Positions 1 to 3,722 of a DNA stretch of 3,722 nucleotides are shown here, in pieces. The stretch lies in the IMG/VR virus record IMGVR_UViG_2778261570_000023; one strand, given 5' to 3'. This DNA comes from a virus (lineage: Duplodnaviria > Heunggongvirae > Uroviricota > Caudoviricetes). Below the pieces are notes generated by a model. It was not told the origin of the DNA. It ran no database searches and saw only the letters and a list, made by a program, of their open reading frames with translations. Numbering within the stretch: the stretch's first letter is position 1; each line of letters starts with the position of its first letter. The translations under genes were made by a program, and so were the position numbers.

Positions 1-1242
1 ATGGCACGAAAAACCACCCCACTAACTATTACGGAGATCAAAAACGCACGACCAGGGGAAAAGGAATACACCCTGCAGGATGGTGGAGGATTATTTCTTC
101 TGGTGAAACCCTCCGGATCAAAAATCTGGCGTTTTACGTACTACCGCCCGGCAGATAAAAAACGGACTATCATCAGCCTCGGATCGCTGAATGATGTTTC
201 CCTGTCCGATGCCAGAGAACGACGGAATGAATACAGGTCACTCATAGCGAAGGGAGTTGACCCACAGGACCACGAACGCCGGAAACGTGAAGCAGAGAGT
301 CGGAAAAAGGGCAACACGTTCGAAAAAGTTGCCTCGGACTGGTACGAGATGAAAAAAGGCCAGAATCTGGCTTACAACACGATTAAGGATATCTGGCGAT
401 CCCTGGAAAAATACGTATTCCCGTACATCGGAAACACGCCAATAGATACCCTCACAGCTCGCCGCTTTGTTGAGATACTCACACCCATTAAAGCACGCGG
501 CAACCTGGAAACCCTGAAACGCGTTTTACAACGCATCAATGAAGTGATGGATTTTGCTGCCAACAGTGGGCTGATTGACATCAACACCGCCGCGAACGTC
601 CGCAAGGCATTCCCCTCACCCACCAAAAAGCACATGCCAACCATCCGACCGGAACAGCTACCGCAGCTAATGCACGATTTATCGGTCGCCAGCATAGAAC
701 GGCAAACCAGATTGCTGATTGAGTGGCAACTGCTGACCGTAGCACGCCCAGCCGAAGCAGCCGCCGCACGCTGGGAAGAAATAGATCTCGATGCCGAAAC
801 CTGGACGATTCCAGCCGGACGCATGAAGATGCGCCGTGACCACGTGATCCCCCTTTGCGGTCAGGCGATGGCTGTACTGGAAACCATGAAGCCAATCAGC
901 GCACACAGGGAACATGTTTTTCCCAGCCTTAAAAATCCAATGCTGCCAATGAGCAGCCAGACCGCTAACGCTGCATTGCGCCGGATGGGTTACGCTGGTG
1001 TGCTGGTGTCTCACGGATTACGCGCCATATTCAGTACAGCAGCGAACGAGGAAGGATTCGAGCCGGACGTAATCGAGGCCGCACTCGCACACGTGGACAC
1101 AAACGAGGTAAGGCGAGCATATAACCGAAGTAACTACCTGGAAAAGCGCGTGGTGCTTATGCGCTGGTGGGGGGAATTTGTAGAGGCCGCAGCAACCGGA
1201 GTGACCATAGCCAGCGGTAAAAGGGGTATCCGTGCCGTGTAA
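1..1242 (+). CDS. int: Site-specific tyrosine recombinase / integrase, P4 (IntA/CP4-57)-like family, 413 aa, apparently full length
   Basis: ORF spans frame 1 from an ATG at position 1 to a TAA at 1240-1242. The N-terminus (MARKT.PLT..EIK......Y.L.DG.GL.LL.K.SGSK.W.F.YYRP) recalls E. coli CP4-57 IntA and P4 Int. The C-terminal catalytic region has an R box (TVARPAE), the H-x-x-R box (HGLR, codons 1012-1023), a second His (LAHVD) and candidate catalytic Tyr in VRRAYNRSNY (Tyr codons 1120-1122 and 1135-1137). Length matches IntA (413 aa). Upstream context (int promoter, att site, tRNA) lies outside the window. Confidence 0.93.
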   Translation: MARKTTPLTITEIKNARPGEKEYTLQDGGGLFLLVKPSGSKIWRFTYYRPADKKRTIISLGSLNDVSLSDARERRNEYRSLIAKGVDPQDHERRKREAESRKKGNTFEKVASDWYEMKKGQNLAYNTIKDIWRSLEKYVFPYIGNTPIDTLTARRFVEILTPIKARGNLETLKRVLQRINEVMDFAANSGLIDINTAANVRKAFPSPTKKHMPTIRPEQLPQLMHDLSVASIERQTRLLIEWQLLTVARPAEAAAARWEEIDLDAETWTIPAGRMKMRRDHVIPLCGQAMAVLETMKPISAHREHVFPSLKNPMLPMSSQTANAALRRMGYAGVLVSHGLRAIFSTAANEEGFEPDVIEAALAHVDTNEVRRAYNRSNYLEKRVVLMRWWGEFVEAAATGVTIASGKRGIRAV

Positions 1243-1266
1243 CTGTACAAAAAAACAGTAAAACCA

Positions 1267-1295
1267 GTGCAAACCATGCCAAACCATCGTATAAT
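1267..1295 (+). promoter_or_regulatory. Putative sigma70-type promoter for the small downstream ORF
   Basis: Perfect -10 hexamer TATAAT at 1290-1295. With a 17-bp spacer the -35 candidate is only GTGCAA (1267-1272, 3/6 match to TTGACA). Sits in the int / small-ORF intergenic region, 45 bp upstream of the ATG at 1341. Confidence 0.3.
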
Positions 1296-1340
1296 TGCCA
1301 CAAATTTAACGACAAGGCCGGAGTATATGAAAATTCTATT

Positions 1341-1571
1341 ATGCAAAATACCACCGCCTACGGCGAAGGCCTGCAACTGGCCTTAATGGCAAATCGTGAA
1401 TTCTGGTCAACATACGATCCGGAAGACAAATCAACAGCCCCCACAAAACACGAGGTAGTCAGTTTTTTGCGCTCGCGTGGTGCATCGAAAAATCTGGCTG
1501 AAAGCATCGACAAGGTGCTGAGGCCCACCAGCCTTAAATGCGGTGGGCGACCTAAGAAGTGGAAACGGTAA
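1341..1571 (+). CDS. Hypothetical small basic protein, 76 aa, C-terminus GGRPKKWKR; no family recognised
   Basis: ORF from ATG 1341 to TAA 1569-1571. An intrinsic terminator begins 6 nt after the stop and a TATAAT box lies upstream. No convincing Shine-Dalgarno within 5-10 nt of the ATG (the GGAG at 1320-1323 is 17 nt away), so translation is uncertain and this could be a small RNA instead. Confidence 0.5.
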   Translation: MQNTTAYGEGLQLALMANREFWSTYDPEDKSTAPTKHEVVSFLRSRGASKNLAESIDKVLRPTSLKCGGRPKKWKR

Positions 1572-1576
1572 TCACA

Positions 1577-1606
1577 ATAGCGGCCCCTTGTGGTCGCTAT
1601 TTTTTT
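1577..1606 (+). terminator. Rho-independent terminator
   Basis: Stem 1577-1585 (ATAGCGGCC) pairs with 1592-1600 (GGTCGCTAT): 9 bp with one G-U wobble, 6-nt loop, followed directly by a T7 tract (1600-1606). Lies 6 nt past the stop of the 76-aa ORF. Confidence 0.7.
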
Positions 1607-1634
1607 GCAAAAAGAAAGCGTAATCAATGAGATA

Positions 1635-1676
1635 AAAAACAGTACCCACCGTTTAAAAAGGGTGGGTACTGTTTTT
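1635..1676. terminator. Strong bidirectional terminator-like hairpin
   Basis: Perfect inverted repeat CAGTACCCACC (1640-1650) / GGTGGGTACTG (1661-1671) with a 10-nt loop, flanked by A5 (1635-1639) and T5 (1672-1676). This gives a U-tract after the stem on either strand. Second hairpin in tandem, about 65 bp upstream of alpA. Confidence 0.6.
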
Positions 1677-1740
1677 CCCGCCCTGCCCTGTTTTACCGTA
1701 TTTATCACCGGAATACGCCGGATTAACGAGGTAAAACATA

Positions 1741-1947
1741 GTGGAAACAATCAGAAAAATACTTACCCGTCAGGAAGTAAAAAATATTCTGCGCATCAAG
1801 GCAGACAGTTCGCTACAGGACATGATCAACGCCGGAAAATTCCCGAAAGGCTTCAAAATCGGTCTGCGTCGTGTTGGCTGGTATGAAGATGAGGTGCTGG
1901 CCTGGCTGAAAGAACGCGAGGAAGAAGCGCGCGGAACGGCTGCGTAA
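1741..1947 (+). CDS. alpA: AlpA-family phage/island transcriptional regulator (excision activator-like, MerR-type HTH), 68 aa
   Basis: Translation ...ILTRQEVKNILRIKADSSLQDMINAGKFPKGFKIGLRRVGWYEDEVLAWL... fits the AlpA (Phage_AlpA) signature, including the G.FPK...G.R.VGW..EV..WL core. Start is GTG at 1741, the first start after the in-frame stop at 1732-1734, with GAGG at 1727-1730 (10-nt spacer). Stop TAA at 1945-1947. Confidence 0.82.
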   Translation: METIRKILTRQEVKNILRIKADSSLQDMINAGKFPKGFKIGLRRVGWYEDEVLAWLKEREEEARGTAA

Positions 1948-2097
1948 TGGTGTGAGGCGTAACACAATGAACATAACAAAAAGCGCCCCGTTGCCGGAGC
2001 GCCCTTGCGAACAATTAACCTGCTGCGAAAAAAATGGATCAGTGCAGGGGAATTATATCAACCGTGTGGCGAAGCGCCACAATTGCCGGATAACAGG

Positions 2098-2126
2098 CAA
2101 AGAAAAGGCCACCCGCTACGGTGGCC
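2098..2126 (-). terminator. Candidate intrinsic terminator for the minus-strand cargo operon
   Basis: GC-rich 7-bp stem GGCCACC (2107-2113) / GGTGGCC (2120-2126) with a 6-nt loop. On the minus strand it is followed by TTTTCTTTG (complement of 2098-2106). About 100 nt downstream of the stop of the 160-aa gene. No T-tract on the plus-strand side. Confidence 0.35.
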
Positions 2127-2228
2127 CTTCGACACAAGCTACACGTTATCCCCAACGCATGAGCATCACTAACAATGCCACATTTGCGGCTGGTGGGCAA
2201 AGCGTAACCGGAAAAAAATTCCGGTGGG

Positions 2229-2711
2229 CTATTTTATCTTGTGCTGTCGTAGGTAACGTCTCACACCTGGTATTTTTTCGCCAGTATCGGGGTTAATAGC
2301 TTGAATTTTTTTATCGTACAAATCTACTCTAACTATTTTCCCATGTTCGTTTTTTCCATAAACATACTCTAACTCAGGGAAATAGTGAGAGGCGTGAAGA
2401 AAATAGTTGTGTTTTAAATTTGCATATTCAAAAACTAACTTAGCATCAACACATATATATTTGTGACCGCCATGAATATCCATATAAAAATGATCTTCGT
2501 GTGTTGTTATTCGTTTTTGTTTATTAACAGGATTATCAGATGATTCCTTTCTCTCTTCATACAACTTAGCCCGTTCGGCCTCTTCTTGTGCAATTCTTCT
2601 GGATGCCTCGGCTCTAATTTTGTCGTGTGAATTTTCTGAAATAAATAATTTGGTAAGAACGTAAATGGATAAAATTACGATCGCAATGAAAATGACGAAT
2701 CCCATAATCAT
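2229..2711 (-). CDS. Membrane-anchored protein of unknown family, 160 aa: N-terminal single TM helix, charged Ala/Glu/Arg-rich linker, His/Tyr-rich C-terminal domain
   Basis: Minus-strand ORF with stop TAG at 2229-2231. Favoured start is ATG 2711-2709 (MIMGFVIFIAIVILSIYVLTKLF...), preceded by AGGAG at 2720-2716 with a 4-nt spacer; a second in-frame ATG lies at 2705-2703. The ORF track extends it to an ATG at 2759 (adds MSQPEELRLQRLHRRL), which has no SD but sits 9 nt after the upstream stop. Residues 3-22 are strongly hydrophobic. AT-rich coding sequence. Confidence 0.75.
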   Translation of the reverse strand: MIMGFVIFIAIVILSIYVLTKLFISENSHDKIRAEASRRIAQEEAERAKLYEERKESSDNPVNKQKRITTHEDHFYMDIHGGHKYICVDAKLVFEYANLKHNYFLHASHYFPELEYVYGKNEHGKIVRVDLYDKKIQAINPDTGEKIPGVRRYLRQHKIK

Positions 2712-2734
2712 TAATCTCCTATGTAATCTTTGGA

Positions 2735-2757
2735 GTCGCAACTCCTCTGGTTGCGAC
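2735..2757 (-). promoter_or_regulatory. Intergenic stem-loop between the RHH gene and the membrane-protein gene
   Basis: Perfect 8-bp inverted repeat GTCGCAAC (2735-2742) / GTTGCGAC (2750-2757) with a 7-nt loop. It lies between the RHH stop (2769-2771) and the AGGAG/ATG of the downstream gene. No U-tract follows on the minus strand, so it is not a canonical terminator. Confidence 0.3.
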
Positions 2758-2768
2758 ATTAGTGATAG

Positions 2769-2963
2769 TTATCCCTTTGGCTCAATTCCGCGCCGTAACA
2801 GTTCTTTGCGCCCTAACTCTTTAAGCCAGTTGGCAAGACTTACTCCATCGTTACTGGCTTCGTTATCAAACTGCTCCTTCAATTCAGGGACTATACGCAT
2901 ATGGAATGGTGGGGCCTTTCCTGTGCCTTTTTGTTTTTTATCGCGCTTAATAACTGTTGACAT
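2769..2963 (-). CDS. Arc/Mnt-like ribbon-helix-helix (RHH) DNA-binding protein, 64 aa, with Lys-rich N-terminal tail
   Basis: Minus-strand ORF from ATG 2963-2961 to TAA 2771-2769. Translation is MSTVIKRDKKQKGTGKAPPFHMRIVPELKEQFDNEASNDGVSLANWLKELGRKELLRRGIEPKG. The segment PPFHMRIVPELKEQFDNEASNDGVSLANWL follows the Arc/Mnt pattern (P.F..R.P.E.......A...G.S.N..L). Weak SD GGTG 6 nt upstream. The track's longer 102-aa version begins at a TTG (3077) and is not favoured. Confidence 0.7.
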   Translation of the reverse strand: MSTVIKRDKKQKGTGKAPPFHMRIVPELKEQFDNEASNDGVSLANWLKELGRKELLRRGIEPKG

Positions 2964-3022
2964 GTGTACACCTATAGCGTTATGTTTTGGTTCGTTAGGT
3001 GTACACCTTAACACGTGTACAT
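2957..3022. promoter_or_regulatory. Divergent control region with three GTGTACAC-type palindromes (putative operators) and a candidate rightward promoter
   Basis: Palindromes: GTGTACAC at 2964-2971 (overlapping the RHH start codon), a perfect 12-bp AGGTGTACACCT at 2997-3008, and a degenerate ACACGTGTACAT at 3011-3022. Centres are about 35 bp and 16 bp apart. Candidate plus-strand promoter: -35 TTGACA (2957-2962), 18-bp spacer, -10 TATGTT (2981-2986). I could not confidently place the leftward promoter. Confidence 0.4.
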
Positions 3023-3102
3023 CAAAAAACGCAACGCCCCGCAGTGGTGGCACACATGCAGGGCGTCTAACCACCAACGATAACGAGAGTATCGAGGTAG
3101 CT

Positions 3103-3306
3103 ATGAGAAATCATACCACACACCCGCAAGGGCGGGACTCGCACAACCTGAATAAATATATCTGGCGTTTTATCGCCCTGAGCACGGCACAACCGCGCGT
3201 GATTACCATTGAGGCCACCAGCGAACAGGAAGCACGCCAGCAATCCCCGGCTGGCTGCGTGATGGTATTCGCCGCCCGTATTCGTCAGGAGGTGCGCCAT
3301 GATTAA
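3103..3306 (+). CDS. Small conserved island/prophage protein, 67 aa; resembles from memory the Icd-like (host cell division inhibitor-like) small proteins annotated in P4-like elements
   Basis: ATG 3103 preceded by GAGG (3094-3097, 5-nt spacer); stop TAA 3304-3306. Translation MRNHTTHPQGRDSHNLNKYIWRFIALSTAQPRVITIEATSEQEARQQSPAGCVMVFAARIRQEVRHD. The family name is recalled, not searched, so it is low confidence; that it is a real coding gene is moderately confident. Confidence 0.6.
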   Translation: MRNHTTHPQGRDSHNLNKYIWRFIALSTAQPRVITIEATSEQEARQQSPAGCVMVFAARIRQEVRHD

Positions 3307-3511
3307 CCTGTCACTTACTGACCTTAACCGCATTCAGTTTCGTGAGAAATTTACCGGGCAGCTACTGGTCAATGTGGATAAAGGCCGCGTGGTGTGTAAT
3401 TACCACCTGCCAGATGAAGCAATTGTCGCAACAAGGGAATCATTACAGGAACTCGCAGAGCGTGCCGGAATGATTAACGCGAATATTCAGGGGGTGAGAC
3501 ATGTGCAATAA
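3299..3511 (+). CDS. Hypothetical small protein, 70 aa, translationally coupled to the upstream gene
   Basis: ATG 3299 preceded by a strong AGGAGG (3287-3292, 6-nt spacer). Start overlaps the upstream stop by 8 nt. Stop TAA 3509-3511. Translation MINLSLTDLNRIQFREKFTGQLLVNVDKGRVVCNYHLPDEAIVATRESLQELAERAGMINANIQGVRHVQ; no family recognised. Confidence 0.65.
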   Translation: MINLSLTDLNRIQFREKFTGQLLVNVDKGRVVCNYHLPDEAIVATRESLQELAERAGMINANIQGVRHVQ

Positions 3512-3722
3512 AAGCACGCCGGACGCAGCCGCCGAAGCTATCAGAACGCTGATGCACGCGCTGATTGATATTTCTGTTATCGCAGACAAGGCGCATAAGT
3601 ACGCCACCAGCGAAACAGAATATGCCGGGGCTTTCGTTCCTCACTCACTGGCTGTTATGCAATTTAGTGCTGATATGGCACTGAATGAGGCTAAAGCCAT
3701 CCTGATTGCTGATTGTGAAAAT
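3501..3722 (+). CDS. Hypothetical protein, 5' partial view (first 74 codons), continues beyond the window end
   Basis: ATG 3501 overlaps the upstream gene by 11 nt, with a G-rich SD-like GGGGTGAG at 3491-3498. The frame is open through 3722 with no stop (MCNKSTPDAAAEAIRTLMHALIDISVIADKAHKYATSETEYAGAFVPHSLAVMQFSADMALNEAKAILIADCEN...). It is absent from the ORF track, apparently because no stop falls inside the window. Confidence 0.55.
   Translation, partial: MCNKSTPDAAAEAIRTLMHALIDISVIADKAHKYATSETEYAGAFVPHSLAVMQFSADMALNEAKAILIADCEN

Follow-up and report, generated by a model that had tools for sequence, protein, structure and literature searches.

In the immI region of phage P22, the ribbon-helix-helix (RHH) repressors Mnt and Arc act on overlapping divergent promoters, and the immI operon of phage P1 starts with an Icd-like gene. 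In phage λ, rexAB lies behind cI as a prophage moron that is transcribed together with the maintenance repressor, and temperate phages also encode single-pass membrane proteins that mediate superinfection exclusion. For Gram-negative PICIs, a four-zone model with a dynamic zone has been described (in the part of PMC10111431 considered here), immune genes are located at the 5′ or 3′ ends of the elements (in the part of PMC11364771 considered here) and AlpA is described as the activator in control, without any evident repressor (PMC6092414). P4-like satellites contain a defence hotspot between psu and int (PMC9122126). As satellites are thus already known for exchangeable accessory and immune genes, the arrangement analyzed below is not in itself new.

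We analyzed a stretch of 3,722 nucleotides from a Caudoviricetes virus record (IMGVR_UViG_2778261570_000023; hereafter the window), in which a preliminary description had delineated a two-gene module next to int and alpA, encoding an Arc-like RHH protein and a membrane-anchored, His-rich protein, and had proposed it as a candidate accessory or defence system, by comparison with P4-like satellites and PICI-type islands. Both open reading frames are present as described, and the longer one has a good Shine-Dalgarno sequence (Table 1). The window belongs to a PICI-type satellite of 8.85 kb at tRNA-Pro; in the complete element (L001), direct repeats of 26 nt, 8851 bp apart and adjoining tRNA-Pro, bound the gene order int, alpA, the studied zone, Icd-like, DUF4222, primase, SSB and DUF1441. 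This int-alpA-primase/replication order without lysis or tail genes is the gene content of Gram-negative PICIs, for which a size of about 8–15 kb is also diagnostic. While the PICI part of the earlier comparison thus stood, the P4-like part had to be given up: none of psu, sid, delta or an alpha primase is annotated in the complete element, and the analogy with P4 fails because sid, psu and delta are missing. The two settings share the concept of a satellite position with fast-exchanged cargo including anti-phage systems, but the slot in the window flanks int on the opposite side, following alpA, and among the copies examined it holds no known defence system.

Table 1. Features of the locus, numbered from the first letter of the window (+ and −, strand;., no strand assigned)
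Feature	Position	Strand	Basis or remarks
Integration zone	1-1947	+	integrase 1-1242, 76-aa ORF 1341-1571, AlpA 1741-1947; Pfam matches and element context
Incomplete Icd-like fragment directly 3′ of alpA	1969-2202	+	PGAP pseudogene in L001
Two hairpins just 3′ of the cargo stop codon, CCGGAAUUUUUUUCCGG and GCCGCAAAUGUGGC	2177-2225 (2207-2225, 2177-2190)	−	z = -2.65
Cargo gene, bitopic membrane protein, 160 aa	2229-2711	−	AGGAG 4 nt before ATG
RHH-cargo intergenic hairpin, GTCGCAAC/GTTGCGAC	2735-2757	−	no U-tail; z = -1.26 vs shuffles
RHH1, ribbon-helix-helix regulator gene, 64 aa	2769-2963	−	PHROG 228, operator covariation
Candidate promoter-like site towards the Icd-like operon, TTGACA-18-TATGTT	2957-2986	+	10/12 matches; O1 in spacer
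Putative operator O1, AGGTGTACACAT on the gene strand	2962-2973	.	palindrome at -8 in about 45 RHH loci
Putative operator O2, perfect 12-bp palindrome AGGTGTACACCT	2997-3008	.	at -43 in 29/47 loci
Candidate RHH promoter	3005-3034	−	-35 TTGCGT (3034-3029), 18-nt spacer, extended -10 TGtTAAGGT (3013-3005)
Icd-like gene	3103-3306	+	NCBIfam NF033153 E=1.4e-19, PHROG 6196

We suggest that the region represents the "dynamic" or Bro zone of this satellite, which houses regulatory and accessory genes, that the RHH protein acts as an autoregulator of the zone and that the membrane protein gene is moron cargo, likely a competition or exclusion factor; to this explanation as a whole we give an even chance. 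The zone lies in the same position as the PICI Bro zone, between int-alpA and the replication genes, has a similarly variable content, shares Bro-N/AntA and Icd-like neighbours with it, and its carriers include helper-embedded satellites. In contrast, an RHH gene with paired operators and the membrane protein family are not mentioned in the sections of PMC10111431 and PMC11364771 considered here. Those sections stress Bro-network proteins and immunity RNAs, whereas an Rfam scan revealed no P4/P1-type immunity RNA (C4/isrK) in the zone of the window. The sole Rfam match was sub-threshold and fell over a terminator-like hairpin at 1597–1678.

Comparison of related islands revealed an exchangeable block, so that the placement of the locus in a variable accessory region beside int-alpA was borne out. 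Homology to other slot variants stops at 2164–2205, at the incomplete Icd-like fragment that forms the left edge, and returns at 3018–3026, ahead of the Icd-like gene that forms the right edge and heads the divergent operon of small genes, DUF4222 and primase. The block (1975–3301) recurs, with about 97% identity, in another satellite backbone. Conversely, a single tRNA-Pro backbone carries five slot states, i.e. no minus-strand gene (L074), a YlcI/YnfO-type gene only (L072), the RHH gene only (L075), the RHH gene with a SWIM gene (L073) and the RHH gene with the membrane protein gene (the window). RHH-type regulators are a standing feature of the zone, and the YlcI/YnfO-type segment is present in 1061 E. 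coli genomes. The interval between alpA and the RHH gene of PICI-type relatives mostly contains Bro-N/AntA, DUF6387 and IS genes rather than recognised defence systems. Elsewhere, relatives of the RHH gene are followed by SLATT 2TM, RES, PIN_8 and AriA-like genes. We nevertheless rejected the notion that the slot is a proven PICI defence hotspot, because these defence-like genes sit in chromosomal islets and one P4-like element, outside PICIs, and because the PICI-type relatives mostly carry Bro-N/AntA.

The RHH character of the 64-aa protein was confirmed by a match of residues 10–62 to the PHROG 228 profile ("Arc-like repressor", E=2.4e-5), which places it with Arc/MetJ-type RHH proteins, by sub-threshold matches to Pfam HicB and NCBIfam TraJ, and by covariation with its putative operators (see below). 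Its relatives form 26 clusters across Enterobacterales, and we collected 67 genome loci; the protein appears to be a widespread autoregulator of small satellites, occurring alone or ahead of other genes. NCBI names these relatives "HicB family antitoxin", and many HicB proteins indeed bind DNA through a C-terminal RHH fold. However, the Pfam HicB match (16.4 bits, cut-off 21) covers residues 20–48, i.e. the RHH part alone, the N-terminal HicB fold is absent, and, apart from its DNA-binding fold, the protein lacks any domain with which to neutralise a partner. Likewise, the neighbouring membrane protein has no HicA match, and in the relatives the neighbour is a SWIM gene, another gene or none.

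The palindromes noted earlier upstream of the RHH gene were located (GTGTACAC at 2964–2971 and 2999–3006; GTGTACAT at 3015–3022). When the whole window was shuffled 200 times, only 3 shuffles reached at least four palindrome matches, and in the window three lie within 59 bp. Across about 45 loci from many genera, two 12-bp palindromes (AGGT-NNNN-ACCT) are found at -8 and -43 from the ATG of the RHH gene. The proximal site, O1, overlaps the Shine-Dalgarno sequence and the start codon, while O2, 35 bp away, overlaps the -10 element and start site of the candidate RHH promoter. The centre of O1 varies jointly with that of O2 and with the RHH protein, such that operator centres differ among lineages yet agree within a locus: on average, 2.2 mismatches separate the O2 12-mer from the reverse-complemented O1 of its own locus, compared with 4.6 between loci of different operator class. 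The operator centres also covary, over the about 45 loci, with residues of the PxFxxRI β-strand of the RHH protein, the strand PPFHM accompanying GTGTACAC, PTFQI GTACGTAC, PQFRM GTGACCAC, PQFKM GTGGCCAC and PHFKM GGGGCCCC. On these comparative grounds, the palindromes behave as operators read by the N-terminal β-strand, and the RHH gene with its palindromes appears to be a real control unit. As the strand residues track the operator centre, the RHH-operator pairs offer a ready comparative data set for work on protein-DNA recognition.

The candidate RHH promoter was not called by a simple consensus scan; its location is suggested by a TTG...TGnTA(A/G)(G/T)GT pattern conserved in position over O2 across the aligned RHH loci, with TTG and TGnTAAGGT 18 nt apart. 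Promoter-like sites in the region, one of which faces the Icd-like operon (Table 1), are no more numerous than in shuffles. We propose that RHH dimers bind O2, over the -10 element and start site, and O1, over the ribosome-binding site, which would hold leftward transcription low and steady in the quiescent satellite; RHH binding may also close the divergent Icd-like/replication operon. The layout resembles P22 immI in that a small RHH repressor gene is divergent from an operon, putative palindromic operators lie over promoter elements and autoregulation is likely, and the operon facing it begins with an Icd-like gene, as in P1 immI. However, sequence likeness is limited to the PHROG Arc-like profile match, and the putative operator sequence and the two-site geometry, with its 35-bp spacing and one site on the ribosome-binding site, are peculiar to the RHH1 family.

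The preliminary description had treated the two genes as a dedicated regulator-effector system. In its strictest form, this would be an abortive infection or toxin-antitoxin-like pair, in which a toxic membrane effector is held in check by the RHH protein as its specific repressor or antitoxin, itself released when a phage infects the cell. The genes are adjacent and co-oriented with a gap of 57 nt, the relatives of the regulator bear an antitoxin name, and an RHH gene precedes the membrane protein gene in contexts from E. coli, Erwinia, Salmonella and metagenomes. However, in other satellites a SWIM zinc-finger gene comes after the gene for the same RHH protein (WP_001306492.1), L075 has a closely related allele (about 94% DNA identity) on its own, and the membrane protein gene is also found behind a second RHH allele (WP_032149715.1); all four combinations of the two alleles with the SWIM or membrane protein gene exist. 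Moreover, homologues of the membrane protein gene lie behind an unrelated, YlcI/YnfO-type RHH gene (92–119 aa) in distant satellites (L004, L077, L079 and L080), and a Serratia homologue (L078) has no RHH neighbour. The lack of a partner-neutralising domain in the RHH protein, its HicB match under the Pfam cut-off, the absence of HicA and an effector that consists of one transmembrane (TM) helix and a folded soluble domain without features of a pore former also argue against such a pair, which we consider unlikely. A functional link of the membrane protein gene with RHH-type regulators may still exist, because an RHH gene precedes it in nearly every context seen. The reading as a two-gene system is only partly supported; the observations favour a common autoregulatory switch with a separately carried cargo over a matched pair.

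Composition is consistent with separate acquisition. The membrane protein gene has a GC content of 34.2%, compared with 47–56% in flanking genes, as expected of a moron, while the RHH gene is at 44.6%; the compositional distinctness previously ascribed to the two-gene unit therefore applies essentially to the membrane protein gene. It would thus represent a separately acquired, AT-rich moron downstream of the RHH gene. As we detected no convincing promoter dedicated to it, it is probably expressed from the RHH transcript in the integrated state. In L004 and L076, an AT-rich spacer of 130–150 nt precedes the membrane protein gene and could house a separate promoter.

PGAP alternatively starts the cargo gene at 2759 (176 aa) or 2705 (158 aa); we favour the short forms because homologues start at the hydrophobic segment. 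The single TM segment seen earlier was recovered in all 18 family members, at the N-terminus and with no second one; no K/R precedes it and two to six occur in the next 15 residues (18/18), from which we infer an N-out anchor (about residues 1–21), followed by a charged helical linker and a predicted cytoplasmic barrel of about 85 aa. The domain was modelled from 15 sequences as an SH3-like small β-barrel (pLDDT 91.6) with no close structural relative, and it carries the motifs HA(T/S)HYFP and NPxTGE(R/K)IPG(I/V)(K/R)RYLRQ. Small barrels of the SH3-like kind include the Sm, Tudor, KOW and WYL folds. That the reading frame is non-functional, having arisen by chance in AT-rich DNA or being a remnant in decay, could be suspected from its composition, its annotation as hypothetical only, the inconsistent annotated start codon and an Erwinia copy that is frameshifted and lies beside an IS element. 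This is very improbable, given that homologues with 30–60% identity retain the architecture and the two invariant motifs, that the family includes a tandem-domain variant, that the fold is confidently predicted and that the Shine-Dalgarno sequence is good. The designation "His-rich" fits the copy in the window (6.2% His) but not its relatives (1.8–5.6%), and a metal site suggested by His-richness or HxxH was discarded, as the histidines are not conserved across the family.

The earlier statement that the 160-aa protein belongs to no described family holds, as Pfam, NCBIfam, PHROGs, PADLOC and the PDB yielded nothing convincing. All eight members of the family alignment lacked a consistent match in Pfam and PHROGs, neither the single protein nor a profile matched anything in sequence searches of the PDB, and no paper turned up when the literature was searched by protein accession. 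The suggested defence function, for which a DefenseFinder/PADLOC check had been proposed, gained no support from the PADLOC part: in PADLOC-DB 2.0, the RHH protein had no match and the membrane protein matched only CARF5, at chance level (E = 0.032, 11.9 bits). The family is enterobacterial and almost confined to satellites, with nine representatives among 1.84 billion proteins and about 17 clusters in 5.8 billion.

Within E. coli, the membrane protein gene is present in 16 of 5426 genomes, on two satellite backbones, while parts of the satellite backbone occur in 1745, in agreement with its description as mobile cargo; this patchy presence on more than one backbone is typical of a moron. Its carriers are the tRNA-Pro PICI and capsid-gene-bearing satellites inside prophages, and its place in relatives is invariably the interval from alpA/int to the divergent replication operon. 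The near restriction to satellites, a good many of which lie within the late genes of helper prophages, together with the lack of a tblastn match among 50,697 phage records, could also indicate that the protein serves the satellite life cycle rather than protection, e.g. as a membrane tether of replication or packaging, in helper interference or in lysis timing. We hold this to be improbable: the gene is missing from most copies of the same backbone (among 87 genomes with an alpA region covering at least 80% of the query, 13 have it), it is transcribed alongside the quiescent-state regulator, in the direction opposed to the alpA and replication operons, and it has been swapped between backbones with different replication and packaging modules.

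Returning to the cargo as a moron, the parallel with rexAB lies in a dispensable gene of foreign composition, present in some copies only, just downstream of a quiescent-state regulator; here, however, the carrier is a satellite rather than a phage, and the product is a single bitopic protein that is unrelated to RexA/RexB. Its N-terminal helix would anchor it in the inner membrane, and a charged stalk would hold the SH3-like barrel at the cytoplasmic face. Adaptor proteins that bring partners to the membrane are built in the same way, from an N-out anchor, a charged linker and a cytoplasmic binding domain. This resemblance, and the neighbouring Icd-like genes for cell-division inhibitors, would suit a host-adaptive membrane factor, acting in cell division, the envelope or stress and hitch-hiking on satellites without any connection to phage biology. 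With its very narrow, satellite-bound distribution and no similarity to any host family, such a role seems quite improbable. Most likely, the cargo would be a single-gene competition or exclusion factor that binds a phage or host component at the inner membrane face and thereby interferes with a rival phage at an early or membrane-linked step. Like superinfection-exclusion proteins, it is a small membrane-anchored product of a quiescent mobile element that could act at the cell membrane; unlike them, it resembles no phage protein in sequence or fold, and its globular domain is predicted to be cytoplasmic. An anti-phage role is a plausible guess by analogy, with the SLATT 2TM, RES, PIN_8 and AriA-like genes behind RHH relatives and with the immune genes at the 5′ end of PICIs; if it applies, the protein would add a compact membrane-based mechanism to the immune repertoire of satellites.

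A large share of E. coli satellites carry a putatively autoregulated RHH gene facing the replication operon, which bears on the question of the PICI repressor. A more far-reaching version of our proposal, which we regard as rather unlikely, is that the membrane-anchored small-barrel protein, working from the cytoplasmic side of the inner membrane, would be a novel anti-phage or exclusion factor made of one gene under an RHH switch, and that the RHH protein and its YlcI/YnfO-type counterpart would be the long-sought repressor-like regulator of Gram-negative PICIs, setting how far the cargo is expressed and keeping the replication operon off via operators that have diverged into about ten specificity classes.

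As for the hairpins, the one between the two genes exists as described, but the region folds no better than shuffles; without a U-tail and with such stability, it was rejected as an attenuator or terminator. Downstream of the cargo gene, the proposed terminator is represented by two hairpins, which are weak candidates on the minus strand. The first of them also scores as a plus-strand terminator for the alpA transcript.

The position beside the integrase and alpA genes is variable among related islands, a point that the preliminary description had proposed to check, and the two genes in it vary INDEPENDENTLY. Five interval states were found on the same tRNA-Pro backbone: the minus-strand gene is absent (comparison locus L074), a 59-aa YlcI/YnfO gene stands alone (L072), the 64-aa ribbon-helix-helix (RHH) gene stands alone (L075), the RHH gene is followed by a SWIM zinc-finger gene (L073), or it is followed by the 160-aa gene (the window). 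Homology to these slot variants breaks on the left at 2164-2205 and resumes on the right at 3018-3026; L075 has the RHH gene in common with the window, with 2206-2773 replaced. Of 5426 complete E. coli genomes, 1745 contained parts of the window, with at least 80% of it covered in just 13. Segment 2200-3030 had matches in 43 genomes, comprising the whole pair in 15 and most of the 160-aa gene in one more, and being limited in the remainder to the RHH gene and control region.

Moreover, WP_001306492.1, the same RHH protein as in the window, is encoded ahead of SWIM in satellites that have integrated into a prophage capsid gene, while a second RHH allele, WP_032149715.1, precedes SWIM in L073 and the 160-aa gene in strain CFIAFB20180511; therefore, all four combinations of allele and cargo exist. 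A block corresponding to 1975-3301 also recurs, with about 97% identity, in another type of satellite. This one lies in a prophage late region, differs in integrase and AlpA, and carries a RepA helicase along with capsid, decoration and TerS genes of its own. It follows that the 160-aa gene is exchangeable cargo and that it has no dedicated partner in the RHH protein. Both this independent assortment and the minimal RHH size speak against a true regulator-effector pair of the TA or Abi-like type. What had been proposed as an undescribed two-gene defence system is thereby reduced to an orphan cargo gene behind a common regulator.

Both ORFs, the AT-richness and the palindromes initially reported for 2229-3022 were correctly described (GC content 34.2% in the 160-aa gene, 44.6% in the 64-aa gene and 47-56% in their neighbours). 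The reported intergenic hairpin and downstream terminator candidates are likewise present but are the weakest items of that description; the former has a z of -1.26 and no U-tail, and the latter have a z of -2.65. Between the 76-aa ORF and alpA lies a strong inverted repeat with a T-run after it; it gave a sub-threshold Rfam match to STnc240 (27.5 bits vs a gathering score of 55) and is probably no more than an intrinsic terminator.

Features of the window and of comparison loci (L-numbers); positions without a locus refer to the window
Feature	Position	Strand	Remark
Tyrosine integrase	1-1242	+	opens the window
76-aa ORF	1341-1571		between integrase and AlpA
Inverted repeat	1597-1678		
AlpA-family regulator	1741-1947		
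Incomplete Icd-like gene, 234 nt	1969-2202		PGAP annotation in an almost identical genome
Terminator candidates	2177-2225		
160-aa ORF	2229-2711	-	AGGAG 4 nt 5' of its ATG
Intergenic hairpin	2735-2757		
64-aa ORF (RHH)	2769-2963	-	
Control region, 139 nt			between 64-aa ORF and Icd-like gene
Promoter-like site TTGACA-18-TATGTT	2957-2986	rightward	O1 in spacer; no statistical support
Operator O1	2962-2973		
Operator O2	2997-3008		
Palindrome GTGTACAC	2964-2971, 2999-3006		control region
Palindrome GTGTACAT	3015-3022		control region
Candidate RHH promoter	-35 3034-3029; -10 3010-3005		by conserved motif
Hairpin-containing stretch	3023-3073		between RHH and Icd-like gene
Icd-like gene	3103-3306	+	NCBIfam NF033153, E = 1.4e-19; overlapping small genes follow
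SWIM gene	L002:3617-3973, L073:2733-3086		
266-aa Icd-like ORF	L074:2468-3268		
YlcI/YnfO genes	L072:2941-3120, L004:7575-7853, L077:5334-5618, L079:2596-2940, L080:317-676		
Decaying gene pair	L011:224-1107		Erwinia endophytica
RHH-relative loci (chromosomal islets or P4-like element)	L026, L039, L054, L056, L066 around 5300-8200; L057:6197-8188		

The alternative SWIM zinc-finger protein behind the same RHH gene (117-118 aa) has a weak PADLOC match only (PDC-S62, E = 1e-4) and is as uncharacterised as the membrane protein. In cargo-free L074, a single 'Icd-like' ORF starts just after alpA and extends to the Icd domain; the window instead has regulator and cargo inserted between an N-terminal Icd-like fragment and a 67-aa Icd-like gene with its own start.

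The 160-aa protein belongs to a new, uncharacterised family. As noted at the outset, it falls in no recognised family: no convincing match was obtained in Pfam, NCBIfam, PHROGs, PADLOC or PDB sequences, and a homologue was absent from 50,697 phage records. Searched exhaustively with HMMER, 1.84 billion representatives yielded 9 relatives, and a profile search of 5.8 billion clusters yielded 17, with E. coli, Salmonella and Serratia as named sources and a frameshifted copy in Erwinia. All members have one N-terminal hydrophobic segment and no second, preceded by no K/R and followed by 2-6 K/R in the next 15 residues; because of this pattern, the positive-inside rule predicts the rest of the protein to be cytoplasmic. 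The segment is followed by a variable charged helical linker and a domain of ~85 aa with two nearly invariant motifs, HA(T/S)HYFP and NPxTGERIPG(I/V)(K/R)RYLRQ. One metagenomic relative (P0036, 267 aa) bears two tandem C-terminal barrel domains behind a single membrane anchor, indicating that this domain is a self-contained module.

The 64-aa protein matches an Arc-like repressor PHROG (E = 2.4e-5), with sub-threshold matches to TraJ and the RHH part of HicB, and its relatives form 26 clusters across Enterobacterales, with 67 loci among one-per-species genomes. Upstream regions of ~47-50 RHH loci were aligned on the start codon (window 2962-3034; L002, L003, L005-L066, L075, L164 and L165). 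Nearly all carry a 12-bp palindrome, AGGT-NNNN-ACCT, ending just 5' of the ATG (O1); some 35 bp further upstream there is a second copy (O2), whose position is -43 in 29 of 47 loci. The operator centres vary by lineage, in about ten classes, and the class tracks the PxFxxRI residues of the β-strand predicted to read the DNA: PPFHMRI is paired with GTGTACAC, PTFQIRI with GTACGTAC, PQFKMRI with GTGGCCAC, PQFRMRI with GTGACCAC and PHFKMRI with GGGGCCCC. Within a locus the two operators agree, O2 differing from the reverse complement of O1 by a mean of 2.2 mismatches, as compared to 4.6 between loci of different class. This comparative evidence argues strongly that the RHH protein binds O1/O2-type sites. 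A conserved TTG-(18 nt)-TGnTA(A/G)(G/T)GT motif is consistent with an extended -10 promoter, its -10 element forming part of O2. O1 in turn overlies the RHH ribosome-binding site, and we infer negative autoregulation. As O1 also lies in the spacer of the rightward promoter-like site, the RHH protein may, by conjecture, repress the Icd-like/replication operon as well.

The P22 immI region with Mnt and Arc is the closest described analogue. Literature searches by protein accession or for 'ribbon-helix-helix' with PICI found no description of this RHH/operator system in these satellites; in a recent survey, the only labels that such genes receive are the accessory genes 'HicB toxin-antitoxin' and 'YlcI/YnfO' (PMC13612085), and the repressor in Gram-negative PICIs has been called unclear (PMC6092414). 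The RHH protein is a candidate for this repressor that is worth testing.

The YlcI/YnfO protein that replaces it in L072 is itself RHH-like (…TTVRIPHEVM…STAGFLVTAAKGEIKRR…), its gene has its own upstream inverted repeats (GGTGTATTTCACC / GGTGAAATACAC), and it occurs in a short (59 aa) and a long form (92-119 aa). Most E. coli copies have it in this slot, apparently as an alternative allele of the zone's regulator. Of 5426 E. coli genomes, 1061 matched its gene segment; such regulators, existing as alternative alleles, are thus a regular component of the zone, as in temperate-phage immunity regions. In IMG/VR, the YlcI/YnfO-type RHH gene is present in 168 contigs and the membrane family in only two, both of the E. 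coli type; 3' of the YlcI/YnfO-type regulator the content varies (other membrane proteins, Bro-N genes or nothing).

Six further contexts of the membrane gene were recovered. Five are satellites, in which it lies between alpA/int and a divergent operon (small genes, DUF4222, primase or helicase), each time directly after an RHH gene, of the 64-aa type in Erwinia and the 92-119-aa YlcI/YnfO type in L004, L076/L077, L079 and L080. The sixth, in Serratia, is a prophage in which the gene lies near Bro-N and holin genes without an RHH gene. The satellites of these relatives have prophage terminase, tail or protease/capsid genes as their insertion sites. Many of the satellites that carry the RHH, SWIM or membrane genes lie inside prophage late genes (major capsid gene, L002/L003; GpA terminase, L004; beside a ClpP-protease-domain late gene, L080; tail tube, L079; tail genes, L076; head-tail region, L164-L166), as in the 'helper-embedded' PICI configuration described in PMC10111431. 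In the four-zone scheme outlined there (Integration, dynamic 'Bro', Replication, Late), the RHH and 160-aa genes sit in the dynamic 'Bro' zone, and accessory cargo in this zone beside a small repressor-type regulator is an arrangement already known in kind. Behind the RHH gene of Erwinia endophytica lie a frameshifted membrane gene and an IS5-like transposase; this other genus holds the same pair in a state of decay.

The regulator is presumably expressed during satellite quiescence, with the membrane gene behind it and running counter to alpA and the replication genes. A consensus scan called no promoter for the membrane gene itself; the same scan also missed the RHH promoter. A place behind a quiescent-state regulator is classical for a moron expressed in the integrated state, and we therefore read the membrane gene as an accessory gene served by the RHH promoter. 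It would be made at a low, autoregulated level, and its product would carry a stalked binding domain at the membrane's inner face. Most economically, it would act in competition with other phages, through exclusion or interference at a membrane-linked step.

A defence role is a guess, tentative and on balance somewhat improbable. Indirectly in its favour, RHH relatives of 57-60% identity elsewhere precede SLATT-type 2TM effectors, a cll-plus-RES pair, a PIN_8 protein, a pentapeptide/ion-channel protein or an AriA-like ATPase, the last lying in L057 between the RHH gene and a P4-type primase. The RHH cassette may serve defence-like genes as a portable unit of promoter and regulator. These loci lie, however, in chromosomal islets or a P4-like element, whereas in PICI-type relatives the zone holds mostly Bro-N/AntA, DUF6387 and IS genes. 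Immune genes are placed at the 5' or 3' ends of PICIs in PMC11364771. Alternatively, the membrane gene could serve the satellite's own cycle or be host-adaptive.

The islet RHH relatives adjoin a conserved divergent gene of 169-176 aa, unassigned to a family and absent from view in L039. Finally, the hairpin-containing stretch ACGCCCCGCA...TGCAGGGCGT between the RHH and Icd-like genes matched no Rfam family; it shares 81% identity with L004:7397-7449, from a satellite that is otherwise unrelated.

Follow-up and report, generated by a model that had tools for sequence, protein, structure and literature searches.

The window, the whole 3,722-nucleotide stretch analyzed here, covers part of an ~8.5-kb int-alpA-primase satellite island at tRNA-Pro (Table 1). 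Its integrase (1 to 1242) matches the Pfam families Phage_integrase, Arm-DNA-bind_3, and Phage_int_M, and AlpA matches Phage_AlpA at an E value of 4.5e-8. In NZ_CP148507, tRNA-Pro lies 210 bp upstream, giving the element the integrase-at-the-end and tRNA-site arrangement by which satellites are recognized. Between tRNA-Pro and yejO (~8.5 kb), RefSeq annotates a DNA primase family protein, SSB, and DUF1441 without structural or lysis genes; a compact element with AlpA and a primase but lacking genes for lysis or tails likewise fits a satellite. No psu, delta, sid, or PICI capsid morphogenesis gene appears in the island annotation (L001), a statement read from annotation, with profile searches covering the window. 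Related Salmonella satellites have a 68- to 87-nt repeat in common with the region upstream of the terS-like gene of a neighboring prophage, which may hint indirectly at packaging by a helper phage.

Within this backbone sits a cassette that replaces others in islands otherwise 94 to 99% identical. By blastn, the backbone is common to the window and two such islands over positions 1 to 2203 (L007; to 2164 in L008) and again from 3018 (3026 in L008). The alternative cassettes hold either a YlcI/YnfO regulator alone or a 63-amino-acid (aa) regulator with a SWIM zinc-finger gene. Of 5,426 complete E. coli genomes, 1,745 have sequence matching the window and 216 have matches to its ribbon-helix-helix (RHH) gene, whereas 16 carry the cargo gene itself. 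The deviant base composition of the gene, and its presence or absence among near-identical elements with alternative occupants of the slot, are features of a moron. No direct or inverted repeats flanking the cassette were found as insertion scars. The icd-like pseudogene at 1969 to 2202 was considered as a product of cassette insertion and ruled out because it belongs to the shared backbone. The hairpin that follows the cargo gene has a good T-run on the plus strand and a poor one on the minus strand.

Table 1. Coordinates of features in the window
Feature	Position	Strand	Description
Island backbone	1..1947	+	Tyrosine integrase 1-1242; 76-aa hypothetical gene 1341-1571; AlpA 1741-1947
Swappable cassette	2204..3017		814 bp; hairpin, cargo gene, RHH regulator, and part of operator region
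Terminator-like hairpin	2207..2225		ACCGGAA-N5-TTCCGGT; directly 3' of the stop, within the cassette
Cargo gene	2229..2711	-	160 aa (ATG 2711) or 158 aa (ATG 2705); stop TAG 2229-2231
Most conserved segment	2232..2315	-	Residues 133-160; motif A138-x-x-P-x-T-G-E-R-I-P-G-I-K-R-Y-L-R-Q
C-terminal globular domain	2232..2504	-	Residues 70-160; predicted N-terminal helix, SH3-like small beta-barrel, C-terminal helix
Flexible low-confidence linker	2505..2537	-	Residues 59-69; length and sequence vary among homologs
Charged E/R/K-rich helical spacer	2538..2645	-	Residues 23-58; moderately conserved
N-terminal transmembrane anchor	2646..2711	-	Residues 1-22, MIMGFVIFIAIVILSIYVLTKL; from hydropathy and AlphaFold helix
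Leader	2712..2768	-	57 nt, RHH stop to start; includes rejected in-frame ATG 2759 (no Shine-Dalgarno sequence)
Shine-Dalgarno sequence	2715..2720	-	AGGAGA; 4 nt before ATG 2711, 10 nt before ATG 2705; read from sequence
RHH (Arc-like) regulator gene	2769..2963	-	64 aa, WP_001306492.1; upstream of cargo gene, same strand
Palindrome cluster, candidate operators	2964..3022		GTGTACAC at 2964-2971 and 2999-3006, 7/8 copy at 3015-3022; divergent control region
Icd-like gene	3103..3306	+	First annotated gene of rightward (replication) operon; NCBIfam phage_ICD_like, E 1.4e-19; PHROG 6196

A gene under purifying selection and its translation start

The minus-strand frame ending at 2229 translates as an earlier note on this DNA had quoted it (FVIFIAIVILSIYVLTKLF, KIRAEASRRIAQEEAERAKLYEERKE, and HEDHFYMDIHGGHKYICVD...LKHNYFLHASHYFPELEYVYGKNEHGK). 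Homologs, the pattern of synonymous substitution, a confident fold model, and a contrast in GC content (0.34 in the open reading frame [ORF] versus 0.49 to 0.51 in the flanks) demonstrate that this is more than a chance ORF, and we conclude that the gene is genuine and that purifying selection acts on it. When five E. coli and IMG/VR copies were compared, leaving aside a mismatch where contig L010 is truncated, all seven distinct substitutions inside the 160-codon ORF were synonymous. The cluster representative P0001, which lay outside that comparison, carries one nonsynonymous change, A33D.

The start codon had been described as ambiguous, and RefSeq indeed annotates both 176-aa and 158-aa versions. 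Comparison of sequences gives ATG 2711 or 2705, not 2759, as the best-supported start. An AGGAG at 2720 to 2716 lies 4 nt 5' of ATG 2711, every homolog has a purine-rich Shine-Dalgarno sequence 5 to 10 nt before the start nearest the transmembrane helix, and homolog alignments begin at the Met directly before that helix. The alternative start put forward in the earlier note, ATG 2759, would add MSQPEELRLQRLHRRL and fared poorly. It lacks a Shine-Dalgarno sequence, no equivalent extension was found among the homologs, three of which have an in-frame stop one to six codons upstream, and both substitutions in the 16-codon extension were nonsynonymous. The long ORF is intact in all E. coli copies examined. 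The comparison makes a case for shortening the 176-aa RefSeq gene models to 158 to 160 aa. An 8-bp hairpin in the leader, GTCGCAAC-N7-GTTGCGAC at 2735 to 2757, takes the G of ATG 2759 into its 5' arm; it was rejected as a regulatory RNA, its fold energy being unexceptional (z of -1.8, with 11 of 200 shuffles folding equally well).

Predicted architecture and conservation of the protein

The three-part layout proposed from the sequence was borne out as an N-terminal hydrophobic anchor, a charged helix, and a C-terminal globular domain. Kyte-Doolittle hydropathy averages 2.9 across 19 residues of the anchor. The spacer (consensus IRxExSxxIxxxExExARxYDxRK) is modeled by AlphaFold as a helix running to residue 57 (pLDDT 56 to 72), and the linker falls below a pLDDT of 50 at residues 59 to 61, where alignments also contain large indels. 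The C-terminal domain is modeled with confidence (pLDDT 92, pTM 0.81). Its fold, previously called unknown, is predicted to be a generic SH3-like small beta-barrel without a specific relative, a superfold class that includes Sm/Rpp29, Tudor, PWWP, KOW, WYL, and Rof/YaeO.

No Lys or Arg precedes the anchor and three occur in the next 15 residues, a pattern common to the 12 family members analyzed; the flank on the C-terminal side of the anchor in E. coli carries a net charge of only about +1. The short start form would therefore have its N terminus outside and its C terminus inside, and the domain is probably cytoplasmic rather than periplasmic, a topology call for which the positive-inside rule was the sole basis. 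The preference for the short form and the Lys/Arg distribution both run against the periplasmic placement suggested earlier for the His-rich domain. On inspection, we found no Sec signal peptide or lipoprotein signal: no Lys or Arg before the ~20-residue hydrophobic run, no Cys, and no lipobox. In ZipA-type (type Ib) bitopic proteins, the N terminus lies outside, and a linker that is charged or flexible joins the N-terminal anchor to a C-terminal binding domain in the cytoplasm; the cargo protein has the same overall layout and predicted topology.

The family comprises about 20 protein clusters among billions of proteins, with identities of 25 to 52% and the same architecture. It is small and undescribed and is carried only as accessory cargo, in satellites and less often in lambdoid prophages of Enterobacterales; E. 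coli, Salmonella, and Serratia from animals and humans are among the carriers. In keeping with the earlier view that no family could be assigned, the protein matched none in Pfam, NCBIfam, PADLOC, PHROG, or PDB. Twelve family members shared no Pfam family; matches to Cytochrom_D1 (13.4 bits against a cutoff of 25.5), HemY_N, FliL, and RinB-like families were all far below cutoffs and were dismissed as noise. No PHROG family scored below an E value of 0.019, no PADLOC-DB v2.0.0 family (5,027 models) matched the protein or its four neighbors at an E value of ≤1, and a PDB profile search returned no match at an E value of ≤10. Among nucleotide collections, tblastn gave no match in 50,697 GenBank phage records (E value of ≤0.01) or in PLSDB plasmids, and IMG/VR held only two near-identical copies. 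Pattern scans of GTDB species-representative genomes and JGI metagenome contigs yielded no confirmed locus, a probable consequence of the rarity of the gene and of a search built on one short peptide pattern. The only Rfam match, to STnc240, was subthreshold and lay outside the gene.

In an 18-sequence alignment, the motif HPxTGERIPGIKRYLRQ forms the conserved core together with Y110 and P112. The residues that do not vary are V88, Y110, P112, and G119 and, in the segment from residue 133 to 160 (mean top-residue frequency of 0.79), A138, P141, T143, E145, I147, G149, R152, L154, R155, and Q156 (18 of 18 sequences). None of the 11 His residues is invariant; the five in the HEDHFYMDIHGGH cluster, which sits on the N-terminal helix of the domain (residues 71 to 83), are each present in one or two sequences, H106 is present in 12, and H109 is present in 11. 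The E. coli domain contains nine His and nine Tyr residues and homologs contain two to six His, no Cys is conserved (a single Cys occurs in 1 of the 18 sequences), and the pI of the domain spans 5.1 to 9.1 across the family. The proposal that the His cluster forms a metal-binding or catalytic site is not supported by this alignment, in which no His, Cys, or typical metal ligand set is conserved. The earlier note had itself named a lack of His/Tyr conservation as evidence against its proposal; for His this is what was found, and among the Tyr residues only Y110 and Y153 are conserved. Since the histidines are not conserved, we regard the protein as a candidate phage-conflict factor and not as a metal enzyme.

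Gene contexts and the adjoining regulator

Eleven of the 13 distinct contexts of the gene are satellites; the other two are morons of lambdoid prophages. In satellites, it lies between alpA and the divergent control region, antiparallel to alpA and the replication operon, and in 9 of these 11 contexts a small leftward RHH regulator of the YlcI/YnfO type, or a distant relative, lies upstream. The prophage copies are on the opposite strand, between the late-regulator region and Bro-N/holin genes, with no upstream partner. The same gene was also seen in another island backbone and paired with another regulator.

The RHH protein of the window matches PHROG 228 (Arc-like repressor, E value of 2.4e-5) and did not reach an E value of 0.1 on the YlcI_YnfO model; by these profile scores, Arc-like is the better description. 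A close homolog is annotated by PGAP as a HicB-family antitoxin, and the L008 relative of the window's RHH protein shows a distant relationship to YlcI/YnfO (20.7 bits, below the cutoff). YlcI/YnfO (NCBIfam NF041551) is a family of small RHH-like proteins of cryptic lambdoid prophages and satellites and pertains to the upstream gene, not to the cargo. In other satellites, six upstream genes form a single alignable family, and the three of these that were scanned scored 58 to 74 bits on NCBIfam YlcI_YnfO_N (cutoff of 30). In L007, a YlcI/YnfO regulator (64 bits) fills the slot, and no cargo gene is annotated downstream. In strain A37, an RHH protein identical to that of the window precedes a different cargo, the SWIM zinc-finger gene. 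The cargo gene is accompanied by at least three different regulators (WP_001306492.1, WP_032149715.1, and YlcI/YnfO proteins) or by none.

The 57-nt spacing between regulator and cargo gene, in which no promoter-like site was called, led us to infer that the two appear to be cotranscribed. Four satellite homologs (L003, L004, L013, and L015) have a conserved promoter-like motif upstream, and the prophage copies have a TTGTCA...TATAAA pair, read by eye. On the other side of the regulator, the palindrome GTGTACAC has four matches at ≤1 mismatch in the window versus 1.09 expected, three of them within 59 bp, and these overlap a plus-strand promoter-like site (TTGACA-18-TATGTT, 2957 to 2986).

Candidate functions of the cargo gene

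Satellites are known to encode anti-phage systems (PMC10085698). Small immune genes that escape PADLOC and DefenseFinder have been described on PICIs, in P4-like satellites, and at moron loci of prophages, among them the small single-gene Tai factors, which are known from PICIs, P4-like satellites, and also lambdoid phages (PMC11364771). The gene described here resembles such cargo: it is short, its GC content is deviant, a hairpin follows its stop immediately, near-identical elements may have or lack it, both satellites and moron loci of prophages carry it, and PADLOC does not detect it. It encodes an N-terminal anchor, whereas the word "transmembrane" appears nowhere in the text of the Tai paper (PMC11364771). 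The comparison with Tai is one of description, and the tblastn search of GenBank phage records described above, an indirect comparison, returned no match.

Temperate phages also encode inner membrane superinfection exclusion proteins, such as HK97 gp15, P22 SieA, and T4 Imm. The cargo protein resembles these in being a small mobile-element product in a moron position, with predicted inner membrane location and probable production in the lysogenic or quiescent state. It differs in consisting mostly of a folded, probably cytoplasmic domain and in showing no sequence relationship to them at the PHROG level.

Taking these observations together, we favor, at a probability of about 0.45, the reading that the gene encodes a 158- to 160-aa bitopic inner membrane protein carried as satellite and prophage cargo, a putative phage interference factor. 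If it is cotranscribed with the maintenance regulator, it would be expressed along with that regulator while the island is quiescent. The first ~20 residues would anchor the protein in the membrane with the N terminus outside, and the charged helix and flexible linker would hold the ~90-residue SH3-like domain in the cytoplasm. There, the conserved face formed by Y110, D89, T143, E145, R152, R155, and Q156 may bind a phage-derived protein, peptide, or nucleic acid; ligand binding at the inner face of the membrane could lead to sequestration or could trigger membrane damage via the anchor, and the histidines would have no conserved role. The protein might thereby act in phage-versus-phage or phage-versus-satellite conflict as a superinfection exclusion or abortive infection-type factor. 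Weighing against this reading, neither PADLOC nor PHROG profiles match the protein, its slot is not among the described PICI immune hotspots, four satellite homologs have what look like promoter-like motifs of their own, an SH3-like barrel says little about its ligand, the domain pI varies widely across the family, and an association with mobile-element cargo slots also fits functions unrelated to defense.

One such function would be in the element's own life cycle, with a membrane-tethered factor tuning satellite induction, replication, or transfer, for example by sensing or sequestering a helper-phage or island regulator, a packaging protein, or a division protein. The gene does adjoin the regulatory switch of the island on the strand of the regulator, it fills the same slot in satellites with three different replication modules, and its neighbors are Icd-like division inhibitors. 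It is nevertheless absent from >99% of window-matching genomes and is thus dispensable to the satellite cycle; its place can be taken by an unrelated SWIM zinc-finger gene or be left without annotated cargo, and lambdoid prophages carry it alone in a classical moron position without the satellite switch. We consider such a role improbable. Lysogenic conversion, in which the protein would alter host envelope physiology, stress tolerance, or colonization, would suit membrane-anchored cargo of mobile elements in animal- and human-associated bacteria, and accessory genes unrelated to defense are known on PICIs (PMC11773190, a paper on EcCIMP1 that does not mention this gene). The conserved domain, however, is predicted to be cytoplasmic and lacks enzyme-like invariant residues, Pfam and NCBIfam profiles reveal no similarity to a known virulence or fitness factor, and the extreme rarity of the gene is more in line with the rapid turnover of conflict genes than with a trait of general use. 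This explanation, too, is rather unlikely.

The same-strand RHH gene directly upstream gives the pair a classical type II toxin-antitoxin layout, the HicB label on its close homolog points the same way, and a membrane anchor could be toxic. The pairing, however, is not constant from either side: the identical WP_001306492.1 occurs with a different downstream gene, the cargo gene is found with different regulators or, in prophages, without a partner, and a YlcI/YnfO regulator occurs without annotated cargo. The RHH protein has only 64 aa, with nothing beyond a DNA-binding fold, and the supposed toxin matches no Pfam, NCBIfam, or PADLOC toxin family, making an addiction module very unlikely. The probability is slimmest for a periplasmic His/Tyr-rich domain that binds metal or is catalytic, translated as the long form from ATG 2759 in an N-in/C-out orientation. 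The intact long ORF, the 176-aa PGAP models in some genomes, and the His and Tyr content of the E. coli domain speak for it, but this reading is largely refuted by the sequence comparisons: no metal ligand set is conserved, the extension is found in no homolog and is impossible in three, its start has a G inside a hairpin stem and no Shine-Dalgarno sequence, its two substitutions are both nonsynonymous, against 7/7 synonymous in the body, and the Lys/Arg distribution favors a cytoplasmic domain.

A bolder form of the phage interference reading is possible, if doubtful: the gene may be a single-gene anti-phage system not described before, in which an SH3-like sensor, tethered to the membrane but facing the cytoplasm, would recognize a phage component at the inner membrane face and block infection, and it may mark a new immune or cargo slot of enterobacterial satellites. 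It is becoming clear that phage satellites and prophages store small immune genes overlooked by current defense-finding tools, and here a compact undescribed family with a confidently predicted domain recurs in a reproducible slot beside the switch in several kinds of satellite. Should it block phages, it would represent a new single-gene system and a new hotspot, other occupants of the slot would become candidates, and it could reveal a phage component active at the cytoplasmic face of the membrane; should it not, it would be an ordinary orphan cargo gene. The slot would lie directly downstream of the leftward YlcI/YnfO-type regulator, where the SWIM zinc-finger protein gene is also housed, and it differs from the immune hotspots described for PICIs, which are at the 5' end, at the 3' end, and downstream of pri (PMC11364771). 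The three scanned YlcI/YnfO genes of other satellites and the L007 regulator occupy the same position and strand as the RHH gene of the window.

The open reading frame and its family

The open reading frame lies on the minus strand and ends at 2229, and its translation is identical to that quoted in the earlier note. Its GC content is 34%, compared with ~50% across the rest of the window. Three in-frame starts, ATG 2759, ATG 2711, and ATG 2705, give proteins of 176, 160, and 158 aa, respectively, and RefSeq models disagree between 158 aa (WP_001306493.1, in two genomes) and 176 aa (WP_338933489.1, in others). The start had thus rightly been called ambiguous, but comparative evidence disfavors ATG 2759. 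An AGGAG (2720-2716) is positioned 4 nt 5' of ATG 2711 and 10 nt 5' of ATG 2705, and no Shine-Dalgarno-like sequence precedes ATG 2759.

Five observations favor the short form over the 176-aa form. In every homolog, the start methionine is 1 to 3 residues ahead of the hydrophobic helix. Each homolog also has a purine-rich Shine-Dalgarno sequence 5 to 10 nt before the start, and in three of the loci compared (L004, L017, and L006), an N-terminal extension is impossible because an in-frame stop lies 1 to 6 codons upstream of the homolog. ATG 2759 has no such ribosome-binding sequence, and an 8-bp stem (GTCGCAAC-N7-GTTGCGAC, 2735-2757) takes its G as the first base. When five copies from E. coli and IMG/VR were compared, seven distinct substitutions fell in the 160-codon body, all of them synonymous, whereas both in the 16-codon extension were nonsynonymous (Q to R and R to K; Fisher's exact test, ~0.03, calculated by hand on small numbers). 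The fifth observation is the 158-aa model that RefSeq itself applies in two genomes. ATG 2711 and ATG 2705 are indistinguishable and differ by two residues.

A word-indexed single-sequence search of 5.8 billion proteins returned only the target's own cluster, nine proteins emerged when 1.84 billion cluster representatives were scanned exhaustively with HMMER, and profile searches brought the family to ~20 clusters of 142 to 182 aa plus one 267-aa protein. Named sources are E. coli, Salmonella enterica, Serratia marcescens, and another Serratia species. No Pfam domain was found in family members, no sequence relative in the PDB, and no match among GenBank phages and PLSDB plasmids; the target is present in 16 of 5,426 complete E. 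coli genomes, all copies being at least 99% identical. The target is shown to be a genuine gene under selection, and its family, not described before, is confined to Enterobacterales satellites and prophages. In a truncated 64-aa variant (P0006, compared with window 2401-2440), the sequence beyond residue 52 is the opposite-strand translation of a downstream segment (NSCVLNLHIQKLT), the result of an inversion within the gene or of chimeric assembly.

Conserved residues and predicted topology

In an 18-sequence alignment, the best-conserved part of the target was its last 28 residues, with the consensus (K)EAxHPxTGERIPGIKRYLRQ. Invariant residues were V88, Y110, P112, G119, A138, P141, T143, E145, I147, G149, R152, L154, R155, and Q156, the polar ones of which look like a binding surface. 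None of the 11 histidines was invariant. The HEDHFYMDIHGGH stretch makes up a poorly conserved helix at the N-terminal end of the C-terminal domain, and its histidines occurred in 1 or 2 of the 18 sequences; H106 and H109 were retained in 12 and 11 (substitutes were R, K, L, I, or D), and the single cysteine was confined to E. coli. The alignment does not support a conserved metal or catalytic site, which the earlier note took the clustered histidines to suggest. The E. coli domain is itself unusual in its 9 His and 9 Tyr, compared with 2 to 6 of each in homologs, and domain pI ranges from 5.1 to 9.1 across the family. The 267-aa protein (P0009, from a Logan contig of 1,109 bp) has two tandem C-terminal domains behind a single anchor. 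The domain is thereby shown to be a self-contained unit, and it may act in pairs.

Across 12 family members, no Lys or Arg precedes the hydrophobic helix and 2 to 6 occur in the next 15 residues, mostly immediately after it (LKK, LKR, and SRK). Because of this distribution, the positive-inside rule, and the absence of a signal-peptide n-region, cleavage motif, and lipobox, an N-out orientation is predicted, which would place the C-terminal domain in the cytoplasm. The charge bias of the E. coli protein is modest. This is opposite to the periplasmic domain previously proposed as an option for the long form. The target is predicted to be bitopic, with a cytoplasmic small-barrel domain spaced from the membrane by a helix, a layout analogous to that of ZipA-type proteins.

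The replaceable cassette and its control region

The window spans the left end of an ~8.5-kb E. coli island inserted at tRNA-Pro in the yejM/yejO interval. The island reads integrase, 76-aa gene, alpA, icd-like pseudogene, target (reverse), 64-aa gene (reverse), and icd-like gene, followed by small genes, DUF4222, DNA primase, SSB, and DUF1441. This gene set is that of a PICI or P4-like phage satellite, and integrase, AlpA, and primase together define a "Type C PICI" under the criteria of PMC10085698.

Comparison with islands 94 to 99% identical elsewhere identified 2204-3017 as a replaceable cassette. At this position, ETEC1732 (L007) has a YlcI/YnfO family gene alone, with no annotated cargo, and strain E2 has a 63-aa gene and then a SWIM zinc-finger gene. 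Strain A37 encodes a 64-aa protein identical to that of the window (WP_001306492.1), followed by the SWIM gene, and its nucleotide match to the window breaks off precisely where the 64-aa gene stops, at 2769. The target also occurs on a second backbone, which has a different integrase and a BRO-N gene, and a second regulator (WP_032149715.1) can precede it. The target and its 57-nt leader are therefore cargo that can be exchanged, placed downstream of the small leftward gene of the island. The slot itself may be an accessory hotspot of these satellites that has not been described before. Among the complete E. coli genomes, 1,745 have sequence matching the window and 216 match in the region of the 64-aa gene. 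The icd-like pseudogene belongs to the shared backbone and so was not created by cassette insertion.

Coordinates of features in the window and in the loci compared
Feature	Locus	Coordinates	Strand	Remark
RefSeq target models	window; L018; L019	2229-2759; 1501-1977; 1501-1977		inconsistent lengths
GTGTACAC palindromes	window	2964-3022		three within 59 bp (two perfect, one 7/8), between RHH gene and divergent icd-like operon
Rightward promoter-like site TTGACA-18-TATGTT	window	2957-2986	+	overlaps GTGTACAC palindromes
icd-like pseudogene	window	1969-2202	+	C terminus missing (PGAP); immediately before cassette
Intact icd-like gene	window	3103-3306
Long near-perfect hairpin	window	1597-1678	+	76-aa gene/alpA interval; sub-threshold Rfam match to sRNA STnc240
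SWIM zinc finger family protein, ~117 aa	L008; L011; L012 (other E. coli islands)	2733-3086; 2117-2473; 2117-2473		same slot, downstream of RHH regulator
206-aa protein	L003	8737-9357	-	N-terminal hydrophobic helix, no family assigned; between homolog and alpA
terS-region repeat pairs	L021; L022	3425-3511 vs 12114-12200; 3419-3486 vs 12114-12181

The 64-aa protein looks like a ribbon-helix-helix (RHH) protein (PHROG Arc-like repressor match, E 2.4e-5; TraJ and HicB matches were weak). About one GTGTACAC match is expected by chance in the whole window, the cassette boundary (3017/3018) falls inside the palindrome region, and the palindromes are probably operators of the island's switch. We infer that the palindrome/promoter region is this switch and the RHH protein its leftward regulator.

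Satellites with int-alpA account for 11 of the 13 distinct informative gene contexts of the family (among them two E. coli backbones, L003, L004, L015, L016, L017, L020, L021, and L022), the family gene lying between a convergent alpA and a divergent control region. Replication modules are of three kinds: D5-type primase, Toprim/DUF927 primase, and AAA_25 helicase. A small same-strand gene precedes the family gene in 9 of the 11, none being called in L016 (contig end) or L021. The remaining two contexts are lambdoid prophages, in which the family gene sits by itself, on the opposite strand, between the late-regulator region and the Bro-N/holin genes, a classical moron position. The target is swappable low-GC cargo, and in most satellite contexts the gene is located behind the leftward regulator. 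In six non-E. coli satellites, the small upstream genes align as one family, and the three scanned scored 58 to 74 bits against NCBIfam YlcI_YnfO_N (cutoff, 30). A gene of this family also fills the ETEC1732 slot, with no cargo annotated downstream. The small gene is therefore a regulator belonging to the satellites rather than a partner reserved for the target. A palindromic promoter-like motif, TTGATCA ... TGATATCA, at ~7931-7965 of L003 is conserved in L004, L013, and L015. It lies 40 to 70 nt ahead of the homologs, in the gap between YlcI/YnfO gene and cargo, which suggests that homologs with the motif have their own regulated promoter. The motif is absent from the window's cassette.

Candidate roles and neighboring features

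The target is on the same strand as the maintenance regulator and probably on one transcript with it, and we infer that the element can do without the target and that turnover of the target is fast. Tai comprises experimentally proven immune genes found in phage moron loci and satellites and invisible to PADLOC (PMC11364771), a pattern common to the target. On these grounds, its likeliest role would be to interfere with phages, by exclusion or in an abortive manner, at the inner membrane face, to which we give a probability of about 0.45.

A role in the satellite's own cycle seems unlikely, and host conversion without connection to phages equally so. We consider it improbable that the target is the toxin of a toxin-antitoxin pair. 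A periplasmic metal domain is the least credible reading, at very long odds. Accessory cargo of mobile elements and candidate conflict genes are already well known as a kind; this particular family, the motif it conserves, and a slot beside the regulator were not found in the libraries searched or the literature compared. The target is a clean candidate that lends itself to testing.

The hairpin that separates the 76-aa gene from alpA probably terminates transcription in both directions (its STnc240 match scored 27.5 bits against a gathering score of 55). The 206-aa gene of L003 would seem to be a further orphan cargo gene of this region. The L003 satellite appears to divide a prophage gpA terminase gene, with the ATPase half on one side and the nuclease half on the other. 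Salmonella satellites with a homolog (L021 and L022; also L003 and L004) directly adjoin a prophage terS-like (DUF1441) gene. A 68- to 87-nt repeat, 95 to 97% identical between the satellite and the region upstream of the terS-like gene, is possibly a shared cos site.

Follow-up and report, generated by a model that had tools for sequence, protein, structure and literature searches.

Accessory Genes of Phages and Their Satellites

In the concept of Hendrix and colleagues, morons are extra genes that lie between genes adjacent in relatives, and that have their own terminator and a deviant base composition. One such moron product, gp15 of phage HK97, spans the membrane once and keeps DNA from entering, and in lambda the defence genes rexA and rexB are co-transcribed with the prophage repressor gene cI, as similar defence genes are with other prophage repressors.

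Accessory (immune) regions have been described in Gram-negative PICIs by Fillol-Salom et al. (2018; PMC6092414), de Sousa et al. (2023; PMC10085698) and in the Tai paper (PMC11364771). Defence hotspots are known in P4-like satellites and P2-like phages (Rousset et al. 2022, PMC9122126; PMC13586616), and no close homologues of the P4/P2 defence genes have been reported in PICI or cfPICI (PMC13586616).

Here we analyse a 3722-nt stretch of DNA (the window) from a virus of the Caudoviricetes, in which a gene of low GC content, the cargo, occupies a slot behind a ribbon-helix-helix (RHH) regulator gene. The setting resembles the PICI accessory regions in several respects: a satellite of int-alpA-...-primase layout that occupies a specific att site, a variable stretch that separates the regulator from the replication module and holds small genes outside the life cycle, and exchange between PICI lineages sharing left halves. 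Unlike in those regions, the occupant is no described immune system, and the slot is delimited more finely than in the PICI literature consulted, behind a divergent RHH gene and beside an invariant 21-39-nt element. As with the lambdoid morons, a single gene is present or absent between collinear elements (the interval is 32 nt in one relative, L017, against 568 nt here), with lower GC (0.356 against 0.504), hairpins and a small inner-membrane product; unlike morons, the cargo showed no promoter of its own in a consensus scan and seems to be carried on the regulator's transcript, with a hairpin after its stop. A distant relative in a Serratia phage (L014) is likewise an insert, in reverse orientation.

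The cargo also shares with lambda rexA-rexB a position immediately downstream of a repressor-like gene and a reading direction against that of the lytic or replication operon, a geometry that would give expression in the quiescent state. There is, however, no homology to RexAB, a repressor role for the RHH protein is suggested here by allele-specific palindromes, and co-transcription is a proposal. Like the P4 and P2 hotspots, the slot has conserved flanks and fast-swapped content in an Enterobacterales phage satellite, but the P4 hotspots belong to another satellite family and position and hold many recognisable multi-gene systems. In this slot there are one or two tiny genes, in none of which a defence domain was recognised.

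The Satellite That Carries the Window

As comparison with Escherichia coli genomes makes plain, the window is the left end of an 8.85-kb PICI-type phage satellite adjoining tRNA-Pro. Our reference was a near-identical E. coli locus (L001; a 27.7-kb neighbourhood with 28 annotated genes), in which the island follows tRNA-Pro between yejM and yejO and its ends form a 26-nt direct repeat (25/26 match) with copies 8851 nt apart, as at a PICI att site; the integrase starts 210 nt past the tRNA. In the window, the tyrosine integrase of 413 aa (1..1242, plus strand; Pfam Arm-DNA-bind_3, Phage_int_M and Phage_integrase, E 1e-24 to 1e-27; GC 0.53) is followed by a 76-aa ORF (1341..1571, plus strand), which is kept with this integrase backbone (WP_001181703.1 in L001 and L002) and matched no family in Pfam, PHROG or NCBIfam. 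Next to int, as in PICIs, is a 68-aa AlpA-family regulator (1741..1947, plus strand; Pfam Phage_AlpA, E 4.5e-8), AlpA being the master activator in Gram-negative PICIs (PMC6092414).

At the other end of the window, an Icd-like protein of 67 aa opens the rightward operon (3103..3306, plus strand; NCBIfam phage_ICD_like, E 1.4e-19; PHROG 6196, E 3e-46), and is followed on the same strand by two conserved satellite ORFs, one at 3299..3511 (PHROG 340) and one from 3501 onward (PHROG 2512), truncated by the window end at 3722. The two corresponding ORFs of L001 precede genes for DUF4222, a D5-type primase with D5_N/Pox_D5/DUF5906 domains, which lies beyond the window, ssb and DUF1441, and directly 3' of the primase there is a 21-nt repeat pair (18294/18368), a pairing of primase and iteron-type origin as in PICIs. 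The 8.85-kb island of L001 contains only int, alpA, small ORFs, primase, ssb and DUF1441, with no phage tail, lysis or full structural set, and its size fits the roughly 8-15 kb of PICIs.

SatelliteFinder counts packaging and capsid-redirecting genes (terS, capsid morphogenesis) as PICI core components. For these, L001 offers only a DUF1441 protein, which may be TerS-like, since DUF1441 precedes the large terminase in the phage of L011. A related element was assembled as a 10.8-kb circle, which hints at excision only. When the window was searched with Rfam for an immunity RNA of the C4/CI type beside icd, only a sub-threshold STnc240 match at 1597-1678 came up.

Base Composition of the Low-GC Block

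A preliminary description of the window, based on hand counts, had reported a sharp drop in GC at 2281-2711, and the computed values agree: the block has 33.4% GC against 48.1% for the whole window, and all five hand counts were within 2 points (31.7% computed for 32 at 2281-2340, 40.0% for 38 at 2341-2400, 21.7% for 22 at 2401-2460 and, in the integrase, 48.3% for 48 at 1-60 and 66.7% for 67 at 721-780). The GC profile had been named beforehand as the test of the claim, and the contrast it revealed is significant. Maximum-likelihood segmentation with two boundaries put the low block at 2293-2731, with 32.1% GC inside and 50.3% outside (gain 26.2 nats); on a coarser grid the gain of 25.2 compares with at most 10.6 after mononucleotide shuffling and at most 19.8 after shuffling of 60-nt blocks (200 shuffles each), and the real gain was reached by 0/200 shuffles of either type. 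The left transition had been placed near the 3' end of the gene, where we also find it: composition shifts at about 2271-2293, inside the gene, and the breakpoint from sequence comparison, 2200/2201, is slightly to the left of this.

None of the 28 genes annotated in the 27.7-kb L001 neighbourhood is as low in GC as the cargo gene (2229-2711; GC 0.34-0.35, GC3 0.29-0.31, GC2 0.27); GC3 is 0.48-0.64 in the host genes there and 0.52-0.62 in the neighbours of the cargo. When the cargo protein was re-encoded with the codon usage of the neighbours, 43.1% GC was expected against 34.2% observed (z = -6.7), with the integrase as a control at 0.527 observed and 0.530 expected. Since the re-encoded gene still comes to 43% GC, about half of the deficit (roughly 7 of 16 points) is amino-acid composition. 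Most relatives of the cargo and the other occupants of the slot are likewise AT-rich relative to their surroundings (L013 is the exception, with GC 0.417 for the relative and 0.407 for int), so that AT-richness seems to go with cargo of this class and not to be the fingerprint of a donor. We infer that the low GC reflects a K/I/E/Y/N-rich protein together with the AT-biased synonymous usage typical of the mobile accessory-gene pool. Low-GC accessory genes in phage satellites are expected, and the pattern, being ordinary, adds little by itself; GC alone would not have proved lateral exchange.

A One-Gene Cassette and Its Edges

Alignment with related islands, the means by which the preliminary description had hoped to map the variable segment, sets its boundaries at 2200/2201 and 2768/2769. 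By eight such comparisons, the low-GC block can be recognised as part of a discrete one-gene cassette of 568 bp (2201..2768, minus strand; GC 0.356, with 0.504 in the remaining window) in an accessory slot of the satellite. Homology of related satellites to the window ends at 2200-2205 and resumes at 2769-2774 or, where the RHH regulator differs too, at about 3018; the variable segment can thus exceed the low-GC block, since exchange extends to the RHH gene together with its operators (2769-3017, GC about 0.45).

The right landmark of the slot is the RHH stop codon (2769), and the left one is the invariant element of 21-39 nt that ends at 2200 (2162-2200, core 2178-2198), the 21-nt core of which, CCACATTTGCGGCTGGTGGGC, had 0 mismatches in L002, L004-6 and L016-18. 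It closes a conserved spacer outside the cassette (1975..2200), common to different satellite backbones, whose homology with L004-L006 and L018 begins at 1975 and stops at 2200. Near the far end of this spacer is a strong leftward terminator hairpin (1979-2006, minus strand; -20.4 kcal/mol, z -4.5), followed by UUUUU. Two further hairpins are within the cassette. One, just past the cargo stop (2207..2225), has a 7-bp stem, ACCGGAA/TTCCGGT, and folds with -12.2 kcal/mol (z -3.65) when read on the minus strand; the plus-strand form, at -13.7, is terminator-like, and CTATTTTATCTT comes next. The other, in the 57 nt that separate the RHH stop from the cargo start (2735..2757, minus strand; GTCGCAAC...GTTGCGAC; -13.1 kcal/mol, z -2.2), is no canonical terminator because it has no U-tract.

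No direct or inverted repeats of the integron-cassette type were found around 2201-2768, and the junction sequences, when compared, had no common motif apart from the backbone itself. As the cassette has neither flanking repeats nor recombination sites, it was presumably swapped through homologous recombination within the flanks, which are conserved. One inverted repeat around alpA (1523-1543 / 2178-2198) is not kept in other backbones. A 'partial Icd-like' CDS called by PGAP at 1967-2200 had suggested that the RHH-cargo module split an ancestral long icd gene, a possibility that was rejected. The sole 'intact' long icd-like CDS encountered, of 266 aa in L024, is the source model of that call and doubtful; it is probably an annotation artefact, since it lies antisense to an RHH ORF that has operators of its own but no annotation. 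In a sample of 60 rows, the two flanks were contiguous in 0 genomes.

Other Occupants and Exchange Between Satellites

Across 14 loci the interval 2200-2769 occurs in five states, its flanks conserved and its content variable. Besides the cargo, the slot holds a 58-aa ORF (L002, L016, L018), a SWIM zinc-finger gene (L003, L007, L008) or two small ORFs (L023), and it is empty in L024 and in L017, where 32 nt remain. PADLOC gave only weak partial matches to candidate models for the alternative or neighbouring cargo (PDC-S62 for the SWIM protein, E 1e-4; PDC-S31, E 1e-4), and among the slot occupants it found no recognised anti-phage system of the kind that defines a defence hotspot.

Of 5426 E. 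coli genomes, 16 have the cassette, always at 99% identity or more. At least 215 genomes have both flanks, and about 1669 E. coli genomes have the icd region; the cassette is missing from about 99% of the satellites with the same flanks. Eight loci with the cassette have 0-5 mismatches in its 529-568 nt, against 2-20% divergence of the flanks (Fisher p 3e-3 to 2e-34). It is found on two satellite backbones and with two RHH alleles. The first backbone (L001) has a D5 primase and no capsid gene; the second (L004-L006) has a different int and alpA, plus BRO-N, RepA helicase, capsid and TerS genes. In L005 the same cargo (98-100% nt identity) lies behind an RHH allele that is 57% identical at the protein level, in L007 an identical RHH protein (WP_001306492.1) precedes the SWIM gene and not the cargo, and RHH genes of both types have nothing downstream in L017 and L024.

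These comparisons demonstrate recent movement of the cassette between diverged satellite backbones and RHH alleles. The breakpoints, the alternative occupants and a cassette far less diverged than its flanks establish lateral exchange independently of GC. It had been proposed that a variable slot was filled from a different donor: the cargo does have a history different from that of its flanks, as seen in breakpoints, occupants and mismatches, but no donor was identified. What the comparison adds is that one E. coli PICI accessory slot is defined to the base pair (by the element ending at 2200 and the RHH stop), with direct evidence of single-gene cassette swaps between diverged satellites at it. 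Used as bait, the content between these landmarks in about 1700 genomes with the icd region would yield a catalogue of very small satellite genes, which domain-based defence finders miss.

The RHH Gene and Its Control Region

The RHH (Arc-like) regulator is a protein of 64 aa (2769..2963, minus strand; PHROG 228 Arc-like repressor, E 2.4e-5), with weak matches to HicB (Pfam, E 0.009) and TraJ (NCBIfam). The cargo is directly downstream of it on the same strand, after a 57-nt spacer and with no U-tract terminator between. From a promoter scan and the positions of repeats, a divergent control region can be placed at 2957..3021. It contains a predicted rightward sigma-70-like promoter (TTGACA-18-TATGTT, 2957-2986), and three palindromic GTGTACA(C) repeats (GTGTACAC) at 2964, 2999 and 3015 overlap the promoter region; the consensus scan returned no promoter-like minus-strand site within or upstream of the cassette. 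The putative operator changes with the RHH allele, being GTACGTAC in L003 and L005 and GGTACGTACC in L024.

The Cargo Protein

The cargo gene (2229..2711, minus strand) encodes 160 aa, or 158 aa if the start is at 2705, and its homologues start at the transmembrane helix. An AGGAG at 2716-2720 is 4 nt ahead of the ATG at 2711 and 10 nt ahead of that at 2705, and the 176-aa start called by PGAP at 2759 is unlikely from the sequence. The product had been labelled a membrane protein, which fits its single N-terminal hydrophobic helix (Kyte-Doolittle 19-residue mean 2.94 at residue 1). Its layout comprises a transmembrane helix at about 3-23, a charged helix at about 29-59 and a C-terminal small beta-barrel domain at about 71-160 with the motif HPxTGERIPGIKRYLRQ. 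AF2 modelled the full-length protein at pLDDT 80 and the domain only, from a 9-sequence alignment, at pLDDT 92.7 and pTM 0.82. The domain has an SH3-like topology, as in the small beta-barrels of Tudor, KOW, PWWP, Sm/Rpp29 and WYL, with 48-60 residues superposed at 2-2.5 A.

Searches for its family in Pfam, PADLOC, PHROGs and NCBIfam returned only noise (E 0.02 or worse), and a word-indexed search of 5.8 billion proteins returned only its own 90% cluster. No relative was present in GTDB species-representative genomes, scans of IMG/VR and JGI metagenomes yielded identical copies and nothing else, and tblastn against phage and plasmid collections gave no match. An exhaustive HMMER search of 1.84 billion proteins recovered a family of 9 representatives, with full-length relatives at 30-45% identity and 15 invariant columns. 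All relatives recovered are in Enterobacterales, and where the context is readable it is a satellite or a phage: four of the five such relatives adjoin the int-alpA end of a satellite, those in L011, L013 and L015 (relatives at 23-45% identity) lying beside the int-alpA of other satellites (in L011 and L013 also behind a YlcI-type RHH gene), and that in L014 is a reverse-oriented gene in a Serratia phage. The cargo frame is unbroken in 16/16 genomes and in Salmonella. Comparison with known exclusion proteins gave no sequence or significant fold similarity, and in a literature search its protein accessions met with no mention and no anti-phage phenotype. The cargo is a rare and real gene, for a protein predicted to be membrane-anchored and with a confidently modelled domain.

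Proposed Function and Alternatives

The reading that we favour, if only by somewhat more than an even chance, is of a moron-type single-gene cassette in a PICI slot that is exchanged and, by prediction, co-transcribed with the RHH gene and most likely phage-interfering. A transcript that starts in the divergent control region would run leftward through both the RHH gene and the cargo, transcription ending at the hairpins at 2207-2225 and 1979-2006; from this proposed co-transcription it would follow that the cargo is expressed while the satellite is resident. The beta-barrel domain, cytoplasmic by the positive-inside rule, would be tethered to the inner membrane and may bind a phage or host component there, and the cargo would interfere with infecting phages (superinfection exclusion or abortive defence), to the benefit of satellite and host. 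Phage interference thus seems to us the most likely function, and a very rare, mostly satellite-borne family with a confidently predicted fold should make a cheap phage-exclusion candidate. More tentatively, and we would not press it, the cargo could be a new single-gene, PICI-specific anti-phage system on the transcript of an unrecognised RHH immunity repressor, and the slot a general 'moron dock'; if that were true, more tiny defence genes might be mined from the slot in about 1700 E. coli genomes.

Among other roles for the gene, a part in the satellite life cycle, e.g., in helper lysis timing, satellite DNA entry or induction, is unlikely but has points to commend it: four of the five readable relatives adjoin the int-alpA regulatory end, PICIs are known to encode helper-interference functions (PMC6092414), and the cargo is unlike any catalogued defence protein in PADLOC. 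Against this, the two backbones that carry it differ in replication and packaging (D5 primase and no capsid in one; RepA helicase, capsid and TerS in the other), and its presence on both, its absence from about 99% of similar satellites and its relative in a Serratia phage argue for a dispensable accessory gene and not one of the life cycle. More doubtful still is a toxin-antitoxin or abortive-infection pair, with the cargo as toxin and the RHH protein as antitoxin and autorepressor. In the classic type II layout, as here, the effector follows an RHH gene on the same strand after a short spacer; the RHH protein has its weak HicB-family (E 0.009) and Arc-like matches, the cargo relatives in L011 and L013 are likewise behind an RHH gene, and 'HicB' and TA modules are listed among PICI accessory genes (PMC13612085). 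Yet there is no cognate pairing, with the cargo behind a 57%-identical RHH protein in L005, the same RHH protein before the SWIM gene in L007 and the RHH gene alone in L017 and L024. The palindromes that covary with the RHH alleles overlap the icd-primase promoter, which points to a regulator of the satellite and no dedicated antitoxin, and the cargo belongs to no toxin family in Pfam, NCBIfam or PADLOC.

The remaining two alternatives deny the block any special standing. That its low GC is a mere by-product of a lysine-, isoleucine- and tyrosine-rich membrane protein, and the gene an ordinary satellite resident, is very improbable. The re-encoding at 43.1%, with roughly 7 of the 16 points of the deficit compositional, and the GC2 of 0.27 do lend it something, but the observed 34.2% is 6.7 sd under expectation with the integrase control on target, GC3 is 0.29-0.31 where the neighbours have 0.52-0.62, and the gene is missing from about 99% of flank-sharing satellites and far less diverged than the flanks; codon resampling and cassette-versus-flank divergence have largely refuted this explanation. 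Hardly credible at all is a block that holds no functional gene, being an AT-rich remnant or regulatory or structural DNA with a chance open frame, as the single 90% cluster in the word-indexed search and the lack of any family annotation might have suggested; full-length relatives, 15 invariant columns, a domain at pLDDT 92.7 and a frame intact in 16 genomes and in Salmonella refute it for practical purposes.

Apart from the cargo, the RHH gene itself offers an observation. Its alleles covary with the palindromic putative operators that overlap the promoter of the rightward icd-primase operon. This covariation of RHH allele and operator bears on whether Gram-negative PICIs have a repressor, which the 2018 PICI paper (PMC6092414) called 'unclear'.

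A low-GC block in a bounded, variable slot

The preliminary description had reported a sharp drop in GC content over 2281-2711 from hand counts, and its five block counts were within two points of the computed values: 31.7, 40.0 and 21.7% for three blocks in the minus-strand cargo gene (2229-2711), and 48.3 and 66.7% for two in the integrase. GC content was 33.4% in 2281-2711 versus 48.1% window-wide, and an unconstrained two-boundary likelihood segmentation over the full window placed the low block at 2293-2731 (32.1% vs. 50.3% GC), with a gain of 26.2 nats (25.2 on a coarser grid) that was reached by none of the 200 mononucleotide or 200 60-nt block shuffles (maxima 10.6 and 19.8, respectively). 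The computed profile thus separates the interval from the rest beyond all shuffles, and the low-GC observation stands. The block maps onto one minus-strand ORF (2229-2711/2759; GC 0.34-0.35, GC3 0.29-0.31), and at L001, a near-identical E. coli locus, none of the 28 annotated genes is more AT-rich than the cargo, with GC3 being 0.48-0.64 in surrounding host genes and mostly 0.40-0.63 in the remaining island genes.

When the window was compared by pairwise BLAST with 14 related loci, recurrent breakpoints emerged. On the left, homology stops at 2200-2205 in L002, L016, L017, L018 and L023, and the 21-39 nt leading up to the break (core CCACATTTGCGGCTGGTGGGC, 2178-2198) show no variation across L002, L004-L006 and L016-L018, loci that include very different backbones. 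On the right, L007 and L008 regain homology precisely at the stop codon (2769) of a ribbon-helix-helix (RHH) gene and L023 regains it at 2774; L002, L003 and L024, whose RHH allele differs too, do so only from about 3018-3026. These edges, at 2200/2201 and 2768/2769, supply the alignment-based boundaries that had been proposed as a check, and delimit a cassette of 568 bp (2201-2768; GC 0.356 vs. 0.504 in the remaining window). Within it are a hairpin directly past the cargo stop codon (2207-2225), the cargo coding sequence, a ribosome-binding site, AGGAG (2716-2720), and a second hairpin (2735-2757), which falls in the spacer of 57 nt past the RHH gene. The compositional changepoint (about 2271-2293) falls some 70-90 nt inside the comparative left boundary because AT-richness is lower in the last ~20 codons, those of the conserved C-terminal motif.

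As these alignments show, the slot, now bounded to the base, is variable among related satellites: it is 32 nt in L017, similarly empty in L024, and holds a conserved 58-aa ORF in L002, L016 and L018, a SWIM zinc-finger gene (118 aa) in L003, L007 and L008, and, in L023, two small ORFs, of which one has a hydrophobic N-terminus. The alternative occupants have GC of 0.36-0.47, AT-richer than the backbone. By genome counts, the icd region occurs in ~1669, both flanks in at least 215 and the cassette, never below 99% identity, in 16. In eight loci sharing the cassette there are 0-5 mismatches in its 529-568 nt, versus 2-20% in the aligned flanks (Fisher p 3e-3 to 2e-34), direct evidence for the earlier idea of a variable slot with a history unlike that of its flanks. 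The L004-L006 cassette lies in a different satellite, whose integrase and AlpA are not those of the window; this element also has a BRO-N gene and a RepA helicase, along with capsid, decoration and TerS genes of its own, and it aligns with the window only from 1975 onward. L005 has the cassette, 98-100% identical, beside a different RHH allele (identity to that of the window: 46-76% at nt level in 50-nt bins, 57% for the protein), and in L007 an RHH protein identical to the window's is followed by the SWIM gene. Judged from these comparisons, the cassette has spread laterally and recently; no repeats were found flanking it, so homologous recombination in the conserved flanks would be the simplest mechanism.

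The cargo gene and the meaning of its composition

One reading of such a block is that it is not a gene, and here the alignment of the cargo protein with its relatives is pertinent: it reveals a transmembrane helix (residues 3-23) with lysines after it, then a charged segment that varies and a conserved ~90-residue domain with a C-terminal HPxTGERIPGIKRYLRQ, while P0009, a metagenomic relative of 267 aa, has the C-terminal beta-barrel domain in two tandem copies behind one transmembrane helix. The alignment establishes the cargo as a real gene with a predicted membrane-anchored product, which modelling shows as folded. In the homologues the transmembrane helix is the first element, which favours 2711 or 2705 as the start over PGAP's 2759. 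The family is very rare and uncharacterised: nine proteins were recovered when 1.84 billion representatives were searched exhaustively with HMMER, a word-indexed search of 5.8 billion returned solely the cargo's own cluster (E. coli and Salmonella Newport), IMG/VR and JGI metagenomes held identical copies and no further relatives, and none were found in 185,579 species-representative genomes or in phage and plasmid collections. Genomic context was readable for five relatives. Those at L011, L013 and L015 adjoin satellite int-alpA, the first two also lying 3' of a YlcI-type RHH gene; that at L014 lies in a Serratia phage, in reverse orientation; and the contigs with P0003 (L009, L010) were too short to place.

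Another reading is that the low GC content comes from composition only, the cargo protein having 10.6% I, 10% K, 8.7% E and 6.9% Y. Over 10,000 re-encodings of this protein that followed codon usage in eleven neighbouring genes, 43.1 ± 1.3% GC was expected versus 34.2% observed (z = -6.7), with an integrase control at 52.7% expected and 53.0% observed; by this result amino-acid composition accounts for ~7 of the 16 points of the deficit, as that reading would have it, and synonymous usage for ~9. The relatives at L014 (GC 0.42 vs. 0.54 in the surroundings), L015 (0.30 vs. 0.40) and L011 (0.47 vs. 0.51) are AT-rich too, unlike that at L013, which is not AT-richer than its surroundings, and no donor genome for the cassette was found. 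The contrast, therefore, flags a mobile cassette without pointing to a particular donor, and of the proposal that the slot was filled from a different donor, the mobility was correctly seen whereas a donor fingerprint is lacking.

The RHH gene and a proposed role of the cargo

The RHH gene (2769-2963) encodes a 64-aa protein with a match to PHROG 228, an Arc-like repressor (E 2.4e-5). A promoter-like site facing rightward (TTGACA-18-TATGTT, 2957-2986) has its -35 hexamer overlapped by the start codon of the gene, and three GTGTACA(C) palindromic repeats are found at 2964, 2999 and 3015. Across the gene and its control region (window 2769-3021; L003 5614-5900; L005 9541-9880; L024 about 1760-2000), the palindromes are in the same places and differ by allele, being GTGTACAC in the window and L023, GTACGTAC in L003 and L005, and GGTACGTACC in L024; RHH alleles thus covary with palindromes overlapping the rightward promoter. 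The arrangement looks like exchangeable immunity specificities, and suggests that Gram-negative PICIs (phage-inducible chromosomal islands) have an RHH repressor acting on the icd-primase operon; a 2018 paper calls the existence of a repressor in these elements 'unclear' (PMC6092414).

In the resident state, the cargo would be co-transcribed leftward with the RHH gene, a geometry like that of lambda cI-rexAB, where accessory genes are co-transcribed with the repressor, and two hairpins, 2207-2225 and 1979-2006 (the second at -20.4 kcal/mol, then a U-run), would end the transcript. We are highly confident in the part of the explanation that concerns the cassette and its slot; that the cargo functions in phage interference is a tentative proposal, to which we give somewhat less than an even chance, and a satellite life-cycle factor is a rival to it. 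Were the RHH gene and cargo instead a toxin-antitoxin pair, they should travel together, but cargo and RHH alleles assort independently (L005, L007), and alleles with their own palindromes at the rightward promoter point to a satellite regulator, not a dedicated antitoxin, which argues that the cargo rides downstream of that regulator. It is already known that PICI accessory regions carry immune genes (PMC11364771) and that P4 and P2 have hotspots whose content is swapped rapidly (PMC9122126, PMC13586616), and so the low-GC cassette, which was rightly picked out by eye, is an unexceptional example of a familiar phenomenon.

The satellite and further observations

At L001, the integrase lies 210 nt past tRNA-Pro in the yejM/yejO interval, followed by a 76-aa ORF, alpA, the cargo and RHH gene (opposite strand), an Icd-like gene, small ORFs, DUF4222, a D5-type primase, ssb and DUF1441, all bounded by a 26-nt direct repeat (25/26 matching) 8851 nt apart. 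This is the organisation reported for Gram-negative PICIs (PMC6092414, PMC10085698). The repeat pair TTATGGAATAACTGTTCACCA / TTATTTATGAACTGTTCACCA, 74 nt apart and immediately 3' of the primase gene (L001 18294-18388), is consistent with the iteron-type origin of E. coli PICIs (PMC6092414). L016 (NZ_CP148328.1, 1-10790), a circular 'plasmid' (pZ1323HEC0475-3, 10,790 bp), is a complete PICI-like element with int, alpA, YlcI, Icd-like, DUF4222, primase, ClpP-capsid fusion and DUF1441 genes, and probably represents a satellite that had excised and was assembled as a replicon.

A 21-nt inverted repeat (18/21; 1523-1543 and 2178-2198) brackets alpA, one arm being the invariant slot-edge element and the other within the 76-aa ORF; it is present in this integrase backbone only and may be chance or backbone-specific. 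Between that ORF and alpA, a near-perfect palindrome (1635-1676; 20-nt arms AAAAACAGTACCCACCGTTT/AAAGGGTGGGTACTGTTTTT) with A/T runs on both sides resembles a bidirectional terminator, and is overlain by a sub-threshold Rfam STnc240 match (1597-1678; 27.5 bits vs. a gathering score of 55, E 0.4). The 58-aa ORF (…RFAPC.FALE.FLKE.R.K…; L002 5205-5440, L016 2162-2403, L018 3227-3462) lies 3' of YlcI-type RHH genes and lacks annotation in all three. PGAP's 'partial Icd-like' CDS (window 1967-2200) derives from a 266-aa model that, in L024 (1493-2293), is antisense over an unannotated 60-aa RHH ORF. L007 and L008 have a second AT-rich cargo position, on the plus strand immediately 3' of alpA, with a 273-aa protein without family (L007 2392-3213, GC 0.33) and a DUF2971 protein (L008 2664-3485, GC 0.31; weak PADLOC PDC-S31 match, E 1e-4).

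Satellites with the cassette or relatives of the cargo themselves sit inside prophages: the L004-L006 element (about 6500-17000) between phage head-tail joining genes and baseplate V, the L007/L008 satellite (int at 909/1180) immediately 3' of a truncated phage major-capsid CDS, and the L011 satellite (int 2218-3450) adjoining phage ClpP protease, portal and terminase genes. Such targeting of prophage structural genes by satellites is worth attention.

Follow-up and report, generated by a model that had tools for sequence, protein, structure and literature searches.

Two palindromes as very probable operators of an Arc-like ribbon-helix-helix protein at the left end of a PICI-type phage satellite

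Genes of the locus and the 64-aa protein

The window (the whole stretch of DNA analysed, 3,722 nucleotides) is, to judge from its gene content, the left end of an enterobacterial phage satellite of the PICI type. Annotation of the whole element, which is located at tRNA-Pro beside yejM in E. coli, revealed an integrase gene, a small ORF, AlpA, an Icd-like fragment, a cargo gene and a ribbon-helix-helix (RHH) gene on the opposite strand, followed by an Icd-like gene, small ORFs, DUF4222, primase, SSB and DUF1441. The resulting order (int and alpA, then the leftward RHH and cargo genes, then the rightward series from icd-like to DUF4222, primase and SSB) is the organization described for Gram-negative phage-inducible chromosomal islands, PICIs (PMC6092414, PMC10111431). 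The genes on which the analysis was focused are the following:

2229..2711, minus strand: cargo gene (160 aa), membrane-anchored product, located 3′ of the RHH gene
2769..2963, minus strand: RHH gene (64 aa), ATG at 2963–2961, stand-alone Arc-like RHH protein
3103..3306, plus strand: icd-like gene, the first of the rightward operon (NCBIfam phage_ICD_like, E=1.4e-19)

The icd-like gene has small ORFs as its 3′ neighbours, after which DUF4222, primase and SSB follow in the full element. No gene of the Ant family was found in the rightward operon, which consists of icd-like, small ORFs, DUF4222 and primase instead. The same synteny, together with a divergent intergenic region of 135–140 bp, was detected in Edwardsiella, Enterobacter, Providencia, Yersinia, Symbiopectobacterium and E. 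coli. In all relatives examined, the RHH gene is a neighbour of the integration module and is transcribed away from the icd-like...DUF4222...primase/helicase operon. Among complete E. coli genomes, 224 of 5,426 (~4%) carry relatives of the RHH gene plus intergenic region at ≥80% coverage, some of them within capsid-encoding or prophage-embedded islands. A contig scan with the single RHH protein returned only two irrelevant matches from Lachnospiraceae, while a search of a phage collection gave three matches with 70% identity, by which one locus (L003, belonging to the A/Q class described below) was added. The comparative set compiled from E. coli records, assemblies of the six genera and IMG/VR included 102 loci, 56 of them distinct.

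The 64-aa protein comprises a basic N-terminal arm, a β-strand at residues ~18–25 (PPFHMRIV) and two helices (26–38 and 43–57). When a profile of 17 homologues was searched against the PDB, P22 Arc was matched without gaps (E=7e-4) over residues 12–59, which fall on residues 2–49 of Arc (n to n−10), and PHROG 228, "Arc-like repressor", was matched with E=2.4e-5. The AlphaFold monomer model contained an extended segment followed by helices 26–38 and 43–57, with pLDDT of 83–93 over residues 21–60; the RHH strand, which forms only in the dimer, was not called in the monomer. The top Foldseek matches were headed by Arc and were nearly all RHH proteins, including NikA, AmrZ, CopG and RHH antitoxins, and the plasmid RHH repressors omega, ParG and those of the CopG type were also among the fold matches. 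The profile match to Arc, PHROG 228, AlphaFold and Foldseek thus agree on the RHH fold, which the initial annotation had attributed to the divergently encoded protein.

In the databases the protein is either called "hypothetical" or, like many homologues at NCBI, given the name "toxin-antitoxin system HicB family antitoxin", and in O157:H7 records the gene is replaced by a spurious ORF on the opposite strand. According to the HicB name, the protein could be an antitoxin, the membrane protein encoded downstream its toxin and the palindromes described below an autoregulatory toxin-antitoxin operator; RHH antitoxins do autoregulate through palindromes, and Pfam HicB (PF05534) gave a weak match (E=0.009). 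This match covers only residues 20–48 and its 16.4 bits stay under the cut-off of 21, while NCBIfam HicB was not matched by the protein at all. Moreover, the 64 residues comprise the RHH domain and the basic arm only, with neither the N-terminal domain of HicB nor a toxin-neutralizing domain, and neither HicA nor any other toxin family was found among the neighbours of the gene. Since the protein is a stand-alone RHH without a HicA neighbour and without the HicB N-terminal domain, the database name is unfit. The toxin-antitoxin reading also fails on the partner gene: the gene downstream differs or is absent in relatives where the RHH gene and the operators stay, and the RHH gene always keeps its position divergent from the replication operon. 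We consider this reading very improbable, and on the sequence comparisons and the structural model the protein is a stand-alone Arc-like RHH rather than a HicB antitoxin. The Arc-like assignment corrects a systematic mis-annotation of the gene, both as "hypothetical" and as HicB.

The cargo protein had no family match in Pfam, NCBIfam, PHROG or PADLOC. It is probably co-transcribed with the RHH gene from the leftward promoter P_L (see below), and in the window the cargo is most likely a passenger on this leftward transcript. In the relatives the slot 3′ of the RHH gene is occupied by a 451-aa protein, a SWIM protein, a 360-aa protein, a 41–50-aa peptide, or nothing before the convergent alpA; the loci without any cargo gene behind the RHH gene are L014–19, L025 and L026. 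Where the cargo varies or is absent, the relatives still have the RHH gene, both sites and, in divergent orientation, the icd-like/primase operon. Because many relatives keep the RHH gene without a cargo gene, its product appears to be a regulator of the core of the element and not of the cargo. The suggestion that it is more than a cargo regulator is in line with the conservation of its divergent position in these cargo-less relatives.

Palindromes and predicted promoters of the divergent intergenic region

Between the RHH gene and the icd-like gene the following features were located:

2957..2986, plus strand: predicted promoter P_R, −35 TTGACA (2957–2962), 18-nt spacer, −10 TATGTT (2981–2986), start at ~2993–2997
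2962..2973, no strand: putative operator site 1, ATGTGTACACCT, in the P_R spacer
2997..3008, no strand: putative operator site 2, AGGTGTACACCT, perfect 12-bp palindrome at ~+4 to +15 of P_R
3005..3034, minus strand: predicted promoter P_L, extended −10 TGTTAAGGT (3013–3005), weak −35-like TTGCGT (3034–3029, found by eye), start at ~2996–2999
3013..3024, no strand: degenerate third copy, ACGTGTACATCA, core GTGTACAT (3015–3022), 9/12, in the P_L spacer
3034..3066, minus strand: GC-rich leader hairpin, conserved, lying past the operator module and before the Shine-Dalgarno sequence of the icd-like gene

The exact palindrome and its near-copy were found where the initial annotation had placed them. 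As the ATG of the RHH gene is at 2963–2961, site 1 takes in both the Shine-Dalgarno sequence of this gene (reverse complement AGGTG, 2969–2973) and the start codon's first two bases. Site 2 also has bases in common with the downstream half of the P_L −10 and with the region where P_L transcription is predicted to start. With one mismatch allowed, four occurrences of the core GTGTACAC were counted in the window where 1.09 were expected, and three of the four are clustered inside 59 bp. Over the 25.5-kb locus in which the whole element is contained, the complete 12-mer with at most one mismatch was found at sites 1 and 2 only. The spacing of the two sites varies between 33 and 37 bp in the relatives and is mostly 35 bp.

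Four core matches were reached in 3 of 200 shuffles, so the count over the whole window is only modestly unusual, which, together with the behaviour of the third copy as a chance or lineage-specific match, would fit functionless repeats arisen by chance or by a recent local duplication. This explanation has a negligible probability in our judgement, and for sites 1 and 2 it is already refuted by the comparative data, namely by the constancy of position and spacing and by the class-specific co-variation over six genera and 56 distinct sequences. The position and co-variation of these two sites are, as far as the sequences compared can tell, far beyond chance.

The third copy proved to be different. 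A degenerate third match is present, as had been claimed, with its core at 3015–3022, but the 3011–3022 interval given for it is two bases off and the copy in register with the others is 3013–3024. The core is matched at 7 of 8 positions only in the close relatives of the window and at 6 of 8 in several other elements of the P/H class. When all classes were tested for a class-specific third site, none was found outside the P/H sublineage, apart from the single M/N example, where 6 of 8 positions agreed; in the A/Q and Q/R classes the corresponding position is no closer to the core of its own element than to those of the other classes. The third palindrome, proposed originally as an operator like the other two, is therefore not supported as a general operator, being confined to the P/H sublineage, and at most it may serve as a weak auxiliary site of that lineage outside the conserved design. 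Sites 1 and 2, on the other hand, are very probably bound by the small Arc-like protein as a repressor.

Both promoters were assigned by consensus match alone. P_R is the sole σ70-like match in the 2700–3200 region and agrees with the consensus in 10 of 12 positions, and the pattern TTGACA-17/18-TAnnnT recurs in 53 of 54 distinct intergenic regions; the candidate rightward promoter put forward earlier is thus present and conserved as a predicted element. Its placement relative to the palindromes also proved to be as described, with site 1 in the spacer and site 2 just past the predicted start. On the minus strand TGnTAnnnT overlaps site 2, likewise in 53 of 54 distinct regions; the last four bases of TGTTAAGGT are the outer quartet of site 2, and TTGCGT lies 18 bp upstream. 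P_L is accordingly predicted as the promoter of the transcript of the RHH gene and the cargo gene. The initial annotation did not name a leftward promoter although its model needed one, and the conserved extended −10 over site 2 fills this gap. As transcription is predicted to start at ~2993 rightward and at ~2998 leftward, the two promoters would be face to face and overlapping, and by this prediction both sites would lie within the footprints of both polymerases.

A serious rival explanation is that the RHH protein autoregulates only the RHH–cargo transcript, the icd-like/primase operon being controlled elsewhere, for example by AlpA or at the RNA level in the leader, so that TTGACA/TATGTT would not be a working promoter. 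In Gram-negative PICIs activation by AlpA has been demonstrated (PMC6092414), and the conserved structured leader element could act independently. In addition, TTGACA overlaps codons 1–3 of the RHH gene, and its conservation is partly explained by the coding of Met-Ser-Thr. Ser2, however, is encoded by TCA in all 18 distinct genes, whereas the other invariant residues having several codons all vary synonymously, from which it follows that the DNA itself is constrained at TTGACA. Moreover, TAnnnT is retained 17/18 bp downstream in 53 of 54 regions despite the variable middle, and no other promoter-like site was found upstream of the icd-like gene. Transcription arriving from alpA would have to pass a hairpin with a T-rich tail (2208–2240) and two genes on the opposite strand, cargo and RHH, and since these separate alpA from the rightward operon, the operon needs a promoter of its own. 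We therefore regard the restriction to autoregulation as unlikely, though not as negligible.

The leader itself contains the conserved hairpin (3034–3066), which is better formed on the minus strand, where it is followed by TTGCGTTTTTT; the minus-strand fold is the more stable one in 22 of 24 relatives. In line with the homology breakpoints, this hairpin also marks the left boundary of a block that the element has in common with satellites having a different regulator. The conserved minus-strand structure and its U-run hint at some further control beyond the repressor model, and a leftward RNA of ~80 nt, running from ~3103 to ~3025, is predicted here. Searching Rfam with the intergenic region gave no match, and the sole match obtained was a sub-threshold one to STnc240 at 1597–1678. 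A sequence search of the PDB with the YlcI/YnfO protein returned only noise.

Co-variation of the operator cores with two residues of the β-strand

When the cores of the two sites were compared with the protein sequences in all 102 loci, of which 56 are distinct, both cores were found to co-vary and to follow residues 19 and 21 of the RHH protein without exception, which divided the loci into five classes:

P/H at residues 19/21, 14 distinct loci: core GTGTACAC
Q/R at residues 19/21, 14 distinct loci: core GTG-RY-CAC
A/Q at residues 19/21, 23 distinct loci: GTRYGTAC at site 1, GTACRYAC at site 2
T/Q at residues 19/21, 4 distinct loci: core GTACGTAC
M/N at residues 19/21, 1 distinct locus (3 loci): GTATAGAC / GTCTATAC

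Among the carriers of the Q/R-class element are O157:H7 strains, as in L007. Residues 19 and 21 align with Gln9 and Asn11 of Arc, while Arg23, which aligns with Arc Arg13, is invariant, likewise the outer AGGT/ACCT quartets of the sites. Gln9, Asn11 and Arg13 are the base-contacting residues in the crystal structure of Arc with its operator. In the alignment, columns 19 and 21 were the only ones that carried the full 1.5 bits on operator class. The alternate side chains of the β-strand would thus be candidate base readers, as residues 19/21 predict the operator class over the 56 distinct loci. The earlier proposal that the palindromes are RHH operators gains its main weight from this perfect co-variation of both cores with the two residues, from which the sites can be considered as putative operators.

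The coupling of the two sites was also assessed by shuffling. For the 19 distinct regions collected first, the site 1 and site 2 cores of a locus were on average 0.42 apart, compared with 2.09 ± 0.28 after shuffling the partners, and none of 50,000 shuffles reached the observed value. Within a class the coupling was non-significant (A/Q class, 0.78 observed vs 1.1 shuffled, fraction 0.15), which indicates few independent switches; that the five classes may represent only a few such switches is the main statistical caveat on the co-variation. Common descent of whole elements does not by itself account for the association, to judge from the sequences: the C-terminal helices showed no pattern related to operator class and the nearest neighbours often belong to another class (e.g. 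Yersinia P/H and E. coli A/Q proteins, 85%), the AlpA alleles are shared across classes (100% identity between L002 of the Q/R and L008 of the A/Q class, 95% between L006 of the P/H and L007 of the Q/R class), and the icd-like leader and gene are common to different operator classes. The residue–core association goes beyond shared ancestry in these comparisons.

Two overlaps are to be mentioned in connection with conservation. That of site 1 is partly due to the Shine-Dalgarno sequence and the start codon of the RHH gene, and that of the outer quartet of site 2 is partly due to the leftward −10.

The same comparisons bear on the question of whether something other than the RHH protein uses the palindromes, either another DNA-binding protein (AlpA, integrase or a host factor) or the nucleic acid itself, by forming an RNA or DNA hairpin. 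In the window, sites 1 and 2 do form a perfect 11-nt inverted repeat (2964–2974 and 2996–3006) with a 21-nt loop, and compensatory changes of the arms were seen in some A/Q-class elements (L008 compared with L011). Many other A/Q-class elements, however, have non-complementary arms, and by the predicted start sites neither transcript would hold both arms. In the Q/R class the sites are direct, not inverted, copies, with a central dinucleotide (AC, GT or GC) that varies freely between the sites, and on this ground the hairpin was rejected. AlpA was rejected as the binder as well, since one and the same AlpA allele can be found beside operators of different classes; neither the AlpA alleles nor the icd-like leader track the type of site. 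Taken together, a role of another binder or of a hairpin is highly improbable, even a shade more so than the toxin-antitoxin reading.

Proposed function and comparison with known systems

The best explanation of the locus, which we hold to be probable on the strength of the sequence comparisons, is that the Arc-like RHH protein uses two operators placed in overlapping promoters, by which it represses the replication operon and autoregulates its own synthesis. A dimer of the protein, or a higher-order assembly of dimers, would recognize the two AGGTGTACACCT-type 12-bp palindromes ~35 bp apart. By the alignment with Arc, the β-strand would be the DNA-reading element, in which residues 19 and 21 seem to recognize the base pairs that vary at the centre of the sites, while the invariant outer AGGT/ACCT may be read by Arg23. 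Site 1 would fill the spacer of the strong P_R (TTGACA-18-TATGTT), the presumed driver of the icd-like/primase replication operon, whereas site 2 would cover the early transcribed region of P_R and also the −10 and the start of P_L, the putative source of the RHH/cargo mRNA. Because both sites are embedded in P_R and P_L, the replication operon would be kept silent and the level of the repressor set by negative autoregulation. Relief of repression might come from a helper-phage factor or from an AlpA-dependent step. The evidence behind this model is comparative throughout; that the protein binds the sites in this stoichiometry, and represses rather than activates, is what we infer from the arrangement.

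The initial annotation went further and considered the protein as a possible immunity factor or master repressor of the island, and the locus is compatible with such a role. A wider reading along this line, in which a large group of Gram-negative and capsid-forming PICIs would have their missing "immunity" switch in the Arc-like protein and its two operators, is tentative, and we are slightly more inclined to doubt it than to accept it as a whole. It assumes jointly that the protein acts as a genuine master repressor on the replication operon, that there are at least five mutually non-cross-reacting classes set by the two β-strand residues, that these residues and the adjacent operators are swapped as a cassette of ~120 bp, and that in other satellites the same slot is taken by an unrelated small protein of the YlcI/YnfO type with its own triple repeats.

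If the protein is a repressor, it would account for the silence of these satellites and would define immunity groups, letting several satellites share one cell. It would also provide a natural series, in which two residues are varied against the central four base pairs, for the study and engineering of DNA recognition by a β-sheet. Should the wider immunity-switch reading be true, Gram-negative PICIs would be repressor-controlled like the SaPIs, beyond activation by AlpA alone, and the family would offer a natural RHH–DNA recognition code.

In the literature, the control of Gram-negative PICIs is centred on the activator AlpA; no repressor was found there, and a global one was called unclear (Fillol-Salom et al., PMC6092414). 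A survey from 2026 counted "HicB" among the toxin-antitoxin accessory genes of PICIs. The searchable literature yielded no functional description of this Arc-like PICI protein and no report pairing PICI with ribbon-helix-helix. The resemblance to HicB antitoxins extends to an RHH-type DNA-binding segment, which is what annotation picks up, but the satellite protein has no HicA partner and no N-terminal HicB domain and stays below the Pfam threshold, so it is not a member of that family.

Stl and Rpr are larger helix-turn-helix proteins, and they are without homology to the 64-aa RHH protein. The likeness to these proteins of the SaPIs and Gram-positive PICIs is one of position, as the RHH gene lies beside the integration module, is divergent from the excision/replication operon and encodes a predicted silencer (for the organization, see PMC6092414). 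By this analogy, the RHH gene would fill the master-repressor position held by Stl/Rpr in Gram-positive PICIs without being homologous to them.

The minimal RHH repressors of plasmid copy number and partition, CopG (pMV158), omega and ParG, resemble the satellite protein in having palindromes, putative in the satellite, that overlap promoters. The plasmid RHH proteins of the CopG type repress a replication operon through a palindromic element overlapping its promoter, to which dimers of dimers bind cooperatively (PMC2724298). CopG, however, is co-transcribed with its target from a single promoter, while the satellite RHH gene is divergent from it, with two promoters and two sites as predicted.

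A close parallel is the immI region of phage P22 with Arc and Mnt; Arc is likewise a small RHH protein with an N-terminal arm and is the best match of the satellite protein in both sequence and structure. Through a single operator, Arc represses two divergent overlapping promoters (Pant and Pmnt), and binding by RHH proteins takes place as dimers of dimers (PMC2724298); the satellite sites are, by prediction, similarly situated within two overlapping and oppositely directed promoters. The differences lie in the operators (one of 21 bp in P22, two 12-bp palindromes ~35 bp apart in the satellite), in the target (the antirepressor gene ant in P22, the replication module of icd-like, DUF4222 and primase in the satellite) and in the carrier, which is a phage there and a PICI-type satellite with at least five natural specificity classes here. 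By analogy with these systems, the mechanism would be an ordinary one, an Arc-type RHH repressor acting at palindromic operators in overlapping divergent promoters, and what gives it added interest is its location and the natural series of five specificity classes.

Regulator modules divergent from the icd-like gene

A fifth specificity class of the RHH proteins, as defined by residues 19 and 21, which track the operator core, was represented by L104, an IMG/VR locus, and by two loci identical to it. This M/N class carries Met19 and Asn21, the latter being the residue found in Arc at the aligned position. The L104 operators, AGGTCTATACCT and ATGTATAGACCT, contain TAGA/TCTA, the box sequences of the Arc operator in phage P22, and an extra partial operator copy, AGGTCTAGAG, lies 12 bp rightward.

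The majority of the related satellites lack the RHH gene and encode at its position, likewise diverging from the icd-like gene, a small protein of the YlcI/YnfO family. Modules of this type were located in three related loci:

L027, 2870-3080: YlcI/YnfO-type module
L028, 2885-3085: YlcI/YnfO-type module
L029, 2870-3076: YlcI/YnfO-type module

The modules contain three copies each of their own module-specific repeat (GTGTTCAACACCT, GTGCGATTCA or GTGTGTTTCA), and in every one of them the −35 box is TTGACG and one repeat copy falls within the spacer. The homology between these satellites and the window starts only at about 3027-3031. Judged from these sequences, the regulator together with its operators looks like a swappable cassette.

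Annotation of the RHH and cargo genes

The RHH gene of the Q/R class begins with a TTG start codon and is unannotated in the RefSeq records examined, one O157:H7 genome among them. A long "hypothetical protein" or "pseudogene" was called instead on the opposite strand, across both the gene and its operators, and the window carries the same spurious ORF:

L007, 4558-5301: call on the strand opposite to the RHH gene
L002, 8002-8268: call on the strand opposite to the RHH gene
window, 2665-3306, plus strand: the corresponding spurious ORF

No ribosome-binding site accompanies the annotated start of the cargo gene (ATG at 2759, 176 aa). ATG 2711 is preceded by AGGAGA, and the 160-aa protein starting there opens at a transmembrane segment, thus ATG 2711 is probably the true start. 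The region between the RHH stop codon and this start (2712-2768) contains a further element:

2755-2733, minus strand: perfect 8-bp hairpin, GTCGCAAC-CAGAGGA-GTTGCGAC

A candidate antisense RNA over the icd-like start

The minus strand of 3022-3118 may encode a cis-antisense RNA of about 80 nt spanning the Shine-Dalgarno sequence and the start codon of the icd-like gene. Its predicted elements are as follows:

3118-3110, minus strand: extended −10 box TGGTATGAT, predicted start at about 3103
3066-3034, minus strand: conserved GC hairpin, then TTGCGTTTTTT, predicted 3′-end
3068-3075 with 3096-3103: second stem

The extended −10 box is kept as TGnTAnnAT in all relatives sharing the leader type, despite their differing Icd N-terminal sequences. 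C·A mismatches of the plus strand in the GC hairpin and the second stem become G·U pairs on the minus strand, and the minus-strand fold was the more stable one in 22 of 24 relatives. The folding z-score of the 83-nt candidate was −4.9, and Rfam gave no match here.

The alpA side and the element context

Two features lie between alpA and the cargo gene:

1952-2200: Icd-like gene fragment immediately 3′ of alpA, a pseudogene in the annotation of L001
2208-2240: hairpin CCGGAA-AAAAA-TTCCGG and then a T-rich tract, between this fragment and the cargo gene end

The fragment is preceded by a degenerate leader copy (AAAAAGCGCCCCG...CAATTAACC), which suggests that the RHH-cargo-leader-icd block recombined into an older alpA-leader-icd arrangement. 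The hairpin may act as a weak bidirectional terminator, setting alpA transcription apart from the cargo/RHH unit. Rfam matched 1597-1678 on the plus strand, in a hairpin-rich stretch 3′ of ORF 1341-1571, to STnc240, an sRNA of enterobacteria, with a score of 27.5 bits (E = 0.4) that falls below the gathering threshold of 55.

The islands of two related loci, L002 and L008, sit within a prophage major capsid gene, the separated parts of which flank them on both sides. This insertion corresponds to the "helper-embedded PICI" configuration described previously (PMC10111431).
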